DNA of 64,000 bases from an uncultured Bacilli bacterium. Lineage in GTDB: Bacteria; Bacillota_I; Bacilli_A; RF39; UBA660. Positions 1 to 64,000 of this stretch are shown here, piece by piece. The stretch covers positions 66,596 through 130,595 of the forward strand of contig CAKPCB010000003.1 of the NCBI GenBank assembly GCA_934141245.1, written 5' to 3'. Every line of letters begins with the position of its first letter. Positions within the stretch are counted from its first letter, which is position 1. Below the pieces are notes generated by a model. That model had not been told where the DNA came from and made no database searches. It worked only from the letters and a program-made list of their open reading frames with translations. The translations under genes and the position numbers were made by a program.

Positions 1-494
1 TAATTGATGACAATGGTGATAATTTAGAAATTCACATATTTAATAATAAGATTTTATTTAAAAATAATAATTTATTGTTTCAATCTCGCTTGATAAGTGG
101 AAATTATCCAAATATTAATAATTTAATACCAACAGATTCGTTTTTAAAAATTTCTGCAAATCTTGATGATATATATAATGTTATAGATAGGGCAAGTATC
201 TTAACTTCAGATAAAGAAAAAAACATAGTAACATTAGAGACTAACGGAAATATGTTAATTGTAAAATCATCATCTGCAGAAGTTGGTCGTGTTGAAGAAA
301 AAATGAGTATTATTAAAAATAATGATGAAAATATTAAAATTTCATTTAGTGCTAAGTATATGCTTGAAGCCTTGAAATCATTTAGTGGTAAAAATATTGA
401 AATGTCATTTGTAGGTGAAGTAAAACCAATAATTGTAAAGGATGATGAAGAAGAAAATCTAATACAATTAGTATTACCAATCAGAACATATTAA
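1..494 (+). CDS. dnaN: DNA polymerase III beta sliding clamp, C-terminal part (5' end lies outside the window)
   Basis: ORF 75..494 translates to a typical DnaN C-terminus (…EMSFVGEVKPIIVKDDEEENLIQLVLPIRTY). The reading frame is open to the window edge. recF/gyrB/gyrA follow, as at bacterial origins. Confidence 0.85.
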   Translation, partial: IDDNGDNLEIHIFNNKILFKNNNLLFQSRLISGNYPNINNLIPTDSFLKISANLDDIYNVIDRASILTSDKEKNIVTLETNGNMLIVKSSSAEVGRVEEKMSIIKNNDENIKISFSAKYMLEALKSFSGKNIEMSFVGEVKPIIVKDDEEENLIQLVLPIRTY

Positions 495-512
495 TAAAAA
501 TAAAAATAAAAA

Positions 513-541
513 TTATATGCTGTAATAGCATATTTTTTTTG
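513..541 (+). terminator. Rho-independent terminator after dnaN
   Basis: Hairpin ATATGCT-gtaat-AGCATAT followed by T8, directly after the dnaN stop codon. Confidence 0.5.
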
Positions 542-635
542 CAAAAAATAAGACAAAATTCGAACAATTTCGACATATGAATATGGTATATTTTTCGACA
601 GAATTTTTAATTTTGAAATTCTAAGGGGGATAATT

Positions 636-1094
636 ATGAATAATTATGAAATTAATGAAGAAACAATTGCAGTGATGCCTATTGAATATGAAAAGACTAA
701 AATTATAGAATCTAATAATGAATATATAATAAATTCAAAAGCATATTCAGTAATGGATCAAAATTGTAAATATTATGGAAGTACATATAATGGAAGGTTA
801 AAAGCAGCCAAAGAAATCTTAAATTGTTCTTATAAACTACCAATTTTAGTTGAAGAAAGTCAAAATATAATATTTTTTCCAACAAAATCGTCTTTAGAAG
901 ATGATTGCATGTGGATAAACTTTAATTTTATAAAGGAAATCAAAAAATGTGACAATGGAAGTGAGATTTATTTTAAAAATAATAAGTCTATTAAAACTAA
1001 TATTTCTAAATTGTCTATTGAAAATCAAATATCACGTTCAACTAGACTTAGTTATATAGTTGAACAGAGAAAAAAGAAGATAAGATTATATTAA
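636..1094 (+). CDS. comK: ComK-family competence transcription factor homolog
   Basis: Shares the ComK family block pattern with B. subtilis ComK: TIAVMP, CKYYGSTYNGR, KLPILV, QNIIFFPTKS and DCMWINF. RBS AAGGGGG lies upstream. The gene occupies the yaaA slot between dnaN and recF. Confidence 0.7.
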   Translation: MNNYEINEETIAVMPIEYEKTKIIESNNEYIINSKAYSVMDQNCKYYGSTYNGRLKAAKEILNCSYKLPILVEESQNIIFFPTKSSLEDDCMWINFNFIKEIKKCDNGSEIYFKNNKSIKTNISKLSIENQISRSTRLSYIVEQRKKKIRLY

Positions 1095-1196
1095 AAATAC
1101 TTTTTTTTCTTTATTTTTGTGGTATAATTGATATGTATGTATAGGGCTACACAGAATAGGTAAAGGTGATTTTATGGGGTTTTTAGGGGCTTTTAC

Positions 1197-2324
1197 ATGA
1201 ATTTATCTCAATTAACTTTAAAAAATTATAGAAATTATGAAAATGCAATACTAAATTTTAATAATAAGATTAATATAATCATAGGCGATAATGCCCAAGG
1301 TAAAACTAATATATTAGAGGCCATATATTTTTTAGCTATAACTAAATCATATAGAACATCTGATGATGTTAATCTTATAAGAACAGGTACTTTTCAAAGT
1401 GTTGTATCAGCTAAAGCAAAGATAAATGGAATGTCAAAAAAGATAAGTATCACATTTAATAAAAATACAAAAAAAATTGTATTTAATAATAATCCTGTAA
1501 AAAAATTATCCGAATTTATTGGAGTCTTAAAAATAGTATTAATGGCTCCAGAGGATATTGATATTATAAAAGGATCACCATCTATTAGAAGAAATTTTTT
1601 AAATATTGAATTAAGTAAAATGTCTAAAGATTATATTAATAAATATAATGAGTACAATAAATTGTTAAAAATGCGTAATGATTACTTGAAATTATTGATG
1701 ACAAACAATATTGCTGATCATAGATATTTAGATATTATAACTGATAAATTAATAGATAGAGCTGTATATATATATAGGAAAAGATTTGAATTTTTATGTA
1801 AGATAAATTACTACTTGGATTCAATTTATGATAATATCACTTTTGGTAGAAAATTAAAGATTGTTTATGAGCCTAATATAGATATAAAATTATTTGATGA
1901 TGAAAATATCAAAAAAAGTTTAAAGTATAAATATGATAGTAATTTGAATAAGGAAATGTCATTGGGTATGACAATCTATGGTCCACATAGGGATGATTTT
2001 TTGTTTTTAATTGATGACAAAAATATAGAATTTTTTGGTTCACAAGGTCAACAAAAATTAGCAGTAATTGCATTAAAATTATCAATTGTTTATGTTTTAA
2101 ATGAATTAACTAATGAGATGCCTATATTACTTTTAGATGATATTTTTAGTGAAGTAGATAAAAAAAAGAAAAATAAAATACTAGAATATATAAAAAATAT
2201 AGGTCAGGTAGTAATAACTACAAACGATATCAAAGATATAAATAAAAATAAATTAGATGATGTCAAGATCATAAAAATTAAAAATCAAAAAATAACAGAA
2301 AAGGGTGGTAAAAATGGAAGATAG
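1197..2324 (+). CDS. recF: DNA replication and repair protein RecF
   Basis: N-terminal Walker A ([15 protein letters not shown]) and RecF-typical length. Position dnaN-recF-gyrB is conserved. Confidence 0.9.
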
Positions 2325-4230
2325 TCATTATGATTCGTCCTCAATACAAGTTTTAGAGGGCTTAGAAGCTGTAAGAAAAAGGCCAGGTATGTACATTGGT
2401 ACAACAGATGTTAAAGGATTACATCATTTGGTATGGGAAATTGTAGATAATTCAATAGATGAATCATTAGCAGGTTATTGTAATAATATTGAAATTGTTA
2501 TTAATAAAGATAATTCTATAACTGTTAAAGATGATGGAAGAGGAATACCAACTGAAATCCATCCAAAAACAAAAATTTCTACTGTTGAAACTGTTTATAC
2601 TGTATTACATGCAGGCGGAAAATTTGGTGGTGGAGGTTATAAAGTTTCTGGTGGATTACATGGCGTAGGTGCAAGTGTTGTTAATGCACTTAGTAAATGG
2701 CTTGAAGTTAAAGTGTATAAAAATGGCGAAGTTTACTATATTAAATTTCAAAATGGTGGACATACAGTAGAACCATTACATGTAATTGATAAGTGTAGTG
2801 CAAACAGAACAGGAACTACAGTAACATTTAAGCCTGATCCAGATATTTTTGATACAGATATATATGATTATGACACTTTAAAGGTAAGAATTAGAGAATT
2901 AGCATTTTTAAATAGAGGTCTTTCATTAACTTTAAGAGATGATAGGGATATGGAGGATACTACTGGTGAAACATTCTTATATGAAGGTGGAATAAGCGAA
3001 TATGTAAAATTTATAAACAAAGAAAAAACACCTGTACATGAAGATATAATTCATTTTCAAGGTGAAGAAGATGGCGTTTTCTTTGAAGTAGCTATGCAAT
3101 ATAATACAAGTTACAATGATAATATATATTCCTTTGTCAATAATATAAATACACATGATGGAGGGACACACGAGGAAGGTGTAAAAAGAGCACTAACACG
3201 TGTTATTAATAATTATGCTAGAAAAGTTAATCTATTAAAAGAAAAAGATGATTCCTTAACAAGTGAAGATGTTAAAGAAGGTTTAACCATGATTATTTCT
3301 TGTAAACATCCAAATCCACAATTTGAGGGTCAAACAAAGGGAAGATTAGGTAATTCAGAGGTTAGAAAGTTAGCAGATAGTGTTTTCTCAAAAGGGTTTG
3401 AAAGATTTTTGCTAGAAAATCCAGAAGAGGCAAAAGCAATTATAAATAAGGCTATGTTGGCTTCAAGAGCAAGAAATGCAGCAAAAAAAGCACGTGAAAT
3501 AACAAGAAAAAGTGATTTGGCGATGACAAACTTTTTCGGTAAATTATCTGATTGCAAGAGTAAAGATCCAAATGTTTCTGAGATTTTTATTGTCGAGGGA
3601 GATTCAGCAGGTGGTTCAGCAAAAAAAGGTAGAGATTCAATGACACAGGCAATTTTGCCATTAAGAGGTAAAATATTAAATGTTGAAAAATCTAGACTAG
3701 ATAGAGCACTATCTAATGAGGAAATACGTACTATAATTACTGCATTTGGAACAGGTGTCGGTGATGATTTTAATCTTGATAAGTTGAGATATAATAAGAT
3801 AATCATAATGACAGATGCAGATGTTGATGGTTCTCATATAAGAGTTCTACTTTTAACATTGTTTTATAGATTTTTTAAGCCTATAGTGGAAGCAGGACAT
3901 ATATATGCTGCACAACCACCTTTATATAGAATAATGCATGGTAAAACAAGAAAATATGTTTTAAATGATGAAGAATTAGAAGAATATTTGAAAACTCTAC
4001 CAAGTAATACAAAAAGAGAAATAGCGCGTATGAAAGGTTTAGGTGAAATGGATCCTGATGAATTAAATGAAACAACTATGGATATTGAAAAAAGAGTATT
4101 AAGAAAAATAACTGTAGATGATTGTATGGCAGCTGATTCAATATTTTCAAAATTAATGGGTGATGAAGTAGAACCACGTAGAAAATTCATTGAAGAAAAT
4201 GCTGGATATGTACAAAACTTAGATATTTAG
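2314..4230 (+). CDS. gyrB: DNA gyrase subunit B
   Basis: [30 protein letters not shown]… GHKL ATPase and TOPRIM motifs. C-terminus …[11 protein letters not shown]. The likely start is the ATG at 2314, inside the longer ORF that opens at 2305. Confidence 0.95.
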
Positions 4231-4238
4231 GGGGTATT

Positions 4239-6746
4239 ATGGATAACAATAGTAATAACAATGAAAATGAAATATTTGATGAATCACTTGAAAGAGTAAA
4301 TATGAAAAATGAATTTAGTGGATATTTTCATGAAAGAGATAGTCTAGCAGAAAATAACATAGTTGATGAAGTTAAAACATCATTCTTGGAATATTCAGTT
4401 AGTGTTATAGCATCTCGTGCTTTGCCTGATCTAAGAGATGGATTAAAACCAGTACACAGACGTATTTTATGGTCAATGTATGAATCTGGATATACTCCGG
4501 ATAAACCTCATAGAAAAAGTGCTAAAACTGTTGGTGAAGTTATGGGTAATTATCATCCACATGGCGATAGTTCAATTTATGAGGCAATGGTACGATTGGC
4601 TCAAGATTTCAATCAAAGATATATGTTGATTGATGGTCATGGTAATTTTGGTAACATAGAAGGTGACGGCGCTGCTGCAATGCGTTATACAGAGTCAAGA
4701 CTTGCAAAAATATCACTAGAATTATTAAGAGATATAAATAAAGATACTGTTGACATGGATGATAATTTTGATGCAACTAGAAAAGAACCAAAAATTTTAC
4801 CTTCAAGATTTCCTAACGTTCTTGTTAATGGTTCTATGGGTATTGCGGTTGGTATGGCAACAAATATTCCTCCACATAATTTAGGTGAAGTAATTGATGG
4901 ATGTATTGCATATATAGATAATCCCGAAATTGATGTTTTTGGACTAATGCAATATATAAAAGGACCAGATTTCCCGACAGGAGGTATTATTTTAGGTAAT
5001 TCCGGAATAAAAAAAGCATATGAAACAGGAAGAGGAACGATAACTATACGTAGTAAAGCTGTAATAGAAGAAGTTGGTAACCATAGTAACATAATAATAA
5101 CAGAGGTTCCATATGGTATAAATACAATGGAATTAAAAAATAAAGTTGCTGAACTAGTTCATAATAAAACTATTGAGGGAATTGCAGATTATCATACGGA
5201 CTTAAAAGATGGTGTAAAAATTACAATTACACTAAAAAAAGATGCTAATGCACAGGTTGTATTAAATAATTTGTATAAGCATACTAATTTTCAAATAACA
5301 TATGGAATAATATTATTAATGCTTGATGGTTTAACACCTAAAACTTTAGATTTAAAATCAATTATTTCTAAATATATTGATCATCAAAAAGAAGTTATAA
5401 TAAGAAGAACAAAATTTGATTTAATAAAAGATGAAAAAAGAGTTCATATTTTAGAGGGATACAAAATTGCACAGGATAATATAGATGAAGTTGTTAAAAT
5501 AATAAAATCAGCATCAAGCGATATAGAAGCAAAGGCAAATTTAGTATCAAAATTTTCATTAACTGAGATTCAGGCAGATGCTATATTAGAATTGAAGTTA
5601 AGACGTTTAACAGGACTAGAAAGAGAAAAAATAGAAGCAGAACTAACTCAATTATTGGAAGAAATAGCTGAGTTAAAATCAATTTTATCTTCTGAACAAA
5701 AAGTTCTTGATATAATTAAAAAAGAAATGTTGGAAATAAAAAATAAATATTCTGATGAGAGAAGAACACATATTGATATGACAGCTATTGAATATATAGA
5801 AGATGAGTCATTGATTCCTGTTCAAAAAACAATTATAGCATTAACAAAAAAAGGTTATATAAAAAGAATGTTAACAGATAATTATCGTACTCAAAATCGT
5901 GGTGGTGTAGGAATTAAAGGCATGACAACTAATGAAGAAGATTATATTGATAAAATGATAAATGCTGAAACACATGACTTTATACTATTCTTTAGTAATA
6001 AGGGGAAAGTATATAAAATGAAAGGTTATGAGATTCCAGAATTTAGCAGGCAATCAAAAGGTTTGCCAATTGTTAATTTATTGTCTCTTGAACATGATGA
6101 AAAGATTACATCAATAATTTCATTGGAAAGGGAGAATGTATCGAACAAATATTTGATATTTTTTACTAAAAATGGAATTGTAAAAAGAACAGCAATTGAA
6201 GAATTTGATAATATTAGAACTAATGGTAAAAAAGCTATTATTTTAAAAGAAAATGATGAATTAATTTCAGTTGGTAAATCTACTGGTAATAATGAAATTA
6301 TGATTGGTGCAAGTAATGGTAGAATGGTTAGATTTAAAGAAGAAGAAATAAGAATAATGAGTCGTAGTAGTACGGGTGTGAAGGGAATCGAATTTACTAA
6401 TTCATACGTAGTTGGGGCAGAAGTTGTTTCAGCTTCAGATCAAATTTTGATTGTAACAGAAAATGGATATGGTAAAAAAACAAATATAGATGAATATAGA
6501 TTAACACATCGTGGAAGCAAAGGCGTAAAAGCTTTAAATATAACAGAAAAAAATGGAAATATGATTTCATTAAAAACTTTAAAGAATGATGAAGATGTAT
6601 TAATTATAACTAATAACGGAATAATTATAAGAATTTCTTCTGAGCAAATTTCTCAACTAGGAAGAAATACACAAGGTGTTAGATTAATTAATTTAAAAGA
6701 TAATCAAAAAGTTTCTACTATAAGTTTAGTATCAAAAGATGAATAG
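4239..6746 (+). CDS. gyrA: DNA gyrase subunit A
   Basis: YSVSVIASRALPDLRDGLKPVHRRILWSMYE, active-site Tyr region and C-terminal beta-pinwheel repeats. 835 aa. Confidence 0.95.
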   Translation: MDNNSNNNENEIFDESLERVNMKNEFSGYFHERDSLAENNIVDEVKTSFLEYSVSVIASRALPDLRDGLKPVHRRILWSMYESGYTPDKPHRKSAKTVGEVMGNYHPHGDSSIYEAMVRLAQDFNQRYMLIDGHGNFGNIEGDGAAAMRYTESRLAKISLELLRDINKDTVDMDDNFDATRKEPKILPSRFPNVLVNGSMGIAVGMATNIPPHNLGEVIDGCIAYIDNPEIDVFGLMQYIKGPDFPTGGIILGNSGIKKAYETGRGTITIRSKAVIEEVGNHSNIIITEVPYGINTMELKNKVAELVHNKTIEGIADYHTDLKDGVKITITLKKDANAQVVLNNLYKHTNFQITYGIILLMLDGLTPKTLDLKSIISKYIDHQKEVIIRRTKFDLIKDEKRVHILEGYKIAQDNIDEVVKIIKSASSDIEAKANLVSKFSLTEIQADAILELKLRRLTGLEREKIEAELTQLLEEIAELKSILSSEQKVLDIIKKEMLEIKNKYSDERRTHIDMTAIEYIEDESLIPVQKTIIALTKKGYIKRMLTDNYRTQNRGGVGIKGMTTNEEDYIDKMINAETHDFILFFSNKGKVYKMKGYEIPEFSRQSKGLPIVNLLSLEHDEKITSIISLERENVSNKYLIFFTKNGIVKRTAIEEFDNIRTNGKKAIILKENDELISVGKSTGNNEIMIGASNGRMVRFKEEEIRIMSRSSTGVKGIEFTNSYVVGAEVVSASDQILIVTENGYGKKTNIDEYRLTHRGSKGVKALNITEKNGNMISLKTLKNDEDVLIITNNGIIIRISSEQISQLGRNTQGVRLINLKDNQKVSTISLVSKDE

Positions 6747-6797
6747 AATATTTCCCGGGAAATATTTTTTAACGTTTCACGTGAAACATTAAAAAAA
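6747..6797. repeat. Tandem perfect palindromes: AATATTTCCCGGGAAATATT (6747-6766)+T4 and AACGTTTCACGTGAAACATT (6771-6790)+A7. Likely the gyrA terminator or a bidirectional terminator. Copy set 1.
   Basis: Read directly. Two adjacent GC-cored palindromes in an AT-rich background, each flanked by T/A runs. The same pair recurs at 7362-7458. Confidence 0.6.
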
Positions 6798-6799
6798 TA

Positions 6800-6828
6800 T
6801 TGTATTTATATTTAAAATATAGTAATAT
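6800..6828 (+). promoter_or_regulatory. Sigma-A-like promoter for the SRP RNA (TTGTAT -17 nt- TAATAT)
   Basis: -35 TTGTAT at 6800-6805, 17-nt spacer, -10 TAATAT at 6823-6828. The predicted RNA 5' end lies ~7 nt downstream. Confidence 0.4.
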
Positions 6829-6834
6829 AGCTTT

Positions 6835-6914
6835 GATGCAATAAATATATTGGAATCAGGTCAGGATTGGAAGATAGCAGCCTTAACAATTAATATTTAT
6901 GTGCATCATTTTTT
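6835..6914 (+). ncRNA. ffs: Small SRP RNA (4.5S/scRNA-type, domain IV only)
   Basis: Contains CAGGTCAGG-ATT-GGAA-GAT-AGCAGCC. This matches the universally conserved SRP RNA helix-8 motif (E. coli CAGGUCAGG-UCC-GGAA-GGA-AGCAGCC), and the base pairs closing the GGAA tetraloop covary. A long terminal stem (GATGCAATAAATATATTGG / CCTTAACAATTAATATTTATGTGCATC) is followed by a T6 run. A promoter lies upstream. Confidence 0.6.
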
Positions 6915-6925
6915 ATGGAGAATTT

Positions 6926-7363
6926 ATGAATGATTATATATTTGAAAAATTGTTTAAATTAGAAAAAAAAGCTTTTAAAAAAAATGAAATTCCTGTGGGT
7001 GCCATTATTGTCTATAATAACAAAATAATAGCGCAAGCTTATAATAAACGTGAAAAATCCAACATGATTGCAAATCATGCAGAAATATTAGCAATTCATA
7101 AAGCTGCAAAAAAATTAAATACATGGAAATTATATAATTGTATATTATACGTATCTTTATTTCCATGTCCTATGTGTGCTTCTGCAATACAACAATCTAG
7201 AATAAAAAAAGTGTATTATATCAATGATTCATACAATCTTGCTCAAAAAAAGATTTCTGAAAACATATTAAAAAACAATGAATTGAATCACCAAGTAGAA
7301 TATGAAAAAACAACATTCGATTCCAATAGTTTATCAAAGTTTTTTAAAAAAATTAGAAGTTAA
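6926..7363 (+). CDS. tadA: tRNA-specific adenosine deaminase
   Basis: CDA zinc-binding motifs HAE…PCPMCASAI. The ATG at 6926 has a GGAG RBS. The ORF-track start at 6899 lies inside the SRP RNA terminator, so the later start is preferred. Confidence 0.85.
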   Translation: MNDYIFEKLFKLEKKAFKKNEIPVGAIIVYNNKIIAQAYNKREKSNMIANHAEILAIHKAAKKLNTWKLYNCILYVSLFPCPMCASAIQQSRIKKVYYINDSYNLAQKKISENILKNNELNHQVEYEKTTFDSNSLSKFFKKIRS

Positions 7364-7458
7364 TGTTTCACGTGAAACATTAACTTATGATTTTTGATCT
7401 GTTTATTATTAAAAAATATTTCCCGGGAAATATTTTTTTAATGTTTCACGTGAAACAT
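7362..7458. repeat. Second copy set of the paired palindromes: AATGTTTCACGTGAAACATT (7362-7381), AATATTTCCCGGGAAATATT (7415-7434)+T5, ATGTTTCACGTGAAACAT (7441-7458)
   Basis: Read directly. The first palindrome overlaps the tadA stop codon. Together with 6747-6790 these elements bracket ffs-tadA. They are probably terminators, or operator-like sites. Confidence 0.6.
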
Positions 7459-7504
7459 GTGTATTATTATGATAAAAATGTTATAATGAATTTGGGGTGT
7501 TTTT

Positions 7505-9103
7505 ATGAAATATCAAAGCTTATATAGAAAATATAGACCAACTAGTTTTGAAGAAGTATATGGTCAAAAAAACGTAAAAAAAATATTGAGAAATTCAATA
7601 ATTAAAAATCAAATTTCACATGCATATTTGTTTTATGGTCCAAGAGGCACAGGTAAAACCTCAATAGCAAAAATGTTTGCTAGAATATGCAATTGTTTAA
7701 ATAATCAAAATGGAGAATGCTGCAATCAATGTCAAAATTGTATTGAAAGTTCTCAAAAATCATGTGTCGATATTATTGAAATAGATGCGGCTTCAAATAA
7801 TGGTGTTGATGAAATTAGAGAATTAAAAAATAAAATTAACTTAGTTCCAAATAAATTAAAATATAAAGTATATATAATTGATGAAGTTCACATGCTATCT
7901 ATTGGCGCATTTAATGCATTACTTAAAACACTTGAAGAACCTCCAGAACATATAATATTTATTTTAGCAACTACTGAATATCAAAAAGTTCCAGCAACGA
8001 TAATATCACGCTGTCAAACCTTAGAATTTAAAAAAATTGATGTTTTAGATTTGTATGATAGGTTAAAAGAAATCTCTGAAAAAGAAAATATTAATATATC
8101 AGATTCTGCTTTAAAAGAAATAGCAAAATATTCTGATGGTGGAATGAGGGATGCTATAGGTATTTTGGAAAAGGCCAATTTGTTTAATGATCCACAAAAT
8201 GAAATTTCATTAGATGATATTCATGAATGTTATGGAATGATATCTGATGAAGACATTAATGAATTATTCAATCTTATACAAAATAGAAATAAAAATAATT
8301 GCTTGTCATTCATTGAAAACCATATTAACAGTGATAAAGATATATTGAAAATTGTCTCTCAACTTATAAAAAAATATAGAGATGAAATTGTTATTAGTAA
8401 AAAATATAATCTGATCAATGAAATAAATTTAATTGATAAATATTATGAGAAAATTAAATTATCTTCAAATTATCGTATTATGTTTGAAATATTAATTGTG
8501 GAATTATGTGAATCAACGAACAAATGTTCAATAAATAATAATGACGAAAATGTGATGGAAATAACAGAAAAAAAACAGGAAAAAAATAAATCTGAATTAC
8601 ATAATTTGGAAAATAATTGTGAATTAAATTCTACTGTTAGAATAAATAATAGTTTTGCAGACGCTGATAAGAATAGTTTGATTATACTAAAGAACAAATG
8701 GAAATTATTAAAGGATTATTCATTTGATTTAAATTTTGGATCTCTTTGCTGTGATTTATCTGATGCGGTTCCGGTAGTATTTGGCAAGAATAATTTAATT
8801 GTTTCTTCCGAATATGAATCCTGTGTTAACAAAATTAATGAAAATTATGATAAATATCAGGAACTAATAAAAAAAATACTTGACTTTGATATTAAAATTG
8901 TTGCAGTATCGCAAGAAAAATGGAAAGAGTTAAAAACAGAATATATTAATAATATAAAATCTGGATATGTGTATAAGTATACAGATGAAGAAAGTGTAGA
9001 AAAAGGAAATAATTTAGTGAATTTAATTAAAAAAGATGATATTATAAGTAGTAGTAATATAACAAATAAAGCAATAGATTTATTTGGCGAAATAACAGTT
9101 TGA
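7505..9103 (+). CDS. dnaX: DNA polymerase III subunits gamma/tau
   Basis: AAA+ Walker A (HAYLFYGPRGTGKTSIAKMFAR), Zn-finger Cys cluster (CNCLNNQNGECCNQCQNC) and DEVHML box. Confidence 0.9.
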   Translation: MKYQSLYRKYRPTSFEEVYGQKNVKKILRNSIIKNQISHAYLFYGPRGTGKTSIAKMFARICNCLNNQNGECCNQCQNCIESSQKSCVDIIEIDAASNNGVDEIRELKNKINLVPNKLKYKVYIIDEVHMLSIGAFNALLKTLEEPPEHIIFILATTEYQKVPATIISRCQTLEFKKIDVLDLYDRLKEISEKENINISDSALKEIAKYSDGGMRDAIGILEKANLFNDPQNEISLDDIHECYGMISDEDINELFNLIQNRNKNNCLSFIENHINSDKDILKIVSQLIKKYRDEIVISKKYNLINEINLIDKYYEKIKLSSNYRIMFEILIVELCESTNKCSINNNDENVMEITEKKQEKNKSELHNLENNCELNSTVRINNSFADADKNSLIILKNKWKLLKDYSFDLNFGSLCCDLSDAVPVVFGKNNLIVSSEYESCVNKINENYDKYQELIKKILDFDIKIVAVSQEKWKELKTEYINNIKSGYVYKYTDEESVEKGNNLVNLIKKDDIISSSNITNKAIDLFGEITV

Positions 9104-9118
9104 AAGGAGAAATAATAT

Positions 9119-9412
9119 ATGAATATGCAAGCAATTATGCGACAAGCTCAAAATTTACAGAAGGAAATGTTAAAAACTAAGGACGAAATAGATGCAAAAA
9201 CTTTTGAATACAATAATTCTGTAATTTCAATAAAGGCAAATGGTAAAAAAGAAATATTAAATATTGATATTAAATTTTCTGAATTTGATAATGAAGATCT
9301 TTTAGAAATAAATGATATAGTAATGGTCGGATTAAATTCATTATTTAAAGATATTGATAATTATACAGAAAGCAAAATGTCAAAGTTTTCAAATATTCCG
9401 GGGTTGTTTTAA
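9119..9412 (+). CDS. ybaB: Nucleoid-associated protein YbaB/EbfC
   Basis: 97 aa, MNMQAIMRQAQNLQKEMLKTKDE… typical YbaB. Conserved dnaX-ybaB-recR order. Confidence 0.85.
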   Translation: MNMQAIMRQAQNLQKEMLKTKDEIDAKTFEYNNSVISIKANGKKEILNIDIKFSEFDNEDLLEINDIVMVGLNSLFKDIDNYTESKMSKFSNIPGLF

Positions 9413-10008
9413 TGTATCCAGATAGTTTGAGAAAATTGATAGAATTCTTTAAATGTTTGCCTGGAATTGGTGAAAAGACTGCCGAGAGGCTAGCTTTTTT
9501 TGTATTACAATTGGACGAAGAAGAAGTATCAGGATTCTCAGAAAGTCTTATTAATGCAAAAAAAAATCTTCATAAGTGTTCTATATGCAATAATATAACT
9601 GAAAATGAAATTTGTAGTATTTGTGCAGATCACTCAAGAAACGGCAATATATTATGTGTTGTAGAAGATGTTAGAAGTTTATATATGTTTGAAAAGTCTA
9701 ATGTTTATAATGGATATTATCATATAATTGAAAATTTAATATCCCCATTAGATGGTATTAATCCAGAAGATATTGGATTAGAAAAATTATTAAAAAGGAT
9801 AAAAGAAGAAAATTTCAAAGAAATAATAATTGCCGTAAAACCAAGTATAGAGGGAGAAACTACAAGCTTATATATTAAAAGAATTCTAGACGGGTTAGAT
9901 ATAAAAGTTACCAGAATAGCAAGCGGTATTCCTATGGGTGCTGATATTGAATACATTGATTTTTTAACATTAGAAAGGGCTATAAATGATAGAAAAGAAA
10001 TAGCATAG
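9412..10008 (+). CDS. recR: Recombination protein RecR
   Basis: HhH (LPGIGEKTAERLAFF), C4 zinc finger (CSICNN…CSICAD) and a Toprim region. Confidence 0.9.
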   Translation: MYPDSLRKLIEFFKCLPGIGEKTAERLAFFVLQLDEEEVSGFSESLINAKKNLHKCSICNNITENEICSICADHSRNGNILCVVEDVRSLYMFEKSNVYNGYYHIIENLISPLDGINPEDIGLEKLLKRIKEENFKEIIIAVKPSIEGETTSLYIKRILDGLDIKVTRIASGIPMGADIEYIDFLTLERAINDRKEIA

Positions 10009-10045
10009 TAAATGGTAAAGTTCATATAATTTATCGGGTGATAAT

Positions 10046-10222
10046 ATGTTAAAAATTCTAAAAAAAGTAGTATTTTCATTTTTTTTACTATATGGGTTTA
10101 ATATAATTGCAACTAAATTTAATATTATAATTCCAATAAATTACTTAACTGTTGCATTGGTTTTTCTTTTAGATATACCCGGTATGGTTATGTTAACTTT
10201 TATTTCTTTGCTTATTTTATGA
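10046..10222 (+). CDS. bofA: BofA-like small membrane protein (pro-sigma-K processing inhibitor family). 58 aa, below the ORF-track cutoff.
   Basis: MLKILKKVVFSFFLLYGFNIIATKFNIIIPINYLTVALVFLLDIPGMVMLTFISLLIL resembles the BofA C-terminal block (…INLVTTAISGILGIPGIAALVVI…). It sits where B. subtilis has bofA, after recR. GGGTGA RBS. Confidence 0.5.
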   Translation: MLKILKKVVFSFFLLYGFNIIATKFNIIIPINYLTVALVFLLDIPGMVMLTFISLLIL

Positions 10223-10238
10223 AATAAGGTGTGTAAAA

Positions 10239-11021
10239 ATGGTCAACATGGAATTTAATGCTAATAATTTAAATGTTATTAAAGATAATAATATTAATCA
10301 TGCTTATTTATTTGATGTAGATGATGATAATATAGAGGAAATATATTTACCTTTAATTAAGCAAATATTAAAGATTGAAATTAACGATAATGAAATATTA
10401 AAGCAAAAACTAAATGAATTAGATAATGGTACTTTTTCTGATTTGAAGATAGTTGAATCAAATGGTGCTGTTATAAAAAAAGAACAAATTAGTGATTTAC
10501 TAGATGAGTATAAAAAAACATCAATAATTGGTACAAGCAGATTTTATGTTATCAAATATGCAGAAAATATGAATGCTTCCGCAGCTAATTCCTTGCTTAA
10601 ATTTTTAGAAGAACCTGATGGAGACATTATTGCAATTTTATTTACTAAAAACAAGTATTCTGTTTTAGAAACAATTTTATCAAGATGTTGCATATTTAAT
10701 ATTAAAGATAAAAATGATATAATTATTGATTCTAGCACATTAGAGGATGCTAAAAAATATTTGGATATTATAATTAAAAAAGGTAATAAATCAATAGCAT
10801 ATTTAAACGATTTATATTTACTTAAGCCTGATGAATTGAAAATAACATTTGATTTGTGGTTAAAAGTATGTCAAAGCATGATTTTAGGTGAATGTACTGA
10901 TATTAAAAAAGTGATTTTTTTAATGAATAAAATAAATGATGGGATTCTAAAATTAAATTATAATATTAATACAAAGGTTATAATTGATAATGTAGTATTA
11001 GGTGGTGATAACAATGATTAA
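10239..11021 (+). CDS. holB: DNA polymerase III delta' subunit, with a degenerate Walker A
   Basis: NHAYLF, a SRC motif (LSRCCIFNIK) and delta' length. Conserved position before yaaT. Confidence 0.7.
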   Translation: MVNMEFNANNLNVIKDNNINHAYLFDVDDDNIEEIYLPLIKQILKIEINDNEILKQKLNELDNGTFSDLKIVESNGAVIKKEQISDLLDEYKKTSIIGTSRFYVIKYAENMNASAANSLLKFLEEPDGDIIAILFTKNKYSVLETILSRCCIFNIKDKNDIIIDSSTLEDAKKYLDIIIKKGNKSIAYLNDLYLLKPDELKITFDLWLKVCQSMILGECTDIKKVIFLMNKINDGILKLNYNINTKVIIDNVVLGGDNND

Positions 11022-11814
11022 AATGGTTAAGATAAAATTCGATAATTCAAATAGGATTTATTATTTTAAATGTGATGAGTTAGCAATTTCTAAAAATCAA
11101 TATGTAGTTGTTGAAACTGATAAGGGTAAACAAATAGGCAAATGTATTAGTAACATTATAGAAATTGATGAGAATAGTTTTTCTATTCCAATTAAGGATG
11201 TTTTATCTATTGCTAGTGATTCCGATTTAATACAGCATAGAAAAAATTGCGATGAGTCAAAAAAAGCCTTAATACGTGCTAAAAAAATAGCAAGTGATTT
11301 AAATATGAATATGAACCTATTAAATGCATATTTTACTTTTGATCGAAATCAGTTAATCTTTAATTTTACTTCTGATGATAGGGTTGATTTCCGCGAATTA
11401 GCAAAAAAATTAGCTTCTATATATAAAACACGAATTGAATTAAGACAAATTGGTGTTAGAGATAAAGCAAAAGAAGTAGGTGGAATAGGGCCTTGCGGAA
11501 GATTTTTATGCTGTAATTTATTTTTAAATGAATTTGAAAGTGTATCAATTAATATGGCAAAGAATCAATATATTTCATTGAAACCTGATAAAATTAATGG
11601 GTTATGTGGAAGGCTTTTGTGTTGCTTAGAATATGAAGATGAACAATATACTATGTTAAAAAAAGAATTTCCTGCCATAGGGACTATATTTAAATATAAC
11701 AATGAAGATTTAAGAGTTACGGGACATAATCTTTTGAAAAGAACTATTGTTGCAGAAAACAGAATGAAAGAAAGTTTTACTTTAGAATTGAATGAATATG
11801 AAAGTATTAAATGA
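11014..11814 (+). CDS. ricT: PSP1-domain protein YaaT/RicT (stage 0 sporulation and RNase Y regulatory complex)
   Basis: Conserved Cys cluster GPCGRFLCCNLFL…GLCGRLLCCLEYE, typical of YaaT. Confidence 0.8.
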   Translation: MIKMVKIKFDNSNRIYYFKCDELAISKNQYVVVETDKGKQIGKCISNIIEIDENSFSIPIKDVLSIASDSDLIQHRKNCDESKKALIRAKKIASDLNMNMNLLNAYFTFDRNQLIFNFTSDDRVDFRELAKKLASIYKTRIELRQIGVRDKAKEVGGIGPCGRFLCCNLFLNEFESVSINMAKNQYISLKPDKINGLCGRLLCCLEYEDEQYTMLKKEFPAIGTIFKYNNEDLRVTGHNLLKRTIVAENRMKESFTLELNEYESIK

Positions 11815-12532
11815 TGTTGTTGGATATAAGAATTTAAAAATATATCAAAATACGGATTGGTTTTTATTCTCGTTAGACTCTGTTTTATTGCCTAATTTTG
11901 TAAGTTTGAATTTGAAAGATAAAGTAATAATTGATTTCTGTAGTGGGAATGCTGCAATACCTTTAATACTATCAAGAAAGACTAAAGCACAAATATTTGC
12001 AGTTGAGATTCAAAAAGATTTATGCGATTTGGCAAATGAAAGTGTTATATATAATAATTTGTCTGACCAAATTAAAGTTATAAATTGTGATGTCAAAAAT
12101 TTACATACTATATTCCAAAAAAACTCTGTAGATGTTATTACGTGTAATCCACCATATTTTAAATATGATGGTAAATTTGATTTCAATACTGATGAACACA
12201 AAACAATTGCTCGTCATGAAAAATTGATTAAATTAAGTGATATTGTTGCAACTGCTAATTATCTTTTGAAAAATAAAGGACGTATTGCAATGGTACATAG
12301 AACTGATAGATTAATTGAAATTATTAATTTATTTACATCAAATGATTTTCAAATTAAAAAGATAAGATTTATATACTCAAAGTCAGATTCAGAATCAAAT
12401 ATTGTTTTAGTTGAAGCTATAAAAAACGGTGGAATTGGTTTAAAAGTATTAAGTCCTTTATATGTACATAATGATGATGGTTCTTATACAGAAGAGGTTT
12501 TAAAAATGTTTGGAGATGATAATAATGAATAA
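11792..12532 (+). CDS. SAM-dependent methyltransferase, YabB/TrmN6-like (tRNA m6A37)
   Basis: Motif I (DFCSGNAAIPL) and NPPY (DVITCNPPYF). Occupies the yabB position. Confidence 0.65.
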   Translation: MNMKVLNDVVGYKNLKIYQNTDWFLFSLDSVLLPNFVSLNLKDKVIIDFCSGNAAIPLILSRKTKAQIFAVEIQKDLCDLANESVIYNNLSDQIKVINCDVKNLHTIFQKNSVDVITCNPPYFKYDGKFDFNTDEHKTIARHEKLIKLSDIVATANYLLKNKGRIAMVHRTDRLIEIINLFTSNDFQIKKIRFIYSKSDSESNIVLVEAIKNGGIGLKVLSPLYVHNDDGSYTEEVLKMFGDDNNE

Positions 12533-13376
12533 TATTAAAATACAAACAAGTTATGATGGAACTAGTAGTCTCTATTTAATACCAACTCCTATTGGAAATA
12601 TGAACGATATTACAAATAGGGCTATTGATACACTTAATATGGTTGATTTAATTTTATGTGAAGACACAAGAGTAACTGCAGAATTATTATCTAAATTAGG
12701 TATAAAAAAGAAATTAATACATTCAGATGATCATACTGAAAATAATTTAAAAGAGAAAGTTTTAGAATTACTTCAAAGTGGAAAAAATATTGGTCTTGTA
12801 ACTGACAGGGGAACACCTATTATTAGTGATCCTGGATATAAGATCGTTGAGTATGTTTCAAATAATGGTTTTAATGTTATAAGCTTACCTGGAGCTACGG
12901 CCTTTGTTCCGGCTCTTACCATGTCTGCGATTGCACCCTCTCCATTTTTGTTTTATGGCTTTTTAAATAATAAATCTTCTAAAAGGAAAAAAGAACTGGA
13001 TTCTTTAAAGCATCTTTCATACACACTTGTTTTTTATGAGGCGCCACATCGCATAGAGGATACTCTCAATGATTTATTAACTGTTTTTGGTGATAGAAAA
13101 ATTGCTTTATGTAGAGAAATATCAAAAAAATTTGAAGAATGTATAAGAGGCAGCATTTCTGAAGTTTTAGGACATATTGAAGGTATTAAGGGCGAAATAG
13201 TACTTGTTGTATCTGGCAACTTAGAAGATAATGATTTTTCTGAAATGACTTTAAGAGAACATGTTCAATTATACTTAGATGACGGTTTAAGTGAAAAAGA
13301 TGCAATAAAAAAAGTTGCTTTTGAAAGGAAGATTCAAAAATCAATTGTTTATAAAGAATATCATTTAAATAAATAG
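12525..13376 (+). CDS. rsmI: 16S rRNA (cytidine1402-2'-O)-methyltransferase
   Basis: LYLIPTPIGNMNDITNRAIDTL…ILCEDTRVT, tetrapyrrole-methylase fold. Confidence 0.85.
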   Translation: MNNIKIQTSYDGTSSLYLIPTPIGNMNDITNRAIDTLNMVDLILCEDTRVTAELLSKLGIKKKLIHSDDHTENNLKEKVLELLQSGKNIGLVTDRGTPIISDPGYKIVEYVSNNGFNVISLPGATAFVPALTMSAIAPSPFLFYGFLNNKSSKRKKELDSLKHLSYTLVFYEAPHRIEDTLNDLLTVFGDRKIALCREISKKFEECIRGSISEVLGHIEGIKGEIVLVVSGNLEDNDFSEMTLREHVQLYLDDGLSEKDAIKKVAFERKIQKSIVYKEYHLNK

Positions 13377-13385
13377 GAGGAAGTT

Positions 13386-13946
13386 ATGAAACTTGTTGTT
13401 GGTTTAGGTAATCCGGGTAAAGAATATGAAAATACACGCCATAACATTGGTTTTATGGTTTTAGATAATTATGCTAAAGTAAATAATTTTAATATATCTA
13501 AAAAGAAATTTAATGGTTTATATGAAAAAATTAGAATTGATTTACAAGATGTAATTTTTTTGAAACCTTTATCTTATATGAATTTATCTGGGGAAGTAGT
13601 TAAAGCATTTATTGATTATTTTAAGATAGATATATCAGATATTTTAATAATTAATGACGATTTGGATTTGGAAGTTGGAAAATTTAGATTAAAACCATCC
13701 GGTAGTAGTGGAGGTCATAATGGCTTAAAAAACATAGCTATGCATCTTCAAACAGAGAATTATAAAAGGTTAAAAATAGGAATTTCAAATAATAAAAATA
13801 TTGATACAAAAGATTACGTTTTGGGTAAATTTAGTAATGATGATTTAGAAACTTATAATAATATATTTAATATTTCTGTTAATATTATAAATGACTTTAT
13901 TAAAAATGACTTTGATAAAGTTATGTCAAAATATAATCATAAGTAG
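13386..13946 (+). CDS. pth: Peptidyl-tRNA hydrolase
   Basis: MKLVVGLGNPGKEYENTRHNIGF. Conserved pth-mfd pair. Confidence 0.9.
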   Translation: MKLVVGLGNPGKEYENTRHNIGFMVLDNYAKVNNFNISKKKFNGLYEKIRIDLQDVIFLKPLSYMNLSGEVVKAFIDYFKIDISDILIINDDLDLEVGKFRLKPSGSSGGHNGLKNIAMHLQTENYKRLKIGISNNKNIDTKDYVLGKFSNDDLETYNNIFNISVNIINDFIKNDFDKVMSKYNHK

Positions 13947-13955
13947 GGATTTTAT

Positions 13956-16900
13956 ATGGAAATACTAAATAAAATAATACCAATTGATAAATATAGTAAC
14001 ATTGGTCTTCTTGGTATGACTGATGAATTTTTTTGTGCCTATGTTAATAAATTGTTTTATGATACAAATTCCGGTATTTTAATATTAACTCCCAGTTTAT
14101 ATGAAGCTAACAAATTATATGCATCTATAGTTAAATATAATAATAAAGTTTTATTATTTCCTATGGATGATTTTTTAACTAGTGAGTCTATTGCAATAAG
14201 TCCTGAATTAAAATCAACAAGGTTAGATACATTAGATTCATTAATCAATAACCCTAAACAGATTGTTGTAGCGCATTTAAACTCATATTTGAGATTTTTA
14301 CCTAATAAGGATATCTTTAAATCAAGAAAACTATTAATAGAAAAAGGTAAATCATATAATAGAGATGTATTAATAAAGGATCTAATAGACTTAGGATATA
14401 AAAGGGAAACAATAGTAACTAATACAGGCGAAATTGGAGTTAGAGGTTTTGTGTTAGATATTTTCCCTATTAACTCTGAAAAGCCTGTTAGAATTGAATT
14501 TTTTGATGACGAGGTAGATTCAATCAGATATTTTGATTCTGATACTCAAAAATCAATAAAAGAAATAAATAAGATTGAAATCTCCTCCAATACAGAGTTT
14601 TTAATCTCTAATAGTGTAGAAGGTATAGATTATAATCAGAAGTATTTAAAGGGATTATCTTCTAATGTGACAAATATAGCAGGATATATGAATAATCCAA
14701 TCACCATTATAAAAGATTATTCGCAATTGATGGTATCTTACAAAAAAGTTCTTGAAGAAATTACTGAATATAAAGCATTAAAAGATACTACATATAATGG
14801 AGATTATATGTTTTCTCTAGATTCAGTCTTACCTAAGGATCTTATTTATTACAACACAATTGATAATTATTTTCAAAATATTAACAAATCTAATATATAT
14901 GATTTTTCTGTAAAATCAGCTCCTGAATTTCATGAAAATGTAGATTTAATAAACAGTTTTCTTGAAAGGGAAATTTTAAAGAAAAGGACTGTTGTAATAT
15001 ATTTAAAGGAACATCAAGCTAAATCATTCATAAAATATTTAACATGTAAGTATGTTATGACTACTGATGATGATATATATGAACACAATATTAATATTGT
15101 TATAAAAGATATTAATGAAGGTTTTCTATATGGAAATTATACATTTTTAACTCCAAAAGAATTATTTAATAAAAAAGCAGAAAATAAGTATAAAAATAAG
15201 TATAAATATACCTCTAAGATAAAAAGTATAAATAGTTTGGAAATTGGTGACTATGTAGTTCATTCATTAAATGGCATTGGCGTATATAATGGCATTAGAA
15301 CACTGACTCAAAACGGATTAAAGAAGGATTATGTTGAAATCTTATATGCAGGGAATGATAAATTATATATACCTGTTGAAAAAATTGAATTAATTGGTAA
15401 ATTTACTGGTAAAGAGGGTGTTGCACCAAAAATCAATAGATTGGGTGGCACTGAATGGCAAAAGACCAAAATTAGGGTTAAAAATAAAGTAGGAGATATT
15501 GCAAAAAAATTACTTGAACTATATGCTAAGAGAAATATGCAAAAAGGATTTGCTTTTTCTCGTGATGATGAAATGCAAACTTTATTTGATAGTGAATTTG
15601 AGTTTGATGAAACCCCAGACCAGTTAAAGGCTATAGAAACTATAAAATCCGATATGGAAAGTGATATGCCAATGGATAGACTGCTATGTGGAGATGTTGG
15701 TTATGGTAAAACAGAAGTGGCTTTTAGGGCAATGTTTAAGGCAGTTAATAATTCTAAACAAGTTCTTTATTTATGTCCTACAACAATTTTGTCTTCACAA
15801 CAGTATGAAAATGCAAAAATAAGATTTAAAGATTTTCCGGTTGAAATAGCTTTATTAAATAGATTTACTACTTTAAAGGAAACTAAAAGAATAATAACGG
15901 CATTAAATGAAGGAAAAATTGATATATTATTTGGTACACATAGGCTTTTAGGCAAGGATATTAAACCTAAAGATTTAGGACTTTTAGTAATTGATGAGGA
16001 GCAAAGATTTGGAGTTACTCATAAAGAGAAAATTAAAGAATATAAAGAAAATGTTGATGTACTTACTTTAACTGCTACACCTATTCCTAGAACTTTGCAG
16101 ATGTCTTTAGTTGGTATTAGAAGCCTTTCTTTAATAGAAACTCCTCCTGTTGACAGATATCCTATTCAGACATACGTCATTGAAGAAAATAAGGCTTTAG
16201 TTAGAGATGCAATATATAAGGAAATGTCAAGAGAAGGACAGGTTTTCATTCTTTATAATAGAGTTGCAGATATTGAGAAAAAAATGATGGAAATTCAAAG
16301 CTTGGTTCCAGAAGCTAAAATTGTTTGTACACATGGTCAACTTACTAAAATCGAATTAGAAGATAGAATGGTAGATTTTATTAATAAAAAATATGATGTT
16401 ATGTTGTGTACTACTATAATAGAAACTGGTATTGATATCAATAATGTTAATACTTTAATCATTTATAATGCGGATAGATTTGGACTTAGTCAACTTTACC
16501 AAATTAGAGGAAGAGTTGGAAGAAGCAATAAAATAGCATATGCTTATTTAATGTACTCTAAGGATAAAATTTTGGGTGATGTAGCCGTTAAGAGGTTAAA
16601 TGCAATCAAAGAATTTACTGAATTGGGTAGTGGTTTTTCAATTGCATCTAGAGATCTTTCTATAAGAGGAGCAGGTGATATTTTAGGTAGTGAGCAAGCT
16701 GGTTTTATAGATAGTGTAGGTATTGATTTATATTTAAAAATATTAAATGAGGAAGTAAACAGATTAAAAGGAATTGAGCCAAAAGAAGAAGATATAACAA
16801 GGAATAACCTTTTAAATGTATCTACACACATATCTGATAAGTATGTAGAAGATGAAGACTTAAAGATAGAAATTCATAAACTCATAAATACGGTTGATTC

Positions 16901-17246
16901 TAAGGAAAAATTTGAAGAAGTAAAGTCTGAACTTGAGGACAGATTTGGTAAACTAAGCGAGGATATAATTATTTATATGTATGAAGAATGGTTTGAAGCA
17001 CTTGCTTGTAAACTGGGAATTGATAGAGTAAAACAGACCGATCAATATATAGAAATTATTTTTAATAAGGAAGTAAGTTCTAAAATAGATGGGGAATCAC
17101 TATTTGTTGCTTCAACTAAAATATCAAACAAGTTTAAATTTAAATATTTTGACCAATCTTTGAAAATTATTTTTGATATTAGGGGATTAGAAAAACATTT
17201 TATCTATTATTTAGTAGATTTACTTAACGAAGTAAAAATGAATTAA
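13956..17246 (+). CDS. mfd: Transcription-repair coupling factor
   Basis: 1096 aa, with a UvrB-like N-terminus, DEAD/DEAH helicase motifs (GDVGYGKTEVA, DEEQRFG) and a TRG motif. Confidence 0.9.
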   Translation: MEILNKIIPIDKYSNIGLLGMTDEFFCAYVNKLFYDTNSGILILTPSLYEANKLYASIVKYNNKVLLFPMDDFLTSESIAISPELKSTRLDTLDSLINNPKQIVVAHLNSYLRFLPNKDIFKSRKLLIEKGKSYNRDVLIKDLIDLGYKRETIVTNTGEIGVRGFVLDIFPINSEKPVRIEFFDDEVDSIRYFDSDTQKSIKEINKIEISSNTEFLISNSVEGIDYNQKYLKGLSSNVTNIAGYMNNPITIIKDYSQLMVSYKKVLEEITEYKALKDTTYNGDYMFSLDSVLPKDLIYYNTIDNYFQNINKSNIYDFSVKSAPEFHENVDLINSFLEREILKKRTVVIYLKEHQAKSFIKYLTCKYVMTTDDDIYEHNINIVIKDINEGFLYGNYTFLTPKELFNKKAENKYKNKYKYTSKIKSINSLEIGDYVVHSLNGIGVYNGIRTLTQNGLKKDYVEILYAGNDKLYIPVEKIELIGKFTGKEGVAPKINRLGGTEWQKTKIRVKNKVGDIAKKLLELYAKRNMQKGFAFSRDDEMQTLFDSEFEFDETPDQLKAIETIKSDMESDMPMDRLLCGDVGYGKTEVAFRAMFKAVNNSKQVLYLCPTTILSSQQYENAKIRFKDFPVEIALLNRFTTLKETKRIITALNEGKIDILFGTHRLLGKDIKPKDLGLLVIDEEQRFGVTHKEKIKEYKENVDVLTLTATPIPRTLQMSLVGIRSLSLIETPPVDRYPIQTYVIEENKALVRDAIYKEMSREGQVFILYNRVADIEKKMMEIQSLVPEAKIVCTHGQLTKIELEDRMVDFINKKYDVMLCTTIIETGIDINNVNTLIIYNADRFGLSQLYQIRGRVGRSNKIAYAYLMYSKDKILGDVAVKRLNAIKEFTELGSGFSIASRDLSIRGAGDILGSEQAGFIDSVGIDLYLKILNEEVNRLKGIEPKEEDITRNNLLNVSTHISDKYVEDEDLKIEIHKLINTVDSKEKFEEVKSELEDRFGKLSEDIIIYMYEEWFEALACKLGIDRVKQTDQYIEIIFNKEVSSKIDGESLFVASTKISNKFKFKYFDQSLKIIFDIRGLEKHFIYYLVDLLNEVKMN

Positions 17247-17312
17247 AACGACATTTCTTGACTGTCTTCGCTATTTTTGTTAAAATTAATTATAAAATAA
17301 AGGAAGATATGT

Positions 17313-17993
17313 ATGGATGATTCAATAGAAAAGATGTTTGAAGAAAAAAACATAAGTATATTAATTAATAAATTAAATTTAGATATAGATAATAATAGTA
17401 ATTCGGTAGAACTAACTTTAAAATTAAGAATCCCTTTATTAAAAAATAAGTTAATAAGGAAAATAAGTAGATTTTTTAATGAGGAAAATATTGAATATAC
17501 AATTTCTGATATTGATGAAATTGTAAGCAAAAGAGAATCTATTGTATTAAATGCAATAATGAAATTAGTTAATGAACGTAAAGCATCACTTTCAAATGCT
17601 GTAAGTGATAATAGTTATATAACTCAAGAAAAAATTGTTGATTTGATACATAAAATAACAATTGAATTCAGAGAAAAACTTAATGTTGAAATGAATAATG
17701 AAATATTTATAGAATTGAATAATATATTGTCTGAGAAGTATCTATTAAAAAATGAAGTAGTAAAAGAAAAACAATCACAAATATTGGCAAGCTATGATAA
17801 TGAAATTGAAAATAGTATTATTAATATAGTTGAAGAAAGAAATAGAATATTAATAAATCAAATAAATGATACATACAGTCAATATAGATCATTAAATGAA
17901 AAAACAGGTGTTTCTCATGAAAAAAGTAGCAGCGACTTAGGCAATACGAAAACAGCTAATAAGTATTCTAAAGCTCTACATTTGGAAAGTTAA
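17313..17993 (+). CDS. Hypothetical protein (226 aa, Lys/Asn/Glu-rich, helical)
   Basis: ORF with an AAGGAAG RBS. No recognisable motif. Sits where B. subtilis has spoVT but lacks the AbrB-N fold. Confidence 0.4.
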   Translation: MDDSIEKMFEEKNISILINKLNLDIDNNSNSVELTLKLRIPLLKNKLIRKISRFFNEENIEYTISDIDEIVSKRESIVLNAIMKLVNERKASLSNAVSDNSYITQEKIVDLIHKITIEFREKLNVEMNNEIFIELNNILSEKYLLKNEVVKEKQSQILASYDNEIENSIINIVEERNRILINQINDTYSQYRSLNEKTGVSHEKSSSDLGNTKTANKYSKALHLES

Positions 17994-18124
17994 AGTGATA
18001 TTACTTAGGTATATTTTCTGTATAATATAGAATAATATATATAGGTTATATTGAAATTTAATTTATTGTATTGAATTATAATACTTTTTTTGATATAATC
18101 TTCACATATTTATTGTTTTGAAGG

Positions 18125-18325
18125 AAAGAGTTATATATGCTTTTTATAGAGAGTCTTTGTTTGGTGAAAAAAGATATTAGGTATATAATGGATGGCTCCT
18201 GAACTTGTTAATTGATATGTAGGTTAACACGTTAGCAGCGTTAATGCATTTGAGAGTATAGATTTAATCTATAAATTAAGGTGGTACCGCGATTATTCGT
18301 CCTTATGATGAATAGTCTTTTTTTA
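18125..18325 (+). promoter_or_regulatory. T-box riboswitch leader (probable Met specifier) with terminator, upstream of dut-metG
   Basis: Canonical T-box sequence AAATTAAGGTGGTACCGCG at 18273-18291. Downstream terminator (GATTATTCGTC-cttat-GATGAATAGTC + T7) at 18291-18324. AGAGAG GA-motif early in stem I. AUG triplets at 18188-18194. An extended -10 (TGATATAAT) lies upstream. Confidence 0.6.
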
Positions 18326-18339
18326 TTGGAGGCGATAGT

Positions 18340-18819
18340 ATGGAAAGATACTTTGAAAAAATTAGTTTTAATCAATTTAAAAAAGATGTGGTTGATAACA
18401 AAAAAATGTATGATGCTTATTCATTACCCAAACGTGGTACTAAAAATAGTGCTGGTTATGATTTTGAAGCATTATATGATTTTGTTATAAAACCTGGAGA
18501 AATAAAAAAAATTCCGCTTGGTATAAAAGCCTCAATGAATGATAATGAAGTTTTATTTATATTAGTAAGAAGTAGTCAAGGATTTAAGTATAATGTTCGG
18601 ATGTGTAATCAAGTAGGAGTGATTGATTCTGATTATTATAATAACTCTGATAATGAGGGTCATATATTTATTAAACTTCAAAACCAAGGTGATAATGATT
18701 ATGTTGTAAAAACTGGTGATAAAATTTGCCAGGGAATATTTATTAATTACTTAGTAGTTGATAATGAAGAAAAAATTGAGAGAAAGAGATTATCTGGGAT
18801 AGGTTCTACAGGTAATTAG
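18340..18819 (+). CDS. dut: dUTP diphosphatase (trimeric dUTPase)
   Basis: dUTPase motifs: SAGYDF, VRSSQGFK, GVIDSDYY, KICQG and RLSGIGSTGN. Confidence 0.75.
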   Translation: MERYFEKISFNQFKKDVVDNKKMYDAYSLPKRGTKNSAGYDFEALYDFVIKPGEIKKIPLGIKASMNDNEVLFILVRSSQGFKYNVRMCNQVGVIDSDYYNNSDNEGHIFIKLQNQGDNDYVVKTGDKICQGIFINYLVVDNEEKIERKRLSGIGSTGN

Positions 18820-18829
18820 GTGAAATAAT

Positions 18830-20356
18830 ATGGAAAAGCAAAAATATTATATTTCTACTGCGATTGCTTATACTTCTGCTAAACCCCACATTGGTAATAC
18901 TTATGAAATTGTTTTAGGAGATGCAATTGCTAGATATAAAAGATTAAAAGGTTTTGATGTATACTTTCAAACAGGTACAGATGAACATGGTGAAAAAATT
19001 GAATTAAAGGCAAAAGAAGCAGGCATAACTCCAAAAGAATATGTTGATAATATTGCTAGTCAAATAAAAGATATTTGGGATATTATGAACACAAGTTATG
19101 ATAGATTTGTAAGAACAACTGATCCAAAACATGAACGTGAAGTACAAAAAATATTTAAAAAGATGTATGATAAAGGAGATATCTATTTAGGTAAATATGA
19201 AGGACTTTATTGTACTCCTTGTGAATCTTTTTTTACAGAAAGTCAATTAGTTGATGGTAAATGTCCAGATTGTGGAAGAGAAGTTCACAAGGCAAGTGAA
19301 GAGGCTTATTTCTTTAAATTGTCTAAGTATCAAGATAGATTAATTGAGTATTATAATACCCATCCTGATTTTATAAAGCCGGACTCTAGAAAAAATGAAA
19401 TGATTAATAACTTTATAAAACCTGGTCTTCAAGATTTATGTGTGTCAAGAACATCATTTACTTGGGGAATTCCAGTTGATTTTGATCCAAAGCATGTAAT
19501 TTATGTATGGTTAGATGCGCTTACAAACTATATTACTAATATTGGATATGATGTTGATAATCCAAGCGATGAATTTAAAAAATATTGGCCAGCTGATTTA
19601 CATTTAATTGGTAAAGATATTGTTAGATTTCACTCTATATACTGGCCTTGTTTCTTAATGTCACTTGATATTCCTCTTCCAAAACAAATTTTTGGACATC
19701 CTTGGTTATTATTTGGTAATGATAAGATGAGTAAATCTAAGGGTAATATTTTATATGCTGATGATTTAGTAAAAAAATATGGCGTAGATGCTGTTAGGTA
19801 CTATGTACTTCATGAAATACCTTATGCAAATGATGGTAATTTGACTGATGAGCTTTTAATTGAAAGAATAAATAGTGATTTAGCTAATATACTAGGAAAT
19901 TTGGTTAATAGAACTATTACAATGGCAAATAAGTATTTTGATGGAAATGTTAAACTTGCCACTTCAAGTTCTAATTTGGATCTTGAATTGATTGATAAAG
20001 TCAATAATTTAGGGAAAAACTTGGATAAAAAAATGGATAATTTGGAAGTGGGAGCTGCGCTTGATGAAATATTTGACCTACTTAGAAGGAGCAATAAATA
20101 TATAGATGAGACAGCACCATGGGTGCTTGCAAAAGATGACAATAGTAAAGATAGATTAGAAAATGTAATATATAATTTACTTGAGGCAATTAGAGTTTCA
20201 GCAGTGTATTTATATCCATTTATGCCAAATACTAGTGATGAAATATTTAGACAACTTAACATAACGGATAAATCAGATTGTTATAATTCAAAAAACATAT
20301 ATTCTACAATTAAACCAGAACCATTATTTAAAAGAATAGATGTAAAAAAGGTGTAA
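18830..20356 (+). CDS. metG: Methionyl-tRNA synthetase (short form, no C-terminal tRNA-binding domain)
   Basis: HIGN (AKPHIGNTYE), KMSKS (DKMSKSKGN) and a Zn knuckle (CTPCESFF…CPDCG). Confidence 0.9.
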   Translation: MEKQKYYISTAIAYTSAKPHIGNTYEIVLGDAIARYKRLKGFDVYFQTGTDEHGEKIELKAKEAGITPKEYVDNIASQIKDIWDIMNTSYDRFVRTTDPKHEREVQKIFKKMYDKGDIYLGKYEGLYCTPCESFFTESQLVDGKCPDCGREVHKASEEAYFFKLSKYQDRLIEYYNTHPDFIKPDSRKNEMINNFIKPGLQDLCVSRTSFTWGIPVDFDPKHVIYVWLDALTNYITNIGYDVDNPSDEFKKYWPADLHLIGKDIVRFHSIYWPCFLMSLDIPLPKQIFGHPWLLFGNDKMSKSKGNILYADDLVKKYGVDAVRYYVLHEIPYANDGNLTDELLIERINSDLANILGNLVNRTITMANKYFDGNVKLATSSSNLDLELIDKVNNLGKNLDKKMDNLEVGAALDEIFDLLRRSNKYIDETAPWVLAKDDNSKDRLENVIYNLLEAIRVSAVYLYPFMPNTSDEIFRQLNITDKSDCYNSKNIYSTIKPEPLFKRIDVKKV

Positions 20357-20459
20357 AGTTTAATTTAAAAAAATTAAAAATAGGTAATAATTACTTGTTA
20401 TCTATTTTTTTATGGTATAATCATAAAGAAGTACGAAGGTAATAGGAAAGGAAATTTAT

Positions 20460-20627
20460 ATGACAAAAAATGGTGGTCTTGATCCTGTAGTACTGTTAAT
20501 GCTTTTTGGTATATATTTTGTTTTAAAATATATTAGTGCCAAAGAGTTCACAGATTTGTTATATGGTATTGTTTTGATTATGTATCATATAAGATTTGCA
20601 ATTTTAAAAAAGAAGTTAATGAAGTAA
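20460..20627 (+). CDS. Small hydrophobic protein (55 aa), hypothetical
   Basis: MTKNGGLDPVVLLMLFGIYFVLKY… with a strong RBS (AGGAAAGGAAA). Lies in the gap between metG and tatD. Confidence 0.3.
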   Translation: MTKNGGLDPVVLLMLFGIYFVLKYISAKEFTDLLYGIVLIMYHIRFAILKKKLMK

Positions 20628-20689
20628 CAGATATATTTTTATATATCTTTTTTTAATTTTTTTATGGTAATATTGATTTGGGTGATAAT

Positions 20690-21454
20690 ATGTATATAGA
20701 CTCTCATACTCATTTATCTAGCGAGTATTATAATAATATAGATGAAGTAATAAATAGAGCATACAAAAATAAAGTGGAATACTTAATGGTGAGTTGTTGT
20801 TCAATTTCCGAAATAAAAGAAGGCCTTAAGTATATTGTTAAATATCAAAATATATTTTTGACGGTCGGACTTCATCCACAAGAGACGGAAAACTATACTG
20901 ATAATGATATTAAATGGATAGAAAGTCTTATTAAAAACAATAATAGAATAATTGGAATTGGCGAAATAGGGCTAGATTATTATTATGGAAAAGAAAATAG
21001 TATTGAGCAAAAAAAATTATTTATTGCACAACTAGAATTGGCAAAAAAACTTTCTTACCCTGTTGTTATTCATACTAGAGATGCAACAGAAGATACATTA
21101 AACATTTTAAAAAATTATAATTTAAACGGAATAATTCATTGTTTTAATGGTAGCATCGAAACTGCAAATCAGTATATAAAATTAGGGTATAAGCTTGGTA
21201 TAGGAGGAGTTCTTACTTTTAAAAACAGTAAACTATCAAGTGCTGTTAAAAAAATCCCATTATCTTCTATTGTTCTTGAAACTGATAGTCCATATCTAAC
21301 TCCAGAACCATTTAGAGGTAATAAAAATGAATCTAAAAACATTCCCATAATTGCCGAAAAGGTTGCAAATGTAAAAGGTTTAAAAATTGAAGAAGTTGAA
21401 AATCAGACTACCAATAATGTTGCTACTATATTTGACTTAAAGAATATATTATGA
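20690..21454 (+). CDS. tatD: TatD-family metal-dependent DNase/hydrolase
   Basis: MYIDSHTHL… with conserved His and Asp residues. Position after metG matches yabD in B. subtilis. Confidence 0.85.
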   Translation: MYIDSHTHLSSEYYNNIDEVINRAYKNKVEYLMVSCCSISEIKEGLKYIVKYQNIFLTVGLHPQETENYTDNDIKWIESLIKNNNRIIGIGEIGLDYYYGKENSIEQKKLFIAQLELAKKLSYPVVIHTRDATEDTLNILKNYNLNGIIHCFNGSIETANQYIKLGYKLGIGGVLTFKNSKLSSAVKKIPLSSIVLETDSPYLTPEPFRGNKNESKNIPIIAEKVANVKGLKIEEVENQTTNNVATIFDLKNIL

Positions 21455-21487
21455 TATATTTTGTTTGGAATTATAGAGGTGAGTTTT

Positions 21488-22066
21488 TTGAAAAGAAAAA
21501 TTTTACTTATTAAAACTCAAAGCATTTTTTTGCTTACAGTTGTATTGATAATTTTAATTATAGGTTTTAGTAATCCTTCAGCTGTTATAATCACAGAGGA
21601 TATATCAAATGCAAGGTCAATTAAGGCGATCCACTTAGTTTCAAAGTATAATAAAAATATTGTTAAAACAAAAACTGTTCAAAGTTTTTCAGAAGTATTG
21701 GAATACGGAAATAAGATGCCTGTTAAATTTAACGGAATAATGACTGGATATGGTCCTGACTGTGTTGGATGTGGTGGAAAGACTGGTTGCCCTCCTAGAC
21801 AAAATGTAAGAAATGGTAATGTATATTTTAATGATAAAGATTATGGAAAGATTAATATAGTAGCTACGGATAGTAGAATTCCTTGCGGCAGTATTCTAAA
21901 GATTACTAATTCTACATTAGGAAAAGAGGTTACGGCTATTGCATTAGATAGAGGTGGTGCTATAAAAAGTACCAAAGTTGATTTTCTTGTTGAAAGTGAA
22001 AAAAAGGCTTTAACTACTGTGGGAAAACAAAAAGTTACATTTGAGATTGTTAGATGGGGCTGGTAA
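21488..22066 (+). CDS. Membrane-anchored 3D-domain protein (YabE/YuiC-like)
   Basis: C-terminal 3D domain (…ATDSRIPCGSILKI…AIALDRGGAIK…VDFLV) and an N-terminal TM segment. TTG start with a GAGGTGAG RBS. Occupies the yabE position. Confidence 0.6.
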   Translation: MKRKILLIKTQSIFLLTVVLIILIIGFSNPSAVIITEDISNARSIKAIHLVSKYNKNIVKTKTVQSFSEVLEYGNKMPVKFNGIMTGYGPDCVGCGGKTGCPPRQNVRNGNVYFNDKDYGKINIVATDSRIPCGSILKITNSTLGKEVTAIALDRGGAIKSTKVDFLVESEKKALTTVGKQKVTFEIVRWGW

Positions 22067-22084
22067 TATTCAGTATAGGTATAT

Positions 22085-22867
22085 ATGATGCAGCATAAAT
22101 TTAAAAAACATTTTGGACAAAATTTTTTACAGGATGAAAATATAATTCAAAAAATAGTATCTATAGAGGATTTAACTTTTGAAGATTTAGTAATAGAAAT
22201 AGGACCTGGAGCGGGGGCTTTAACAAAAAAGTTAATAGAAAAAACTAACGTTTTAGCATATGAGATAGATACAGAATTAAAAGATTGTCTGTCAAAATTA
22301 CAAGATAGTGGACACTTTAGTATAATTTGGGCTGATTTTTTAAAAAGAAATATACTTAATGATTTAAGTGATTATAAATATAAGAATCTTTATATAATAT
22401 CTAATTTACCATATTATATTACTACACCAATAATTGAAAAAATTATTAATGAAAAAATAGATGTTCGTGCAATGATTTTAATGGTTCAAAAAGAGGTTGG
22501 TGAAAGATTTATTGCAAGTCCAGGTACAAAGAATTATGGTTCTATAACTGTTTTTCTTAATTACTATTTTGACATAACTAAATCTTTTGATGTGAGTAAA
22601 AATTGTTTTTATCCCAAACCAAACGTTGATAGTTGTATATTAAAATTTAAACGAAGAACAAATCAATTTAATGTGATAGATGAAGATAAGTTTTTCAAGT
22701 TAATTAGGGATAGCTTTAGATATAAAAGGAAAACATTAAAAAATAATCTTAGTACTTATGATTTAGTAAAAATAGAAGAAATACTAAAAAAGAATAATCT
22801 TGATCTTTCTGTTAGAGCTGAAAACATATCCTTATTAATTTTTATTGAAATTGCAAATAATTTATAA
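22085..22867 (+). CDS. rsmA: 16S rRNA (adenine1518/1519-N6)-dimethyltransferase
   Basis: HKFKKHFGQNFLQDENII, SAM motif (EIGPGAGALT), NLPY. Confidence 0.9.
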   Translation: MMQHKFKKHFGQNFLQDENIIQKIVSIEDLTFEDLVIEIGPGAGALTKKLIEKTNVLAYEIDTELKDCLSKLQDSGHFSIIWADFLKRNILNDLSDYKYKNLYIISNLPYYITTPIIEKIINEKIDVRAMILMVQKEVGERFIASPGTKNYGSITVFLNYYFDITKSFDVSKNCFYPKPNVDSCILKFKRRTNQFNVIDEDKFFKLIRDSFRYKRKTLKNNLSTYDLVKIEEILKKNNLDLSVRAENISLLIFIEIANNL

Positions 22868-22899
22868 AAAAAAGCATATAATTCTATGGGTGAAATTAT

Positions 22900-23685
22900 A
22901 TGCTTTTTAAAGTTGGAGACATAGTTAGTAGAAATTCATATAACAATGATACATTATTTAAAATAGTATCTATAGAGGACGGGCTAATTAATTTAAAAGG
23001 TGTGGAAGTTCGTCTATATGCAGATAGCCCGCCAGGTGATTTAAAACTAGAAAAAGATTTATCATTAAAAAATGAAGATGAGGAACTAATAGAAGAAGTT
23101 AATGAAACAATTCGTCTTGATAGAAATGAATTTTTTTATTTACCTGGTAAGGTTTTGCATATAGATGGTGATGATGAGTATTTAGAGCGTTGTATAAATT
23201 TTTATAAAAAAATGAAAGTAAAGACATATGCATTAAGTTTAAAAGAAGAAGTTATGTCAATAGATATTCAAAAGTATTTGAAAGAACTTAAACCTGATAT
23301 CGTTGTTATAACAGGACATGATTTTTTTTACAAAAATAGAAAAGAAATAAATAATATAAATAATTATAAAAATAGTAAATTTTTTGTTGATGCAATTAAA
23401 AAAGCTAGAGAATACGAAAAGTCACAAGATAAATTAATAATAATAGCTGGTGCCTGTCAGTCGGATTATGAGAGTTTGATAAAAGCTGGTGCAAATTTTG
23501 CTAGCAGTCCTAAAAGAGTAAATATTCATGCACTTGATCCTGCTATAATAGCAGCTTCAGTTGCGCTTTCAACTAGAGATAAACCTATTGATATTATTAA
23601 GATTATTGAAAGAACTAAATATAAAGAGGAAGGGATAGGTGGTATCATTACTAATGGAATGATGTATAGGGGGTATCCAAGATAA
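22900..23685 (+). CDS. yabG: Sporulation-specific protease YabG (peptidase U57)
   Basis: Conserved ksgA-yabG-veg context and YabG-like core (…IVVITGHDFFYK…). Confidence 0.65.
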   Translation: MLFKVGDIVSRNSYNNDTLFKIVSIEDGLINLKGVEVRLYADSPPGDLKLEKDLSLKNEDEELIEEVNETIRLDRNEFFYLPGKVLHIDGDDEYLERCINFYKKMKVKTYALSLKEEVMSIDIQKYLKELKPDIVVITGHDFFYKNRKEINNINNYKNSKFFVDAIKKAREYEKSQDKLIIIAGACQSDYESLIKAGANFASSPKRVNIHALDPAIIAASVALSTRDKPIDIIKIIERTKYKEEGIGGIITNGMMYRGYPR

Positions 23686-23720
23686 ATATAAATAAAATAA
23701 AATTAAATCTAGAAAAAAAT

Positions 23721-23903
23721 ATGGGTAAAACTCTACATTTTAGATTTAATGGTGCTAGAAACCAAATTGAGGAATTTTCGGGAACAATAGAAAATATGTA
23801 TAATTCTATTTTTGTTGTAAAAGTGTCAAATCCAAAGGAGCAAATTAAAAGTTTTAGTTATGCAGATATTTTAACTGAGAGTTTACAAATTTTTGTAAAA
23901 TGA
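23721..23903 (+). CDS. veg: Veg-family protein
   Basis: 60 aa. The …SFSYADILTES… C-terminal block matches Veg (…SYSYADILTE…). Conserved position after yabG. Confidence 0.6.
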   Translation: MGKTLHFRFNGARNQIEEFSGTIENMYNSIFVVKVSNPKEQIKSFSYADILTESLQIFVK

Positions 23904-23970
23904 TATTGCAATTTTAGACAAATTATTATACTATATATGTATATATTGAGCTTATGCTCAAAAGGAGGAT

Positions 23971-24252
23971 ATGCAAATGAAAATAACATCTGTTAATGTA
24001 AGAAAAGTCGAAAAAGACGGATCTAAAGTGAAAGGAATAGCTTCAGTTTTATTAGATGATAGCTTTGCCGTTCATGATATAAGAATATTAGAAGGCGATA
24101 ATGGTTTGTATATACGTATGCCAAATAAAAAAGTTGCCAGTGGAGGATATAGAGATATAGCACATCCAATTAATCAAGAAGTAAGATCAATGTTTGAAGA
24201 GGCAATAATTGATAAGTATAATAATTTAGATGAAGAATCTGTTAATGAATAA
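23971..24252 (+). CDS. spoVG: Septation/sporulation protein SpoVG
   Basis: MKITSVNVRKVEKDGSKVKGIASVLLDDSFAVHDIRILEGDNGLYIRMP, a near-canonical SpoVG. Confidence 0.9.
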   Translation: MQMKITSVNVRKVEKDGSKVKGIASVLLDDSFAVHDIRILEGDNGLYIRMPNKKVASGGYRDIAHPINQEVRSMFEEAIIDKYNNLDEESVNE

Positions 24253-24260
24253 TATATTTA

Positions 24261-24286
24261 AGAGCTACTAGTTAGCTCTTTTTTTG
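24261..24286 (+). terminator. Rho-independent terminator after spoVG
   Basis: AGAGCTA-ctag-TTAGCTCT followed by T6. Confidence 0.55.
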
Positions 24287-24335
24287 AGGGTTCTATTATA
24301 TTATCTTGTGAATATTATTTAATGGGAGGAATAAT

Positions 24336-24629
24336 ATGGATAAGGTAGATAATATAGTTGGAAATTATAATCATAGCATAAATATTGTTGAAAGAAAAAA
24401 TCTTATGGTTACTGGAGTAAAAAAAATAGACAATTTTGATAGTGAGGAATTCTTACTTCAAACTACTATGGGGTATTTGGTTATAAAAGGTACTGATTTG
24501 GAATTGGTTAAACTAGATACTATGCAAGGTAATGTATCTATAAAAGGGACTATTATTTCTTTTAATTATATAGAAGATAACAAACTAAAAGGTAAAGAAA
24601 ATAGCATATTTAATAGGTTATTTAAATAA
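24336..24629 (+). CDS. yabP: Sporulation protein YabP
   Basis: …LMVTGVKKIDNFDSEEFLLQTTMGYLVIKGTDLEL…GNVSIKGTI… YabP family. Start overlaps yabQ (yabP-yabQ pair). Confidence 0.75.
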   Translation: MDKVDNIVGNYNHSINIVERKNLMVTGVKKIDNFDSEEFLLQTTMGYLVIKGTDLELVKLDTMQGNVSIKGTIISFNYIEDNKLKGKENSIFNRLFK

Positions 24630-24922
24630 TGTCTTTAGAAATTCAAATTCAATCTATTTGTTTATCCGTTTTTTATGGAATGTTTAGTGCTTTAACTTTT
24701 AATTTGTTTTATTCAATTATGTTTAAATCTAAACCAGTAATTAGAATTATTTTAATGAGTTTGTATTCTTTTTTATTTTTTTCCTTATATTTTTTACTTC
24801 TTATTGCTGTTAATAAAGGAATTATACATGTTTATTTTTGCTTTGCTTTTTTAGTAGGATTTTTGATTTCAAATAGGAAAACAAAAGTACTAAGAAGCAA
24901 ATTTAATCCTTATTCAAAATAG
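24629..24922 (+). CDS. yabQ: Spore cortex biosynthesis protein YabQ-like membrane protein
   Basis: Small multi-TM protein translationally coupled to yabP (ATG overlaps the TAA). Confidence 0.55.
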   Translation: MSLEIQIQSICLSVFYGMFSALTFNLFYSIMFKSKPVIRIILMSLYSFLFFSLYFLLLIAVNKGIIHVYFCFAFLVGFLISNRKTKVLRSKFNPYSK

Positions 24923-25041
24923 GGATTTTTTATTTTGACTGAATGTTTTATAATAATACTTAAAAAGAATATAAAATTATAAATTACTCTTTAATCTTAA
25001 ACAATGACTTTTTGAAAAAAATATAGTATAATATAGTTTGG

Positions 25042-26028
25042 TTGGTGAGGAATAAGTTGAAAAATGAATTTAATTATATTAAAAAGAAAATAAAAAAGGC
25101 TAACCAAATATATATAATTGGTCACAAATTTATTGATTTGGATGCATATGGTGCTGCAATTGGAATGTATTATTACACAATCAATTTAAAAAAAAGAGCT
25201 AGAATAATTCTCGATGATACTAAATTGGAATCTAGTGTAAAAAAAGTTATTAATATGTTTTCCGATAAGGTTGATATAGTAAAAAGTAAAAATATAGATG
25301 TAGTGGATGATAAAGACTTATTAATAATTGTTGATACTAATAAACAAAACTTAATAAGTAATGTTAAACTTTTATCTAAGTTTAATAATATAATTATAAT
25401 TGATCATCATAAAGTTGATGAGAATACAATTTCAAATGATAAGACATATCAATTTATTGATACAACTGCATCAAGTACGTGTGAGATAATTACGAAGCAA
25501 TTAATCCTTGAAAATATTTCTATTAATAAGCTAATATCTACAGCATTGTTATCTGGTATTGTTTTAGATACTAATAATTTTACATTGAGAACTAACTCAG
25601 ATACTTACTATTGTGCATATTATCTAAGCAGATGTGGTGCCGATTCTAAAATGGTTCAATATATATTAAAACAGAATATAAATGAATATATAAATATACA
25701 AAAAGTAATTACTGATGTTAATGTAATTAAAAATGTAGCTTTTTCTAAGGGACTTCAAACTCAAGTTTATAGAAGAGAAGAATTGGCTAAAATTGCTGAT
25801 ACACTATTGCTATTTAATAATATTGAAGCCTCATTTGTAGTTGGCAAAGTAAGTGGAGGAATAGGTATTAGTGCCCGCTCTATGGGTAAAATTGATGTTG
25901 GTACCATTCTAAATAAATTTAATGGTGGTGGTGATACCCACGAGGCTGCTGCTATTATTGAAGATTCATCATTGAATAAGGTTTATAGTGATGTGGTTGA
26001 TAGTATTAAAAAAATTAAAAATTCATAG
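25042..26028 (+). CDS. Stand-alone DHH/DHHA1 phosphoesterase (GdpP C-terminal-like, or NrnA-like)
   Basis: DHH motifs ([26 protein letters not shown]) and DHHA1 ([10 protein letters not shown]). No TM, PAS or GGDEF region. Located at the gdpP slot upstream of rplI-dnaB. Confidence 0.7.
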
Positions 26029-26036
26029 GAGGTTTT

Positions 26037-26477
26037 ATGAAAGTTTTGTTTGTCAAAGATTTAAAGAAACAAGGTAAAAAAGGTGAAATTAAAGAGGTAA
26101 AAGATGGGTATGCTCAAAACTATTTAATTAAAAATGGGTATGCTGTGCAGTTAAACAATATAACTCTATCTAAATACAATAAGGAACTGCAAGAATTACT
26201 TGATAATGATAAAAGATTAAGACAAGAGGCATTAAACTTAAAAAGAAGATTAGATAGTTTGGAATTGATTTTCAAAGTTAAAGTAGGAAATAATGATAAA
26301 GTTTTTGGAAGAATAAGTCAAAAACAGATTAAAGAAGAGTTGGATAAAAAAGGATTTGGTATTGATAGAAAACAAATTATTATACCTGATTGTCCTGCAA
26401 TGCTTGGATATTATAATGTTAAAATAAATTTATATAAAGAGGTAGAAGCAACAATAAAAATTAAACTTGAAAAATAG
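26037..26477 (+). CDS. rplI: 50S ribosomal protein L9
   Basis: [36 protein letters not shown]. Confidence 0.9.
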
Positions 26478-26487
26478 AGGTGATAAT

Positions 26488-27849
26488 ATGGCAAATAGGG
26501 AGATTCCACATAATTTAGAGGCAGAACAATCTGTATTGGGTGCAATGCTGTTATCTAAATATGCTTTGCAAAAATCAACTGATGCATTAACAAAAGATTC
26601 ATTTTATTCGTCAGCAAATTCAGAAATTTTTCAGTGCTTGGCTAATATGTCTGAAAAAAAAGCTCCTATTGATTTAACAACTTTAACCTCAGAACTTAAA
26701 GAGAAAAATAAACTAAATGAAGTTGGTGGTATAGAGTATTTAACTGAATTAATTGAATTTGTTCCGACTGCATCAAATGTAGATTATTATATAAAACTAG
26801 TTGAAGAATCGGCATTACTTAGAAGACTAATAGATGTTTCAACAGATATTGTTACTAGTGCTTATAATAGACAGTCAAGTGTTGATGACACACTTGATTC
26901 CGCAGAACGAAAGATATTAAGTGTGGTAAATAACAGAAGGTCAACAGAGTTTAAAACAATAAAGGAAGTATTATCAAGTGCTGAAGCAAACTTAGAAAAA
27001 TTATCTCAAACAAAGGGAGAAATAACAGGTGTTGCAACAGGTTGGTACGATATAGATAAATTGACTTCTGGGTTACATGAAAATGAACTTATAATTATTG
27101 CTGCTAGACCTGCAATGGGCAAAACAGCATTTGCTATTAATTTAGCGACTAATGTTGCAATGAACAATGATAAAGCAGTTGCACTATTTAATATGGAAAT
27201 GGGTGCTGAGCAATTAGTAAATCGTATGCTTAGCTCTCTTGGCCAAATAGAAGGTAAGAAATTGGCTACAGGTAATTTACAGAATAATGATTGGAAAAGG
27301 ATTAGTGAAGCAATTGGACAACTCTCTGAAACAAATTTATATTTAGATGATACACCAGGTATAACAATTGGTGAGATTAGGTCAAAGTGTAGAAGATTAG
27401 CTAATAGTGAAAAAGGCTTAGCTTTAGTAGTAATCGATTATTTACAACTTATTTCATCATCAATAAATTATGGCGGTAATAGGCAACAAGAAGTTTCTGA
27501 TATTTCACGTTCATTAAAAATGATGGCTATGGAATTGAAAGTTCCTGTAATAGCATTAGCGCAATTATCACGTAGCGTTGAATCAAGAGAAAATAAAAGA
27601 CCAATAATGAGTGATTTGAGAGAATCGGGATCAATAGAGCAAGATGCTGATATAGTAGCCTTTTTATATCGTGATGATTATTATAATAAAGATAAAGAAT
27701 TGAAGGATAATAGCAATAATAGTATTAGTGAATTTATAGTTTCTAAACATAGAAATGGACCAACCGCAACTATTGAATTATTATTTAAAAAAGATACTTC
27801 CACATTCTTAAGTTATAAGAAAGATTCAGGAGGAGCAAACAATGAATAA
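26488..27849 (+). CDS. dnaB: Replicative DNA helicase (DnaB family; called DnaC in B. subtilis)
   Basis: N-terminal EAEQSVLGAML, Walker A (ARPAMGKTAFAIN) and a RecA-like core. The ATG at 26488 has an AGAGGTGA RBS. Confidence 0.9.
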   Translation: MANREIPHNLEAEQSVLGAMLLSKYALQKSTDALTKDSFYSSANSEIFQCLANMSEKKAPIDLTTLTSELKEKNKLNEVGGIEYLTELIEFVPTASNVDYYIKLVEESALLRRLIDVSTDIVTSAYNRQSSVDDTLDSAERKILSVVNNRRSTEFKTIKEVLSSAEANLEKLSQTKGEITGVATGWYDIDKLTSGLHENELIIIAARPAMGKTAFAINLATNVAMNNDKAVALFNMEMGAEQLVNRMLSSLGQIEGKKLATGNLQNNDWKRISEAIGQLSETNLYLDDTPGITIGEIRSKCRRLANSEKGLALVVIDYLQLISSSINYGGNRQQEVSDISRSLKMMAMELKVPVIALAQLSRSVESRENKRPIMSDLRESGSIEQDADIVAFLYRDDYYNKDKELKDNSNNSISEFIVSKHRNGPTATIELLFKKDTSTFLSYKKDSGGANNE

Positions 27850-29308
27850 AAAAAATTTATTTTTTATAATAATTGCTGCAATAATAAGTAGTAGTATATT
27901 TTTTGTTGGATATACCAATAAGACTAATCCTAAAAATTTGTATAGAGTTTATTTAAGTGGAAAAACAATAGGATATATAAATTCAAAAAGGGAATTAGAG
28001 GATTACATTGATGTAAAAGAAGCTGAAATAAAATCAAAATATAATGTTGATAATGTTTATGCACCGAAGAATCTTAATGTTGTTAACGAAATTACATATA
28101 ATAAAAAAATTTCCTCAATTGAAGAAATATATAATATCATAAAGGAACAAGCTCCTTTTACTATTAGTGGATATACAATTAATATAAAGGGTGTTGAGGA
28201 AATTAATGAAACAAGCAAAACATATACTGATGATGTGGTTATAAACGTATTAGATAAGTCTATATTTGAAGAAGCAGTTAATCAGATAATAAAGGTTTTT
28301 GTTGATGAAAAAGATTATAATAAATATAAACTTAATTCTCAAGAAAAGATAACAAATACTGGTAAAATAATTGAAAGCATATATATTCAAAATGAAATGA
28401 CTATAAAGCAAAATAAAATTTCTACAAGTGATATTATATTCACTAATACATCTGATCTTAGTAAATATTTGTTGTTTGGAACATTAGAGGAACAAAAAAA
28501 GTATATTGTTAAACCCGGTGATACAATAGAAAAAATATCTTACAATAACAAGTTATCAGTTGAAGAGTTTTTGATTGCTAATAAAGAATTTAATGATAGC
28601 AGTAATTTATTGTATGATGGTCAGGAAGTAACTTTAGGTATTTTAAAGCCAGCATTTAAGACAATAGAAGAAGATTATGTTGTTGAATTTGAAGATAGTA
28701 ACTATAAAACTGAAATTGTATATGATAATTCAATGCTTTCTGGAGTTGAAAGAGTAAAACAACAAGGTGTAAATGGTAAAAACAAAGTTAGTAAAAAAGT
28801 TAAAAAAATAAATGGCGAAGTTAAAAGTGCTGTGGTTATTGAATCTCAAGAAATAGTACCAGCGCAAAACAAAATAATTGTTCGTGGTAATGGTACAATA
28901 AGTATAGGTAGAGTTGGTAACTGGGCATGGCCTACTAAAACTCCTTATGTTATAACAAGTGGTTATGGATGGAGATGGGGAAAAATTCATAAAGGTCTTG
29001 ATATTAGTGGTACAGGACATGGTTCCCCAATATATGCTGCTAACGATGGTGTGGTTTTAGAATCAAGATATGATTCATTTAATGGTAACTTTATAGTTAT
29101 AAATCATAATAATGGGTACTATACAATTTATGCCCATATGTCTGCTTTACTTGTGAAAAAAGGTGAAATAGTTACAATTGGTCAACAAATAGGAAAAATG
29201 GGTGCAACTGGTTATGCATTTGGGGCGCATTTGCATTTTGGTGTTTGGAGAGGTTATCCAGATAGATCTGCTAGTACCAGTGTTAATCCATTATCACTAT
29301 ATCGATGA
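27842..29308 (+). CDS. Membrane-anchored M23 (LytM) peptidase with LysM-like and G5-like modules
   Basis: C-terminal M23 motifs (HKGLDISG…, YAHMS, GAHLHFGV). A G5-like segment (…VERVKQQGVNGKNKVSKKVKKINGEV…). An N-terminal TM segment. Confidence 0.75.
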   Translation: MNKKNLFFIIIAAIISSSIFFVGYTNKTNPKNLYRVYLSGKTIGYINSKRELEDYIDVKEAEIKSKYNVDNVYAPKNLNVVNEITYNKKISSIEEIYNIIKEQAPFTISGYTINIKGVEEINETSKTYTDDVVINVLDKSIFEEAVNQIIKVFVDEKDYNKYKLNSQEKITNTGKIIESIYIQNEMTIKQNKISTSDIIFTNTSDLSKYLLFGTLEEQKKYIVKPGDTIEKISYNNKLSVEEFLIANKEFNDSSNLLYDGQEVTLGILKPAFKTIEEDYVVEFEDSNYKTEIVYDNSMLSGVERVKQQGVNGKNKVSKKVKKINGEVKSAVVIESQEIVPAQNKIIVRGNGTISIGRVGNWAWPTKTPYVITSGYGWRWGKIHKGLDISGTGHGSPIYAANDGVVLESRYDSFNGNFIVINHNNGYYTIYAHMSALLVKKGEIVTIGQQIGKMGATGYAFGAHLHFGVWRGYPDRSASTSVNPLSLYR

Positions 29309-30075
29309 AAATTAGGATAATTTCTAGTGGTTCTAAGGGAAATTGTACTTATGTAGAATTAGGAACTGCTAAAATATTAATTGATATAGGTATAAGTTTT
29401 TCGCAAGTAAAAAAATCGTTAGAACAAATAGATGTAAGTATCTATCAAATAGATATGATATTAATAACACATTCTCACAAGGATCATATAAATGGGCTAA
29501 ATGTGCTATTAAAAAATGTACCTAATATTTTGGTAATAACAACAAAGGATGTATATCAAGATTTAACACATAATTTTAATTATAGATTTGATAATTTCTT
29601 AGATGCACTTGAGGTTAATTCTCAATTGGGATTTTCTATTCAGGTTATTAAAACTTCCCATGATGTACCATCCTGTGGATATGTTATTAGTGACGGTGAA
29701 AGCAATATGGTGTATATAACGGACACAGGGTACTTAAATAGGAAATATTTTAATCAGTTAAAAAACAAAACTGTATATATATTTGAGTCAAACTATGATG
29801 ATAAAATGTTAATGGAAGGACCATATCCTTTTGTATTAAAGCAAAGAATTTTGAGTGATAAAGGACATCTTTCTAATACTGTTTCTGCTAAAATACTATC
29901 TAAGGTTGTTGGAAACAAAACAAAGTATATATATTTAGCGCATATTAGTGAACATAATAATACAAAGGAAATTGCACTTGAAACTGCAAAACAATATCTT
30001 AAAGATACTGATTTTGATGTGAATAATATAATTATTACTGAGCAGGGAGTATCACTTGATATGGTGGAAATATAA
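29305..30075 (+). CDS. MBL-fold metallo-hydrolase (YycJ/WalJ-like)
   Basis: HxHxDH motif (ILITHSHKDHINGL). B. subtilis pairs yycJ with yydA(rlmH) in the same way. Confidence 0.75.
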   Translation: MKIRIISSGSKGNCTYVELGTAKILIDIGISFSQVKKSLEQIDVSIYQIDMILITHSHKDHINGLNVLLKNVPNILVITTKDVYQDLTHNFNYRFDNFLDALEVNSQLGFSIQVIKTSHDVPSCGYVISDGESNMVYITDTGYLNRKYFNQLKNKTVYIFESNYDDKMLMEGPYPFVLKQRILSDKGHLSNTVSAKILSKVVGNKTKYIYLAHISEHNNTKEIALETAKQYLKDTDFDVNNIIITEQGVSLDMVEI

Positions 30076-30530
30076 TGATAAAAATAATTTGCGTTGGAAA
30101 ACTTAAAGAAAACTATTGGAGAGATGCCTCACAAGAATATTTAAAAAGACTCACAAAATATTCAAATATTAAATTAATCGAGATACCTGATTGTTCTATT
30201 GATGATCCTGTTGTATCTTTAAATAAAGAAAAAGATTTGATTCTAAAACATATAAAACCAAATGAATATTTAATTTTGCTAGATGTTAAATCTAAACAAT
30301 ATAGCAGTGAGAATTTTTCAAATAAATTAAATAGTATCCTTTTACAAAACAGTAACATAACATTTTTAATTGGTGGATCATATGGTATTCATCATGAAAT
30401 TAAAGATTTAGCTAGTCTTAAAATTTCTTTTTCAGAGATGACATTTCCACATCAATTGTTTAGAGTTATGTTTCTTGAACAATTATATAGAGCATATAAA
30501 ATTATGAATAATGAAAAATATCATAAATAA
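30075..30530 (+). CDS. rlmH: 23S rRNA (pseudouridine1915-N3)-methyltransferase
   Basis: MIKIICVGKLKENYWRDASQEYLKRL… SPOUT fold, 151 aa. Confidence 0.85.
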   Translation: MIKIICVGKLKENYWRDASQEYLKRLTKYSNIKLIEIPDCSIDDPVVSLNKEKDLILKHIKPNEYLILLDVKSKQYSSENFSNKLNSILLQNSNITFLIGGSYGIHHEIKDLASLKISFSEMTFPHQLFRVMFLEQLYRAYKIMNNEKYHK

Positions 30531-30556
30531 TATCCACAATCTTGTGGATATTTTTA
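30530..30556 (+). terminator. Terminator hairpin made of two inverted DnaA-box-like 9-mers
   Basis: ATATCCACAA-tc-TTGTGGATAT + T5. Each arm matches the DnaA box TTATCCACA at 8 of 9 positions. Confidence 0.55.
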
Positions 30557-30632
30557 AATACAAGTATACTTTTAGTTAACTTAAAAGATATAAATTGAAA
30601 ATTTACTTATAATTAACTCATGAGGTAGTTAT

Positions 30633-30986
30633 ATGGTAATTTTTAGAAAAAGATTAAAAGAAATTCGTATCAAAAAAGGACTTACACAAGAGCAACTTGG
30701 TATTAATGTATTTCTCAGTAAAGGAGAAATTTGTTCTTATGAAAAAGGAAAACGTATACCACCATTAGATGTATTAATTAGATTAGCTGATTTTCTAGAA
30801 GTAGATTTCTTGTGGTTAATTGGTATGGAGCTTCAATGTGCAAAAGATGAAAATAAATTGGTTAATTTATCTGAAGATGATTTAAAAATTATTACAGCAT
30901 TGAAAAAGGATCCAGAATTGTATGAAAAATTTTTACAAAATCCAGATAGAATAATAGCACAAATTAGTGGTTCAATTATTAAGTAA
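30633..30986 (+). CDS. XRE-family HTH transcriptional regulator
   Basis: N-terminal HTH_XRE (LKEIRIKKGLTQEQLG…). Confidence 0.65.
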   Translation: MVIFRKRLKEIRIKKGLTQEQLGINVFLSKGEICSYEKGKRIPPLDVLIRLADFLEVDFLWLIGMELQCAKDENKLVNLSEDDLKIITALKKDPELYEKFLQNPDRIIAQISGSIIK

Positions 30987-31041
30987 TATATGAAAAATTA
31001 GTTTTTTCAGGCATATAATTGTTTTGATTAAAGGTGATAAT

Positions 31042-32343
31042 ATGCTTAAAGTATTAACAAATCTTTTATGGGTGATTGCTATATTGTTGTTGTTTGGTGG
31101 TGGAATATTTTTTAGCGTTAAAATGGGTTTTCCACAATTAAGGTTTAAAAAGTTATTTTTGGGCTTTAAAAATAAAAATTCAACTGGTGTTTCACCATTT
31201 AAAAGTTTAACGGTTTCATTGGCGGCAAGAATAGGAGTTGGTTCATTAGCTGGTATTGCTTTGTCAATATATATAGGTGGTCCGGGGAGTATTTTTTGGA
31301 TATGGGTTGTAGGAATAATTACATCTATAAATACATTCTGTGAAAGCTATTTAGGATTAAAATATCAGAAAAAATTGAATAACGAATATATAGGTGGTCC
31401 ATATTTTTATATATTAAATGGTCTAAAAAGTAAAAAGCTTGCTATACTATATGCCTTAATAGTTATAATTGCTTATATTATTGGATTTATGGGTATTCAA
31501 GCAAATACCATAGTATTATCTTTTACAAAGTTTTCAAATATTAATATAGTTGCTGTAAGCTTGGTATTAGTGTTTATATGTGCAATTTCTATTATGAAAG
31601 GTATAGATAGGATAGTAGAAATAACAGGAAAAATTGTTCCAATCATGGGTATAGGTTATATATTTTTGAGTGTAGTAATAATATTAAAAAATATTGAAAT
31701 ATTACCTAGTGTGATATTAAATATTTTTACAAGTGCTTTTAATTTTAAGGCTTTTGGATGGGGTATATTTACTAGTTTTATTATAGGAATCCAAAGAGGA
31801 GTTTTTTCTACAGAAGCAGGTCTTGGAACTGGAGCTATTGCAACTTCTTCTACGGGGACTAGAAATAAAATAGAAGTGGGTTTAATGCAAATCGTTGGAA
31901 TATATTTTACCGTATTTATTGTATGTAGTGCTACTGCACTCATGATATTAACTTCAAACTATCAGAATATTGATATTAATGTTGTAAATGGTATTGAATT
32001 AACCCAATATGCATTAAATTATCATTTAGGTGGATATGGTGAAATTACACTTGTTATTATTGTTATTTTTCTAGCTTATTCTACAATTGTAGCAGGATAT
32101 TATTATGGAGAAAGTTCTTTGAAATTTCTAATCAATAATATTAAAAATTGGCATATTTCATTATTGAAGATGTTTACTATTTTATTTTTATTTGTGGGCT
32201 GTTTTATAGTTCCTGATAGTATATGGAAGATAATAGATATATTTGTGGCTATTCTAGCAATTATTAACATGTATACTTTAATTAAATTAAGTGATAAAAT
32301 AATAGGTGATTTAAATAAATATAAAAGAAATAGTTTGGAGTAA
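31042..32343 (+). CDS. Alanine/glycine:cation symporter (AGCS family)
   Basis: AGCS signature …GVSPFKSLTVSLAARIGVGSLAGIALSIYIGGPGSIFWIWV… Multi-TM. Confidence 0.8.
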   Translation: MLKVLTNLLWVIAILLLFGGGIFFSVKMGFPQLRFKKLFLGFKNKNSTGVSPFKSLTVSLAARIGVGSLAGIALSIYIGGPGSIFWIWVVGIITSINTFCESYLGLKYQKKLNNEYIGGPYFYILNGLKSKKLAILYALIVIIAYIIGFMGIQANTIVLSFTKFSNINIVAVSLVLVFICAISIMKGIDRIVEITGKIVPIMGIGYIFLSVVIILKNIEILPSVILNIFTSAFNFKAFGWGIFTSFIIGIQRGVFSTEAGLGTGAIATSSTGTRNKIEVGLMQIVGIYFTVFIVCSATALMILTSNYQNIDINVVNGIELTQYALNYHLGGYGEITLVIIVIFLAYSTIVAGYYYGESSLKFLINNIKNWHISLLKMFTILFLFVGCFIVPDSIWKIIDIFVAILAIINMYTLIKLSDKIIGDLNKYKRNSLE

Positions 32344-32346
32344 AAT

Positions 32347-33009
32347 ATGTTTGGAAATGATTGGGATCAGATTTTAAAAGATGAGATATTACAAGAGTAT
32401 TTTAAAAATATAATAAAAAAAGTGAATAGTGAATATAATTTGAAAACAATATTTCCTCCTAAGGAGGATGTATTTAAAGCATTTAGAGAAACTTCTTATA
32501 GTAACACAAAAGTTGTAATACTAGGCCAAGATCCATATCATGGCTATGGTCAAGCTGAGGGACTATCATTTTCTGTAAGAAAAGGAATTCCTAAGCCCCC
32601 TTCACTTCAAAATATTTTTAAAGAATTAAACAATGATTTAGGAATTGAAATTCCATCACATGGCAGTCTTGTTAGTTGGGCAGAAGAAGGAGTACTACTA
32701 TTAAATACAGTGTTAACAGTCGAAGAAGGAAAACCAGCTTCTCATAAGGACATTGGATGGGAAAAATTTACAGACACTGTTATAAAAAAAATAAATGAAA
32801 AAGCAACACCAGTAGTTTTTATTCTATGGGGAAGTTTTGCACGTACTAAGAAATCTTTAATAACTAATCCAATACATTATATTATTGAGTCTCCACATCC
32901 TTCACCATTTTCTGCATATAGTGGCTTTTTTGGAAGTAAACCCTTTTCAAAGACAAATGCCTTTCTAATCTCTAAAGGTATTGCTCCAATTAATTGGTCT
33001 ATTAAATAA
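32347..33009 (+). CDS. ung: Uracil-DNA glycosylase
   Basis: VVILGQDPYHGYGQAEGLSFSV (water-activating loop) and HPSP C-terminal motif. Confidence 0.9.
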   Translation: MFGNDWDQILKDEILQEYFKNIIKKVNSEYNLKTIFPPKEDVFKAFRETSYSNTKVVILGQDPYHGYGQAEGLSFSVRKGIPKPPSLQNIFKELNNDLGIEIPSHGSLVSWAEEGVLLLNTVLTVEEGKPASHKDIGWEKFTDTVIKKINEKATPVVFILWGSFARTKKSLITNPIHYIIESPHPSPFSAYSGFFGSKPFSKTNAFLISKGIAPINWSIK

Positions 33010-33010
33010 A

Positions 33011-33050
33011 AAATGAATTTAAAACATATTAAATTCATTTTATTTTTTAT
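33011..33050. terminator. Bidirectional terminator between ung (+) and the convergent minus-strand gene
   Basis: AAATGAATTTAA-aacata-TTAAATTCATTT with T-runs on both strands. Confidence 0.5.
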
Positions 33051-33594
33051 TATTTTTTAATATTTCAAATTCAACTTCTTTTTGAAAAGAAAACACTTCA
33101 AGTTTAGTATATTTCTTAATTGCTTTAATAAACAAATTTTTAAATTTTTTAATATCGTTATTAAAGGTTTCAACTTCTTTATTATAAAAAAGTTTTAATG
33201 CCTTAATCTCTATCTCATTATTATTTAATAAATTAATCATATTTTGAGTTTCAGTTTCTTCAACTTTAATGTTATTATTTTCTATATATTTGTCTAATAG
33301 TAATTTAGTGTTATATAATTCTTTTTCTAATTCTATTATTGTTAATTTTTTGTTTTTAATTTTAGAAATATTTGTTATAACATTTTTTGCTTCATCACTG
33401 TCATCATTTAGACTTTTTGAAATTTTAGTTAGAAGTTCTAATTTCTTTTCAAGTAAAATTGTTATATCCTTTGTAGCTTCTTCAATCTTAACATTGATGA
33501 CATCAAAATAAAGAGCTTTATCTTTTTCAAGTATAATTATTAGTAATATAATAAAAATAATTCCTATTATGACATATTCTAACAAAAAAATCAC
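33040..33594 (-). CDS. Hypothetical membrane-anchored coiled-coil protein
   Basis: N-terminal TM (IIGIIFIILLIIIL) followed by Lys/Glu-rich heptad-like sequence. Confidence 0.4.
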   Translation of the reverse strand: MIFLLEYVIIGIIFIILLIIILEKDKALYFDVINVKIEEATKDITILLEKKLELLTKISKSLNDDSDEAKNVITNISKIKNKKLTIIELEKELYNTKLLLDKYIENNNIKVEETETQNMINLLNNNEIEIKALKLFYNKEVETFNNDIKKFKNLFIKAIKKYTKLEVFSFQKEVEFEILKNNKK

Positions 33595-33660
33595 CTCTAT
33601 TGTTAATAGTATATCATGAACTTTTAAATCATTAAAGTGATTTTTAAATTATTGTTATTT

Positions 33661-33966
33661 CTAAAATTCGATATAGTTAACATAAATATTTGGTAATATT
33701 TGTTCAACATTATTTTTTTCTGTTATAAGTATATAGTCATTCCCTATAGTAGATATTTTCCCTTCAAAAATTTTATCACGCCATTCTATGGAGTCCGGAA
33801 ATGACATATATATTCTAGCATTTGCTCCTATTTTTGATTGTAATAATGATGTCATATATGGATATTTCATTTCTTGAGTTGAGTTATTATTTGTATTTAA
33901 TGTATTTCCATTTATAGGTGGATATGTTGATTCAAAATTTGTTGGTGGATAGTAACTATTGTTCAT
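33661..33966 (-). CDS. GerQ/YwdL-family spore coat protein-like
   Basis: C-terminal block ARIYMSFPDSIEWRDKIFEGKISTIGNDYILITEKNNVEQILPNIYVNYIEF matches the GerQ pattern (…TYENNKEWNAKTVRGIIEAAGRDHIVISD…NLAYVTF). N-terminal Pro/Asn/Tyr-rich region. Confidence 0.45.
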   Translation of the reverse strand: MNNSYYPPTNFESTYPPINGNTLNTNNNSTQEMKYPYMTSLLQSKIGANARIYMSFPDSIEWRDKIFEGKISTIGNDYILITEKNNVEQILPNIYVNYIEF

Positions 33967-34050
33967 ATTAATCTTTCCTTTCTTAAACTACAATATATTG
34001 TATGAAAACTATATCTTAATATGATATAATTTATTTAAGGAGAGAATAGT

Positions 34051-34611
34051 ATGAATATAAAAATTGGCGTATCAAATAGACATGTTCATTTAAGTAATGA
34101 AGATTTTACTATTTTATTTGGAAATAAATCACTTGAAAAATATAAAGATCTTAGTCAACCTGGGCAATTTGCATCAACATCCATTGTTACATTAAAAACT
34201 AATAAATCAATAATAGAAAATGTTAGAGTGGTTGGACCACTTCGTAGTTATACACAAGTTGAAATATCTAAGACGGATAGCTATAAACTTGGAATAAATC
34301 CACCTATTAGAAATTCTGGTGATTTAAAGGATGCAGAAGAAATAACAATAATTGGACCAAATGGCTCTATCACTAAAAAATGTTGCATAATAGCGACAAG
34401 ACATATTCACATATCTTTAGAGCAACTAAAAACTCTAAATCTTTCTGATAGAGAGTTTGTTGATATATTTATACCAGGTGAAAAGAGTACCATATTGAAG
34501 GATGTTTATCTAAAGTCGTCTGCTGTTGCTACTCTAGAACTGCATTTAGATACTGATGATGCAAATGGATGCTTAGTAAAAAATGGAGATATAGCTAGAA
34601 TTATTATTTAG
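34051..34611 (+). CDS. pduL: PduL/EutD-type phosphate acyltransferase
   Basis: Two PduL repeats (GVSNRHVHLS…; ATRHIHIS…). Stand-alone, with no pdu or eut neighbours. Confidence 0.7.
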   Translation: MNIKIGVSNRHVHLSNEDFTILFGNKSLEKYKDLSQPGQFASTSIVTLKTNKSIIENVRVVGPLRSYTQVEISKTDSYKLGINPPIRNSGDLKDAEEITIIGPNGSITKKCCIIATRHIHISLEQLKTLNLSDREFVDIFIPGEKSTILKDVYLKSSAVATLELHLDTDDANGCLVKNGDIARIII

Positions 34612-36551
34612 TTTTTTTCTGTTTCATCAAAAGCAGCTTCTTCACCTGTTGGTTCAGTTCCTTTTAAATAATACATAATCTTTTTATGTTTTGTTTGATC
34701 AGTTGCAGGTTTTCCAGTGATTGGATCCACAAGGCATCCCACGACATTATTTGGTTTTTCATACCAAATTTTTTCTTTGTCCTTTAAATATGATTCCATA
34801 GAATCTATCCATATATTTTTAGCAATTGAATATTTAGTAGTTTTAATTGCTGCATTATTATCATATCCTACCCAAACTGAGGTAACTGCTTGTGGTGTAT
34901 ATCCAATTGTCCAAAGATCTGTAGCTGTTGTTCCACTTTTGACTGCATATTTTCTACTCATTTTAGCTGCTAATGAAAGGATTGTTGGATAATTATAATC
35001 AATAAAGTCTGAATCATATGTAGATGTTAATAATTGATTTAGTATGTAAACTAAACTTTGATTTAATATCATTTCTTTTTCATATTTAAATTCATATAAA
35101 ACTTTTCCGTTTAGATCCTCAACTCTTTCAATTAGATGTGGTTTTATTTTATAACCTTCATTTGCAAAACTTGCATATGCAGTACTCATTTCAATAATAT
35201 TTATTTCATCAGTACCAAGTGGTAAGGATGGATTAGCATTGATTTTTGCAGTAATACCTAATCTTTTAGACATGTTTACTAGTGTATCTTCTCCAAGAAA
35301 CATATGGGTTTTAACTGCGTATATATTTTCTGAATATGCTATTGCAGCAGCAAGTGATATAGGCATATGTCCATATATTTCATTAGCATTTTTTGGTGAA
35401 TAAGTTGATTTGTTTGAAAATGTAAATGTTGTTTGTTCACTTGTAAATGCAGTAGAAGATGTAAATCCATTTTCTAGTGCAGCATAATATAGAAATGCTT
35501 TCATTGTAGATCCTACTTGTCTTATTGAATCAGTTGCTCTATTATAGGTTGATTTTTCATATTCATTACCTCCAATAAGTGCTAAAATATTACCATTTGA
35601 TGGATCTATTGTAACGGAAGCAACTTGCAAATCTTTATCTTTTAAGTTCTTATTTATACTATTTTCTAAAGCTGTTTGTGCATTTACATCTAATGTGGTA
35701 TATACCTTTAAACCTCCTGTGTCTAAAAAGGATGTTGGAATTTCTTTTATCTCTTTCAATTCTTTAAAAACAGCATCTTTAAAGTACAAAACACTAGTAA
35801 GCTGAGTTTCGTATTTTTTTCCGTAAAATGTTAATTCTTCCTTTTCTGCCGTCTCCTTTTCTTCCTCTGTTATATATTTGTTTTTAACCATATTTTGCAA
35901 TATTAGTGATTGCCTAGATTTAGCTAGTTCTTTATTAACAAGTGGTGAAAAATTAGCGGGTGACTTTGGTATTCCTGCCAACATACTTGCTTCTGCTAGA
36001 GATAAGTCTTTTGCACTTTTATTAAAATAATAATTTGCAGCTTTTTCTATTCCGTACATACCATGTCCATAATTTATAGTGTTTAAGTATCCCTCTAATA
36101 TTTCATCCTTTGTATAATGTATTTCCATATTTAAAGTTAACCACATTTCATTCCATTTTCTTTCCCAAGTCTTATCAAAGTCTAGAAATAAATTTTTAAC
36201 GTATTGTTGAGATATTGTGGATGCTCCTTGTTTTGTTTTTCCGGATATAATATTTGTGTATCCTGCTTTTATAATTCTTGGTATATCAAATCCAAAATGT
36301 TTATAGAAGTTTTTATCTTCTGTTGATATTGTTGCATCTATTATATTTTGTGAAATTTCACTAAGTGTAACCCATTTGTTTGTACCATTCCCTTGAAAAA
36401 ACACTTCATTATTATTGTCATATAATGATATGTTATTAGCACTATTTATTTCAAGAGAAGTATTTAATTTTGAATATCCATATCCACATAGACAAACACA
36501 TAGAATAATTAAAAAAATAAACAACGAGTATTTAAAAATTTTTTTAATCAT
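34608..36551 (-). CDS. Class A penicillin-binding protein (glycosyltransferase + transpeptidase)
   Basis: GT51 motifs (TISTEDKNFYKHFG, GASTISQQYVKN). A transpeptidase module including an SxxK-type STMK motif (…VGSTMKAF…). N-terminal TM. Confidence 0.85.
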   Translation of the reverse strand: MIKKIFKYSLFIFLIILCVCLCGYGYSKLNTSLEINSANNISLYDNNNEVFFQGNGTNKWVTLSEISQNIIDATISTEDKNFYKHFGFDIPRIIKAGYTNIISGKTKQGASTISQQYVKNLFLDFDKTWERKWNEMWLTLNMEIHYTKDEILEGYLNTINYGHGMYGIEKAANYYFNKSAKDLSLAEASMLAGIPKSPANFSPLVNKELAKSRQSLILQNMVKNKYITEEEKETAEKEELTFYGKKYETQLTSVLYFKDAVFKELKEIKEIPTSFLDTGGLKVYTTLDVNAQTALENSINKNLKDKDLQVASVTIDPSNGNILALIGGNEYEKSTYNRATDSIRQVGSTMKAFLYYAALENGFTSSTAFTSEQTTFTFSNKSTYSPKNANEIYGHMPISLAAAIAYSENIYAVKTHMFLGEDTLVNMSKRLGITAKINANPSLPLGTDEINIIEMSTAYASFANEGYKIKPHLIERVEDLNGKVLYEFKYEKEMILNQSLVYILNQLLTSTYDSDFIDYNYPTILSLAAKMSRKYAVKSGTTATDLWTIGYTPQAVTSVWVGYDNNAAIKTTKYSIAKNIWIDSMESYLKDKEKIWYEKPNNVVGCLVDPITGKPATDQTKHKKIMYYLKGTEPTGEEAAFDETEKN

Positions 36552-36658
36552 ATTATCTCTCCTTAAAGTTGATGCTATTTTTATTATGAAAAAAAAATAA
36601 AATATTATGTGTTAATTATTTTTTTATGATATATTAATGTTTATATGCGAGGTTAATT

Positions 36659-37003
36659 ATGAAAAGTGTATTTGTAGTAAGATTAAATGATCAAAAATAC
36701 ATAGTTAAAGGAATAATAGATAGAAAAAGAAATATACTAACTTACGTAGATAAGGATAGTTCAATCATTAAAATTGATTTAGAAAAAAAGTGCTTAAAAA
36801 AGAATACGATAAATTCTATAATAAATATTGATTTTTCTTTAAAATCTGAGGTTAAAGTAAAGATATATTTTAAAGATATAAATAAAGAAATTGTATCTAT
36901 TGGTAAAATAAAAAAAATAGAGTATAATGAACTGATTTTTACATTAAACTATTTTCTTTATGATGCTGAAGAAATATATTATTCTTTAAAAATTATAAAA
37001 TGA
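36659..37003 (+). CDS. Hypothetical protein (114 aa)
   Basis: ORF with a plausible RBS. No recognisable motif. Upstream of rpoE. Confidence 0.35.
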   Translation: MKSVFVVRLNDQKYIVKGIIDRKRNILTYVDKDSSIIKIDLEKKCLKKNTINSIINIDFSLKSEVKVKIYFKDINKEIVSIGKIKKIEYNELIFTLNYFLYDAEEIYYSLKIIK

Positions 37004-37111
37004 TATAAAAAGTGTTGCTTTTGATGTAAATTAATGATATAAAAATATATGATTTATTAAAGAGACCTAATAGTAATTTATGCATATAATGATATTCGTA
37101 GGAGGATGTAT

Positions 37112-37555
37112 ATGAAAGTAAAAGATATGAAGAAAGAAGAATTAGAATTATTGTCATATAAAGATATTACTAATTTGTTGTTAAATGAAAAGCCTAAGCA
37201 AAATACAGCTGAATTATTTAGGCAAATAGTAGATGCATTAGAATTACCTAAATCTGTATTTGAATCAAAGATTGGTGATTATTATATGATGCTTACTACT
37301 GATAAAAGATTTATTTTACTAGAGGATGGTTGTTGGGATTTAAGAAGTAGACATACTTCTGATAAAATCGTAAAAATTGAAGAAGATGATGATGAGCTTG
37401 ATCAAGAAGAAATGTCAGTAAAATCAAAAGATGAACAGAGTGATGAAGATGAGTCATATGATATAGATAATGATAATACTGATGATGATTTTGATGATGA
37501 TGATGATGACTTAAAAGATTTAGTTATTCTTGATGAGGAAGAATTGGAACAATAA
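37112..37555 (+). CDS. rpoE: DNA-directed RNA polymerase delta subunit
   Basis: HARE-HTH N-terminus (…ELFRQIVDALEL…) and a long poly-Asp/Glu C-terminal tail. GGAGG RBS lies 6 nt upstream of the 37112 ATG. Confidence 0.8.
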   Translation: MKVKDMKKEELELLSYKDITNLLLNEKPKQNTAELFRQIVDALELPKSVFESKIGDYYMMLTTDKRFILLEDGCWDLRSRHTSDKIVKIEEDDDELDQEEMSVKSKDEQSDEDESYDIDNDNTDDDFDDDDDDLKDLVILDEEELEQ

Positions 37556-37629
37556 GAAGGCTTTTATTAAGTCTTTTTTGTTCCTTATGTAGACTTCATA
37601 TGTTATAATTATAAAAGAGGTGATTGTGC

Positions 37630-38688
37630 ATGATAGATAGGCTTGAGATATTAAAAAAGAGATATGACGAATTAAATGAACAATTAATGGATCCTAATAA
37701 TTTATCGGATATAAAAAAAACAAGAGAAATTTCAAAAGAAATGTCAAATTTAGAAGAAACAGTAACTTGTTATGAAGAATATAAAAAGATTTTAAAAAAT
37801 ATAGAAGAAGATAAAGAACTATTAAAAGATGCAGAATTAGGTCAATTTGCTGAGGATGAGATAAAGGGCTTAGAAGAAGAAAAAGAAAAACTAGAAAAAA
37901 AACTTGAAATTTTATTAATACCAAAAGATCCTAACGATGGTAAGAATGTTATAGTTGAAATTAGAGGAGCTGCTGGTGGTGATGAAGCCAACATTTTTGC
38001 CGGTGATTTATATAGAATGTATACAAAGTATGCAGAAAAGCAAGGTTGGAAAATAGAAGTTATTACTGAGGAATACTCGGAAGGCGGAGGTTTTTCTTTA
38101 GTAAGTTTTATGGTAAAGGGAAATAACGTATATTCAAAATTGAAATATGAGAGTGGTGCACACAGGGTTCAAAGAGTTCCAATTACTGAAACACAAGGCA
38201 GAGTTCATACTTCAACGGCAACAGTTTTAGTTATGCCTGAAGCAGAGGAATTTGATTTTCAGCTAGATATGTCTGAAGTAAGAATTGATATAACTCGTTC
38301 ATCTGGATGCGGAGGACAGGGAGTAAATACAACTGATTCTGCAGTAAGGGCGACTCATATTCCTACTGGAATTATAGTTTATTGCCAGGTTGGTAGAAGT
38401 CAAATTCAAAATAAAGAGATGGCATTGAAAACCCTACAAACAAGACTATATAATTTGAAGTTGCAAGAAAAAGAAGAAAAAGAAGGCACTGAAAGAAGAA
38501 ATAAAATTGGTACTGGAGATAGATCAGAGAAGATAAGAACATATAATTATCCACAAAACAGAGTTACTGATCATAGAATTGGTTTTACTTTGATGCAATT
38601 AGATAGGGTCATGGAAGGTGATTTGGATCAAATTATAGAAGCTTTAATAACTGAAGATCAAAGAAGAAAACTAGAAGGCCAAGATTAA
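37630..38688 (+). CDS. prfA: Peptide chain release factor 1
   Basis: GGQ motif (SSGCGGQGVNTTDSAVR), P(I)T anticodon loop, and prmC immediately downstream. The likely start is the ATG at 37630, inside the longer ORF opening at a TTG at 37624. Confidence 0.9.
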   Translation: MIDRLEILKKRYDELNEQLMDPNNLSDIKKTREISKEMSNLEETVTCYEEYKKILKNIEEDKELLKDAELGQFAEDEIKGLEEEKEKLEKKLEILLIPKDPNDGKNVIVEIRGAAGGDEANIFAGDLYRMYTKYAEKQGWKIEVITEEYSEGGGFSLVSFMVKGNNVYSKLKYESGAHRVQRVPITETQGRVHTSTATVLVMPEAEEFDFQLDMSEVRIDITRSSGCGGQGVNTTDSAVRATHIPTGIIVYCQVGRSQIQNKEMALKTLQTRLYNLKLQEKEEKEGTERRNKIGTGDRSEKIRTYNYPQNRVTDHRIGFTLMQLDRVMEGDLDQIIEALITEDQRRKLEGQD

Positions 38689-39512
38689 TGACTGTTGAAG
38701 ATTTAATTGTTTATGGTAAGAAGTATCTACATACAATGGATGTGAGACTATTATTATCATTTGTTTTAGGTTACGATAATTTGGAATTGTTAAATCATTT
38801 AAATGATTTTGTAAGTGATGATATTGTTTTTAAATATAAAGATATTATAAAAAGATTATTAGATGGTGAAGCTATTCAATATATTATTGGCAATGTTAAT
38901 TTCTATGGGAACGAGTTTAAAATAAATAAAAATGTTTTAATTCCTAGGTTTGAAACAGAAGAACTTGTTGAAAAAGCCTTAAATATTTTGAATAAGAAGT
39001 TTTCTGATTATGATTCGGTCAAAATATTAGATGTGGGTTGTGGAAGTGGTGTAATAGGAATTACTCTAGATAAGCTATATAAAAAATCTATTGTCACTTG
39101 TTCAGATATAAGTCAATATGCTCTTGATACCACAGCATTAAATGCAAAACTATTAGAATCTGATGTTAATGTAATTAAAAGCGACATGTTAAAAAGCATA
39201 AATGAAAAATATGATGTCATAATAAGCAATCCTCCATATATTATGGAAGAAGAACAAATTGAATTAAAAGTAAAAAATAATGAACCACACATAGCACTAT
39301 ATGGTGGTAAAGATGGATTAAAGTATTATAGAGAAATATTGTCCACTGCAAAGAAAAATTTAAATGATAAATATTTGATTGCATTTGAAATTGGTTGGCA
39401 GCAAAAAGATGCGATTATTTCTATTGCAAAAGAATTTTTCGATAATTCAACTATTGAATGTTTTCAAGATATGTCTCAAAAAGATAGAATAATTTTAATA
39501 TATAATGTATAA
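38688..39512 (+). CDS. prmC: Release factor glutamine N5-methyltransferase (HemK)
   Basis: SAM motif (VGCGSGVIGI) and NPPY (ISNPPYI). Start overlaps the prfA stop. Confidence 0.85.
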   Translation: MTVEDLIVYGKKYLHTMDVRLLLSFVLGYDNLELLNHLNDFVSDDIVFKYKDIIKRLLDGEAIQYIIGNVNFYGNEFKINKNVLIPRFETEELVEKALNILNKKFSDYDSVKILDVGCGSGVIGITLDKLYKKSIVTCSDISQYALDTTALNAKLLESDVNVIKSDMLKSINEKYDVIISNPPYIMEEEQIELKVKNNEPHIALYGGKDGLKYYREILSTAKKNLNDKYLIAFEIGWQQKDAIISIAKEFFDNSTIECFQDMSQKDRIILIYNV

Positions 39513-39550
39513 AATATAATTTTATAAGTCATAATTAAATAGGTGATAGA

Positions 39551-40081
39551 ATGAGAAAAACATTTTTAATTTTAGCGACTATAATTATGATTTTTTTAAT
39601 TAGCAAAACAAACTATTCAGAAGAAATAATTATTCCAAATGATTCAATTAGAATAAGGGTAATCGCCAATTCTAATTCAGAATATGATCAAAAACTGAAA
39701 AAAAATGTTAAACACTCTATTCAAAAGCAGTTGTCAGAGATGTTAAAGGATGCATCTGATATTAACGAAGTAAGAGAAATATTAAAGAACAATTTAGGAA
39801 ATATTGAATATACTGTTGAAAAAGTATTTGAGAAAAACAAATATAATAATTCCTTTGAAGTTAAATATGGTTATAATTTTTTCCCTAAAAAAATATATAG
39901 GGGAATTGAATATGATGAAGGAACCTATGAATCAATTGTTATTAAAATAGGTGAATCGAAAGGAGATAATTGGTGGTGTGTATTATTTCCACCTTTATGT
40001 TTGATGGATGAAGAAGAAGAACAAATGGAAGATGTTGAGTATAAATCTTTTATAAAAGAAATTATAGATAAATATTTTTAG
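39551..40081 (+). CDS. spoIIR: Stage II sporulation protein R
   Basis: Signal peptide, …IRIRVIANSNSEYDQKLKKNV… and NWWCVLFPPLC, a SpoIIR signature. Conserved position after prmC. Confidence 0.8.
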   Translation: MRKTFLILATIIMIFLISKTNYSEEIIIPNDSIRIRVIANSNSEYDQKLKKNVKHSIQKQLSEMLKDASDINEVREILKNNLGNIEYTVEKVFEKNKYNNSFEVKYGYNFFPKKIYRGIEYDEGTYESIVIKIGESKGDNWWCVLFPPLCLMDEEEEQMEDVEYKSFIKEIIDKYF

Positions 40082-40124
40082 AATTAAATTAAATCTAATA
40101 TAGTATTATTTATAAGGTGATACT

Positions 40125-40658
40125 ATGTTAGATTTTTTTATGATATTTTTAATAGCAATAAGTTTAAGTATGGATACTTTTTCATTATCTATAATATATG
40201 GAACGCTAGGGCTTGATAAGAAAAAAATGTATACTTTAAGTTTAATTGTTGGAATATTTCACTTTTTTATGCCACTATTTGGTAGTATTATAGGTAGCTT
40301 TGTACTAGAAAAGTTGCCAATAAAACCGGATATAATAGCGGGTGTTATATTTATTATTATTTCTATTGAGATGGTTACCCAAAAAGAAAGCACATTTGAT
40401 TTAAAGAATATTTGGATGCTATTTTTGTTTGCCTTGACAGTTAGTTTAGATAGCTTTTCTGTTGGAATAGGTATTTCACTTATTATTGAAAATCATATTT
40501 TAGCATATTTTACGTTTTTCATTGTAAGTATGTTTTTTACCTTCATAGGTCTTAGATTTGGTAAGTATTTAAGTAAAAAATTAGGTAGTAGAGCTAGTTT
40601 TTTAGGAGGGCTTATATTAGGAATATTAGGTGCATTTTATATTATATCCAATATATAG
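40125..40658 (+). CDS. mntP: Putative manganese efflux pump MntP (DUF204 pair)
   Basis: Two DUF204-like repeats (LSMDTFSLSI…; VSLDSFSVGIGISLI), six TM segments. Occupies the ywlD position. Confidence 0.6.
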   Translation: MLDFFMIFLIAISLSMDTFSLSIIYGTLGLDKKKMYTLSLIVGIFHFFMPLFGSIIGSFVLEKLPIKPDIIAGVIFIIISIEMVTQKESTFDLKNIWMLFLFALTVSLDSFSVGIGISLIIENHILAYFTFFIVSMFFTFIGLRFGKYLSKKLGSRASFLGGLILGILGAFYIISNI

Positions 40659-40709
40659 AATTATTGACTATCTCACTTATAATTGTTAAAATTAAGTAGA
40701 GATGATTTA

Positions 40710-41555
40710 ATGAATAGTAGATTGGTAAATCCATATTGGATGCTAGAAAAAGCAAGACAAACAGGTAAGGCAATAATACAGTTTAACATTAATAATTTAG
40801 AGTGGGCAAGATATATTTTGGAGGTTGCAAACGAATTAAACAGTAATATAATTCTGGGTGTTAGTGAATCTGCAGTAAAATATTTTGGCGGATATAATAC
40901 AGTTTATTCTTGTGTAAATGCTTTAATAAGTGATTTAAACATTAATGTAGATGTTTGTTTACACTTGGATCATGGAAGCAGTTTTTTATCATGTAAACAT
41001 GCAATTGATAGCGGCTTCACATCGGTAATGATTGATGCCTCCAAATTTGACATTGATAAAAACACTTCAATAACAAAAGAAGTGGTTGAATATGCAAGAA
41101 CAAAAAAAGTGTTTGTAGAGGGCGAAATTGGAGTGTTATATACTTCCGATGGAATTGGAAATATGACAGCTTGTGAAGAATGTATCAGATATGTAAAAGA
41201 AACTTTAGTTGATGCTGTTGCACCTTCAATTGGTAATAAACATGGGATTTATGGAGATATACCCAAATTAAATTTAAATTTGGTAAAAGAGTTAAAAGAT
41301 AATATTGATAGTATATTAGTATTACACGGTGGTAGTGGATTGAAAATAGGAGAATTAAAAAATTGTATCAAAGCGGGCATTACTAAAATAAATATAAATA
41401 CAGATTTACAAATTGCCTGGAGTAATGCTGTTAGGGACTATTTGAAAATCAATAAAGATATATATGATCCAAGAAAAATTATTTCTAGTGGTGAAGAAGC
41501 TATTAAAAATGTTGTACGTAATAAAATAAAGGAAATAAATTATATAGGCAATTAA
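40710..41555 (+). CDS. fba: Class II fructose-bisphosphate aldolase
   Basis: IIQFNINNLEW, HLDHG, and …LHGGSG…; class II aldolase. Confidence 0.8.
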   Translation: MNSRLVNPYWMLEKARQTGKAIIQFNINNLEWARYILEVANELNSNIILGVSESAVKYFGGYNTVYSCVNALISDLNINVDVCLHLDHGSSFLSCKHAIDSGFTSVMIDASKFDIDKNTSITKEVVEYARTKKVFVEGEIGVLYTSDGIGNMTACEECIRYVKETLVDAVAPSIGNKHGIYGDIPKLNLNLVKELKDNIDSILVLHGGSGLKIGELKNCIKAGITKININTDLQIAWSNAVRDYLKINKDIYDPRKIISSGEEAIKNVVRNKIKEINYIGN

Positions 41556-41596
41556 ATATAAAAGTATAATAAAATATAGTGAAATATGGAGGTAAA

Positions 41597-42850
41597 ATGA
41601 AAGCATTAAGAATAGAGGGAAAAAGAAAATTAAAGGGTACAATTAGAATAAGTGGTGCAAAGAATAGTTCAGTTGCATTAATCCCAGCATCTATTTTGGC
41701 CGATGGTGAAGTTACTATATGTAATGTTCCAGAAATAACAGATATCGATTCATTGGAGGAAATGTTAATATATTTAGGTGCAGATGTTAGAAGAGCTAGT
41801 GAGAGTATAGTTATTGATTCAAAAGGAGTTACAAATAAGCAAATCCCTGCTGAAATGTCTAAAAAACTAAGGGCTTCTTATTATTTCATGGGAGCTTTAC
41901 TTGGAAAATATGGTCATGTAGAGATGTCTTTCCCTGGTGGATGTTCGATAGGAATTAGACCAATTAATTTGCACTTAAAAGGTTTTGAAGCAATGGGAGC
42001 TACAGTTACTCAAGATCAAGATATGCTTACTATAGATGCAAAAGAGTTGAAGGGAGCATCAATTTATTTGGATATAGCATCAGTTGGTGCAACAATAAAC
42101 ATTATGTTGGCGGCGGTAAGAGCAAAGGGTGTAACTATTATTGGTAATGCTGCAAAAGAACCTGAAATAGTTAATGTTGCGACATTTTTAAATAATATGG
42201 GTGCAAAAATAAGTGGTGCCGGTACTAGCGAAATTAGAATTGTTGGTGTAAATAAATTAAAAGGATGCTTCCATGAAGTAATTCCAGACAGAATTGAGGC
42301 CGGAACTTATGCTATAATAGGTGCTTTAATTGGGGATAATTTTAAAGTTAGTAATATAATACCTGAACATTTAGAAGCACTTACTTCAAAAATGTTAGAA
42401 ATTGGTGTTGACATGACAATAGGAGAAGATTATTTTATAATAAATTCTAAAAAAGACTATAAACCGGTAAATATTAAAACACTGGTATTTCCTGGATTTC
42501 CGACCGATTTACAACAACCTTTTATGATATTATTAACTGCATGTAACGGAAAATCTATTGTAGAGGAAACAATTTGGGAAAACAGATTTATGCATGTTCC
42601 AGAACTTATAAAAATGGGTGCAAATATTAATGTTGATGGAACAAAAGCCAAAATAGTTGGCCCAACTGAATTAACAGGTTGTAATGTTTCTGCAACAGAT
42701 TTAAGAGCAGGAGCTGCAATGGTATGTGCAGCCTTAGTGGCTAATGGGACAACAACTATAAATAATGCAGAACATATTTTGAGAGGATATGAAAGCATTG
42801 TTGAAAAACTTACAGATGTGGGTGCTAAAATAGAAATTATTGAAATATAA
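41597..42850 (+). CDS. murA: UDP-N-acetylglucosamine 1-carboxyvinyltransferase
   Basis: MKALRIEGKRKLKGTIRISGAKNS… EPSP-synthase fold with a catalytic Cys region. GGAGG RBS. Confidence 0.9.
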   Translation: MKALRIEGKRKLKGTIRISGAKNSSVALIPASILADGEVTICNVPEITDIDSLEEMLIYLGADVRRASESIVIDSKGVTNKQIPAEMSKKLRASYYFMGALLGKYGHVEMSFPGGCSIGIRPINLHLKGFEAMGATVTQDQDMLTIDAKELKGASIYLDIASVGATINIMLAAVRAKGVTIIGNAAKEPEIVNVATFLNNMGAKISGAGTSEIRIVGVNKLKGCFHEVIPDRIEAGTYAIIGALIGDNFKVSNIIPEHLEALTSKMLEIGVDMTIGEDYFIINSKKDYKPVNIKTLVFPGFPTDLQQPFMILLTACNGKSIVEETIWENRFMHVPELIKMGANINVDGTKAKIVGPTELTGCNVSATDLRAGAAMVCAALVANGTTTINNAEHILRGYESIVEKLTDVGAKIEIIEI

Positions 42851-42887
42851 TTTTAATGATTAAAATTATATTTTGGTGATGCATCTT

Positions 42888-43607
42888 ATGAAATTAAAAA
42901 AGACTATATTTTATTTGTTTATTATTATTTCAATATTTTTAATATATAAATTTACTTTTAATAATAATGTAAATTATGTAGCATTAGGTGATGGTTTAGC
43001 TAAAGGCATAAATTCATACGGGCATGTATCGTATGGATATTTTGATTACATATATGATTATTATAATAATTTAAATAGAATTGGTATTGGTATAAATGAT
43101 TTTGCTAACGAGAACTATAAAGTAAGAGATATATATAATGATATTAATTCAAATAAAAGTATTAAAACCAATATTGGATATGTAAATATAAAGAGTGCAC
43201 TTAGAGAATCAAACTTAGTAACTTTATCTATTGGATATAATGATTTTACAGATTCCATCAACATTAATTCAAACGATTATGTTAGTGCAAAAAGATCTAC
43301 GGATCAGATTTTAATTGATTTAGAAGAATTATTAAAACTTATAAAAAAATATGCTAAGAACAAAATAATAGTTATTGGTATTTATAATCCATATATAGAT
43401 AGTGGAAAAAGCAGTGATTTTATAGATTACACTTTAAAGTATTTTAATTCACAATATAAATTCATATGTGAAAAAAACAATATATATTATGTTGATATTT
43501 TTTCTACTATTTCAAGTAATTCTAAATATTTATCTAATCCTTTAAAGCCATATCCTAATATTTCGGGATATAGAGAAATTTTTGAAAATATAAAAAAGTA
43601 TTTATAA
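42888..43607 (+). CDS. SGNH/GDSL-family hydrolase (secreted or anchored)
   Basis: N-terminal signal/TM peptide and a GD(G/S)L-like block (VALGDGLAKG). Confidence 0.5.
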   Translation: MKLKKTIFYLFIIISIFLIYKFTFNNNVNYVALGDGLAKGINSYGHVSYGYFDYIYDYYNNLNRIGIGINDFANENYKVRDIYNDINSNKSIKTNIGYVNIKSALRESNLVTLSIGYNDFTDSININSNDYVSAKRSTDQILIDLEELLKLIKKYAKNKIIVIGIYNPYIDSGKSSDFIDYTLKYFNSQYKFICEKNNIYYVDIFSTISSNSKYLSNPLKPYPNISGYREIFENIKKYL

Positions 43608-43704
43608 AAATAATTTTAGTGTTGCATTCACTCAATAAATTTGTTACAATAAGTTGACAATTATTACTATGGCTGAATTTTGTCATGGCGAGAGGAGAGA
43701 TATT

Positions 43705-43914
43705 ATGAAGGCTGGTATACATCCAGAATATAAAGACACTAAATTTATTTGTGCTTGTGGAGAAACATTTACAGCTAAATCTACAAGAGATGAGTATCAT
43801 GTAGAAATTTGTTCTAAGTGTCATCCATTTTATAGTGGAAAGCAAGCAAGAACTGCTCATACAGGTAATATAGATAAATTTAACAAAAAGTATAGTTTAA
43901 AAGATAAAGCTTAG
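43705..43914 (+). CDS. rpmE: 50S ribosomal protein L31 (Zn-ribbon type)
   Basis: MKAGIHPEYKDTKFICACGETF…CSKCHPFYSGKQ. Upstream TTGACA and RBS GAGAGGAG. Confidence 0.9.
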   Translation: MKAGIHPEYKDTKFICACGETFTAKSTRDEYHVEICSKCHPFYSGKQARTAHTGNIDKFNKKYSLKDKA

Positions 43915-43969
43915 TATGGCTTTATTTTTTTTTTATAAAATAGTATACTAATAATATAGAGGTGGTTAT

Positions 43970-44410
43970 ATGAAGATAGGAATTGCAAGTGATCATAGAG
44001 GTTATGATTTAAAGCAGGAATTAATTAAGTACTTAAAAAACAAAAATTATGAAATTACTGATTATGGAACGAACTCTATTGAAAATGTAGATTATACTAA
44101 ATATGGATTTTTGCTAGGGGAAAAAGTTGCTTCACACGAAGTAGATTATGGTATAGCAATATGTGGAAGTGGAATTGGTATAAGTATTGCTTGTAATAAA
44201 GTAAAAGGAATAAGATGTGCTAAAGTTAGTTCAGTAGAAGACGCATACCTAACAAGAAAGGACAATGATGCAAATATAATTGCACTTAGTGGAAAGCTTT
44301 CTAAATTTAAAGCTAAGAATATAGTTAATACTTTTTTTAAAACAGAATTTTCAAATACAGACAGATATATATCAAGAATAAAGCAAATATCAGATTATGA
44401 GAATAAATAA
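43970..44410 (+). CDS. rpiB: Ribose-5-phosphate isomerase B
   Basis: MKIGIASDHRGYDLKQELIKYL…, RpiB/LacAB family. Confidence 0.85.
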   Translation: MKIGIASDHRGYDLKQELIKYLKNKNYEITDYGTNSIENVDYTKYGFLLGEKVASHEVDYGIAICGSGIGISIACNKVKGIRCAKVSSVEDAYLTRKDNDANIIALSGKLSKFKAKNIVNTFFKTEFSNTDRYISRIKQISDYENK

Positions 44411-44412
44411 TT

Positions 44413-44610
44413 ATGAACGTTAAATATTATATTTATATATTTGTTACTGTATTAGTAGTGTGGGCAATAGAGTCTATAAATATTAATCAAATATTTAAAA
44501 AAGGTAGAAATATTCAGGCAATTGTTTTTTATATGTTGTTATCATTATCATTAATATATTTAGTTACAAATTTTATTTATGATTTTTTTATTTCGTCACA
44601 AATAGTTTAA
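44413..44610 (+). CDS. Small membrane protein, hypothetical (65 aa)
   Basis: Two hydrophobic helices. No motif. Confidence 0.3.
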   Translation: MNVKYYIYIFVTVLVVWAIESININQIFKKGRNIQAIVFYMLLSLSLIYLVTNFIYDFFISSQIV

Positions 44611-44664
44611 TTTTTTTGTATAAAATTATACCTTGTTGTTAAGAATGTTAATGAGGTGATTTAT

Positions 44665-45297
44665 ATGAAAAAGAAATTAAGATTAAAAAGGTTTGTATTA
44701 CCAATGATTTATGTTATTTTAGTGTTTGTATTTGTTATGTCAACTTATGCTGTTTTCTCAGCAAGGAATGATATTCCAGAGGAAGAAATTAATTATGTTT
44801 CTAATATAATCTGGTCTAATGATACACCAGTTGTTTCTACTGATAAAGTTCTTCAAAAGCCATATAGTAATGAAAAGGTTACAATTGGAAGATATTACTA
44901 TAACTACAAGGATGAAAGTAAAAATCAACAAAATGCAATTATATTTTATGAAGGTAGTTACATGCAAAATACGGGTGTAGATTATATATTGGATGAAAAA
45001 TTTGAAGTTTTAAGTGTGTTTGATGGTACAATTACTAAAGTTGAAAATAATGAAATGGTAGGGAAAACCGTTGAAGTTAAGCACAGTAATAATATTATAA
45101 GTGTTTATCAGGGATTATCTGAAGTTAATGTTAAAGAAGGAGATACAGTGACACAGGGTACAAAGATTGGTACTAGTGGAACTTCTAAGGTCAACAATAA
45201 TTTAGGTAACCATTTACATTTTGAGCTATATGTTGATGGGCAAGTTGTTAATCCCGAAGACTGCTTTAATAAAAAACTTAATGAATTGCAGGCTTAA
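44665..45297 (+). CDS. Membrane-anchored M23 peptidase-family protein (SpoIIQ or SpoIVFA-like context unclear)
   Basis: N-terminal TM and C-terminal M23 with HxH intact (GNHLHFELYVDGQVVNP). Confidence 0.6.
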   Translation: MKKKLRLKRFVLPMIYVILVFVFVMSTYAVFSARNDIPEEEINYVSNIIWSNDTPVVSTDKVLQKPYSNEKVTIGRYYYNYKDESKNQQNAIIFYEGSYMQNTGVDYILDEKFEVLSVFDGTITKVENNEMVGKTVEVKHSNNIISVYQGLSEVNVKEGDTVTQGTKIGTSGTSKVNNNLGNHLHFELYVDGQVVNPEDCFNKKLNELQA

Positions 45298-45327
45298 TGC
45301 CTTTTTTCTTTAGAAAGTGAGAGATAT

Positions 45328-46311
45328 ATGAAAGATATAGGAATAGATTTGGGAACAGCTAATGTACTTATTTATGTAAAAGGTCAAGGAATTGTATTAA
45401 ATGAACCAAGTGTGGTTGCAATAGATACTGAGACAAAAAAGGTTTTAGCAATAGGCAGTGAAGCTAATGACATGCTAGGAAGGACACCAGGTAAAGTTAA
45501 GGCAATCAAACCACTTAAAGATGGAGTTATTGCTGATTTTGAATATACTGAAGTTATGCTTAGTAGTTTCATAAAGAAAATTAAAGGCAAGGGTATTTTG
45601 TCTAAACCTAGGATACTTATATGTTGTCCATCTAATATAACCGAAGTTGAAAAGAATGCTATAAGAGAGGCTGCGGAGCGTTTAGGAGCACGAAGGGTTT
45701 TTGTTGAAGAAGAACCAAAAGTGGCAGCGGTTGGAGCGGGAATGGATATTTCTAAACCTTGTGGAAATATGGTAATAGATATTGGTGGAGGTACTACTGA
45801 CATTGCAATTTTATCATTGGGTGGGATAGTAACTAGTCAATCGCTTAAAATTGCTGGAAACTCTTTTGATAATGCAATAATAGACTATGTAAAAGAAAAG
45901 CATAAGTTGCTAATTGGCGATAGGACGGCTGAAGATATAAAATTAAAAATTGGTTGTGCATACGAAGGAGATAAAGAAAATAAAATAGAAATAAAAGGTA
46001 GAAACTTGTCTACTGGGTTACCACACACAATAAATATAAGTGAAAAAGAGGTTGAAGAGTCATTATATCCATTAGCTATGAAAATAATTAAAAAAGCAAA
46101 AGAAGTTTTGGAAAAAACACCCCCTGAATTATCGGCAGATATTGTAGATAAAGGCATAGTTTTAACAGGTGGAGGTTCGCTAATTAAAGGGTTACCTGAA
46201 TTATTTGAAAAGGAATTAAAAGTGCCAGTGTTTATATCAGAAAGCCCACTTACTTGTGTTGCAGAAGGTTGTGGTATTATGCTTTCTAACTTAGATTTAA
46301 TAGATAAGTAA
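45328..46311 (+). CDS. mreB: Rod-shape determining actin homolog MreB/Mbl
   Basis: IGIDLGTANVLIYVKGQGIVLNEPSVVAID and DIGGGTTDIAILSLGGIV, actin-fold phosphate motifs. Confidence 0.9.
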   Translation: MKDIGIDLGTANVLIYVKGQGIVLNEPSVVAIDTETKKVLAIGSEANDMLGRTPGKVKAIKPLKDGVIADFEYTEVMLSSFIKKIKGKGILSKPRILICCPSNITEVEKNAIREAAERLGARRVFVEEEPKVAAVGAGMDISKPCGNMVIDIGGGTTDIAILSLGGIVTSQSLKIAGNSFDNAIIDYVKEKHKLLIGDRTAEDIKLKIGCAYEGDKENKIEIKGRNLSTGLPHTINISEKEVEESLYPLAMKIIKKAKEVLEKTPPELSADIVDKGIVLTGGGSLIKGLPELFEKELKVPVFISESPLTCVAEGCGIMLSNLDLIDK

Positions 46312-46318
46312 AATCAAA

Positions 46319-46352
46319 ACAAACTATCATCTTAACGATAGTTTTTCTTTTA
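46319..46352 (+). terminator. Rho-independent terminator after mreB
   Basis: AAACTATC-atcttaac-GATAGTTT followed by a T-rich tract. Confidence 0.5.
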
Positions 46353-46476
46353 CATTATTGGAAATAGTGGTATAATAGTATTGCTTATGTTTACTTGGTT
46401 TTATAAATATATAAGTAAATTAATTAAATATCTATAAGAGGGTTAAATATACTCTTTTATAGTAAATGAAACAGAG

Positions 46477-47592
46477 GTGAAAGTTGAGGATTTCTCGACA
46501 ATTGATATGTTTGGAAAAGAAATAGATTATATTTTACTAACTATTGGTATAACATTTATATTTACTGCAGCAATTATGCCACTTATGATTAAAATAGCAA
46601 ATAGAATTCACGCTATTGATGAACCCAGAACACGTCATATACACAAAAAACCTATGCCTAAGCTGGGAGGTTTGGGAATATTCTTAGGGTTTTTATTTGG
46701 ATATATGTTGTTTGGAATAAATAGTATTCAAATGAATTCGGTTTTAATTGGTAGTTTTGTTATCATTTTAACTGGAATTATTGATGATATTGAGCCATTA
46801 AAAGCTAGAAGTAAACTTTTTGGTCAAGTGTGTGCAGCATTAATTATTATTTTATATGGCAATATATTATTGCAAGATGTTACCGTATTTGGATTCAATC
46901 TTAACTTTGGATTTTTTGCATATCCAATAACGTTAATATTTATAATTGGATGTATTAATATCATTAATTTAATAGATGGCTTAGATGGTCTAAGTGGTGG
47001 TATTTCATCTATATTTTTCATAACTATTGGAGTTATTTGTTATTTTCAAGGAAAACTTGATACTTTAACTGCATCAATTACTTTTATAATGCTTGGTGCA
47101 ACCTTGGGATTTTTGTTACATAACTTTTATCCTGCAAAATTGTTTGCGGGTGATACAGGTTCTATGTTCATGGGATTTATTATTTCCATTATAGCCTTAT
47201 TAGGGTTTAAGGGAACTACCTTAACTTCTTTTATAGTCCCTATTGTAATTTTAGCTATACCCATTTTAGATACCCTATTTGCTATAATTCGAAGAGTAAT
47301 AAAACGAAAGCCAATTTTTTCTGCTGATAAAGAACATATGCATCATCAGCTGTTAAATATGAATTTTTCACAGAGAACTACAGTTCTTATTGTGTATGGT
47401 ATAAACATTTTGTTTTCTTTGGCATCCATATTTTATGTTTTAAAGGATCCTAAAAAAGCAACAGTCATATATATAGTGTTGTTTATTATTGTGACTTGGT
47501 TTGTTTTAAATACTAGTATTATTTCCGAAAAGCTTAGTACTAAAGTAAAAAACGTAGAGAAAAAAATAATAAAAGGCAGAAGGGATGAATAA
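46477..47592 (+). CDS. tagO: Undecaprenyl-phosphate GlcNAc-1-phosphate transferase (TagO/WecA, GT4 MraY-like)
   Basis: …IDEPRTRHIHKKPMPKLGGLGIF… and a DDxxD-like block (IIDDIEPL). Multi-TM. Confidence 0.8.
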   Translation: MKVEDFSTIDMFGKEIDYILLTIGITFIFTAAIMPLMIKIANRIHAIDEPRTRHIHKKPMPKLGGLGIFLGFLFGYMLFGINSIQMNSVLIGSFVIILTGIIDDIEPLKARSKLFGQVCAALIIILYGNILLQDVTVFGFNLNFGFFAYPITLIFIIGCINIINLIDGLDGLSGGISSIFFITIGVICYFQGKLDTLTASITFIMLGATLGFLLHNFYPAKLFAGDTGSMFMGFIISIIALLGFKGTTLTSFIVPIVILAIPILDTLFAIIRRVIKRKPIFSADKEHMHHQLLNMNFSQRTTVLIVYGINILFSLASIFYVLKDPKKATVIYIVLFIIVTWFVLNTSIISEKLSTKVKNVEKKIIKGRRDE

Positions 47593-47604
47593 AAATTCCT
47601 TTTC

Positions 47605-48354
47605 TTGATTGAGGCGATTTATATGATTAATTTTATTATATGTGATGATAATAGGGAGTTTTTAAAAAAAGAGAAAAATATTATTGATAAACTTATGATG
47701 AGATACGATATAGAATATAAGTGTATCTTATTTGATGAATATAATAAAGACTTTGAAAACATGGCCGCAAAGGATATAGGGTTTAAAATATATTTACTTG
47801 ATATTCAAACAAAAAATGGCTCTGGACTTGATGCAGCAAGATGTATAAGAGAAGAATTAGATGACTGGGTTTCAATCATTATAATAATAACTGCATTTAA
47901 TGAATTTAAATATGAGGCATTAGGTAACAGACTATACTTATTGGATTTTATTAATAAGCTAAATAAGTGTGATGAAAATCTTAAAGAAACTTTAGAAATT
48001 GCAATAAAACATTATGATAATAGAGAAAAAAGTTTAAGTTATGAATATAATCATATAATTAAAAAAATAGAATTTAGACATATTATATATATAGAAAAAG
48101 AACTTGATAGCAAAAGAAGTTTAGTAAAGACAACTTATGGAGCACATTTTATAAACAAAAATTTAAATGAAACAGAACCGCTTTTGGATAATAGATTTAT
48201 TAGAACAAGTAGAAGCATGATTGTAAACATTGATTATGTAAGTGAATTTGATATGAAAAACAATAAAATAATCTTTAAATCTGGAGATGTTTGCTATCAA
48301 GTCTCTAGAAAAAAGAAGAAGGAGTTACGGGAATATGTTAGAAACAACACTTAG
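47605..48354 (+). CDS. agrA: LytTR-family response regulator (AgrA-like)
   Basis: Receiver domain (FIICDDN…YLLDIQT) and C-terminal LytTR domain (…FIRTSRSMIVNIDYV…). Confidence 0.75.
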   Translation: MIEAIYMINFIICDDNREFLKKEKNIIDKLMMRYDIEYKCILFDEYNKDFENMAAKDIGFKIYLLDIQTKNGSGLDAARCIREELDDWVSIIIIITAFNEFKYEALGNRLYLLDFINKLNKCDENLKETLEIAIKHYDNREKSLSYEYNHIIKKIEFRHIIYIEKELDSKRSLVKTTYGAHFINKNLNETEPLLDNRFIRTSRSMIVNIDYVSEFDMKNNKIIFKSGDVCYQVSRKKKKELREYVRNNT

Positions 48355-49624
48355 AATTATAATTGCTTTCATAAACCCTATTGTTGGTTATCATATAATT
48401 AGAAATTTTGGGGGTAAAGATAAATCCGTTTCATTATCTTTTAGAGTTTTCTTAATTTTTGTTTTAGCAGTTTCAAACTTGCTGATATATAATGTATCCT
48501 ATAATTCTTTAATAACATTGATAAATTTTTTATTAACAATAATTGTTTATAAAGCTTTATTTAAAACAAGTTTATTTGAATCGATAATTTTATCCACAGT
48601 TTTGTTTATAATTTTAACACTTGCAGATGTTGTTGTTTCACTAATTTTAGTTTCGTTTGTTACTGCAGAGGAAGTTAGAAAGAATGTGTATTATATGTTA
48701 ATTGGAAATGTCTCTGTAGGATTGCTATCTTATGCATTATCATATGCTCCATTTATAAAAAATAATGTAAAAAAATTCGTTGAAAAAAGTGAAGATAATC
48801 ATAAGGTTAAAATAGTTGTCTTTTTTTTATTAACAATATTACTGGCATCAATTTTACTTTATGCAATATCAATTAACTATAAATTAATTAACGAATATAT
48901 ATTGATAGTAGTTATAATGTGCATTTTAATTGTTTTGTTTTTAATATACATAATGGAAAATAATAACAGAATGCAATTTGAAGCTAAATACCTTTCTTTG
49001 TTTGATTATTTTAAAACTTTTGAGGATATGATTGACAGTGACAGAGAATTTATGCATGAGTATAAGAACCAATTAGCAGCTATTAGAGAAATGAATAATA
49101 TAAGTTCTGTAAGAAAATATATAAATTCAATATTAGGCTATGTTGACAACTCTAAAGTAGATTATATATCTGATTTAAAATTTATACCCAAGGGTGGTGT
49201 AAAAGGGATAATATATTATAAACTAATGATTGCTAAGAATAAAAATATAAGTGTAACAATTAATGTTAATAAAAACATAAAAGAGTTAGAATTTATAGAT
49301 AGTGAAACACAAAAAAACTTAATTAAAGTTTTAGGAATTTGCTTAGATAATGCTATAGAAGCTAGTGAAGTTTCAGAAAAAAAGAATATTTCATTAGAAA
49401 TATACAAAATGTCTAATGAGATAAGAATTGTTATATGTAATACTTATAATAGTGATTTAGTTGATTTGAATAAAATTGAAAATAAAGGCTATTCTACAAA
49501 AGGTAAAGGTAGAGGTAATGGACTATATTACTTGTCAAAGGTTATAAGTTCTCAAAAAACAATTTCTACTGAATGGGTTATTATGAATGACTATTTTGTA
49601 AGAAAGATATTTATAAAAATTTAA
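48335..49624 (+). CDS. agrC: AgrC-like (HPK10) sensor histidine kinase
   Basis: Six to seven N-terminal TM helices, H-box (EYKNQLAAIREM), and a GHKL ATPase (…GRGNGLYYLSKV…). The start overlaps the 3' end of agrA. Confidence 0.7.
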   Translation: MLETTLRIIIAFINPIVGYHIIRNFGGKDKSVSLSFRVFLIFVLAVSNLLIYNVSYNSLITLINFLLTIIVYKALFKTSLFESIILSTVLFIILTLADVVVSLILVSFVTAEEVRKNVYYMLIGNVSVGLLSYALSYAPFIKNNVKKFVEKSEDNHKVKIVVFFLLTILLASILLYAISINYKLINEYILIVVIMCILIVLFLIYIMENNNRMQFEAKYLSLFDYFKTFEDMIDSDREFMHEYKNQLAAIREMNNISSVRKYINSILGYVDNSKVDYISDLKFIPKGGVKGIIYYKLMIAKNKNISVTINVNKNIKELEFIDSETQKNLIKVLGICLDNAIEASEVSEKKNISLEIYKMSNEIRIVICNTYNSDLVDLNKIENKGYSTKGKGRGNGLYYLSKVISSQKTISTEWVIMNDYFVRKIFIKI

Positions 49625-49670
49625 AAAATAAAGTCAAGGTTATTTATCTTAAATCTTGACTTTATTTTTG
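49623..49670. terminator. Bidirectional terminator between agrC (+) and agrD (-)
   Basis: AAAGTCAAG-(16 nt)-CTTGACTTT with A/T runs on both sides. Confidence 0.5.
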
Positions 49671-49677
49671 TTATAGA

Positions 49678-49797
49678 TTAGTCCATGAATTTTGGAGCTT
49701 CTGGTTCATCAATGAACAGCCACATGCATCCAACAGAAGCTGCTGTAGAAGCTAATAGTGCAACTGCTGCTAAAGCTACTGAAAATAATTTTTTCAT
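49678..49797 (-). CDS. agrD: AgrD-like autoinducing peptide precursor (39 aa, below the ORF-track cutoff)
   Basis: MKKLFSVALAAVALLASTAASVGCMWLFIDEPEAPKFMD. It has an amphipathic leader, a Cys-containing core (…GCMWLFI) and the conserved acidic AgrD tail (IDEPEAPKF, compare S. aureus …DEVEVPKEL). GGAGG RBS 6 nt upstream. Directly downstream of agrB. Confidence 0.6.
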   Translation of the reverse strand: MKKLFSVALAAVALLASTAASVGCMWLFIDEPEAPKFMD

Positions 49798-49839
49798 ATG
49801 CTACCTCCTTTACTTTTATATAAAAATGCTTTTGCATTT

Positions 49840-50430
49840 TTAACAATTTTTATAATTATTATAAGGCATCTTTAAAGCTTTATATGTTAATGGGTTTATC
49901 ATTATTGCTTCTATTATTAATGATATAAGTAAAGTGTTTGAAACAATTCTTGTATTTATTAAAAATATGGCTATTGAATATACTATGGACAAAATAACTG
50001 AAGCAATTTTTCTATATTTTCTTTTTTTTGCATTTGTCAATGGTCTTTTAATTGTATCCGCAGGTGCAAATACTAAATAATCTATTGTACAGATGATACA
50101 CAATATAATTTTAATAGTATTACTTATATAAATTTTAGAAATTAACAATGTAAGCCCAAATATAAGTAATATTGATGTTATTAGACAAATACTACTCTTA
50201 TCGGCATGTACTCCAAATGCAGGATATCTAATTATATTCAAGAAAACTAAAACTAAAATAATTTCTTTAAATATGTTAAATATAATTGATAGTACTAATA
50301 TGACAATTAATTTAGTAATTGTTAAGTATATTCCTTCTAAACCGTATCTGATTTTTTCAATATCAGTTTCATTATAGGCATTATACTTTTTTATTAAGTT
50401 AATTGAATTGTTTAAAAAAACTTCTTTCAT
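49840..50430 (-). CDS. agrB: AgrB-family AIP-processing membrane endopeptidase
   Basis: 196 aa, four to six TM helices, conserved His/Cys region (…RYPAFGVHADKSSICLITS…). AAGGGGAAAAAT RBS. Confidence 0.75.
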   Translation of the reverse strand: MKEVFLNNSINLIKKYNAYNETDIEKIRYGLEGIYLTITKLIVILVLSIIFNIFKEIILVLVFLNIIRYPAFGVHADKSSICLITSILLIFGLTLLISKIYISNTIKIILCIICTIDYLVFAPADTIKRPLTNAKKRKYRKIASVILSIVYSIAIFLINTRIVSNTLLISLIIEAIMINPLTYKALKMPYNNYKNC

Positions 50431-50704
50431 ATTTTTCCCCTTACGAGTATAAGTATATATTATTAAATTGAAAAAAATTGTAAAATATATTTTTTGCTCC
50501 TTAAATGAATATCAATAGCAAAATGTTAACTAAGAGAAAATTTTATTACCAAAAAAGTCCAAAAAATGACTGATTACAGAAATCGACATTTTTTTAATGA
50601 ATGTTTTGCTATTATTTATATGCACACCTAAAAATATAACGTATTAATTATTGTCGTAGATTTATGGTGTATAACTAAATAATGTAAATGGAAAGGTGAG
50701 GTGT

Positions 50705-50932
50705 ATGGAAAAAGTGAAGGGCCGTGTAAAATGGTTTAATAATGAAAAAGGCTATGGGTTCATTGAATATAAAGATAATGAAGACATATTTGTTCATTAC
50801 TCTGCAATAAACCAGGATGGATACAAAAGCTTAACTGAAGGACAATATGTTGAATTTAATCTAGTTGAAACTGCTAAAGGTTATCAAGCATTAGATGTTG
50901 TCGTAATAAAAGAAGTTGCTACCTCAAAATAG
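50705..50932 (+). CDS. csp: Cold-shock protein (CspA family)
   Basis: [22 protein letters not shown]…, RNP1 and RNP2 motifs. Confidence 0.9.
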
Positions 50933-51038
50933 AGGTAGTTTTATTTTCTATTATTTATTAGTTGTGAAGTTTATTGTGTAAATGAATAGTTTGCTAAAAG
51001 TATTGATTTATGATATAATATTATTAGGAGATGATGAT

Positions 51039-51566
51039 ATGGAGATTTTAATAAGAGGCGATAAATTAAAAGTTACTGAATCAATGAACGATTATGTTTT
51101 TGATAAACTAAAAAAATTAGAAAAGTATATTGATAGTAGCGAAAATGTTAGAGCAAGCGTTGTAATAAAGATTAAAAACCATGAGCAAAAAGTTGAAATA
51201 ACTATACCATTAAAAAAATTTATTTTAAGAGCAGAAGAAACACAAGAAGATTTTTATGCTGCAATTGATGTTATTGTTGATAAAATAGAAAGACAAATAA
51301 GAAAAAATAAAACAAGGTTACAATCAAGAAAGATTAAAGAATCAAAAGATTTTATTACTGATTATATTGATGACGAAAAATTTGAGGATGCTAATGTCGT
51401 TAAGAGAAAAAAAATTGAAGTAAAGCCTATGAGTGAAGAAGAAGCTATTATTCAAATGGATTTATTAGGACATAGTTTTTACTTGTTTAAGGACTCAAAA
51501 ACATTAAAGCCAACACTAGTATATAAACGTGATGATAATAATTATGGTGTTATAGAAACTGAATAA
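51039..51566 (+). CDS. hpf: Ribosome hibernation promoting factor (long HPF/YvyD)
   Basis: MEILIRGDKLKVTESMNDYVFDKLKKLEKY… plus a C-terminal dimerisation domain. Conserved yvyD-secA order. Confidence 0.85.
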   Translation: MEILIRGDKLKVTESMNDYVFDKLKKLEKYIDSSENVRASVVIKIKNHEQKVEITIPLKKFILRAEETQEDFYAAIDVIVDKIERQIRKNKTRLQSRKIKESKDFITDYIDDEKFEDANVVKRKKIEVKPMSEEEAIIQMDLLGHSFYLFKDSKTLKPTLVYKRDDNNYGVIETE

Positions 51567-51640
51567 TTTAATAAAAAGGGAATAATACTTTAAAATTCTC
51601 TTTTTTTTTGGTACAATTAATATTACAGGGAGATGATATA

Positions 51641-54133
51641 ATGAACTTATTAAAAAGATTATTTGATCATGAATATAAAGAATTAAAAAGATTTTCAGAA
51701 ATTGCTGATGAAATAGATGCGTTAGATGAGGAATATACAAAATTAACTGATTATGAATTACAAGCAAAGACTGACGAGTTTAGAAATAGACTTAAAAGTG
51801 GTGAAACATTGGATGATATTTTAGTTGAAGCCTTTGCAACTGCAAGGGAAGCTTGTTATAGAGTTATTGGTGAAAAACCATATTATGTGCAACTTCTTGG
51901 TGGACTTGCAATTCATTTTGGTAATATTGCAGAAATGAAAACCGGTGAAGGTAAAACATTAACATCTGTTATGCCAGCATATTTAAATGCTTTAACTGGT
52001 GATGGTGTTCATATTGTAACAGTAAATGAATATCTTGCTGATCGTGATGCAAAGTGGATGGGCAATATTCATAGATTTTTAGGACTTACTGTTGGAACAA
52101 ACTTGAGAAGTTTATCTCCAAAAGAAAAAAAAGAACAATATAATTGTGATATTTTATATACTACTAATAATGAATTAGGATTTGATTATCTAAGAGATAA
52201 TATGGTAGTAAAAAGTGAAAATAGAGTTCAAAGAGGACTTAATTTTGCTATTATAGATGAAGTTGACTCAGTTTTGATTGATGAAGCTAGAACTCCACTT
52301 ATAATTTCAGGTGGTGAGGTAAAGAGTAATAATTTATATATTGATGCAGATACTTTTGTAAAAAAATTAAAACCCGAAAAAGATTATTTATATGATGAAA
52401 AGACTAAATCAGTTACTCTTACAGAAGATGGTGTAAAAAACGCGGAAAAGAGTTTTAAGTTAGACAATTTGTATGATATATCTAATACTAATTTAGTACA
52501 TCATATAAATCAAGCATTGAAGGCTAACTATGCAATGAAGAACGATGTTGATTATGTTGTCCAAGATGGTGAAGTTGTAATTGTTGATCAATTTACAGGT
52601 CGTTTGATGAAAGGTCGTGCTTTTAGTGATGGTCTTCATCAAGCAATAGAAGCAAAAGAAGGAGTAACAATACAACAAGAAACAAAAACTTTAGCAACAA
52701 TTACTTTCCAAAATTTATTTAGAATGTATAAAAAACTTTCTGGTATGACTGGTACTGCAAAAACAGAAGAAGAAGAATTTAGAAACATTTATAATATGTT
52801 TGTTATACAGATACCTACTAATAAAGAGGTAATAAGGATTGATGAAGCCGATTTGGTTTATTCTACTCAAGCAGGAAAGTATAAAGCTTTAATTGATGAA
52901 ATAGAGAGAAGATATAATAAAGGACAACCTGTTCTTGTTGGTACAATAGCAATTGAAACCAATGAATTAATAAGCTCGATGCTTAAAAAAAGAAAAATAC
53001 CTCACGAAGTTTTAAATGCCAAAAATCATGCTCGTGAAGCTGAAATAATTGCAAAAGCTGGACAACCAAAATCTGTAACGATTGCAACAAATATGGCTGG
53101 TCGTGGTACAGATATTAAATTAACTGAAGAAGTTAAAGAAATGGGTGGTTTGTGTGTTTTAGGTACTGAAAGACATGAATCTAGACGTATTGATAATCAG
53201 TTAAGAGGACGTTCTGGACGACAAGGAGATCCTGGATTTACACAATTCTATGTATCTATGGAAGATGAGTTGATGGTTAGGTTTGGAACTGACAGAATTA
53301 AAAATATGCTTCAAAATTTAGGCTTTGCAGAAGACCAACCTATAAAAAGTAAAATGTTTACAAATGCCATAGCAACAGCACAAGCTCGTGTTGAGGGAAA
53401 TAACTTTGATATAAGAAAACAACTTCTACAATATGATGATGTTATGAATAATCAAAGAGAAATTATGTATGCTAAAAGAAATGAAATACTTGACAATGAA
53501 TCTATACATGATACAGTATTAAAATCTATAAAAGACCATATAACTGATTTTGTAGAATCTCATATTTTTCCAGAGGGTCATTTAACTGATAAAGATATAG
53601 AAGAAATTGTAGATTATGCAAACGAAAATTTGTTTAAGCAAACTTTAAATATTAAAGATGTTAAGACAAAAGATTCTAAAGAGTTAATAGAAATAATATA
53701 TAATATTGTTGTAGAAGAATATGAAGAAAAAATTAAAGATTTGCCATCTGAAGTTACAGATGAATTTGAAAAAGTAATAGTTTTAAGCATCATTGATCGT
53801 TATTGGACGGAACACATTAATACGATGTCTCATTTAAGAGAAGGTATTGGTTTAAGAGGATATGCACAAGATGATCCACTAAGAGCTTATACAATGGAAG
53901 GCTTTGATTTGTTTGATAAGATGATGCAAGGAATCGATAAAGATATAACTATACTTTTAATAAAATCTGAGATCAAGCAGAACATTGAGAGAAAAGAAGT
54001 TTCAAAAAAGCAAATAACCAACGATGGAAAGGATCATGTAAAACAAGCTCCTAAGAAAGTTCAAAAAATTGGAAGAAATGATCCGTGTCCTTGTGGCTCA
54101 GGCAAAAAGTATAAACAATGTTGTGGTAAATAA
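51641..54133 (+). CDS. secA: Preprotein translocase ATPase SecA
   Basis: 841 aa with DEAD-motor motifs (MKTGEGKTL, DEVDSVLIDEARTPLIISG) and a C-terminal Zn finger CPCGSGKKYKQCCGK. Confidence 0.95.
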   Translation: MNLLKRLFDHEYKELKRFSEIADEIDALDEEYTKLTDYELQAKTDEFRNRLKSGETLDDILVEAFATAREACYRVIGEKPYYVQLLGGLAIHFGNIAEMKTGEGKTLTSVMPAYLNALTGDGVHIVTVNEYLADRDAKWMGNIHRFLGLTVGTNLRSLSPKEKKEQYNCDILYTTNNELGFDYLRDNMVVKSENRVQRGLNFAIIDEVDSVLIDEARTPLIISGGEVKSNNLYIDADTFVKKLKPEKDYLYDEKTKSVTLTEDGVKNAEKSFKLDNLYDISNTNLVHHINQALKANYAMKNDVDYVVQDGEVVIVDQFTGRLMKGRAFSDGLHQAIEAKEGVTIQQETKTLATITFQNLFRMYKKLSGMTGTAKTEEEEFRNIYNMFVIQIPTNKEVIRIDEADLVYSTQAGKYKALIDEIERRYNKGQPVLVGTIAIETNELISSMLKKRKIPHEVLNAKNHAREAEIIAKAGQPKSVTIATNMAGRGTDIKLTEEVKEMGGLCVLGTERHESRRIDNQLRGRSGRQGDPGFTQFYVSMEDELMVRFGTDRIKNMLQNLGFAEDQPIKSKMFTNAIATAQARVEGNNFDIRKQLLQYDDVMNNQREIMYAKRNEILDNESIHDTVLKSIKDHITDFVESHIFPEGHLTDKDIEEIVDYANENLFKQTLNIKDVKTKDSKELIEIIYNIVVEEYEEKIKDLPSEVTDEFEKVIVLSIIDRYWTEHINTMSHLREGIGLRGYAQDDPLRAYTMEGFDLFDKMMQGIDKDITILLIKSEIKQNIERKEVSKKQITNDGKDHVKQAPKKVQKIGRNDPCPCGSGKKYKQCCGK

Positions 54134-54366
54134 GTTGATTTATAAGGGTTGTGCAGTAATACAGCAGTAAAAAAAGTCAAAAAGATAGACAAAAAACAGC
54201 TCAAAACGCACACTTGTGTGCAATTTGTGTGCGTAAAATAAAAAATTAATGCACACAATTGATTTAAACCTTATAAAACAAGGGATTTTTCAATGAACAC
54301 AAATTCACAATAATCAGCATTCGTGCTGATTTTTTCGTTCTCTAAAGAAATTTAGAGGAGGAAGTT

Positions 54367-54627
54367 ATGGGAAAAGTGAATGTAACAAAAGGAGGGAATT
54401 TATATCAATATAGATTTGAAATAGCTCCACAAAGGGGAGCTAGAAAATTTATTAATAAATCAGGTTTCAAGACAAAACAGGATGCTTATGTTGCTGGGAT
54501 GAAAGCATTTAATGAATATATGAATACAGGTAAAAAATTTTTTCTTAATACATGTCATAAATTGGTAATACTTAAAAATATTTTAAAATTAGCTCTCATC
54601 CACTTTCTTTATAAACAAAAAAAATAG
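54367..54627 (+). pseudogene. int: Integrase fragment: N-terminal arm-binding (AP2-like) domain only
   Basis: …GNLYQYRFEIAPQRGARKFINKSGFKTKQDAYVAGMKAFNEY… matches Tn916/phage integrase N-terminal domains. The ORF ends after 86 aa with unrelated sequence, and no catalytic domain follows. Confidence 0.5.
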
Positions 54628-54652
54628 ACACGAAATTATGTCTATTTATTTC
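54623..54652 (+). terminator. Hairpin after the integrase fragment
   Basis: AATAGACA-cgaaatta-TGTCTATT followed by a T-rich tract. Confidence 0.4.
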
Positions 54653-54804
54653 TCTCTACAATTTCTCTATAATATCATGTTAGGACATTTTTTTAGGACA
54701 GTCAACGGACAAAGTGAAATTTTTTAAATAACTGCTGTGCTGTAAAACTAAATTCCACCCTAATTTAAATAGAAGTGGAATTTAGTTTTGTAACTGAGCT
54801 TTTT

Positions 54805-55467
54805 TTACACTTTATTATTATTTAATTTTTTTAATGTAAGAAATATCAAACAAATCAAATTAAAGCAAACTATTACAATAGCTATCTTTATAAAATTATA
54901 TTTTAATTGTTCTTTTATTGATGAGTGAGTTTTTTCATTTATTTTTAAATAATAGTTTTCAAATTCATCATCACTAGTGTACATATTAGATATTTCATAA
55001 GGTAATTCTGTTCTAAAATTTAATCTAACCTTATTTTCAGATTCAAAAAATAAAATACACACTGTTTTCTCATTACTATATATAATTATCCTTCGATTTT
55101 CTAATATTAGATTAGATTGAATTTCTACTCCATTTTCCTTTAAAAATTGAACTAAATTTTCTATAGTATCATATTTAGCAAATACTGATACTTCTCCAAT
55201 AACTCGCTTACGAAAATCATTTTTATTTATTTGAATAATTGCATCATCATAAAAAGATAAATAATTATTATTTACAATTAAAGAATCCAAAAAGAAAGAA
55301 TCCAACTCAGATACTTTTATTTTATCATTATATTGATAAATTCCAATTTCTCCATTTTTGTAGTTATATTCTTTTTTTAACAAAAATATCCAACAAAAAT
55401 ATAATGTAAGAAAAATAATTATACTCAATATGATAACAACAATATATTTCTTTGAAAAGTTTAACAT
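54805..55467 (-). CDS. Hypothetical membrane protein (N- and C-terminal TM), cargo of the element remnant
   Basis: 220 aa with hydrophobic segments at both ends. No motif. Confidence 0.4.
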   Translation of the reverse strand: MLNFSKKYIVVIILSIIIFLTLYFCWIFLLKKEYNYKNGEIGIYQYNDKIKVSELDSFFLDSLIVNNNYLSFYDDAIIQINKNDFRKRVIGEVSVFAKYDTIENLVQFLKENGVEIQSNLILENRRIIIYSNEKTVCILFFESENKVRLNFRTELPYEISNMYTSDDEFENYYLKINEKTHSSIKEQLKYNFIKIAIVIVCFNLICLIFLTLKKLNNNKV

Positions 55468-55717
55468 AAAAGCTCACCACTAATATTATACTATAAAAAA
55501 TAGTCAGCAGTATATATTATTTATATACTCAAATTAATTAATCTTGGGAACGAATGGATACATTGTGTGCATTTTGTGTTCATTGAGAAGAAAACACATA
55601 GTAAAAATAGTACAAATAATACTATTTATATATAACCTTACCAGAACCATTCATCCCTTTGAAAACATATAATACAGATAGTTTTACATAGTACAAATAG
55701 TACTAGAAAAGGATGAA

Positions 55718-55761
55718 CTTGTGGAAGTGGTAAGAAATATAAGCAATGTTGTGGAAAATAG
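55718..55761 (+). repeat. Orphan duplicate of the secA 3' end, in frame coding …CGSGKKYKQCCGK* (attR-side copy)
   Basis: CTTGTGGAAGTGGTAAGAAATATAAGCAATGTTGTGGAAAATAG versus the secA terminus CTTGTGGCTCAGGCAAAAAGTATAAACAATGTTGTGGTAAATAA. Differences are mostly synonymous. A terminator hairpin follows. Confidence 0.6.
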
Positions 55762-55763
55762 CT

Positions 55764-55799
55764 CGCAAACCCTCATAAATAAAGGGATTGCGGGTTTTT
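55764..55799 (+). terminator. Probable ancestral secA terminator
   Basis: CGCAAACCCT-cataaataa-AGGGATTGCG + GGTTTTT, directly after the orphan secA tail. Confidence 0.5.
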
Positions 55800-56137
55800 C
55801 TATGATTACAATATTTAGATACTTTGAACTGTTGGCATAGTGATGGTCTAAACATAAAATGAGATAAGCTATATACTTTAAAATTTTAATGAAAAAGTGG
55901 TTAAATCATACTATAACTTCTGAATAACATACTATCAATTATATAACACTTCAAGGATTATTTAGTTATTATTACACTTATTATTATGAATTATCACATT
56001 AGATTATCATTTGTGGGTTTCTATGCTTTAGTACACTTTTAAAGCCTAAAAATACTTGCCATTAAAAACATTGTTTATATTGGCAAATGAGTTGCAATGA
56101 TAATTCATTGATTTTATAATCTACGTTAGAGGGAGGA

Positions 56138-57121
56138 ATGGAAATGTTAAAGTACATTAAAATGTTATTGCTAGTAGTAATGATTGGAGTGTTTTCATTT
56201 GCTATAAATGTATTTGCTGAGTCAAAAAATGAAGTAACACTAAATTTTAAAGGTGGAACAATTCATGATGGTTATGTGGAATATAACAAGAAAGCAAAGG
56301 TACAATTGTTTAAGGGTGATAATTTAGTTATTGATATTTCAAATAATATGGTAATTGATTTAAATGAAGCAGAGTACAAGTTTGTAATTGAAGAAATTGA
56401 AGATTCAAGTATTACTGGTGCTAATGCATCTATAAAATTAAAAATCAATAAATGGTATTATCCCATTACAACAATAAATGAAACTAAATCTACATTCAAA
56501 TTAGATTCAAGCAAATTTAATGGTAAATTAGATGTTGAATTTGAAAGAAAAAACAATGCTTTTAACTTTACAATAAAAAATATTTATAATGATATATCCT
56601 CAAAAGGTGTAATTGATTTGACTAATGGTCAAGAATATGTAATGGATTTTTCTAAAACTGATGAGTTAACAGAAGGATTAAAATCATTTGCAGATTTAGA
56701 TAAAACACTATATTATAAAAGAAGTGATGATAGTTTGTTAGTAACAGACAATGAAAGTGAAGCTGTTATAAAGATAGTAGGAAATAAATCCAAAAATAAA
56801 GCAATATTAACTGCGGTAAATGTTGGAACTAAAAAAAGCGAAAATTTTAAAGGATTTCATATGCAATATACAGGTTCTGCATTGGATTTTGATGACCCTG
56901 ATGGTGGAATTATACTTGAAACAAGATTTGATTATTATACTAGATGTAAATATGAATTTAATTTTCAATATGTAAAAGAAGTGAATAACGAAAATTTAGA
57001 TAATATTACTAACCCACAAACAGGTGACAATATTGTATTATATTTAGCAACAAGTATTTTATCAATTATTGGATTTGCTGGAACTTCGATAATTGTTTAT
57101 AGAAAAAAACAGGTCAATTAA
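56138..57121 (+). CDS. Sortase-anchored surface protein (NPQTG sorting signal)
   Basis: Signal peptide, then a C-terminal NPQTGDN + hydrophobic segment + RKKQVN. That is a cell-wall sorting signal. GGGAGG RBS. Confidence 0.65.
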   Translation: MEMLKYIKMLLLVVMIGVFSFAINVFAESKNEVTLNFKGGTIHDGYVEYNKKAKVQLFKGDNLVIDISNNMVIDLNEAEYKFVIEEIEDSSITGANASIKLKINKWYYPITTINETKSTFKLDSSKFNGKLDVEFERKNNAFNFTIKNIYNDISSKGVIDLTNGQEYVMDFSKTDELTEGLKSFADLDKTLYYKRSDDSLLVTDNESEAVIKIVGNKSKNKAILTAVNVGTKKSENFKGFHMQYTGSALDFDDPDGGIILETRFDYYTRCKYEFNFQYVKEVNNENLDNITNPQTGDNIVLYLATSILSIIGFAGTSIIVYRKKQVN

Positions 57122-57256
57122 AATATTAAGTAAATATTTGCTTAAGTAAGGAAGTCTTGAAGAAAATGTCTAAAAGCTTTACATAGGTTCATATGATATA
57201 ATAGTAACAAAGGACGGACGTGGATGATATCCATAGCAGAGAATTATATATTACAT

Positions 57257-57297
57257 AAAAAGGAAACTGATATTTATTTGTATTAGTTTCCTTTTTG
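57257..57297. terminator. Bidirectional terminator between the surface-protein gene (+) and the sigma-factor gene (-)
   Basis: AAAAAGGAAACT-(16 nt)-AGTTTCCTTTTT. Confidence 0.5.
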
Positions 57298-57329
57298 CCT
57301 TCTTATCAAGATAAAATCAGGTCCAAATA

Positions 57330-58166
57330 TTATTGTTTTATTTTTATTTTTGTAGGTCCTTTTATCTCTTGCTCTTTGTCTACAATTTCATATTCAAAAG
57401 TCATATCATCGTTATTTGCTGATAAAAAAGAATCTACTTGTGTATAACATATATATTGATTATTATTGCTTCTTATTGGTGTGTTTTTTTGGGATCTTAG
57501 TTCTATAATACCATTTTTCTTCAATTCCTGGCCTATTCTTTTTACAATTTTTGCAATTAATCTTGAAACATATGATCTAGAAATAGACATCATATTAGCT
57601 ATTTCTTCTTGTGTATGAACTTCATTATTATAAAATCCAAAACGGAGTATAATTATTTCTTTATCTCGATTTGGCAATTTTTTTATAATTTCTTGTATAC
57701 TCTTATAAGTAATTTTTTTTTCATAATCTTCGATTATATTGCTTGTATCACTAATTATATCTTCAATTTTTAATTCTCTACCTTCTTTATCATGTTTAAT
57801 TTGCTTATTTAGACTATCAACATTTTGATCTTTTTTAATTTTTCTTAAAAACATTAATATTTCATTATCAATGCATCTTGCAGTATAAGCAGAAAATTCA
57901 ACTTTTCTTGATTTATCAAAGGTTGTTATTGCTTTAATTAAACCAATATTACCGATTGAAACTAAATCTTTTTTATCATATTCAACATACTTAAATCTGG
58001 TAGTTACTTCATATAAAACTAATCTAATATTATGCTCTGCTATTATTTTTTTAGCTTCTTCATCACCTTGTTTCACTTTGTCTAAAAGTTCATATGTTTG
58101 AGATTTAGATAAAGGCTTTGGTAACTGGTTAGCATCTATGAATAGTTCATCAGTATTCATAATCAT
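57330..58166 (-). CDS. Sporulation-type sigma-70 family sigma factor (SigE/SigK-like) with a C-terminal extension
   Basis: Region 2 (…LPKPLSKSQ…AEHNIRLV…SIGNIGLIKAITTF…YTARCIDNEILMFLRK) and region 4 (ISRSYVSRL). HDKEG block. About 45 residues extend beyond region 4.2. No hydrophobic pro-sequence is evident. Confidence 0.7.
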   Translation of the reverse strand: MIMNTDELFIDANQLPKPLSKSQTYELLDKVKQGDEEAKKIIAEHNIRLVLYEVTTRFKYVEYDKKDLVSIGNIGLIKAITTFDKSRKVEFSAYTARCIDNEILMFLRKIKKDQNVDSLNKQIKHDKEGRELKIEDIISDTSNIIEDYEKKITYKSIQEIIKKLPNRDKEIIILRFGFYNNEVHTQEEIANMMSISRSYVSRLIAKIVKRIGQELKKNGIIELRSQKNTPIRSNNNQYICYTQVDSFLSANNDDMTFEYEIVDKEQEIKGPTKIKIKQ

Positions 58167-58447
58167 CCTCGATTTCTTAAAACGTGATACTTTAAAACTT
58201 CTTTATCATCGTATATAATATCATATTTTTATTATCTGTCAATAAATGCTTAGCATATTATTTGCTTCTTAAAACTATAATGTAGTTTATGCGAAAATAT
58301 TGTAATACTTGTAATATGATATGCACTATGTGTATTAAATAGTCTTATATATTGCAATAATTAGGAAATATATAGTTATTTTGATTTTATTGTTTTGATA
58401 TAATGTGATATAATTACAGTAAATAGAATGAATAATAGGAGAAAAAT

Positions 58448-60670
58448 ATGGAAGCCAATAAATATTATAAATATATTGATTTTATGAGACTATTATCATG
58501 TATTTCAGTATTACTATATCATTTAGGATTATTAAATGGTGGATATCTTGCCGTTTGTATCTTTTTTGTTCTGAGTGGATACCTATCATGCGTTTCTGCA
58601 TTTAAGAAAGAAAAGTTTTCTATTTTTTCTTATTATTATAATAAATTGTTAAGGATATATGTTCCTGTTGTTATTTTTGCATTTATTACGGTAGCAATTA
58701 TTTCACTTTTTCCAAGTATTAATTGGTTTAATTTAAAACCGGAAGTAAGATCTGTCATATTTGGATACAATAACTTTTGGCAATTAAATACCAATCTTGA
58801 TTATTTTGCTAGGCACTCAACTTCACCATTTATTCATTTATGGTATATTTCAATTTTGTTACAGTTTGAATTAGTATTTCCATTTTTATATATAATTTTA
58901 CATAAATTAGGAAATAAATTTAATAAATTAGTACCATGTATCATTTCTACAACTATCTCAATTGCTGCATGCTTATATTTTTTTGTATCATGTACGAAGA
59001 CAAACATAATGACAATTTATTATGGAACATTCTTTAGAAGTTTCTCATTTCTATTTGGTATTTCATTTGGCTTTATTAACTCATATTATGGAAGTGTAAT
59101 ATCCAAAAAAATAAATAATAAAATAATCAATAAATTACTATTAATAGTTTGTATAGCACTTTCACTATATTTACTTGTTTTTATCAAATTTGATTCAAGG
59201 TATTTTTCTTTAGCAATGATTATTATTACAATAATTACTTGTGTATTGATTGATTATAGCATCAGTAATTGTAATGATAAGTTATCATTTTTTGATAAAA
59301 CTGTAAAACAATTATCTTCTATAAGTTATGAAATTTACTTGTTTCAATATCCTATAATATTCTTATTTCAATATATAAATATTAATTATACAATGAAAAT
59401 TGTACTAATACTCATTTTAACAATTGTCGTATCATATATATTTAATTTTTGTCTTAACAACAAAAACAAAAAAATTAAAAGTATTCAGTATTTATGCTTA
59501 ACAATTATACTACTAGTGGCATCATTTGGTGTATATAAGTATATTATTTCAAAAGACCATACTAAAGAAATGCAGCTTTTGGAAAAGCAACTTGCAGAAA
59601 ATGAAAAAATGATTGATAAAAACAATGAAAAGTATTTAGAGTTAATTAAACAAGAAGAAATGGATTGGAATAAAGTTCTAGATGAATATGAAAAGGGAGA
59701 AGCTAAGTTAGGGGAAATTGTTAATAAATTACCCATAGTTGGAATTGGCGATTCTGTTATGTTAGGTGCTGTACAAACTTTGCACTCACGTTTTCCAAAT
59801 GGATATTTTGACGCTAAAGTTTCTAGAACGGATTGGGAAGCCAATCCAATACTAAAAGATTTGATAAATAAAAGTATATTAGGAGATCCTATTATAATTG
59901 GACTAGGTACTAATGGTGGATGTACAAATTCATGCAAAACAGAAATAATGAAAACATGTGGCAAACGTAAAGTTTTTTGGATAAATACTACTAATTATGA
60001 TTATATAAATAATGATTTAAATGTACTTTCAAAAAAATATGAAAATTTACATGTAATAGATTGGAAAAGTGCATCTTCAGGACATAAAGAGTACTTTGTT
60101 TCTGATGGTATACATTTGACTTCTTCTGGTAGAAGGGCATACACAGATACTATTTATAATTCAATATATCAGGTTTACTTAAGTGAATATAATAAAAAAA
60201 AGCAAGAAGCTTTACAAGAACATGAGAATAGACTAAAAAATAAGATAACTTTTTATGGGAATCAAGTATTACTTAATGCATTTAACTATATACAAGAGGA
60301 ATTTCAAGATTCAAAATTTATTGTGGATAAAAAGCTTGATTATAAAAGAATAAAATTAGAAATTACTAAGTCTATTGATAATAAATCATTAACTAATAAA
60401 ATTATTTTCGTTGTTGATTCGACAATTGGTATTACATTGAATGAATATAAGGAACTATTTGGTCTTTGTGATGTTTGTGAATTATACATATTATCAACGG
60501 ATAAGAGTATTAGTGAAGAACTAGAAAAATTAGGTATAAAGAATATAAAAGTATTGAAATTCTACGAGGAAATATGGAAAAATAAAAATTATCTTTCTAG
60601 TGATGGAATTCGTCTTTCTAAAGAAGGCAATAAAGCATTATCTACTTTTATAAAAGAAAAAATTCAATAA
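58448..60670 (+). CDS. OatA-like acyltransferase-3/SGNH O-acetyltransferase with an extra C-terminal SGNH-like module
   Basis: N-terminal 10-11 TM acyltransferase_3 domain. SGNH blocks (GDSVMLG, GTNG, DGIHLT). An additional ~170 aa with a degenerate second set (FVVDSTIG…SDGIRLS). Confidence 0.75.
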   Translation: MEANKYYKYIDFMRLLSCISVLLYHLGLLNGGYLAVCIFFVLSGYLSCVSAFKKEKFSIFSYYYNKLLRIYVPVVIFAFITVAIISLFPSINWFNLKPEVRSVIFGYNNFWQLNTNLDYFARHSTSPFIHLWYISILLQFELVFPFLYIILHKLGNKFNKLVPCIISTTISIAACLYFFVSCTKTNIMTIYYGTFFRSFSFLFGISFGFINSYYGSVISKKINNKIINKLLLIVCIALSLYLLVFIKFDSRYFSLAMIIITIITCVLIDYSISNCNDKLSFFDKTVKQLSSISYEIYLFQYPIIFLFQYININYTMKIVLILILTIVVSYIFNFCLNNKNKKIKSIQYLCLTIILLVASFGVYKYIISKDHTKEMQLLEKQLAENEKMIDKNNEKYLELIKQEEMDWNKVLDEYEKGEAKLGEIVNKLPIVGIGDSVMLGAVQTLHSRFPNGYFDAKVSRTDWEANPILKDLINKSILGDPIIIGLGTNGGCTNSCKTEIMKTCGKRKVFWINTTNYDYINNDLNVLSKKYENLHVIDWKSASSGHKEYFVSDGIHLTSSGRRAYTDTIYNSIYQVYLSEYNKKKQEALQEHENRLKNKITFYGNQVLLNAFNYIQEEFQDSKFIVDKKLDYKRIKLEITKSIDNKSLTNKIIFVVDSTIGITLNEYKELFGLCDVCELYILSTDKSISEELEKLGIKNIKVLKFYEEIWKNKNYLSSDGIRLSKEGNKALSTFIKEKIQ

Positions 60671-60675
60671 ATTAA

Positions 60676-60708
60676 ATGAAAATGCCTACAAAAGATTTGT
60701 AAGCATTT
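60676..60708 (+). terminator. Terminator after the oatA-like gene
   Basis: AATGCCTACAAA-agat-TTGTAAGCATT followed by a T-rich tract. Confidence 0.45.
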
Positions 60709-60845
60709 TTATATATTATACATTTTAATTATTATATTTATATAGTCTAATCAAACTTGATATTTGATAAACTTTCATCACCGACAATTACAAATCCTTT
60801 TGACTATATTAATTAACTATTTATTTAAATTGTGTTATAATACTT

Positions 60846-60875
60846 TTGACAGTTAATTAAAAAAATGTCTATAAT
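60846..60875 (+). promoter_or_regulatory. Consensus-like sigma-A promoter for cysS (TTGACA -18 nt- TATAAT)
   Basis: Read directly. No T-box leader is present here. Confidence 0.4.
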
Positions 60876-60917
60876 GAATTTATAATAAATAAAATATTAA
60901 TAAGAGGATGGTGTCTA

Positions 60918-62312
60918 ATGAAATTATATAATACATTATCAAAAAAAATTGAAACATTTACTCCTAATGAAGAGGGAATTGTTAAAATGTATACATGTGG
61001 ACCAACCGTATATAATTATGCACATATAGGTAACTTGAGAACCTACATTTTTGAGGATATATTAGAAAAAGGTCTTAACTATTTAGGATATGATGTTATG
61101 CGTGTTATGAATATAACTGATGTTGGACATATGACTAGTGATAGCGATTCTGGTGAAGATAAGATGGAAAAAGGTGCTCTAAGAGAAGGAAAAACAGTAT
61201 ATGAAATAGCCGATTTCTATACAAAGGCTTTCTTTGAAGATTTTTCTAAATTGAACATTAATAAACCTGCTATAGTAGAAAATGCTAGTAAACATATTGA
61301 TAAATACATTGAAATGATTCAAAAAATGCTGGATGATGGATATGCATATATATCTGAAGGAAACGTATATTTCGATATTTCGAAAGCTAAGGATTATTAT
61401 AAACTTTCAGGCAAAAATCCAGATGATTTAAAGGTTGGAGTTAGAGAAACTGTTGAAGAAGACAAAGCTAAAAGAAATCCTGGTGATTTTGGTTTATGGT
61501 TTACGGTTTCTAAGTTTGCTAATCAAGACATGAAATGGGACTCTCCTTGGGGAGTTGGATACCCTGGATGGCATATTGAATGCTCTGGAATATCAGCAGA
61601 ATATTTAGGAGAGTACTTAGATATACATTGTGGTGGTGTAGATAATATTTTTCCACATCATACTAATGAAATAGCTCAAAGCGAAGCTTATTTTGGACAT
61701 AAATGGTGTAACTACTGGTTACATGGAGAACATTTAAATAATAAAGATGGTAAAATGAGCAAATCAAAAGGAGAATTTTTAACAGTCTCATTACTTGAAG
61801 AAAAAGGATATTCTCCCCTTGCATATAGATTCTTTTGTTTAAATAGTCATTATAGAAATCAATTAATATTTTCATATGAGGCATTAGATGGTGCAGAACA
61901 AGCCTATCAAAAATTAAAAAATAAAATTAAAGGTTTAGACAAAACACCAAATCTTCATGAAAGTAAGATAGATTTTTATCAAAATAAATTTAAAGATGCA
62001 ATTTCTAATGATTTAAATACGGCTTCTATGCTTACTGTTTTGTATGATTTACTTAAAGATGATGAACTAACAGACTTTACTAAACTATATTTAGTTAATG
62101 ATTTTGATAAAGTATTATCATTAGGACTTATTGATGAAGAAAAAACGGTGGATAGCGAATTTGAAAAATATATATTAGAGAAAATTGAAGAAAGAAATAA
62201 AGCAAAAAAAGAAAAAGATTATGCAAAAGCAGATGAAATTAGAAATGAATTGTTAGAAAAGAAAGTTCGTTTGATTGATTCTAGGGAAGGAACTACATAC
62301 GAAATAATATAG
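60918..62312 (+). CDS. cysS: Cysteinyl-tRNA synthetase
   Basis: HIGN (YNYAHIGNLR), KMSKS (GKMSKSKGE) and Zn-binding Cys/His residues. Confidence 0.9.
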   Translation: MKLYNTLSKKIETFTPNEEGIVKMYTCGPTVYNYAHIGNLRTYIFEDILEKGLNYLGYDVMRVMNITDVGHMTSDSDSGEDKMEKGALREGKTVYEIADFYTKAFFEDFSKLNINKPAIVENASKHIDKYIEMIQKMLDDGYAYISEGNVYFDISKAKDYYKLSGKNPDDLKVGVRETVEEDKAKRNPGDFGLWFTVSKFANQDMKWDSPWGVGYPGWHIECSGISAEYLGEYLDIHCGGVDNIFPHHTNEIAQSEAYFGHKWCNYWLHGEHLNNKDGKMSKSKGEFLTVSLLEEKGYSPLAYRFFCLNSHYRNQLIFSYEALDGAEQAYQKLKNKIKGLDKTPNLHESKIDFYQNKFKDAISNDLNTASMLTVLYDLLKDDELTDFTKLYLVNDFDKVLSLGLIDEEKTVDSEFEKYILEKIEERNKAKKEKDYAKADEIRNELLEKKVRLIDSREGTTYEII

Positions 62313-62320
62313 GAGGGAAA

Positions 62321-63004
62321 ATGAATAATTATTTAATTAGTGAAATTCTTTTAATAACCGGATTTTTAATAAGTTTATTTGCTCAACTTTTTATAAGTAT
62401 CTCTTATAGCAAATATAAAAGAGTTGGCAATAGAAAGAAAATTAGTGGTTTTGAAACAGCAAGAAAAATATTAGATGATAATGGTTTACAAGATGTTTAT
62501 GTTACTGAAACTAAGGGTAATTTAACTGATCATTATGATCCAAATAGAAAAGTTATAAGGCTTTCTACAGAGATTTTTCATGGAACAACTATTGCTGCCT
62601 CTTCTGTTGCAGCACATGAGGTTGGTCATGCAATTCAAGACAAAGAGAGTTATTCGTTTATGCGTTTTAGATCTGCAATTTTTCCTCTTGTAAGAATAGC
62701 TTCTTATGGTGGATATTTTGCAATTTTAATAGGAATAATATTTGGAATGACAGATTTGATTTGGTTAGGAATTGCCTGTGAAATTATTATATTATTATTT
62801 CAACTTCTTACATTACCGGTAGAATTTAATGCTTCTGAAAGAGCAAAAAAGGAATTAGTTAGATTAGGTATTTTAGATAATGATGAATTAGATGGAGGAT
62901 CTAAAATGCTTAAGGCAGCAGCATTTACATATGTTGCATCTGTTTTAACAACAATACTACAAATATTAAGATTGATTGTCATGCTTTCTGGTAGAGACGA
63001 TTAG
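62321..63004 (+). CDS. YugP-family membrane zinc metallopeptidase
   Basis: HExxH (AAHEVGHAIQD) flanked by TM segments. Confidence 0.7.
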   Translation: MNNYLISEILLITGFLISLFAQLFISISYSKYKRVGNRKKISGFETARKILDDNGLQDVYVTETKGNLTDHYDPNRKVIRLSTEIFHGTTIAASSVAAHEVGHAIQDKESYSFMRFRSAIFPLVRIASYGGYFAILIGIIFGMTDLIWLGIACEIIILLFQLLTLPVEFNASERAKKELVRLGILDNDELDGGSKMLKAAAFTYVASVLTTILQILRLIVMLSGRDD

Positions 63005-63082
63005 TCTTTTTTTATTTCTTTTTTTCTTTACAAATTAAATAATATTCGTTAAAATACAACTTAATGTTTGGAGTGAATTACT

Positions 63083-63775
63083 GTGGATAAATTAAATGTT
63101 GTTAAAATGACTAGAAAAGATATAAAAGGGCTTCCGCTTGTTAAAAACGGTAAAATGGGAGCAACTTCTAAAGTTTATAGACTTAATAATCTTGAATGTT
63201 TAAAAATTTTTAATTATAACTTATCTGAATATGAACTTTATAGAATTAATAAATTTACCAATATGTGTATAACCGGTGTTAACTTTCCAACAAAACTTGT
63301 TATTGTTGATAAAAAATTTAAAGGGTATATTTCAGATTTTATAAATGGCGAATCATTAGATACACTTTCTTATATTGGCTACTCAGAATTTATTAATGCT
63401 GCTGTTCCATTACTGGAAGCAATTAGAAAGGTTTCGGTAGAAAGAATTAGAATTTTTGATTCACATGAGGGGAATATAATGTATAATTATGATACGGGTA
63501 TGTTAGAGATCATTGATCCCGTTGAATGGTCTTTTGATTACACTAGTTCAATTAGGGAGATACATGAAAAAAATTTTAAAATGATAAATTCCACTATAAG
63601 AAGATATCTTTTCCACAATAGTGATATTTATAATGCAGCAGCATATATTCCATATTTAAAAGATATTACTATTTCAGATGATTTTGTAGAGTATTATGAA
63701 ACTTTAAGAGAATATATGGAAGAGGCAAAGAATGTAAAAATCAAATCAATTGTTGATTCTAGGAGATATATATAA
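63083..63775 (+). CDS. Protein-kinase-like fold protein (CotS/APH-like), hypothetical
   Basis: Catalytic-loop-like FDSHEGNIMYN (compare DxHxGN of APH/CotS kinases) and a downstream IDPVEW. Confidence 0.4.
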   Translation: MDKLNVVKMTRKDIKGLPLVKNGKMGATSKVYRLNNLECLKIFNYNLSEYELYRINKFTNMCITGVNFPTKLVIVDKKFKGYISDFINGESLDTLSYIGYSEFINAAVPLLEAIRKVSVERIRIFDSHEGNIMYNYDTGMLEIIDPVEWSFDYTSSIREIHEKNFKMINSTIRRYLFHNSDIYNAAAYIPYLKDITISDDFVEYYETLREYMEEAKNVKIKSIVDSRRYI

Positions 63776-64000
63776 TGAATGCAAAAGAAATTAATGTGTT
63801 AGTGTTAGCTTATATGGGTGATACTATATATGAAAAATATATTAGAGAATTTTTAATAAATAAAAAAATACCAAATGTTAATGAACTTCAAAAACACTCA
63901 GTTGAATATGTAAGTGCTAAAGCACAAGCTAAGTTTTTAACAGAACTTGTGGATAAAAACATTCTAAACAACGAAGAAATTTCAGTAATAAAAAGGGCTA
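63775..64000 (+). CDS. mrnC: Mini-ribonuclease 3 (MrnC/YazC), N-terminal part (3' end lies outside the window)
   Basis: NVLVLAYMGDTIYEKYIREFL matches the RNase III-like LAY(I/M)GDA motif. Conserved cysS-mrnC order. AGGAG RBS. Confidence 0.7.
   Translation, partial: MNAKEINVLVLAYMGDTIYEKYIREFLINKKIPNVNELQKHSVEYVSAKAQAKFLTELVDKNILNNEEISVIKRA

What the first reader, a model, noticed from the sequence alone, without database searches (positions are those of the whole stretch)
636..1094. ComK homolog inserted between dnaN and recF at the replication origin
The 152-aa ORF shows the ComK family blocks (TIAVMP, C+YYGS(T/S)Y.GR, K.PI.V, QNI.FFPT.S, C.WI). It occupies the slot held by the small S4-like yaaA in Bacillus. 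A competence master-regulator homolog placed in the origin-proximal dnaA-dnaN-recF-gyrBA operon region of a spore former is unusual. It may mean the gene's dosage or timing is tied to replication initiation.
Basis: partly seen in the sequence, partly recalled or inferred. Interest (0 to 1): 0.55.

Follow-up and report, generated by a model that had tools for sequence, protein, structure and literature searches.

The report
Origin-anchored ComK gene with Spo0A boxes
An intact gene for a short ComK-type regulator, the family that controls DNA uptake in Bacillus, sits between dnaN and recF next to the replication origin in every relative examined of this uncultured gut bacterium, and its promoter carries phased consensus binding sites for the sporulation regulator Spo0A.

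Summary
ORF 636-1094 is a full-length ComK-family protein (Pfam PF06338, 139 bits). It is 36% identical to B. subtilis ComK. It lies between the 3' end of dnaN and recF-gyrB-gyrA.

It is not a recent insertion. In all 80 species-level genomes recovered through the protein, comK sits in this same slot wherever the contig reaches far enough to show both neighbours. The same holds for a second short-ComK subfamily only 32% identical to the window protein. The gene is intact everywhere and under purifying selection (dN/dS about 0.1).

comK looks like its own transcription unit. A terminator-like hairpin follows dnaN, and recF has an invariant TGnTATAAT promoter.

The main new result concerns the comK promoter. 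It has no -35 element. It carries 2-3 copies of TTCGACA(AA), the reverse complement of the Spo0A box TGTCGAA. All copies point the same way, are spaced 10 or 20 bp apart, and the nearest ends 11 nt before the -10. The motif is about 220-fold enriched there.

The protein lacks the region matching the last 35 residues of B. subtilis ComK. Published work links that tail to transcription activation.

Best reading: a core-only ComK gated by Spo0A and fixed beside oriC. Its target genes, and any effect of gene dosage, remain untested.

The parts
75..494 (+). 3' part of dnaN (sliding clamp, C-terminal domain); the window begins inside the gene
   Evidence: Pfam DNA_pol3_beta_3, 87.9 bits. Full dnaN lies upstream of comK in same-species contigs.
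507..541 (+). Terminator-like hairpin (AUAUGCUG-UAA-UAGCAUAU) followed by a U-run, just after dnaN
   Evidence: RNA fold -10.1 kcal/mol, z -1.96. Comparable hairpin plus T-run in many relatives.
559..565 (+). Imperfect box TTCGAAC, 10 bp upstream of the next box
   Evidence: Read from the sequence. It is in phase with the box at 569.
569..575 (+). Consensus box TTCGACA (reverse complement of the Spo0A core TGTCGAA); ends 11 nt before the -10 hexamer
   Evidence: Consensus taken from PMC3485338.
584..592 (+). Predicted extended -10 element TGgTATATT of the comK promoter; no -35 hexamer 17 bp upstream
   Evidence: A TAnnnT hexamer starts exactly 11 nt after the proximal box in 46 of 66 loci, 19 of them with TG. 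This is a prediction; no transcription start site data exist.
594..600 (+). Second exact TTCGACA box, immediately after the -10, over the predicted transcription start
   Evidence: The 64-kb window holds only 3 exact copies, 2 of them here.
600..622 (+). Leader hairpin or palindrome AGAATTTT-N7-GAAATTCT between the -10 and the SD
   Evidence: A hairpin sits at this position in many clades with different sequences (median z -1.8 over 64 loci). It is absent in some clades.
636..1094 (+). comK: 152-aa core-only ComK-family protein
   Evidence: Pfam 139 bits. 36% identity to B. subtilis ComK residues 9-157. Intact in 80 of 80 loci. dN/dS median 0.105. AF2 model pLDDT 80.5.
1064..1110 (+). Weak A/U-rich hairpin plus T-run overlapping the comK stop; possible leaky terminator
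   Evidence: -8.9 kcal/mol, z -0.48 in the window. Clearer in some relatives, for example L005 at -15.2 kcal/mol, z -2.4.
1120..1128 (+). Extended -10 (TGgTATAAT) of the recF-gyrB-gyrA promoter
   Evidence: TATAAT is present in all 72 aligned comK-recF spacers and preceded by TGn in nearly all printed rows. It is also found in the second subfamily.
1129..1200 (+). Conserved initial transcribed region (GTATGTATAGG...), SD AAGGTGA and an 8-codon uORF (1174-1200, MGFLGAFT) whose TGA overlaps the recF ATG
   Evidence: No Rfam family matches.
1197..2324 (+). recF; overlaps the gyrB start (2305); gyrA follows at 4239

Best explanation
The ORF encodes the ComK-family DNA-binding regulator of an uncultured, low-GC (about 26%), small-genome gut member of the Bacilli that carries sporulation genes. 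Its relatives are MAGs labelled Bacilli, Tenericutes, Erysipelotrichaceae and Clostridium sp. CAG:710. From memory these resemble the RF39 group; that assignment was not verified.

Shown: the gene is a single transcription-unit-sized module fixed between dnaN and recF, 1.4-2.9 kb from the oriC DnaA boxes. This holds across a deep clade, and the gene is under strong purifying selection.

Shown: its promoter has an extended -10 and no -35. It carries 2-3 same-orientation copies of TTCGACA(AA), spaced exactly one or two helical turns apart. The nearest copy ends 11 nt before the -10.

Inferred: these are Spo0A boxes, so phosphorylated Spo0A directly gates comK transcription when growth ends. Boxes at about -30, -40 and -50 on a promoter without a -35 suggest activation. 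The extra box over the start site in this window suggests shut-off at high Spo0A~P, as at B. subtilis PcomK.

Inferred: the protein keeps the ComK DNA-binding core but lacks the region matching the last 35 residues of B. subtilis ComK. That tail was reported as needed to activate comG. From memory it also carries the FMLYPK motif that MecA recognises. Control after translation, and the way the protein acts on RNA polymerase, therefore probably differ from the Bacillus model.

Inferred, not tested: its targets are DNA-uptake and recombination genes elsewhere in the genome. Its origin-adjacent position gives it the highest copy number in replicating or replication-stressed cells. This would bias a threshold switch, as for pneumococcal comCDE.
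For: Family: Pfam 139 bits; 36% identity and E 1e-33 to verified COMK_BACSU; 44 invariant columns among 25 homologues.

Conservation of place: dnaN-comK-recF-gyrB(-gyrA) in all 80 genome loci wherever the contig reaches far enough to show the neighbours. ComK identity runs from 42 to 70%, and RecF identity falls to 39%. Same-species contigs agree. The 5 comK loci recovered purely through the promoter motif all have dnaN upstream, and four have recF downstream. A second subfamily 32% identical to the window protein has the same order.

Selection: intact ORFs of roughly 150 aa (most 148-158) in all loci; median dN/dS 0.105 over 61 pairs.

Boxes: 74 forward and 1 reverse TTCGACA in 9.1 kb of dnaN-comK spacers (8.1 per kb), against 0.037 per kb forward in the other 737 kb. 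Successive cores are 10 bp apart 24 times and 20 bp apart 16 times. 58 of 80 loci have at least 2 phased boxes, against 0.01 expected in shuffles and 0 of 72 in comK-recF spacers. The spacing to the -10 is fixed at 11 nt in 46 of 66 loci. The second subfamily shows the same boxes and geometry.

Identity of the box: TGTCGAA flanked by A/T is the Spo0A core consensus in Bacillus and Clostridioides (PMC3485338). Spo0A~P binds B. subtilis PcomK directly, activating and then repressing it (PMC3297582).

Sporulation genes are present in the window and beside it. RF39 is predicted to sporulate (PMC10868615).

In a metagenome scan for triple phased boxes, the low-GC intergenic hits lie upstream of comK (5 hits), spoVS, soj/parA and mgtE. 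None lies upstream of a late competence gene.

DnaA boxes of the lineage are canonical, lie elsewhere, and are absent from the comK promoter.

Precedent for an origin-dosage effect: PMC5034851.
Against: No spo0A gene was seen directly, because none of the DNA I could reach contains it. Its presence is inferred from other sporulation genes and from the literature on RF39, and membership of RF39 rests on my memory.

The nearest box lies in the promoter spacer (about -30 to -24). This is unlike the characterised Spo0A-activated promoters as I recall them, so the sign of regulation is open.

22 of 80 loci lack two phased boxes, and 7 have none.

No late competence genes were found in the 64-kb window or in about 30 kb of flanks. 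No ComK boxes are present in the promoter. The competence role therefore rests on homology alone.

Loss of the C-terminal tail abolished comG activation by B. subtilis ComK, and the short B. cereus ComK2 lowered comG expression (PMC3128618). This argues against a simple activator.

The conserved position could be mere inertia inside a cluster of essential genes.
Confidence: 0.6

Rival explanations
1. The TTCGACA repeats are not Spo0A sites. They are bound by ComK itself, forming a lineage-specific self-activation site, or by another response regulator that recognises direct repeats one helical turn apart.
For: The model's best solved-structure matches are LytTR domains (ComE, AgrA), which bind direct repeats. 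An agr-like system with a LytTR regulator lies in the window. The canonical AAAA-N5-TTTT boxes are missing. spo0A was not observed directly.
Against: The repeat matches the 7-bp Spo0A core exactly and has its A/T flank. LytTR sites are 9-bp repeats about 21 bp apart with a different sequence (my own knowledge). The motif stays identical while ComK diverges to 32% identity. Triple boxes also precede spoVS, soj and mgtE but no late competence gene. The LytTR resemblance is weak (E about 0.01, TM 0.35-0.5) and has no sequence-profile support.
Confidence: 0.15
2. The short ComK is not a competence activator. It is a core-only DNA-binding protein that represses or modulates genes, like B. cereus ComK2. 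Alternatively it has taken on a role linked to its neighbours, such as the recF-gyrase operon or origin-region chromatin. This would explain why it never leaves the slot.
For: It lacks the region matching B. subtilis residues 158-192. Deleting the C-terminal 25 residues abolished comG activation but not DNA binding, and ComK2, which lacks 22 residues, lowered comG expression (PMC3128618). The synteny with replication and repair genes is very strict. No com genes or ComK boxes were seen in reachable DNA.
Against: Insertions of 0.6-2 kb, including a transposase, between comK and recF are tolerated in six relatives. recF has its own strongly conserved promoter with no shared motif. In every characterised case ComK-family proteins regulate competence genes (my own knowledge). 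The absence of com genes from about 94 kb of a genome of roughly 1.3-1.5 Mb says little.
Confidence: 0.25
3. The origin-adjacent position has no regulatory meaning. One ancient insertion into a rarely rearranged block of essential genes has simply been inherited.
For: The dnaA-dnaN-recF-gyrBA block is conserved across Firmicutes (my own knowledge). comK has its own promoter and terminators, so it needs nothing from its neighbours. There is no DnaA box in its promoter.
Against: The gene never moved or was lost in more than 90 loci spanning two subfamilies. Other sequences did insert into the same spacer during that time. Origin-proximal placement of competence and sporulation regulators has demonstrated function elsewhere (PMC5034851). 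None of this is decisive.
Confidence: 0.4

Closest known systems
B. subtilis ComK (COMK_BACSU), master regulator of competence
   Same: Same Pfam family over the whole core. 36% identity, with all conserved blocks aligned. Its promoter is also bound directly by Spo0A~P (PMC3297582).
   Different: The window protein is 152 aa rather than 192 aa. It lacks the first 8 and last 35 residues of the B. subtilis protein, including the tail needed for comG activation. B. subtilis comK is not at the origin (my own knowledge), and its five Spo0A sites are all degenerate. Here the gene abuts oriC and the boxes are consensus and phased. No AAAA-N5-TTTT self-activation boxes are present.
B. cereus ComK2 (C-terminally truncated ComK paralogue)
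   Same: A naturally short ComK that lacks the C-terminal activation region (PMC3128618).
   Different: ComK2 coexists with a full-length ComK1. Here only the short form was seen, at one conserved locus. This protein is shorter still. Direct similarity to ComK2 was not tested.
Streptococcus pneumoniae comCDE/comAB beside oriC (dosage-triggered competence)
   Same: Early competence regulators hard-wired next to the origin. Replication stress raises their copy number and trips a positive-feedback switch (PMC5034851).
   Different: The proteins are unrelated: a two-component system plus peptide, against ComK. Positive feedback and dosage sensitivity are unproven here.
Spo0A-controlled promoters with tandem 0A boxes (abrB, spoIIG, spoIIE, PcomK)
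   Same: TGTCGAA core with an A/T flank, several boxes on one face of the helix, and a promoter without a usable -35. The comparison with the spoIIG and spoIIE geometry is from my own knowledge.
   Different: The nearest box lies in the spacer, ending 11 nt before the -10. I know of no characterised Spo0A promoter with this position. The boxes here are far closer to consensus than at B. subtilis PcomK.

Membership tests
ComK family (Pfam PF06338) | Full-length match to the family profile above the curated threshold | tested here: met
   139.3 bits against a cut-off of 22.3; model positions 2-151 of 152.
ComK family (Pfam PF06338) | Significant pairwise similarity to the experimentally characterised B. 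subtilis ComK | tested here: met
   36% identity over 149 aa, E 1e-33. The reference sequence was verified by exact look-up.
ComK family (Pfam PF06338) | Matches an NCBIfam model or a solved ComK structure | tested here: not met
   No NCBIfam hit beyond noise. No ComK chain in the PDB by sequence or by fold search. This reflects what those libraries contain, not evidence against membership.
B. subtilis-type ComK circuit | C-terminal extension (B. subtilis residues about 158-192) used for transcription activation and, from memory, for MecA targeting through FMLYPK | tested here: not met
   The alignment ends at B. subtilis residue 157, and only 7 further residues follow in the window protein. 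Role of the tail: PMC3128618.
B. subtilis-type ComK circuit | Self-activation through ComK boxes (two AAAA-N5-TTTT motifs 8, 18 or 31 bp apart) in its own promoter | tested here: not met
   No AAAA-N5-TTTT between 495 and 635. The matches in relatives come from terminator A-runs and T-runs. The lineage's ComK may recognise a different site.
B. subtilis-type ComK circuit | Controls late competence operons (comG, comE, comF, dprA, ssbB) | not testable with these tools
   None of these genes was found in the window or its flanks. The rest of the genome could not be fetched.
Spo0A regulon promoter | Consensus 0A box TGTCGAA with an A/T flank | tested here: met
   Two exact copies in the window (569, 594). 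74 copies in 80 spacers, about 220-fold enriched, 74:1 strand bias, mostly as TTCGACAA(A). Consensus from PMC3485338.
Spo0A regulon promoter | Multiple boxes phased by whole helical turns, at a fixed position relative to the core promoter | tested here: met
   Spacings of 10 bp (24 times) and 20 bp (16 times). 58 of 80 loci phased against 0.01 in shuffles. 11 nt to the -10 in 46 of 66 loci.
Spo0A regulon promoter | spo0A is present in the same genome | not tested
   Inferred only. SpoIIR, YabG and a sigH-like sigma factor are present. RF39 is predicted to sporulate, and spo0A is described as an absolute requirement for sporulation (PMC10868615).
Spo0A regulon promoter | Spo0A~P binds the promoter and changes transcription | not testable with these tools
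   Needs EMSA or DAP-seq and reporter assays.
Origin-dosage-controlled competence switch (pneumococcal type) | The regulator is encoded within a few kb of oriC | tested here: met
   comK starts about 1.4 kb from the dnaA-dnaN DnaA box and about 2.9 kb from the DnaA-box cluster upstream of dnaA. GC skew is positive across most of the window.
Origin-dosage-controlled competence switch (pneumococcal type) | A positive-feedback loop that is sensitive to less than a twofold change in copy number | not testable with these tools
   No self-activation site was identified. No expression data are available.

The most novel reading that the evidence does not exclude
In this whole clade of small-genome gut Bacilli, the decision to switch on ComK is built into chromosome layout. 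A core-only ComK lies directly after dnaN, the gene next to the origin, is read from a promoter that depends on Spo0A~P, and sits immediately upstream of the recF-gyrase operon. It would then act as a switch that combines replication state (copy number at the origin) with starvation signalling. The short ComK may act on origin-region or recombination genes rather than, or as well as, on DNA-uptake genes. That would be a second, independently evolved case of origin-anchored competence control, and the first for the ComK type.
Probability: 0.15. Interest if true: 0.75.

Novelty: new variant of a known kind. Interest (0 to 1): 0.5.

Why it matters
ComK regulation is a textbook case of a noisy, threshold-driven cell-fate switch, but it has been studied mainly in Bacillus and its close relatives. 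Here a large, uncultured, human- and animal-associated lineage carries a pared-down version. It has a core-only protein, no recognisable self-activation boxes, a promoter dominated by consensus Spo0A sites, and a chromosomal address beside oriC that has not changed across deep divergence.

If the position matters, this would extend the idea that gene location controls competence from streptococci to the ComK world. It would also tie DNA uptake to sporulation signalling in gut bacteria with reduced genomes, which bears on gene exchange in the microbiome.

Even if the position is only inherited, the locus is useful in practice. It gives a sharply defined candidate Spo0A operator set and a conserved recF-gyrase promoter and leader, both of which help in annotating these MAGs.

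Tried and rejected
1. ComK boxes. AAAA-N5-TTTT is absent from the window promoter. The apparent excess in relatives comes from terminator A-runs and T-runs and from the mononucleotide shuffle control, so it is uninformative.

2. DnaA control. There is no TTATCCACA-type box in any dnaN-comK spacer. The lineage's DnaA boxes are canonical and lie upstream of dnaA and in the dnaA-dnaN spacer. TTCGACA differs from the DnaA box at an essential position.

3. A seeming second cluster of TGTCGAA/TTCGACA near dnaA turned out to be conserved codons inside the dnaA coding sequence of one clade, not an operator.

4. RNA families. Rfam gave only SRP RNA and a T-box elsewhere in the window. Nothing meaningful appeared in 450-1300 even at E up to 10.

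6. LytTR relationship. Foldseek hits to ComE and AgrA were not backed by a profile comparison with the window's own LytTR regulator. I treat this as a lead only.

7. Late competence genes. None was found among the window ORFs of 120 aa or more that were scanned, nor in 10-kb extensions on each side.

8. Literature. No paper links comK with dnaN-recF synteny. No paper links RF39 with competence genes. A search for 'CAG-710' with 'RF39' found nothing, so the order-level assignment stays unverified.

9. Pseudogene or chance ORF: rejected by dN/dS of 0.1 and intactness in all loci.

Full report
WHAT IS THERE

ORF 636-1094 on the + strand encodes a 152-aa protein. It has an ATG start preceded by a strong Shine-Dalgarno sequence, AAGGGGGA at 623-630. 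The protein matches Pfam ComK (PF06338) from end to end, with 139.3 bits against a threshold of 22.3 and E 1.1e-40.

I checked my recalled B. subtilis ComK sequence by exact look-up and it is COMK_BACSU. BLASTP against it gives 36% identity over 149 residues, E 1e-33, covering B. subtilis residues 9-157. NCBIfam and the PDB hold nothing comparable.

Upstream lies the C-terminal domain of DnaN (75-494); the window starts inside dnaN. Downstream lie recF (1197-2324), gyrB (2305-4230, overlapping recF) and gyrA (4239-6746).

THE HOST

The window has about 26% GC and positive GC skew across most of its length. It has a small-type SRP RNA and a T-box. Its gene order resembles the origin-proximal region of B. 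subtilis as I remember it. It includes holB, yabC-like, pth, mfd, metG, tatD, ksgA, yabG, dnaB, spoIIR, secA and cysS.

The exact ComK protein occurs on 82 metagenomic contigs; the ones retrieved carry human-gut sample accessions. On those contigs the order is parB-gidB-gidA-trmE-jag-yidC-rnpA-dnaA-dnaN-comK-recF-gyrB-gyrA. Four DnaA boxes with at most one mismatch cluster upstream of dnaA, and one lies in the dnaA-dnaN spacer. comK is therefore 1.4-2.9 kb from oriC.

The nearest genomes are uncultured MAGs labelled Bacilli, Tenericutes, Erysipelotrichaceae and Clostridium sp. CAG:710. Two are closed chromosomes of 1.31 and 1.52 Mb. From memory this fits the RF39 group, but I could not verify that.

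The window encodes SpoIIR and YabG. A sigH-like sigma factor follows mrnC-rlmB just beyond the window end. RF39 has been predicted to form spores (PMC10868615). 'Spore former' is therefore plausible.

THE SYNTENY IS LINEAGE-WIDE

A scan of one genome per species found 194 relatives of the protein, and the best 80 were kept. In every one of them, comK lies downstream of dnaN and upstream of recF-gyrB(-gyrA) wherever the contig reaches far enough to show the neighbours. ComK identity to the window protein ranges from 42 to 70%, and RecF identity falls to 39%.

All copies are intact and of roughly the same length, most 148-158 aa. The median dN/dS is 0.105 over 61 pairs.

Six loci carry 0.6-2 kb of extra DNA between comK and recF. 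This includes an IS30-like transposase and a pair of apparently CotF-like genes, identified by eye. The gene order is otherwise unchanged.

A second short-ComK subfamily has the same dnaA-dnaN-comK-recF-gyrB-gyrA order in a different upstream context. Its protein is 32% identical to the window protein and scores 90 bits on Pfam ComK.

So 'inserted' is misleading. This is an old, stable feature of a deep clade. I found no paper that describes it.

TRANSCRIPTION UNITS

In the window, dnaN is followed by a hairpin and a run of U (507-541; -10.1 kcal/mol, z -1.96).

recF has a TATAAT hexamer in all 72 aligned spacers, preceded by TGn in nearly all of them (1120-1128 in the window). After it come a strongly conserved initial transcribed region (GTATGTATAGG...), an SD and a short uORF. 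In the window the uORF's stop overlaps the recF ATG (1174-1200). The second subfamily has the same promoter.

A weak A/U hairpin with a T-run overlaps the comK stop codon. It is clearer in some relatives.

comK thus looks monocistronic, although some read-through into recF cannot be excluded.

THE comK PROMOTER

I aligned the dnaN-comK spacers on the comK start codon. This revealed repeated TTCGACA, mostly extended to TTCGACAA(A). The counts are as follows.

- There are 74 forward copies and 1 reverse copy in 9.1 kb of spacers (8.1 per kb). The other 737 kb of the same loci have 0.037 forward copies per kb.
- Successive cores are exactly 10 bp apart 24 times and 20 bp apart 16 times.
- Allowing two mismatches, 58 of 80 loci have at least two boxes in helical phase. 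Shuffled spacers give 0.01 such loci, and comK-recF spacers give 0 of 72.
- In 46 of 66 loci a TAnnnT hexamer starts exactly 11 nt after the proximal box, and 19 of these have the TG of an extended -10. No -35 hexamer sits at the usual distance.

In the window the elements are:

- TTCGAAC at 559
- TTCGACA at 569
- TGgTATATT at 584-592
- a further TTCGACA at 594, over the predicted transcription start

About 84 kb of this species' origin region holds only three exact copies on either strand, and two are here.

TTCGACA is the reverse complement of TGTCGAA. That is the Spo0A core box in both B. subtilis and C. difficile, and it is usually flanked by A/T (PMC3485338). In B. subtilis, Spo0A~P binds PcomK directly at five degenerate boxes, first activating and then repressing it (PMC3297582).

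ALTERNATIVES FOR THE BOX

DnaA is unlikely. The lineage's DnaA boxes are canonical, lie elsewhere, and are absent from this spacer. An apparent second cluster of the motif near dnaA proved to be conserved codons within dnaA in one clade.

Among low-GC intergenic hits:

- five were comK promoters, all downstream of dnaN and four followed by recF
- the others preceded spoVS (Pfam 122 bits), soj/parA, mgtE and two unknown genes
- none preceded a late competence gene

This favours a global sporulation-linked regulator over a ComK self-site, but the sample is small. I did not see spo0A itself.

THE PROTEIN

The AlphaFold2 model (pLDDT 80.5) is a beta-rich core with a long C-terminal helix. Its best matches among solved structures are LytTR DNA-binding domains, namely ComE and AgrA. 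The matches are weak (E about 0.01, TM 0.35-0.5). A profile comparison with the window's own LytTR regulator found nothing. This remains only a lead.

The protein lacks the region matching the last 35 residues of B. subtilis ComK. Deleting the last 25 residues of B. subtilis ComK abolished comG activation but not DNA binding. The naturally short B. cereus ComK2 lowered comG expression (PMC3128618). From memory, that tail also carries the FMLYPK motif recognised by MecA.

This ComK is therefore core-only, and it need not work as the Bacillus activator does.

WHAT COULD NOT BE SHOWN

- There are no AAAA-N5-TTTT ComK boxes in the promoter.
- No late competence genes were found in the window or its flanks.
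- The rest of the genome could not be reached.
- The sign of Spo0A control is open. Boxes at about -50, -40 and -30 on a promoter without a -35 suggest activation. The window's box over the start site suggests added repression.
- The dosage idea has a real precedent in pneumococcal comCDE/comAB beside oriC (PMC5034851). Here it is untested, and simple inheritance within an essential gene block remains a live alternative.

VERDICT

This is a genuine, functional ComK-family gene in an unusual but lineage-wide origin-adjacent slot. Its promoter architecture is conserved and very probably controlled by Spo0A. It is a new variant of a known kind, of moderate interest.

Noticed in passing
window 1120-1200 (also L001-L080 and L207-L209, comK-recF spacers): The recF-gyrB-gyrA promoter is strongly conserved: a TGnTATAAT extended -10 without a -35, a conserved GTATGTATAGG at about +1, and an SD plus a roughly 8-codon uORF overlapping the recF start. 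It is more conserved than the flanking coding sequence. It may be the supercoiling-sensitive gyrase promoter, or a leader-peptide control element.
   Followed up: partly
window 600-622; the same position in many L001-L080 loci: A hairpin or palindrome lies between the comK -10 and the SD. Its sequence differs between clades (GTAATTTnAAATTAC, CATAACT..AGTTATG, AAAGCAA..TTGCTTT). Median folding z is -1.8 over 64 loci. It is absent in some clades. It could be an mRNA 5' stem-loop or an operator.
   Followed up: partly
[not shown]
   Followed up: partly
window 47605-50430: An agr-like quorum-sensing locus: a LytTR response regulator (47605-48354), a GHKL histidine kinase (48287-49624) and, on the opposite strand, AgrB (49840-50430). 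It is a possible upstream signal for development in this organism.
   Followed up: no
window 22900-23685 and 39551-40081; L085 11782-12402: Sporulation genes yabG and spoIIR lie within 40 kb of the origin. A 206-aa sigH-like sigma factor follows mrnC-rlmB just past the window end. Origin-proximal spoIIR is functionally important in B. subtilis (PMC5034851).
   Followed up: partly
L165 (spoVS), L101 (soj/parA), L140 (mgtE), L118, L146: Three consensus TCGACA boxes 10 bp apart also lie upstream of spoVS, soj/parA, mgtE and two unknown genes in other low-GC metagenome contigs. At spoVS the box-to-(-10) spacing is similar. This suggests a class of promoters with this architecture.
   Followed up: partly
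L100, L207-L214 (proteins P0150-P0269): A second subfamily of short ComK proteins is only 32% identical to the window protein. Its host lineage has a different context upstream of dnaA (sulfatase-family gene, DUF87 ATPase). It keeps the same dnaN-comK-recF order, the same boxes and the same recF promoter.
   Followed up: yes
L066 5634-6965; L006 5471-6020; L035/L072 about 5550-6040; L077; L079: A few relatives carry extra genes between comK and recF: an IS30-like transposase, two small genes that look CotF-like by eye (not scanned), and unknown ORFs. None is a yaaA-like S4 protein.
   Followed up: partly
window 18109-18819: A T-box leader (109 bits) is followed first by a 159-aa ORF with a dUTPase-family hit and only then by metG. 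This is an unusual first gene for a T-box-controlled unit.
   Followed up: no
window 6830-6915: A small-type bacterial SRP RNA overlaps the listed start of the tadA-like deaminase ORF (6899). Same-species gene calls start that gene later, giving 145 aa.
   Followed up: no
L037 and L058: Two contigs of one MAG (CAWVIV01) each carry a complete dnaN-comK-recF-gyrB region. That bin probably mixes two strains or species.
   Followed up: no

Follow-up and report, generated by a model that had tools for sequence, protein, structure and literature searches.

Gene content and setting of the agr locus

Four open reading frames in a 64-kb stretch of DNA (hereafter the window) make up an agr-type locus: those at 47605-48354 and 48287-49624 on the + strand hold agrA and agrC, those at 49678-49797 (39 aa) and 49840-50430 (196 aa) on the - strand are agrD and agrB, and the two units meet at one hairpin (Table 1). 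Pfam and NCBIfam scans placed each of the four products in the family to which a sequence-only reading had assigned it, and the HMM search which that reading had proposed for the 39-aa and 196-aa products gave scores above the curated cutoffs for both; the LytTR and HATPase_c_5 scores of the other two products pass their curated cutoffs as well.

Table 1. Features of the agr locus and its flanks (positions in the window)
Feature	Coordinates	Strand	Evidence or detail
agrA, LytTR-family response regulator, 243 aa	47623..48354	+	LytTR PF04397 59.1 bits
agrC, HPK10-type sensor histidine kinase, 429 aa	48335..49624	+	HATPase_c_5 42.4 bits
Bidirectional intrinsic-terminator-like hairpin	49623..49669	both	between agrC stop 49622-49624 and agrD stop 49678-49680
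agrD, 39-aa AIP precursor MKKLFSVALAAVALLASTAASVGCMWLFIDEPEAPKFMD	49678..49797	-	TIGR04223 24.0 bits, cutoff 19
agrB, membrane endopeptidase/cyclase, 196 aa	49840..50430	-	PF04647 112.7 bits, cutoff 23
Best proximal sigma-70-like promoter candidate for agrBD	50457..50484	-	-35 TTTACA, 16-nt spacer, -10 TAATAT; consensus scan 9/12
Candidate AgrA (LytTR) site	50543..50582	-	box 1 CTGTAATCAGTCA 50579-50567, box 2 ACTTTTTTGGTAA 50558-50546, 21-bp period

Along the chromosome the locus follows mreB and a GT4 gene on the agrA side and is followed on the agrB side by csp, hpf, and secA, these neighbors matching the Pfam families MreB, Glycos_transf_4, CSD, HPF, and SecA. Its GC content (21-24%) is near the window average of 26.5%, which suggests that the locus is native, and its interpretation as a genomic island was rejected on this ground. 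The host is in all likelihood an uncultured gut bacterium of 26.5% GC, with 'Clostridium sp. CAG:710' and MAGs labeled 'Bacilli bacterium' as its relatives, and the locus lies in its core chromosome. Samples in which the species occurs include those of the Hadza and other cohorts.

The + strand frames represent real genes, but both probably start further downstream than had been assumed. For agrA, the ATG at 47623, preceded by GAGG at 47611-47614 and used in the public gene calls (the 243-aa form), is a more likely start than the TTG at 47605; for agrC, the probable start is the ATG at 48335 instead of 48287, with AGGAG at 48320-48324 and exactly this form in public gene calls, so that agrC begins 20 nt before agrA ends. 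The REC domain of AgrA scores 21.5 bits, under the Pfam cutoff of 30.2; despite this, the protein can be recognized as a REC-LytTR regulator by full-length alignments to ComE (4cbv) and to the AgrA model, and by the conserved phospho-acceptor Asp60 within LLDIQT, along with an acidic pair within ICDDN. AgrC carries about six hydrophobic segments in residues 1-211, ahead of His241 in the H-box HEYKN, which aligns to RHDY; H-, N-, and G-boxes are all present, and the top PDB match of the kinase module is AgrC of S. aureus (6e52, E 1.2e-16), in agreement at the family level with an HPK10 kinase bearing a polytopic sensor. The best NCBIfam models were AgrA (residues 10-239; 38.8 bits against a staphylococcal equivalog cutoff of 400) and staphylococcal AgrC (89.9 bits against an equivalog cutoff of 500), and since both scores are far under these cutoffs, orthology holds at the family level only. 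In AgrB, which has several hydrophobic segments and a gene preceded by AAGGGGA (50442-50436), His75 and Cys82 lie seven residues apart and are invariant in 21 homologues; the spacing matches that of the catalytic pair His77/Cys84 of S. aureus.

The signal precursor and its predicted product

The agrD gene begins behind a strong ribosome-binding site (AAGGAGG, 49810-49804), 42 nt downstream of agrB. The suggestion that so short a frame would be missed by default stands only in part: in some relatives agrD was left uncalled, but the identical 39-aa peptide is already among the gene calls of 63 public contigs, NCBI records included. In the peptide, residues 1-23 form a signal-peptide-like leader, C24-I29 (CMWLFI) the predicted core, and D30-D39 (DEPEAPKFMD) the recognition tail. 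We compared 65 AgrD variants of the clade, taken from related loci. TIGR04223 matches 21 of 30 clade representatives, in all 30 of which the Cys, Glu, and Pro are invariant. The spacing C-x5-[D/E]EP was found in 65/65 sequences, and these contain 62 distinct cores; it agrees with the motif C-x5-(aromatic or acidic)-E-P-x-x-P, which is taken to predict a six-residue macrocycle of the C. acetobutylicum type. The leader is Ala/Leu-rich, as had been noted from the sequence, but the same signal-peptide-like composition is common to most AgrDs of the clade, and leaders of this kind are typical of clostridial AgrDs.

The mature signal is most likely cyclo-CMWLFI, a six-residue ring with Ile29 inside it, as predicted from the spacing of the precursor, which equals that of C. 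acetobutylicum (CVLVTL-Y-E-P-K-M-P), and it would probably lack an N-terminal tail. By this spacing (C-x5-D-E-P-x-x-P), the acidic tail that had been read as IDEPEAPKF is present directly after the core but should be taken as DEPEAPKF, with Ile as a likely ring residue. The same system might instead produce a five-residue ring, CMWLF, an option left by the parentheses of the sequence-only reading, in which case the cleaved tail would begin with Ile29; most known macrocycles have five residues (PMC12312760, its Table 1), and a MAFFT alignment with the AgrD of E. gilvus (CPFGF-YEP) can be read as showing one extra tail residue here. We consider this unlikely, because position C+5 is as hypervariable as the rest of the core while the D/E-E-P that follows is nearly invariant (65/65). 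The precursors of S. aureus, L. monocytogenes, and C. perfringens have exactly one residue between the ring and the E/Q-P/V of the tail. Applied to the present peptide, this spacing of characterised precursors gives CMWLFI|D-EP, and the C. acetobutylicum precursor (CVLVTL|Y-EP) follows the one-residue rule as well. The calculated [M+H]+ values are 794.373 for cyclo-CMWLFI and 681.289 for cyclo-CMWLF.

The leader is like a signal peptide that ends in G-C, and weak sub-threshold matches to LPAM_1 (E 0.15) and LP_plasma (E 0.23) were obtained, all of which would fit a small lipoprotein or secreted peptide with no relation to AgrB processing. Such an identity is extremely improbable: the peptide scores above the curated AgrD threshold, its frame is always located directly 3' of agrB, and just 15 residues follow the Cys, bearing the conserved AgrD tail E-P-x-x-P-K. 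Among the clade AgrDs, the residue at -1 to the Cys is Gly/Ala in 62/65 and that at -3 is Ser/Thr in 60/65, and it was on this -3 residue, which is not the Leu/Val/Ile of a lipobox, that the lipoprotein identity was rejected.

Transcription signals

The two convergent units had been proposed to share a bidirectional terminator, and folding supports a shared hairpin of this kind. The hairpin between them, with arms at 49623-49638 and 49655-49669 and with an A-run and a T-run at its sides, has a folding energy of -18.5 kcal/mol (z -5.3) when read on the + strand and of -14.4 kcal/mol (z -3.4) when read on the - strand; for both strands, 0/200 shuffles reach such a value. A simple terminator scanner gave no match at this position, because the loop is 10 nt long. 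Despite differing in sequence, the homologous agrD-agrC spacers reach folding z-scores < -2 (median -4.1) in 46 of 49 distinct lineages, and their stems also have A-runs and T-runs at the sides. The hairpin is thus real and conserved as a structure.

The agrAC unit begins 30 nt downstream of the glycosyltransferase gene and has neither a promoter nor a terminator of its own in the window, both of which are seen in other lineages; agrAC is probably co-transcribed with the glycosyltransferase gene and not autoinduced.

For agrBD, we took LytTR direct repeats of about 9 bp with a 21-bp period at the agrB promoter as the mark of autoinduction. Among 55 distinct csp-agrB intergenic regions, 46 contain the candidate AgrA site according to a 40-mer profile; in each of these it keeps to 149-161 nt from the agrB ATG, but not to a constant distance from csp. 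Some lineages have boxes that agree at 12/13 positions (equalled by 0/50 shuffles), whereas those of the window agree at only 6/13 positions. With this profile, no second site scoring 12 or more was found in the 64-kb window, nor does the TTGTCnnTTTCTGTAAT block have a second copy there, and the window yielded no target genes. The best proximal -10 lies about 85 nt downstream of the boxes, a greater distance than classical activation would allow; should the boxes act on a distal promoter, the agrBD mRNA would be expected to begin near -80. A -10-like hexamer occurs 25-35 nt ahead of the agrB ATG in most lineages, and sigma-70 matches are rarer in this AT-rich DNA than in its shuffles (23 vs 32). 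A naive direct-repeat search of the window's own agrB upstream region gave nothing convincing; the boxes are visible only through cross-lineage comparison.

Conservation among relatives and alternative readings of the locus

The roughly 70 related loci that extend as far as agrC all have the same convergent layout and chromosomal position, even with AgrB identity down to 40%. The components diverge at different rates. Identity to two of these loci (L001 and L002) is about 89% for SecA, 77%/66% for AgrA, 69%/64% for AgrB, and 52%/35% for AgrC, so that AgrC is the fastest-evolving component, and its sensor half diverges faster than its kinase half between species. In the CAG:710-like species, five AgrD cores coexist, with flanks 98-100% identical and the sensor-coding end of agrC 89-94% identical. 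Allelic cores include CTWLFV, CTWVII, and CMWIII. As judged from these sequence comparisons, the pattern of divergence is that of a signal-receptor pair.

These data bear on two other interpretations of the locus as a whole. If the kinase and regulator were not the cognate receptor of the AgrD peptide, agrBD would stand as an orphan module for signaling or interference next to an unrelated LytTR two-component system; such pairs are well known in Clostridia (e.g., C. difficile agr1 and C. perfringens agrBD), the two units here are necessarily separate transcripts, and agrAC of this species seems to be linked to the envelope gene ahead of it. This is nevertheless improbable, considering that the four genes are adjacent in every related locus long enough, and also on unrelated Clostridium plasmids, that AgrC, above all its sensor, evolves fastest in step with the hypervariable AgrD core, that the best matches of AgrC are AgrC itself, and that LytTR-type boxes stand at a fixed distance upstream of agrB. 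The locus could also be an evolutionary relic in which signaling has been lost in this strain. Agr-defective variants are common in staphylococci, a 1-nt frameshift splits agrC in one conspecific contig (L009), and the missing agrAC promoter and terminator might be taken as decay. But the four frames of the window are intact and have good ribosome-binding sites, the catalytic and phospho-acceptor residues are present, and all genes are intact in seven of eight conspecific contigs (98-100% identical), which makes a relic very improbable. The region is thus a complete, intact, and most likely functional agr-type cyclic-peptide quorum-sensing locus of the clostridial two-operon kind, as far as gene content and sequence conservation can indicate.

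Comparison with known agr systems

The locus has the same four protein families as the agr system of S. aureus, with the tail motif D-E-x-E-x-P-K after the ring in both; as in that system, the LytTR regulator would be expected on direct repeats with a 21-bp period, and agrD and the agrC sensor form a fast-evolving module with candidate pherotypes. In S. aureus, the genes form a single P2 operon, RNAIII is read divergently, the five-residue ring carries an exocyclic tail, and the leader is amphipathic, whereas here two convergent units are found, the ring is predicted to have six residues and no tail, and agrCA is probably not autoinduced. The staphylococcal architecture, with agrBDCA in one operon (P2) and RNAIII divergent from it (P3), is absent, agrBD and agrAC being on opposite strands, and no RNAIII-like RNA was found, the Rfam matches in the locus and window being T-box and SRP RNA only.

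The agr system of C. acetobutylicum resembles the locus in several respects. It also has separate signal and sensor operons, no RNAIII has been reported for it, and its precursor shares the spacing of the clade, C-x5-(Y/D)-E-P-x-x-P (CVLVTL-YEPKMP); its six-membered AIP, cyclo-CVLVTL, was detected experimentally, without an N-terminal extension. However, its AgrD leader is long and charged, in contrast to the signal-peptide-like leader of the present precursor, and its agrBD is reported to be followed by agrCA and then by the LanM-like effector CA_C0082, whereas the units described here converge on one terminator; no LanC/LanM-type domain, as in a CA_C0082 homologue, is in the Pfam listing of the locus. 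The division of agr into an agrBD and an agrCA operon is a textbook variant in Clostridia (PMC12312760).

The same convergent arrangement, with agrB(+) and agrD(+) facing a GHKL kinase(-) and a LytTR regulator(-), is annotated on two plasmids, pCEST-001C of C. estertheticum (NZ_CP087101.1) and pCM022-183 of C. tagluense (NZ_CP086156.1). Their AgrD is of the same design (QA-CIAYAL-EEPKMPKSLL), and of four plasmid loci compared, theirs have the AgrB closest to that of the window (37-38%), while AgrC and AgrA are 28-29% identical. These loci differ in being plasmid-borne and uncharacterised, in their neighbors (radical-SAM/SPASM genes or an ABC transporter), and in that agrD overlaps the end of agrB. 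The convergent layout, which the sequence-only reading had called unusual, is therefore so relative to staphylococci but is universal in the clade and shared with Clostridium plasmids; a text search of the literature found no published description of convergent agr loci. In C. difficile R20291, the reported order of agr2 (A-C-D-B) equals the + strand order here; the orientation is not given in the text of the papers, one of which suggests a single transcript, and the AIP is predicted as NSA[SSWVA], with a five-residue lactone ring. Hence, the locus adds another example of a known system, its layout and predicted six-residue signal being clostridial variations already known.

Proposed mechanism and significance

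In the scheme that we propose, AgrB would cut off the tail DEPEAPKFMD and join Cys24 to Ile29, giving the six-residue ring CMWLFI, and the leader would be cut directly ahead of the Cys, as suggested by the Gly/Ala at -1 and the Ser/Thr at -3. The resulting tail-less thiolactone may rearrange into a homodetic cyclopeptide, as reported for Clostridia. Detection of the peptide by the polytopic sensor of AgrC would lead to phosphorylation of AgrA at Asp60, and phosphorylated AgrA could then bind the boxes at 50579-50546, with their 21-bp period, and raise agrBD transcription. The positive feedback would act on the signal only (agrBD), with agrAC probably outside the loop.

A wider interpretation seems possible, and we advance it tentatively. 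In an uncultured, very low-GC gut 'Bacilli' lineage (human, rumen-like, and rodent samples), agr may be a vertically inherited core module at a fixed site between mreB/envelope genes and csp-hpf-secA, with the signal module alone autoinduced via an undescribed LytTR box (CCGTAAnnnGGTA, 21-bp repeat), the sensor module permanently coupled to an operon of the cell envelope, and the six-residue cores (62 seen) diversifying into within-species pherotypes. If true, peptide cross-talk or interference would be widespread among uncultured gut commensals. Although no new mechanism is revealed by the locus, agr experiments so far have come nearly all from pathogens and a few industrial clostridia, and for a prevalent uncultured gut lineage the locus offers a synthesisable signal candidate (cyclo-CMWLFI) together with a receptor and a candidate operator. 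Synthetic cores could serve to study quorum sensing, interference between pherotypes, and possibly the control of growth in organisms not yet cultured, and the relatives of the window supply 61 more natural core variants.

Identity and organization of the agr locus

The four open reading frames proposed in the sequence-only reading are all present as described, and curated profile searches identified their families. On the minus strand, AgrB is encoded as a protein of 196 aa that scores 112.7 bits with PF04647 (cutoff 23), its His75 and Cys82 being invariant among homologues, and AgrD, of the autoinducer precursor family, as a 39-aa peptide that scores 24.0 bits with TIGR04223 (cutoff 19). The AgrA-like regulator, read on the plus strand, matches LytTR (59.1 bits) and aligns end to end with ComE, with Asp60 kept. 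The plus-strand AgrC-like kinase matches HATPase_c_5 and has staphylococcal AgrC as its top NCBIfam model; the closest solved structure to its kinase module is S. aureus AgrC (6e52, E 1.2e-16), whose RHDY aligns with the H-box HEYKN (His241). ATG 47623 and ATG 48335 are the more likely starts of agrA and agrC, since both have an RBS and their 243-aa and 429-aa products are identical to public gene calls. The locus has the sequence features that define the agr family, and it is a correctly annotated, uncharacterised agr locus of a known family. A large-scale survey of AIPs in human microbiomes is already in the literature; useful additions here are the conservation across the clade, a defined candidate operator and a set of natural variants of the core.

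Features of the agr locus and other elements of the window
Feature	Position	Strand	Basis
SRP RNA	6830-6915	+	
T-box leader	18109-18307	+	
GT4-agrA spacer	47593-47622		
agrA	47623-48354	+	profile search
agrC	48335-49624	+	profile search
Inverted repeat (hairpin)	49623-49669	both	folding
agrD	49678-49797	-	profile search
agrB	49840-50430	-	profile search
40-bp element (candidate AgrA site)	50582-50543	-	cross-lineage comparison
Single inverted TCGACA (minus-strand TGTCGA)	50583-50588		

Among 4 genome loci, 14 contigs found via exact proteins and 80 metagenome loci, all those that extend as far as agrC have the gene order csp< agrB> agrD> <agrC <agrA <GT4 <mreB (GT4, Glycos_transf_4). Because this arrangement is kept in a set with AgrB identity as low as 40%, the convergent layout is, judging by these comparisons, ancestral to a broad clade of human-gut, rumen-like and rodent samples. 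Of four annotated agr loci on plasmids, the two on C. estertheticum pCEST-001C and C. tagluense pCM022-183 share this convergent order, and the gene order of C. difficile agr2 is given as 'agrACDB'; thus, the layout, previously called unusual, is so relative to staphylococci only. Staphylococcal agr forms a single operon and has RNAIII, whereas the window locus shows neither (no RNAIII-like RNA was found there), and E. gilvus agr has the classic B-D-C-A order, unlike the window. A third layout, agrA(+) agrC(+) agrD(-) agrB(+), was seen on another C. estertheticum plasmid (pCF004-A, NZ_CP077629.1), where agrD is annotated on the opposite strand to agrB and agrB is followed by a CPBP/CAAX-type intramembrane protease gene.

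As 49 of the 54 window ORFs of at least 150 aa lie on the plus strand, agrBD forms a small counter-oriented unit. With 21-24% GC in the agr genes and 26.5% in the window, the locus is native by composition. GC skew is positive across most of 40-58 kb, and the window also carries a T-box leader and an SRP RNA. An 8.1-kb stretch of metagenome contig L005 matches the window exactly, and the nearest species representatives are recorded as 'uncultured Bacilli bacterium', 'Bacilli bacterium MAG215' and 'Clostridium sp. CAG:710'. CAZFXQ010000003.1, recorded as 'uncultured Muribaculaceae bacterium', has the same secA-hpf-csp-agrBD-agrCA synteny as Bacilli-type loci and a SecA 69% identical; this contig is probably mis-binned or mislabelled.

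AgrD and the predicted signal

The expectation that agrD would be missed by default does not hold in general: the exact peptide is already called on 63 public contigs, although in three related contigs (L013-L015) gene callers passed over the agrD that follows agrB and precedes the kinase gene, where an AgrD ORF nonetheless exists (…GAASLGCIWALIDEPKAFNELCD). Its first ATG there gives only 27 aa, and the real start may be an upstream non-ATG codon.

Among 65 distinct AgrD peptides extracted from related loci, the spacing C-x5-[D/E]-E-P is exact in all, while positions +1 to +5 after Cys are hypervariable and hydrophobic (62 distinct cores, 37 of them with Trp at +2). Residue -1 is Gly/Ala in 62 of the 65 and residue -3 is Ser/Thr in 60. 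The Ala/Leu-rich leader noted earlier is common to most AgrDs of the clade. The precursor design is the same as in the clostridial six-membered-ring subgroup, although the LanM-like neighbour of that subgroup is absent near the window locus. In C. acetobutylicum, the precursor GK-CVLVTL-YEPKMPEELL yields an AIP detected as a six-membered macrocycle without N-terminal extension. Since the Cys-to-tail spacing is the same, the window signal is likely the six-residue ring CMWLFI (calculated [M+H]+ 794.3728); a five-residue ring, CMWLF (681.2887), which would leave Ile outside, is rather unlikely. The proposed Cys core followed by an acidic tail therefore stands, with Ile more likely in the ring and the tail being DEPEAPKFMD. 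For the CMWLFI ring, AgrB would remove this tail, and a leader cut directly before Cys, which fits the small residues at -1 and -3, would give a tail-less thiolactone that might then convert into a homodetic cyclopeptide, as happens in other Clostridia.

Transcription signals

The inverted repeat between agrD and agrC folds strongly whichever strand is read (z -5.3 for plus, -3.4 for minus; 0/200 shuffles as good), and 46 of 49 distinct lineages have a stable hairpin in this spacer (median z -4.1). Conservation of the structure despite differing sequences, together with the A-runs and T-runs flanking the stems, supports a genuine shared bidirectional terminator, as had been proposed.

When 55 distinct csp-agrB intergenic regions were compared, a conserved element of 40 bp emerged. 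It consists of box 1, CC(G/T)TAAnnnGT(A/C), and, 21 bp downstream, box 2, which either nearly repeats box 1 or reads ...TTTTTTGGTAA. The boxes are 12/13 identical in some lineages (0/50 shuffles as good). In 46 of the 55 regions, 149-161 nt separate the element from the agrB ATG, whereas the spacing to csp is variable; the best proximal -10 is ~85 nt downstream of the element. No second site scoring at least 12 was found in the 64-kb window. LytTR sites (AgrA, ComE, PlnC) are known to have a 21-bp period, and the element is thus a candidate AgrA operator for agrBD. In many lineages (L014, L031, L035, L036, L044, L057, L058 and L080), box 2 is followed at 10-15 nt by the motif TTTTCGACAAAATTCGACA, which could be a -35 element or the site of a second regulator; in the window, box 1 is closely preceded by a single inverted TCGACA.

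The agrA gene starts 30 nt past the stop of the upstream Glycos_transf_4 gene, and no hairpin or promoter match was found in this spacer in the window or its two nearest species, L001 and L002 (30 nt each). In other lineages (L034, L049, L052, L056, L080 and L081) the spacer is 57-105 nt, and the longer spacers have a terminator hairpin of their own as well as an extended -10, TGgTAAAAT. In the window's species, agrAC is therefore probably transcribed by read-through from the upstream envelope gene, and the agrAC promoter seems to have been lost or relocated in the group to which the window belongs. Any positive feedback would then be confined to the signal genes agrBD.

Signal-receptor divergence and candidate pherotypes

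Identity between the window and L001 or L002, respectively, is 89% and 90% for SecA, 77% and 66% for AgrA, 69% and 64% for AgrB, and 52% and 35% for AgrC, whose N-terminal sensor is the most divergent part. This divergence fits coevolution of signal and receptor. Within the species resembling 'Clostridium sp. CAG:710' (L003, L020-L027), the flanks are 98-100% identical while identity is down to 89-94% at the end of agrC that encodes the sensor, and five AgrD cores, CTWVII, CMWVII, CTWIII, CMWIII and CMWILI, occur side by side as candidate pherotypes. Divergence across agrC is mosaic in these loci, which suggests that pherotype modules have recombined. In the window's own species, CMWLFI is the sole core seen, in a sample picked by the exact peptide except for one same-species locus (L019) with one tail change. 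A gut metagenome contig of this species (L009:4174-5462) carries a 1-nt frameshift splitting agrC into 223-aa and 165-aa ORFs and is, by its sequence, a naturally occurring variant with a defective agrC. The AgrC called in GCA_017406955.1 has 371 aa, compared with 432 aa in a sister contig.

Follow-up and report, generated by a model that had tools for sequence, protein, structure and literature searches.

A probable non-autonomous, CIME-like element in the last codons of secA of an uncultured gut Bacilli bacterium

The final 12 codons of secA (54097–54133) come from an inserted module of 1,628 bp (54097–55724; coordinates are those of the window, the whole 64-kb stretch of DNA analysed). This module is, with high probability, a non-autonomous, CIME-like element of 1.63 kb that entered the last codons of secA by tyrosine-integrase recombination. 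The attP-derived end of the element brings its own secA tail and so completes secA (attL), and the resident tail and terminator have been displaced by 1.6 kb (attR). Throughout, the analysis is based on assembled metagenomes of uncultured bacteria.

The secA gene and its two tails

The secA CDS (51641–54133, + strand; 830 aa) is an open reading frame with Pfam SecA_SW and SEC-C domains, and its terminus at 54133 reads ...CPCGSGKKYKQCCGK before the stop codon. A preliminary description of the window had claimed a second copy of this gene end downstream. Both copies are borne out on alignment with small corrections of their coordinates, 54090–54132 and 55718–55760 being 79% identical over 43 nt. 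The second copy also encodes the tail in frame, as claimed: it reads T-CGSGKKYKQCCGK and a stop codon, immediately 3′ of an in-frame TGA (55714–55716) located two codons upstream of the free-standing resident tail (55720–55761, + strand). A degenerate 30-mer for GKKYKQCCGK, with up to 3 mismatches, matches only the two tails in the 64 kb and has 0 matches in 100 shuffles.

The second tail is followed by the resident intrinsic terminator of the secA locus (55760–55800, + strand; −16.8 kcal/mol, z = −4.5), which folds as a hairpin spanning 55760–55796 and continues with UUUUU. Homologous terminators lie 3′ of intact secA in L038 and 3′ of resident tails in L004, L028 and L042; direct succession of intact secA and such a terminator is seen in L038, L026 and L047. 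The strong terminator of the preliminary description is thus present, but its reading as the ancestral end of secA has to be narrowed to the resident end, because other element types at the site also bear a tail and a terminator and ancestry is not provable. No release-factor GGQ motif is found by regular expression in any frame of the 64-kb window, in agreement with the reported absence of prfB, and no RF gene is found in the 10 kb downstream.

Junctions of the module

The module is bounded by direct-repeat att cores that overlap the target at both ends, each opening one of the 79%-identical tails (54090 and 55718). The attL core CTTGTGG (54090–54096, + strand; TGTGG at 54092–54096) marks the switch from host to element in five hosts, and the attR core CTTGTGG (55718–55724, + strand) marks the return to host sequence.

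In a conspecific strain (L094), secA is identical at 2441 of 2451 positions up to the tail (99.6%) and the DNA downstream is 99.9% identical, with a different module in between. Identity stops and restarts exactly at the TGTGG of each tail, the restart being at 55720. In more conspecific strains, still other modules precede this resident tail, which is identical bar 1 mismatch, and its terminator. The breakpoints in L094 support the claimed site-specific insertion in the secA 3′ end. The preliminary description had allowed that related strains might share the same 1.6 kb; the conspecific strains carry other modules instead. Its proposed comparison with related genomes thus reveals a replacement polymorphism, but not an empty site in this species, as every conspecific strain examined carries some module.

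The same module occurs in other hosts. The interior (54134–55719) is 97.8–98.5% identical over all 1586 bp in L103, L105, L106 and L108, the secA bodies of which are ~70–73% identical. At the secA-proximal junction in all five hosts, host sequence runs to TGYGG and conserved element tail follows, so that element sequence starts at base 6 of the tail attached to secA. At the far junction, the order is conserved element end, TGYGG and, specific to the host, tail and terminator. The element-borne replacement tail (54097–54133, + strand), ..SGKKYKQCCGK and stop, is kept behind five different secA genes as CTCAGGCAA(A/G)AAGTATAAACAATGTTGTGGTAAATAA, with 1–3 silent changes per copy. This arrangement, with the element tail on secA and the host tail downstream, supports the claimed reconstitution of the gene end. 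The crossover lies at or beside the TG(T/C)GG pentamer that opens the tail.

The truncated module is 98% identical where secA is ~70–73% identical, indicating that the truncated form itself spreads; it has moved recently among at least five host species. The same contrast argues against a module that co-diverged with its hosts.

Arms and candidate arm-type sites

The int-proximal (P′-like) arm (54134–54366, + strand) is homologous to the secA–int arm of L109, L111, L113, L118 and L091. It starts with a homologue of the loop and right arm of the terminator, the left arm missing. A hairpin followed by a T-run (54312–54337, + strand; −8.6 kcal/mol, z = −3.6) is conserved in L091 and in L109-type arms. 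It is the first terminator-like structure past the secA stop in our scan and lies just 5′ of the int RBS. The far (P-like) arm (55468–55719, + strand) ends in family-conserved ...catagtacaaatagtactagaaaaggatgaact (55686–55719), and this end sequence directly before TGYGG is conserved in L009, L028, L103, L105, L106 and L108.

Exact copies of TTGTGTGCA number three in the 64-kb window (expected, 0.26), and all three are in the module, at 54214 (+), 54250 (−) and 55563 (+). The degenerate motif TTGTGTKCR adds 54225 (+), 54294 (−) and 55574 (+), so the module holds 6 of the 9 matches in the window. Neither the secA tail repeat nor the repeat motif is due to chance.

The int-proximal arm contains two tandem candidate arm-type sites 11 bp apart, TTGTGTGCA and TTGTGTGCG (54214–54233, + strand), an inverted candidate site TTGTGTGCA (54250–54258, − strand) and an inverted degenerate site TTGTGTTCA (54294–54302, − strand), the last at the position of the second TGCACACAA of L109-type arms. 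The far arm contains two tandem candidate sites, TTGTGTGCA and TTGTGTTCA (55563–55582, + strand), which are also 11 bp apart and lie ~146–157 nt before the attR core. Of the repeat coordinates given earlier, those of the left pair stand, but the right pair is 55563–55582 rather than 55561–55585 and the inverted copy is confined to 54250–54258.

At least seven other modules bounded by tails share this layout, each subfamily having its own 8–9-mers. The int-proximal arm has two tandem copies 11 bp apart and one or two inverted copies, and the far side has two tandem copies ~145–157 nt before the far tail in most modules. Module 1 of L042 has the same motif in the same layout as the pair at 55563–55582. 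L109-type arms, which belong to an intact int, have TTGTGTGCA three times in direct and twice in inverted orientation, plus the same hairpin and the same RBS. The recurrence of the layout and the identical motif in intact elements support the suggestion that the repeats resemble integrase arm-type sites.

The integrase fragment and its intact relatives

The arm is followed by a truncated integrase ORF of 86 aa (54367–54627, + strand), which matches Pfam Arm-DNA-bind_4 (PF14657; E 1.4e-5, 25 bits against a curated cut-off of 22.3). Integrase homology is limited to codons 1–58 (54367–54540), the remainder being unrelated read-through; the ORF is therefore a fragment and not a functional member of the family. 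Over these 58 codons, identity to the N-terminal part of the 439-aa int, intact in L109 and its relatives, is 76%. No tblastn match to the SAM-like or catalytic integrase domains is found anywhere in the 64-kb window, and no functional full-length integrase is found within 54097–55724. We infer that the 86-aa ORF is a relic and not a working protein. Its codons 1–58 show 3 synonymous and 4 non-synonymous changes, counts too few to judge selection.

Full-length relatives consist of Arm-DNA-bind_4, Phage_int_SAM_3 and Phage_integrase and start ~230–260 nt past the secA stop on the same strand (L029, L050, L109, L111–L113, L116–L119, L121, L135, L145, L149, L150, L154 and L156; L017 and L049 have the same secA–int arrangement but are cut by the contig end). 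All three domains are present in L050 and L104, and the L109 protein aligns with integrase PHROGs from end to end. Together with the Arm-DNA-bind_4 match, these three-domain relatives right after secA support the truncated integrase N-terminal domain that had been proposed. In L091, from another species, an integrase of the same subfamily is truncated elsewhere, at ~aa 69. The first 10 kb of an intact relative encode int, a replication-initiator-like protein, regulators, a MazF-type toxin and an IS, and no virion genes were found there.

The known part of the L109-type element ends before its attR; the arm motif in common and the 76% identity in the arm-binding domain suggest that it has a far arm of the same kind and may act on the module.

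The cargo gene

The membrane-protein gene reported between the tail copies is present on the minus strand (54805–55467). The ORF is an orphan of 220 aa (most copies have 233 aa), and hydrophobic segments are predicted at both its N- and C-terminal ends. There is no credible match in Pfam, PHROG or PADLOC, and the only relatives found are those at least 80% identical. A 1-nt indel at 54821 alters the C-terminus, and the ORF has 3 synonymous and 6 non-synonymous changes, again too few to judge selection. A long imperfect palindrome (54727–54806; inverted repeats I1 and I3), possibly a terminator, separates the int fragment from the 3′ end of the cargo ORF. The module has no ORF of 60 aa or more besides the integrase stub and ORF220, and neither contains a transfer-gene domain. 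A prophage remnant was considered and rejected, as there are no phage DNA matches except a mislabelled Listeria chromosome and ORF220 has no PHROG match.

The secA 3′ end as an integration hot spot

Across this uncultured Bacilli lineage, tail-bounded modules stand in tandem at the secA 3′ end, which is a hot spot of integration. In 32 loci we count 40 such modules. The 76 free tails all have secA or int upstream of them and run in its direction, on the secA strand. In L104, the module described here follows the intact integrase and tail of another element; in L107, it is found 3.9 kb past secA. In L009, an ICE (relaxase, xis, int) abuts a tail and an int fragment. Near-identical copies at the same spot in at least five hosts indicate that integrating elements of one family use the secA end as a docking site.

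Assembly of these genomes sometimes breaks off at this site (for example, in L010 and L003).

Alternative explanations

A broader proposal, which as a whole we regard as rather unlikely, is that the secA 3′ end serves as an integron-like cassette platform and that the conserved 86-aa arm-binding stub is a working protein. There would then be many short integrase-less modules, each ending in a family-specific arm and secA tail, and a small set of integrases acting in trans would pile them up, exchange them and carry them from species to species. The stub might be, for example, an arm-site competitor that stabilises the module or blocks incoming relatives.

Also unlikely is a dead remnant, a full element that entered secA, lost most of its genes in place and is now immobile. 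Only ~58 int codons are left, and the 86-aa ORF has frameshifted and indel variants in other samples; the different truncation point in L091 indicates that decay in place does happen at the site. Against this, four other hosts, with secA ~70–73% identical, share the truncation and, at 98% identity, the entire 1.6 kb, and their junctions are precise; independent decay cannot yield one deletion endpoint five times. Conspecific strains also carry different modules. The preliminary view of insertion followed by decay is thus upheld for insertion but not for decay alone, and decay in place is largely refuted as an account of the whole module family.

Homologous recombination or transformation through the conserved secA tail and flanks, without an integrase, would fit the ~80–95% identical 40-nt tails at every module boundary and the modules that seem to be swapped among conspecific strains with ~99% identical flanks. 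We nevertheless judge it highly improbable: flanks are ~70–73% identical between species, yet the junctions are at the same pentamer and not scattered over the 42-nt tail, arm-type sites are kept in canonical layout on both arms, and intact integrases of the same subfamily are found at the same site. That the second tail is what remains of a small, unrelated SEC-C gene and resembles the secA end by coincidence is scarcely credible even though the SEC-C motif (Pfam PF02810) is found in non-SecA proteins too, since an in-frame stop lies two codons upstream of the motif with no larger ORF there (contrary to an earlier caveat), the sequence just upstream is a conserved element end known from many loci, every free tail shares the orientation given above, and no intact SEC-C gene is seen at the orthologous position in relatives.

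We therefore return to a CIME-like element as the best explanation. It keeps both arms, with four TTGTGTGCA-type sites in the int-proximal arm and two in the far arm, the ~58 arm-binding N-terminal integrase residues and one orphan membrane-protein gene. It descends from, or is closely related to, the elements with an intact ~439-aa integrase, which share its site and arm motif. Presumably the intact integrase of the related elements excises and integrates it in trans, and it would reach other cells as a hitch-hiker, in a tandem array with a transferable element that occupies the same site.

Discussion

Heterobivalent tyrosine integrases that use arm-type sites include lambda Int and Tn916 Int. 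Tn1549 Int (6EMY) is among the closest solved relatives (E 1.5e-10). Like these proteins, the intact relatives have three domains, with repeated arm-type sites on both arms and away from the core; unlike in those systems, the arm motif TTGTnTnCA and the 11-bp tandem spacing appear specific to the secA family. No deposited phage integrase exceeds 34% identity.

CIMEs (cis-mobilizable elements) are left by ICESt1/ICESt3-type ICEs and IMEs in streptococci, where they form tandem accretions at the 3′ end of the target gene (PMC5704250). Like CIMEs, the secA module is bounded by attL and attR, lacks a functional integrase and transfer genes, occurs in tandem and derives from an integrase-bearing element of the same site, its arm, arm motif and int N-terminus being homologous to those of the intact L109-type element. 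Unlike streptococcal CIMEs, it targets the secA 3′ end in uncultured gut Bacilli, is very small (1.63 kb), keeps an arm-binding int stub and is near-identical in at least five host species; its mobilisation, in cis or in trans, is presumed. SGI1 is reported to insert at the trmE 3′ end, carrying a replacement end (PMC8409611), and streptococcal ICEs and IMEs insert at the ends of ribosomal-protein or tRNA genes (PMC4701971, PMC5357655). The secA system resembles these in its tyrosine integrase, its use of the last codons, the product kept by the element copy and the displaced copy at the far junction.

The word secA occurs 0 times in the text of the Firmicute ICE/IME surveys found by our literature search, and no report of a secA attachment site was found in the searchable literature. 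The attachment site, the zinc-finger-coding last codons of the essential secA, is apparently new to the literature, and the integrase family that uses it is now defined, with abundant uncultured Bacilli of the human and animal gut as hosts. As the secA tail is near-invariant at the protein level, it offers, much like a tRNA gene, a landing pad of broad host range, which explains the tandem arrays and the strain-level cassette variation. Free-standing secA tails are a simple marker to delimit mobile DNA in these MAGs, and the set of integrase, core and arm sites is a candidate site-specific integration tool for organisms currently without genetics. The integrase-less 1.6-kb module, 98% identical in five hosts, is a clean natural case of a non-autonomous element that spreads.

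The duplicated secA tail and the variable interval

The secA gene (51641–54133, plus strand) ends in ...RNDPCPCGSGKKYKQCCGK*, and Pfam places SecA_SW and the SEC-C motif in its C-terminus. Its last 43 nt (54090–54132, copy 1) are repeated at 55718–55760 (copy 2) with 79% identity. Copy 2 translates as T-CGSGKKYKQCCGK* and is immediately preceded by an in-frame TGA; therefore, it is free-standing. A degenerate 30-mer for GKKYKQCCGK, with up to three mismatches, matches two sites in the 64 kb, both of them the tails, and none in 100 shuffles. At this stringency, the window contains no third, decayed tail downstream. The tails, ORFs, and repeats in the preliminary description all hold, with slightly corrected coordinates.

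A strong hairpin and U-run follow copy 2 (−16.8 kcal/mol, z = −4.5), and alignment of the two tail regions reveals no terminator adjoining the copy 1 stop. The sequence after copy 1 (54128–54175, aligned with 55758–55802) is homologous to the loop and right arm of the copy 2 terminator, and an 11-nt alignment gap deletes the left arm of the equivalent hairpin, so secA is left without a terminator right after its stop. The first terminator-like hairpin past the stop lies at 54312–54331, and secA transcription would extend ~180 nt into the element, up to this hairpin.

The window arrangement recurs in several metagenome assemblies. Conspecific strains, picked as contigs encoding an identical downstream NPQTG protein, differ in their contents between secA and the NPQTG gene. 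In the most clear-cut of them (L094), secA is identical to the window at 2441/2451 positions and the downstream DNA is 99.9% identical from 55720 on, and the module carries a 572-aa cadherin-like gene in place of the window content. The 239 nt before the tail are fully identical except for the base immediately preceding it. Identity is lost right after TGTGG (54092–54096) and returns exactly at the TGTGG of copy 2, indicating that the variable unit is delimited by the two pentamers. Therefore, the final 12 codons of secA are derived from the module, and copy 2 with its terminator is the resident end.

Further conspecific strains carry other modules ahead of the same resident tail and terminator. 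Across L094–L101, the interval matching 54097–55719 is hypervariable and the flanking genes are identical; besides the cadherin-like gene, the alternative contents include a DUF4236 gene with a 238-aa gene, and others, each module having a different conserved ~35-bp end directly before the resident tail. Site-specific insertion into the secA 3' end, as proposed at the outset, is almost certain. The terminator after copy 2 had also been read as the ancestral end of secA. It is indeed the resident end, but its ancestral status is not provable, because some element types bring a tail and a terminator with them.

A truly empty site is not seen among the conspecific strains compared. At three other loci (L038, L026, and L047), an intact secA is directly followed by a homologous terminator. 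The downstream synteny (NPQTG protein, sigma factor, and acyltransferase) is not found in other species, nor is a cross-species empty site with the same neighbours. On the other side, just upstream of csp-hpf-secA, lies an agr-like quorum-sensing locus (47623–50430, coordinates carried over from the gene table of L001) comprising a LytTR regulator, an HATPase_c_5 kinase, a 39-aa ORF, and AgrB.

ORFs inside the module

An 86-aa ORF (54367–54627) matches Pfam Arm-DNA-bind_4 above the curated threshold. Its integrase homology stops at about codon 58, and sequence for a core-binding or catalytic integrase domain is found nowhere in the window. Its homologues are the N-termini of tyrosine integrases, in agreement with the earlier assignment as a truncated integrase N-terminal domain. 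A stand-alone small protein family was the first idea from a protein search that matched only short fragments; it was dropped, as the fragments proved to be frameshifted, truncated, or contig-cut integrases. Frameshifted and deleted variants of the ORF occur in other samples. Among seven copies with few substitutions, codons 1–58 show three synonymous and four non-synonymous changes and the read-through part shows none and five, respectively; these changes, too few in number, give no sign of selection. With nothing pointing to selection, we treat the ORF as a relic, which may retain some role.

The second ORF, ORF220 (54805–55467, minus strand), encodes a membrane protein of 220 aa in the window and of 233 aa in most copies; a 1-nt indel at 54821, close to the 3' end of the ORF (54805–54825), accounts for the shorter window form. 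Three synonymous and six non-synonymous changes, again few, separate seven copies. Pfam, PHROGs, and PADLOC assign it no family, and a search of 5.8 billion proteins returns near-identical copies only.

Putative arm-type sites

The motif TTGTGTGCA occurs three times in the window (0.26 expected), always in the module. Six of the nine window matches to its degenerate form, TTGTGTKCR, are in the module as well: 54214, 54225, 55563, and 55574 on the plus strand, and 54250 and 54294 on the minus strand. In four loci with an intact integrase element at secA (L109, L111, L113, and L118), the arm between secA and the integrase is homologous to 54134–54366 and contains three direct and two inverted copies of TTGTGTGCA, plus the hairpin and RBS as in the window.

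Other tail-bounded modules have, on the near side, two tandem 8–9-mers 11 bp apart, ~80–90 nt past the stop, and one or two inverted copies closer to int; on the far side, most have two tandem copies ~145–157 nt ahead of the far tail. The motif differs by subfamily and the layout is common: ATGTTTCCA in L004, L005, and L013; TGTTTGCA in L012 and module 3 of L042; TGTGCACA in L028; TGTTCACA / TGTTCTCA in L058; and TGTGTGCA in module 1 of L042, which likewise lacks an integrase. By analogy with the lambda and Tn916 paradigm, a heterobivalent integrase would be expected to have arm-type sites laid out in this way.

Between the arm-type sites of the int-proximal arm lies a terminator-like sequence, AAACCTTATAAAACAAGGGATT (54266–54287), which shares 82% identity with the core of the resident terminator (55768–55789) and recurs in the intact L109-type arms; it may be a site for a bending protein or a captured terminator. 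In another species (L091, 902–1372), an arm of the TTGTGTGCA subfamily stands behind secA with its integrase cut at about aa 69, a different point, so independent decay at the secA site occurs too.

The same truncated module in other hosts

A metagenome scan with the 58-residue integrase N-terminus returned 55 loci. In L103, L105, L106, and L108, the module interior (54134–55719, 1586 bp) is 97.8–98.5% identical to the window, yet the secA bodies are only 70–73% identical and the pre-tail sequences all differ. At attL in five hosts, host sequence extends as far as TG(T/C)GG and then gives way to the element, first its conserved tail CTCAGGCAA(A/G)AAGTATAAACAATGTTGTGGTAAATAA and next the arm; position 3 of the tail is T or C. 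At the attR junction, TG(T/C)GG comes after the conserved end of the element, ...catagtacaaata(a/g)tactagaaaaggatgaac(a/t), and past this core the tail and terminator are distinct in each host. L104 and L107 hold the module in tandem with other elements, preceded by a non-secA tail; its immediate neighbour on that side in L104 is an element whose three-domain integrase is intact.

The single deletion endpoint in five hosts is incompatible with independent decay. Of the insertion and subsequent decay originally envisaged, insertion stands, and decay in place gives at most part of the account. Assemblies are the sole data type here; chimeras are an unlikely source of the cross-host copies, because the shared core is short and the flanks are divergent. 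Judged from these comparisons, the integrase-less form, 1.63 kb long, is an element in its own right and has moved across species boundaries in the recent past. Its circle junction, attP, would consist of the far-arm end ...ggatgaact, TGTGG, CTCAGGCAA...TAA, and gttgatttataaggg, and the empty attB would read secA ...ccgtgtcct, TGTGG, AAGTGGTAAG...TAG, and the terminator.

The secA 3' end as a hot spot across the lineage

A scan of species-representative genomes with the secA C-terminus places the organism in an uncultured, low-GC gut lineage whose records are labelled Bacilli, Tenericutes, Mycoplasmatota, or Erysipelotrichaceae. Extra free-standing tails were found within this lineage, downstream of secA on the same strand and at most three per locus; they were not seen in Lachnospiraceae loci from the same scan. 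All loci collected yield 40 tail-bounded modules across 32 loci, with a median length of 2.2 kb, and every free-standing tail is co-oriented with secA (76/76). Integrase homology is absent from 22 modules, partial in 7, and of full-length coverage in 11. At least three further end types are found ahead of tails, and the cargo includes ABC transporters, sugar enzymes, acetyltransferases, and surface proteins.

Identity to the closest species representative is 88%, and the contig of that genome is broken within the secA tail. This representative and some window-type samples (L010, L003, and L002) have contigs that stop inside the secA tail or the int stub, or shortly past either; a multi-copy or polymorphic element at which assembly breaks would account for this.

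Intact integrases and a likely helper

Full-length integrases (Arm-DNA-bind_4, Phage_int_SAM_3, and Phage_integrase) start ~230–260 nt past the secA stop on the same strand in many loci, for example in L029, L050, L109, L111–L113, L116–L119, L121, L135, L145, L149, L150, L154, and L156; the same arrangement is cut by the contig end in L017 and L049. The 439-aa integrases of L109, L111, L113, and L118 are 76% identical to the window fragment across its 58 residues. No deposited phage integrase exceeds 34% identity to the intact integrases, and Tn1549 Int is among their closest relatives of solved structure. In the most economical mechanism, an L109-type integrase or a close relative would act in trans on the module, and mobility of the truncated form by this route is likely.

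Over its first 10 kb, the L109/L050-type element encodes int, a replication-initiator-like HTH_36 protein, regulators, a MazF-type toxin, and a sigma-region-4-like protein; virion and conjugation genes are lacking there, and the element may be an IME or a satellite. An IS3-type transposase pair (119 and 269 aa; L109 11403–12619) directly behind the intact integrase gene is absent in the syntenic L050. In L009, an ICE with a relaxase, a sortase, an HTH_17 protein, and int adjoins a tail and another int stub, making an ICE of this type a plausible vehicle for cis-mobilisation. The int gene is downstream of the tail in the window and upstream of a tail in L009 and L036; it is always co-oriented with the tail, with cargo on either side. 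One module of L042 consists of an integrase gene alone, and that gene is interrupted. On three contigs (pairs L109/L132, L111/L133, and L113/L123), a second integrase and free tail in the same orientation lie 64–74 kb past the secA-adjacent integrase, an arrangement that points to tandem arrays of great length or to a large ICE at the site.

Relation to known elements

A search of phage DNA with the region gave three matches only, all to the secA tail. A phage link through one of them (L090, OR846975.1, labelled 'Listeria phage LM 4-11-1') was rejected as irrelevant, since the record is Listeria chromosome (comF-hpf-secA), with no phage genes in the part read. OR848568.1 shows the same secA-tail match, and both records are probably mislabelled host DNA.

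Surveys of Firmicute ICEs and IMEs found by search do not mention secA in their text, and the literature searched, whose coverage is incomplete so that an earlier description is possible, contains nothing that describes secA as an attachment site. In mechanism, the module belongs with the integrative elements that insert at the 3' end of a conserved gene and restore that end, and in its truncated form it meets the PMC5704250 definition of a cis-mobilizable element (CIME). It is best described as a CIME-like integrative element, non-autonomous and located at an attachment site that is newly recognised.

Follow-up and report, generated by a model that had tools for sequence, protein, structure and literature searches.

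In the textbook view, pro-sigma-E and pro-sigma-K are activated by proteolysis, a checkpoint that ties mother-cell expression to forespore signals. SpoIIR is the signal protein for the SpoIIGA-dependent processing of pro-sigma-E, and BofA regulates the processing of pro-sigma-K. In the present study, we analysed a stretch of 64,000 nucleotides (the window) from an uncultured Bacilli bacterium, which encodes SpoIIR and BofA together with a sigma factor that looks like SigE and SigK and has no pro-sequence. The preliminary description of this DNA took the gene for a sporulation sigma factor of the SigE/SigK type and saw a tension between the missing pro-sequence and the BofA-like gene. Hence, the question is which sigma factor this is. 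We consider it probable that this is an intact alternative sigma factor of a third lineage related to sigma-E and sigma-K, 'born mature', which is additional to both and replaces neither. The features of the locus are collected in Table 1.

Table 1. Features of the sigma factor locus and of the sporulation genes discussed, in positions of the window
Feature	Position	Strand	Basis or remark
Sigma factor coding sequence	57330..58160	-	276 aa + stop; the list of open reading frames has 58166 as start
Shine-Dalgarno GAGGA	58166..58170	-	Sequence; 5 nt before ATG 58160
Sigma region 2, residues 44-110, including ARCIDNEILM (region 2.4)	57831..58031	-	Pfam PF04542 Sigma70_r2, 45.4 bits; AlphaFold2 pLDDT >90
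Sigma region 4, residues 161-211, including ISRSYVSR recognition helix	57528..57680	-	Pfam PF04545 Sigma70_r4, 43.8 bits; pLDDT 82-92
C-terminal tail, residues ~222-276, ~55 aa	57333..57497	-	Region 4.2 homology ends near residue 218-222
21-residue tail patch NNQYICYTQVDSFLSANNDDM, residues 233-253	57402..57464	-	Unchanged in 27/29 variants; A248T in the other two
Sigma-A-type promoter candidate TTGACA, 16 nt, TG-a-TATTAT	58215..58242	-	11/12 matches + extended -10
Conserved leader motif AAGTATCACGTTTTAAGAAAT	58172..58192	-	Just 5' of Shine-Dalgarno; family consensus AAGTATCATACTTTGAGAAAT; in 7 family loci
Hairpin terminator	57256..57297		18-pair stem; common to the convergent sigma and NPQTG-protein genes
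Strain-variable segment, secA to sigma gene	54134..57329		Replaced by other genes (Bro-N, Flg_new and others) in strain L109
Integrase remnant, Arm-DNA-binding, 86 aa	54367..54627	+	In variable segment
Membrane protein, 220 aa	54805..55467	-	In variable segment
NPQTG sortase substrate	56138..57121	+	Signal peptide; C-terminal NPQTG, then hydrophobic stretch + RKK; convergent with sigma gene
BofA	10046..10222	+	PF07441, 36.3 bits against cut-off 26.1; after recR, Bacillus-like position
SpoIIR	39551..40081	+	PF09551, 137.6 bits

The open reading frame 57330..58166 on the minus strand is present in the sequence and has a second in-frame ATG at 58160. This second ATG (M3 of the listed frame, giving MNTDELF...) is almost certainly the true start, because the Shine-Dalgarno sequence lies 5 nt before it and all homologs begin at the same methionine. 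A protein in public assemblies (P0001) is 100% identical to the product over 276 aa. The SigE/SigK signatures that had been claimed for it were found, ARCIDNEILM at residues 94-103 and ISRSYVSR at residues 194-201, and Pfam regions 2 and 4 were matched. The claimed absence of a pro-sequence was also borne out: 12 residues, without a hydrophobic pro-leader, precede LPKPLS, and the alignment to the SigK and SigE profiles, at positions 22-35, sets the first residues of the protein against the beginning of processed sigma-E. The features of a group 3 sigma-70 factor are seen in the predicted fold, in which AlphaFold2 gave sigma-2 and sigma-4 a pLDDT of 82-97, and Foldseek matched a relative of the protein to sigma-S, sigma-A and sigma-32 holoenzyme structures. 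Judged by its sequence and model, the protein is an intact alternative sigma factor with sigma-2, a short sigma-3 and sigma-4, for which core binding is predicted. The dN/dS of the core of the protein was 0.13, and the gene is therefore considered functional.

The putative sigma-A-type promoter is a consensus match, and DNA of 25% G+C contains many of these (71 were counted, with 63 expected). The same layout, TTGACA-16-TGaTATCAT, stands 5' of the homologs in L102 and L103. The leader motif, which occurs once in the 64-kb window, can fold as an 8-bp hairpin (84% of cells paired) with covariation that was not significant over seven sequences, and RNAalifold on the leader favoured a weak pairing with the Shine-Dalgarno sequence (-1.8 kcal/mol). 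There was no credible Rfam match within 54000-61000. The leader is treated here simply as a conserved motif. Its CATAC was also considered as an autoregulated -10 element of the sigma-E/K type, and this idea was dropped, as inspection by eye gave no conserved -35 at fixed spacing. The sigma gene shares its terminator with the convergent gene and is therefore monocistronic.

The closest relatives of the window protein form a family of 537 representatives (50% identity) at E<=1e-30. We defined this family by the N-terminus M-x(2-4)-[ED]-[LI]-F-I-x(3-4)-LPxPL, with LPxPL at residue 12-13, together with the motifs EYDKKDLVSIGN and RCIDNEILMFLRK, and the window protein has both the N-terminus and the motifs (alignments A1-A3). 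The top 150 members align from residue 1, most of them with LPxPL at position 12-13. The recognition helix is the sigma-E-like ISQSYVSR in most members and ISRSYVSR in the window protein. A search of genome contigs was dominated by RpoD-like matches, and the best match among those listed had 42% identity; canonical SigE and SigK proteins that could be used as controls were also among them. RecR of the window had matches in 'Bacilli bacterium' MAGs at 68-78% identity. The family is large, comes from uncultured gut bacteria and is apparently undescribed; in the literature that we searched there was no account of it or of region-4 repeat extensions.

These extensions are two C-terminal modules, X and Y, of which one or both are present in about 60% of the top 150 members; about 40% of the family representatives have no extension at all. 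Most relatives have one to five copies of these modules, fused behind sigma-4 or carried by a separate X-Y protein. The Y profile matched region 4 of solved SigA structures (E 5e-5), and on this likeness modules X and Y are assigned an origin in sigma region 4. In the AlphaFold2 model of a long form, X and Y are confident helical domains with a disordered linker between them, and a fold search with this model returned sigma factors only, with nothing specific to X or Y. In some cases X-Y is encoded by a gene that directly follows the sigma gene, in others it is part of the sigma factor itself or is attached to an RpoD-like sigma factor, and stand-alone X-Y proteins also occur. The fused and split states differ by a small indel of about one base in an A-run, and the long forms of L087 and P0055 are truncated.

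The sortase-substrate gene convergent with the sigma gene and the integrase remnant nearby, both noted in the preliminary description, are present as described. With such neighbours the gene may be read as the regulatory sigma factor of an integrative element or genomic island, acquired horizontally and switching on island genes, e.g. the variable surface proteins beside it. Of about 11 contexts, four (the window, L087/L088, L091 and L107/L108) have an integrase or its remnant close to the sigma gene; the order integrase, TPR protein (334 aa), TPR/R3H protein (852 aa) and sigma factor is common to L087 and L091, and in L098 the sigma gene likewise follows the TPR pair. Moreover, the position of the gene differs in almost every species, and the DNA adjoining the gene varies between strains and codes for surface proteins of the sortase or Flg_new type. 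However, the family-specific DNA pattern was absent from 2.9 million viral contigs, the phage and plasmid collections held nothing above 43% identity, and several relatives lie between housekeeping genes without an integrase. The G+C content of the gene equals that of its flanks. Within the species the gene keeps its place beside cysS and the acyltransferase gene, whatever the cargo: in a diverged strain these three genes were kept, and nothing but the secA-side cargo had been swapped. The earlier term 'accessory patch' is hence correct for the strain-variable DNA that adjoins the gene and incorrect for the sigma gene itself, which is not accessory within the species. Overall, we regard a role as an island regulator as unlikely.

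A further alternative is that the gene is the sigma-K or sigma-E of this organism with the pro-sequence lost, as in the sigma-K of Clostridioides difficile, and that BofA is a leftover or has another use. For a sigma-K of mature length a precedent exists; according to two reports (10.1101/2022.02.25.481979; PMC3789829), only the C. difficile-type sigK is made mature. In addition, a SigK subfamily model was the top NCBIfam match, the recognition helix is ISRSYVSR as in sigma-K, and no second sigma factor, including any sigma-E/K paralog, was found in the 64-kb window. The scores nevertheless argue against this assignment. The window protein reached 203.2 bits (NF004471, cut-off 252) and 190.6 bits (TIGR02846, cut-off 298.65) on the SigK models, which is 50-110 bits under the cut-offs, and nearly as much on the SigE models, with 187.7 bits (NF006158, cut-off 339) and 178.2 bits (TIGR02835, cut-off 348.6). 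It was below the cut-off of all four curated models, without preference for either sigma factor, and its long and short relatives had the same score pattern. As controls, canonical pro-sigma-E proteins from uncultured Bacilli and Tenericutes MAGs, which have a leader of 20-25 residues, scored 318-325 on SigE, 60 bits above their own SigK score, and one divergent SigK-like MAG protein passed the SigK cut-offs (310.9 and 308.4). The alignment of the window protein to the SigE models begins at profile position 27-34.

The phylogeny with SigE and SigK references, which had been proposed as a check, did not place the protein with either sigma factor. In a neighbour-joining tree of a small reference set with 100 bootstraps, the SigE clade was supported by 92, the SigK clade by 89 and SigE+SigK by 77; the window protein was inside the SigE or SigK clade in just 7/100 and outside the SigK clade in 93/100. 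Monophyly of the pro-less family was recovered in 17/100, and a few long-branch members fell near the SigE+SigK clade. Since family monophyly is poorly supported, the 'third lineage' could be a grade rather than a clade. The traits of both sigma factors are also missing. For sigma-K, there is no SpoIVFB-type leader and no skin element, and the reading frame is unbroken. For sigma-E, there is no spoIIGA-sigE(-sigG) context; as the preliminary description said of this context and that of spoIVCB, the gene lies elsewhere, between an acyltransferase_3 gene and the NPQTG-protein gene. The loss of a pro-sequence from an ordinary sigma-K or sigma-E is further opposed by the family itself, which counts hundreds of diverse members, differs in gene context from one to the next and has extensions made of region-4 repeats, by relatives in genomes that also hold late sporulation genes, by SpoIIR and BofA being intact and by a promoter that looks sigma-A-type and not sigma-E/SpoIIID-type. 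We believe that this explanation is very improbable. By profile and tree, the protein is related to sigma-E and sigma-K and is neither of them, and its earlier naming as a sporulation sigma-E or sigma-K is not upheld: it fails four curated models, stands outside both clades and belongs to a separate pro-less family.

The window also contains the sporulation genes for YabG, SpoVG, YabP and GerQ besides those for SpoIIR and BofA, and the BofA-like gene was confirmed as a true BofA match by PF07441. Because SpoIIR and BofA are present, we infer from these two genes of the 64-kb window that ordinary pro-sigma-E and pro-sigma-K genes (canonical spoIIGA-sigE and sigK-spoIVFB) lie outside the window and would be served by them. 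As the window sigma is neither sigma-E nor sigma-K and belongs to a separate pro-less family, the supposed tension with BofA most likely dissolves.

The C-terminal extension reported earlier is real and non-canonical, and its length is about 55 aa and not about 45. It is predicted to be disordered (pLDDT about 30) and without secondary structure. In 29 near-identical variants from independent assemblies the same open frame is kept (272-278 aa), so that a frameshift or assembly artefact was ruled out. The tail has a dN/dS of 0.52 against 0.13 for the core, which indicates relaxed constraint, and its amino-acid divergence across the 29 species variants is 7x that of the core. Conservation in relatives, which had been raised as a test, was thus found within the species only; in the wider family there was no homology of the tail to any member at E <0.1. 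The nearly invariant 21-residue patch suggests that the tail could be more than a leftover. Neither X/Y remnants downstream of the gene or in its other frames nor a stand-alone X-Y reading frame in the 64-kb window were found. The tail was also tried as a decayed X domain, under which the MAFFT alignment had placed it. A first X profile gave 34.6 bits, but this profile included the window protein; against a profile built without it the tail scored 0.0 bits, below many shuffles, and the idea was rejected. Finally, that the gene is a decaying long-form sigma factor, with its C-terminal modules lost and heading to a pseudogene, is hardly credible, for although the tail is disordered, fast-evolving and without homologs, and truncated long forms occur in relatives, the core is constrained, the full frame is kept in all 29 variants, every sigma region is intact at high model confidence, the gene has a promoter, a Shine-Dalgarno sequence and a terminator, and the modules are dispensable because so many family representatives have none.

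The preferred reading is therefore elaborated here, namely that of a third, 'born mature' lineage beside sigma-E and sigma-K. Translation would begin about 12 residues before LPxPLS, where processed sigma-E and sigma-K start. There is no pro-sequence, and therefore the activity of the protein could not be gated by SpoIIGA/SpoIVFB cleavage and would have to be set elsewhere. Since the gene is preceded by a near-consensus promoter of the sigma-A type and, at the ribosome-binding site, by a leader element conserved in the family, its control is most likely exerted on transcription, at the leader or by a partner. The holoenzyme would be expected to read sigma-E/K-like promoters with a CATA-type -10, because regions 2.4 and 4.2 stay near those of sigma-E/K (RCIDNEILM; ISRSYVSR). 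Modules X and Y would have been lost from the window copy, which left a species-specific disordered tail under relaxed selection.

A more far-reaching reading, which we put forward only tentatively and hold to be rather doubtful, makes the window gene a stripped-down member of an undescribed sigma system, in which an offshoot of sigma-E/K that is born mature is joined by an X-Y partner of duplicated region 4. The hosts would be uncultured, AT-rich, spore-forming gut Bacilli. In such a system, X-Y could vie for the beta-flap or the -35 DNA as a built-in anti-sigma factor or decoy, or, alternatively, serve as a second head for reading DNA, and the 21-residue patch of the tail may be what is left of the surface on which a partner supplied in trans docks. 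If true, either role of X-Y would be a mode of sigma control without characterised precedent.

The significance of the pro-less family lies in its coexistence with proteins of pro-sigma processing: members of a large family of close relatives without a pro-sequence occur together with SpoIIR and BofA in at least the genome of the window. This raises the questions of how a sigma-E/K-like holoenzyme is kept from sporulation promoters at the wrong time, and which genes the pro-less sigma factors control. The region-4 repeat modules, being fused, split or stand-alone, offer a testable handle on a possible new kind of sigma regulation or extension. For annotation, such genes should not be named sigE or sigK, nor should they count for or against sporulation capacity in MAGs.

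Several known systems can be compared with the window sigma. Like the sporulation-like sigma factors of phages and plasmids (Bacillus phage SigF/G-like; PHROG 351), it is an extra sporulation-derived sigma outside the canonical operons, with 149 bits on phrog_351; unlike them, its best phage or plasmid match is at <=43% identity, its pattern is absent in viral contigs and its position is stable within the species. ECF41, ECF42, ECF56 and SigI are ECF or SigI-type sigma factors with unrelated extension folds. The relatives of the window protein resemble ECF41, ECF42 and ECF56 (SnoaL-like/TPR) and SigI in having an accessory or regulatory domain fused behind sigma-4, whereas the family sigma belongs to group 3 and is sigma-E/K-like, its extensions repeat region 4, and in the window copy there is nothing but a disordered tail. 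With sigma-E (SigE/SpoIIGB), which acts early in the mother cell of sporulating Bacillota, it shares the group-3 sigma-70 architecture, about 38-39% identity to Bacillus SigE, RCI(D/E)NEILM in region 2.4 and an N-terminus that matches the processed form. In contrast to sigma-E, it is without the pro-sequence of 27-29 residues, is not next to spoIIGA or sigG, and has a sigma-A-type promoter candidate and a C-terminal tail, in place of which relatives have modules. It is like sigma-K, which acts late in the mother cell, in its best curated score (203 bits) and in the ISRSYVSR helix, and unlike it in being without a skin element, while BofA points to a separate pro-sigma-K. The pro-less sigma-K of C. 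difficile, an exception to the pro-sequence trait of sigma-K, shows that a sigma factor of mature length can act without cleavage.

The minus-strand open reading frame at 57330..58166 most probably starts at the ATG at 58160 and encodes a product of 276 aa, since a GAGGA at 58166-58170 fits this ATG and the homologs all begin with MNTDELF. Both motifs reported in the preliminary description (ARCIDNEILM and ISRSYVSR) were found in the protein, and just 12 residues lie ahead of LPKPLS, in agreement with its claim that a pro-sequence is lacking. The C-terminal extension described there is real, but it measures about 55 aa and not about 45, as the sigma homology stops around residue 218-222. A 100% identical protein was found on at least 12 contigs in public databases, together with 28 further variants of 96-99% identity; all are 272-278 aa long and keep the tail in frame, so the tail is not a sequencing or annotation artefact. 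The hairpin terminator between the gene and its convergent neighbour indicates that the gene is monocistronic.

A promoter candidate almost the same in sequence and layout was seen in two homologous loci (L102 and L103). Between promoter and Shine-Dalgarno, seven family loci have in common a 21-nt motif (consensus AAGTATCATACTTTGAGAAAT), which in the family sigma genes stands 2-6 nt ahead of the Shine-Dalgarno and occurs once in the window. This motif is palindromic or hairpin-capable (an 8-bp hairpin is possible, its covariation not being significant), matched no Rfam family, and is treated here as a candidate conserved regulatory element. Its CATAC core is similar to a sigma-E/K-type -10 element.

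Features of the sigma gene, its surroundings and related loci (window coordinates unless a locus is named)
Feature	Position	Strand	Remark
Sigma gene, open reading frame	57330..58166	-	
Sigma-70 region 2	residues 44-110		Pfam
Sigma-70 region 4	residues 161-211		Pfam
Candidate promoter	58242..58215	-	TTGACA-16-TGaTATTAT, sequence match
Leader motif	58172-58192	-	AAGTATCACGTTTTAAGAAAT; also in L087, L091, L098, L100, L103, L104, just upstream of sigma start codons
Hairpin terminator	57256-57297		between sigma gene and convergent gene
secA-sigma segment	54134-57329		integrase remnant, 220-aa membrane protein, NPQTG sortase substrate
secA-sigma segment, L109	6829-12026		Bro-N protein, 424-aa protein, 494-aa Flg_new surface protein
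740-aa acyltransferase	58448-60670	+	N-terminal Acyltransferase_3, long C-terminal part, OatA-like layout
bofA	10046-10222	+	between recR and holB
Gap in public gene calls, L085	6053-6284		same contig, at bofA
agr-like quorum-sensing locus	47605-50430		
LytTR regulator	47605-48354	+	agr-like locus
HATPase_c_5 histidine kinase	48287-49624	+	agr-like locus
39-aa ORF	~49678-49797	-	just downstream of agrB
agrB	49840-50430	-	agr-like locus
TPR-TPR/R3H gene pair	L087 4259-7815; L091 4218-7792; L098 4388-7944		334 and 852 aa
RpoD-like sigma, L096	9280-12132	+	950 aa; regions 1.2, 2, 3, 4, then four X and one Y
Sigma/X junction, L087	8700-8870		sigma stop TAATAG; truncated X ORF begins 20 nt on

The preliminary description had labelled the gene a sporulation sigma-E/K, and whereas its observation of the gene was confirmed, this label was not. 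The protein scored below the cut-off on all four NCBIfam models, with neither type preferred: 203.2 and 190.6 bits on the SigK models NF004471 and TIGR02846 (cut-offs 252 and 298.65), and 187.7 and 178.2 bits on the SigE models NF006158 and TIGR02835 (cut-offs 339 and 348.6). Its relatives, in long and short forms, gave the same pattern. As controls, the matches listed in a genome scan included at least two sigma-K-like genes and at least seven canonical sigma-E-like genes of uncultured 'Bacilli', 'Tenericutes' or 'Firmicutes' MAGs; all seven listed sigma-E-like controls have a short hydrophobic/basic leader ahead of FFIGS..LPxPL. Three scored sigma-E-like controls reached 318-325 bits on SigE, about 60 bits over SigK, and the single scored sigma-K-like control reached 311 bits on SigK, 70 bits over its SigE score. 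Canonical sigma-E-like proteins with short leaders are present in the L005-L010 and L020 MAGs, including the closed 1.54-Mb genome OZ007038.1; automated annotation may overlook such proteins, because the three scored ones fall just under the SigE equivalog cut-off of 339. In a neighbour-joining tree of annotated SigE, SigK and SigG (Bacillus, Pusillibacter, Monoglobus), MAG controls and 53 family representatives, the SigE, SigK and SigE+SigK clades were recovered in 92, 89 and 77 of 100 bootstrap replicates, and the window protein fell within the SigE or SigK clade in only 7. Judged by these scores and this tree, the protein appears to be neither sigma-E nor sigma-K. The entire family formed a single clade in 17 of 100 replicates; as a few long-branch members wander in the tree, it is best described as a separate lineage or grade rather than a proven clade.

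The family was gathered with HMMER, in an exhaustive search over 1.84 billion cluster representatives that gave 537 proteins at E<=1e-30, with lengths of about 205 to 637 aa. Among the best 150 of the 537, nearly all aligned from the first residue and most carry LPxPL at position 12-13, which shows that these are pro-less, and about 60% have a C-terminal extension made of two modules that we call X (consensus KLQTIYEYFxxYTxEQVDxMLxKLTEEExxLIxLRYGxDLxNP...KFYGxLIPKMKRLL) and Y (TKEDxxKxLELLRTPxFxxMMxxLSxKExxIISLKLGYxDGKYFSTxSIAxFLGIExxEVIxxTKKVLLxYKExIN). An extension may be XY, X or Y, or may hold several copies (five at most), and neither module is covered by any of the curated families searched. 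Stand-alone X-Y proteins (190-300 aa) have their own Met 3-5 residues ahead of LQTIYEYF; their profile matched solved Thermus SigA structures in region 4, across 4.1-4.2 (E 5e-5), and 26 of 30 matched RpoD_Cterm weakly. These matches place the origin of both modules in sigma region 4. In AlphaFold2, a 483-aa member is modelled with X (residues 243-307) and Y (379-464) as confident helical domains (pLDDT 80-95) with a disordered linker between them. At locus L096, an RpoD-like sigma carrying these modules is encoded immediately downstream of a family sigma of 383 aa, so the region-4 repeats are not confined to sigma-E/K-like sigmas. At locus L105, an ORF lying upstream of sigma (frame -0, aa offset 321) carries X, but no Y, fused with an HTH-like segment and a metallophosphoesterase domain of the calcineurin type (DLHFGN...GDHD...HGHSH), which makes X a mobile module used outside sigmas too. 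No description of the family was found in the literature searched and it looks undescribed; these region-4 repeat partners are its part of most interest, and the window gene represents it in a modest, truncated form.

Fused genes have an in-frame ATG and a purine-rich stretch at the X boundary, and the fused protein P0037 (481 aa) is separated from the split L087 by a small indel in the A-run ACCAAAAAAATAACC at the junction. The two states are therefore one minimal change apart, and the switch could be phase-variable. P0055, a short form, still has the long form's linker and its terminal LKKDK, and the short form of L087 retains an X stump; together with the closeness of fused and split states, these remnants indicate that short forms derive from long or bicistronic ones. 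An earlier apparent match of the window tail to X was circular and was withdrawn: once the window protein was left out, a profile made from 46 true X domains gave the tail 0.0 bits, and many of 2000 shuffles scored higher. No X or Y remnant was found downstream of the gene in any frame, no stand-alone X-Y ORF within the 64-kb window, and no similarity to the tail among about 240 family proteins. Tail residues 225-276 are modelled without secondary structure (AlphaFold2 pLDDT ~30, against 82-97 in the sigma domains). Among 29 species variants, the per-site difference is 0.092 in the tail and 0.013 in the core (7x), with 43% and 8% variable sites, although the tail stretch NNQYICYTQVDSFLSANNDDM is almost unchanged. 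Against L109, a diverged strain of the same species, dN/dS is 0.13 in the core (4 non-synonymous, 7 synonymous) and 0.52 in the tail (7 and 3), on small counts from one strain pair in which the direction is clear. This pattern points to purifying selection on the core and to a tail that is relaxed, yet not plainly neutral.

The locus had been placed in an accessory patch, and this stands for the flank only. In L109, sigma-acyltransferase_3-cysS is conserved while the secA side is replaced, so the gene itself is a fixed feature of the species and borders an integration hot spot with surface proteins. The acyltransferase gene is divergent from the sigma gene across a common 281-bp intergenic region, a pairing conserved in L109. 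In almost every species the position of the family sigma gene shifts (between rhomboid and ireB, or after pheST, trpS or der), and in locus L107 it adjoins an integrase stump. In three species a TPR-TPR/R3H gene pair, absent from the window, lies directly upstream of sigma and is oriented like it; the larger protein of the pair has a faint AbiEi_4 match, and a tyrosine integrase stands just ahead of the pair in two of the three loci. Phage and plasmid collections gave no match to the window protein above 43% identity and no viral contig matched a family-specific pattern, which argues against a phage or plasmid origin.

The window is origin-proximal with a Bacillus-like gene order: gyrBA, dnaX-ybaB-recR-bofA-holB, pth-mfd, yabG-veg-spoVG-yabP, dnaB, prfA-prmC-spoIIR-mntP, gerQ, the agr-like locus and secA, then the variable patch and cysS, and just past the window end (L001/L002) sigH, whiA and clpP. 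G+C is about 25% throughout, without a dip at the sigma gene, and the closest named matches of RecR are NCBI 'Bacilli bacterium' MAGs (68-78% identity). Orders of uncultured Bacilli with both sporulating and non-sporulating members have been described (PMC10868615). The BofA-like gene is genuine (36.3 bits on PF07441, cut-off 26.1), as is SpoIIR (137.6 bits). Public gene calls have nothing at bofA; as the Pfam match begins at profile position 21, the gene may really start upstream of 10046. SpoIIR triggers SpoIIGA cleavage of pro-sigma-E, and BofA restrains SpoIVFB cleavage of pro-sigma-K. In a survey of 76 spore-formers, sigK was present in 76/76 and SpoIVFB in all but one, and sigK was made mature in the C. 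difficile type only (10.1101/2022.02.25.481979). From these roles and this survey, we infer ordinary pro-sigma-E and pro-sigma-K genes elsewhere in the genome; if they are present, the tension seen earlier between BofA and a sigma factor without pro-sequence is resolved.

Overall, the window gene is shown to be an intact, mature-length, monocistronic sigma of sigma-E/K ancestry, held under purifying selection and without the X/Y modules of its relatives. Its product would bind core polymerase without proteolytic activation, and its activity may be set by the housekeeping-type promoter, the leader element and/or a partner that acts on the tail's conserved patch. Adjacent variable surface-protein genes at several loci are only candidates for its regulon. 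The position of bofA between recR and holB is as in Bacillus subtilis. The protein would read sigma-E/K-type promoters, given a nearly unchanged region 2.4 and a sigma-K-like region 4.2; in the latter, R196 is sigma-K-like, whereas most relatives carry a sigma-E-like Q at this position, which B. subtilis genetics has linked to -35 specificity.
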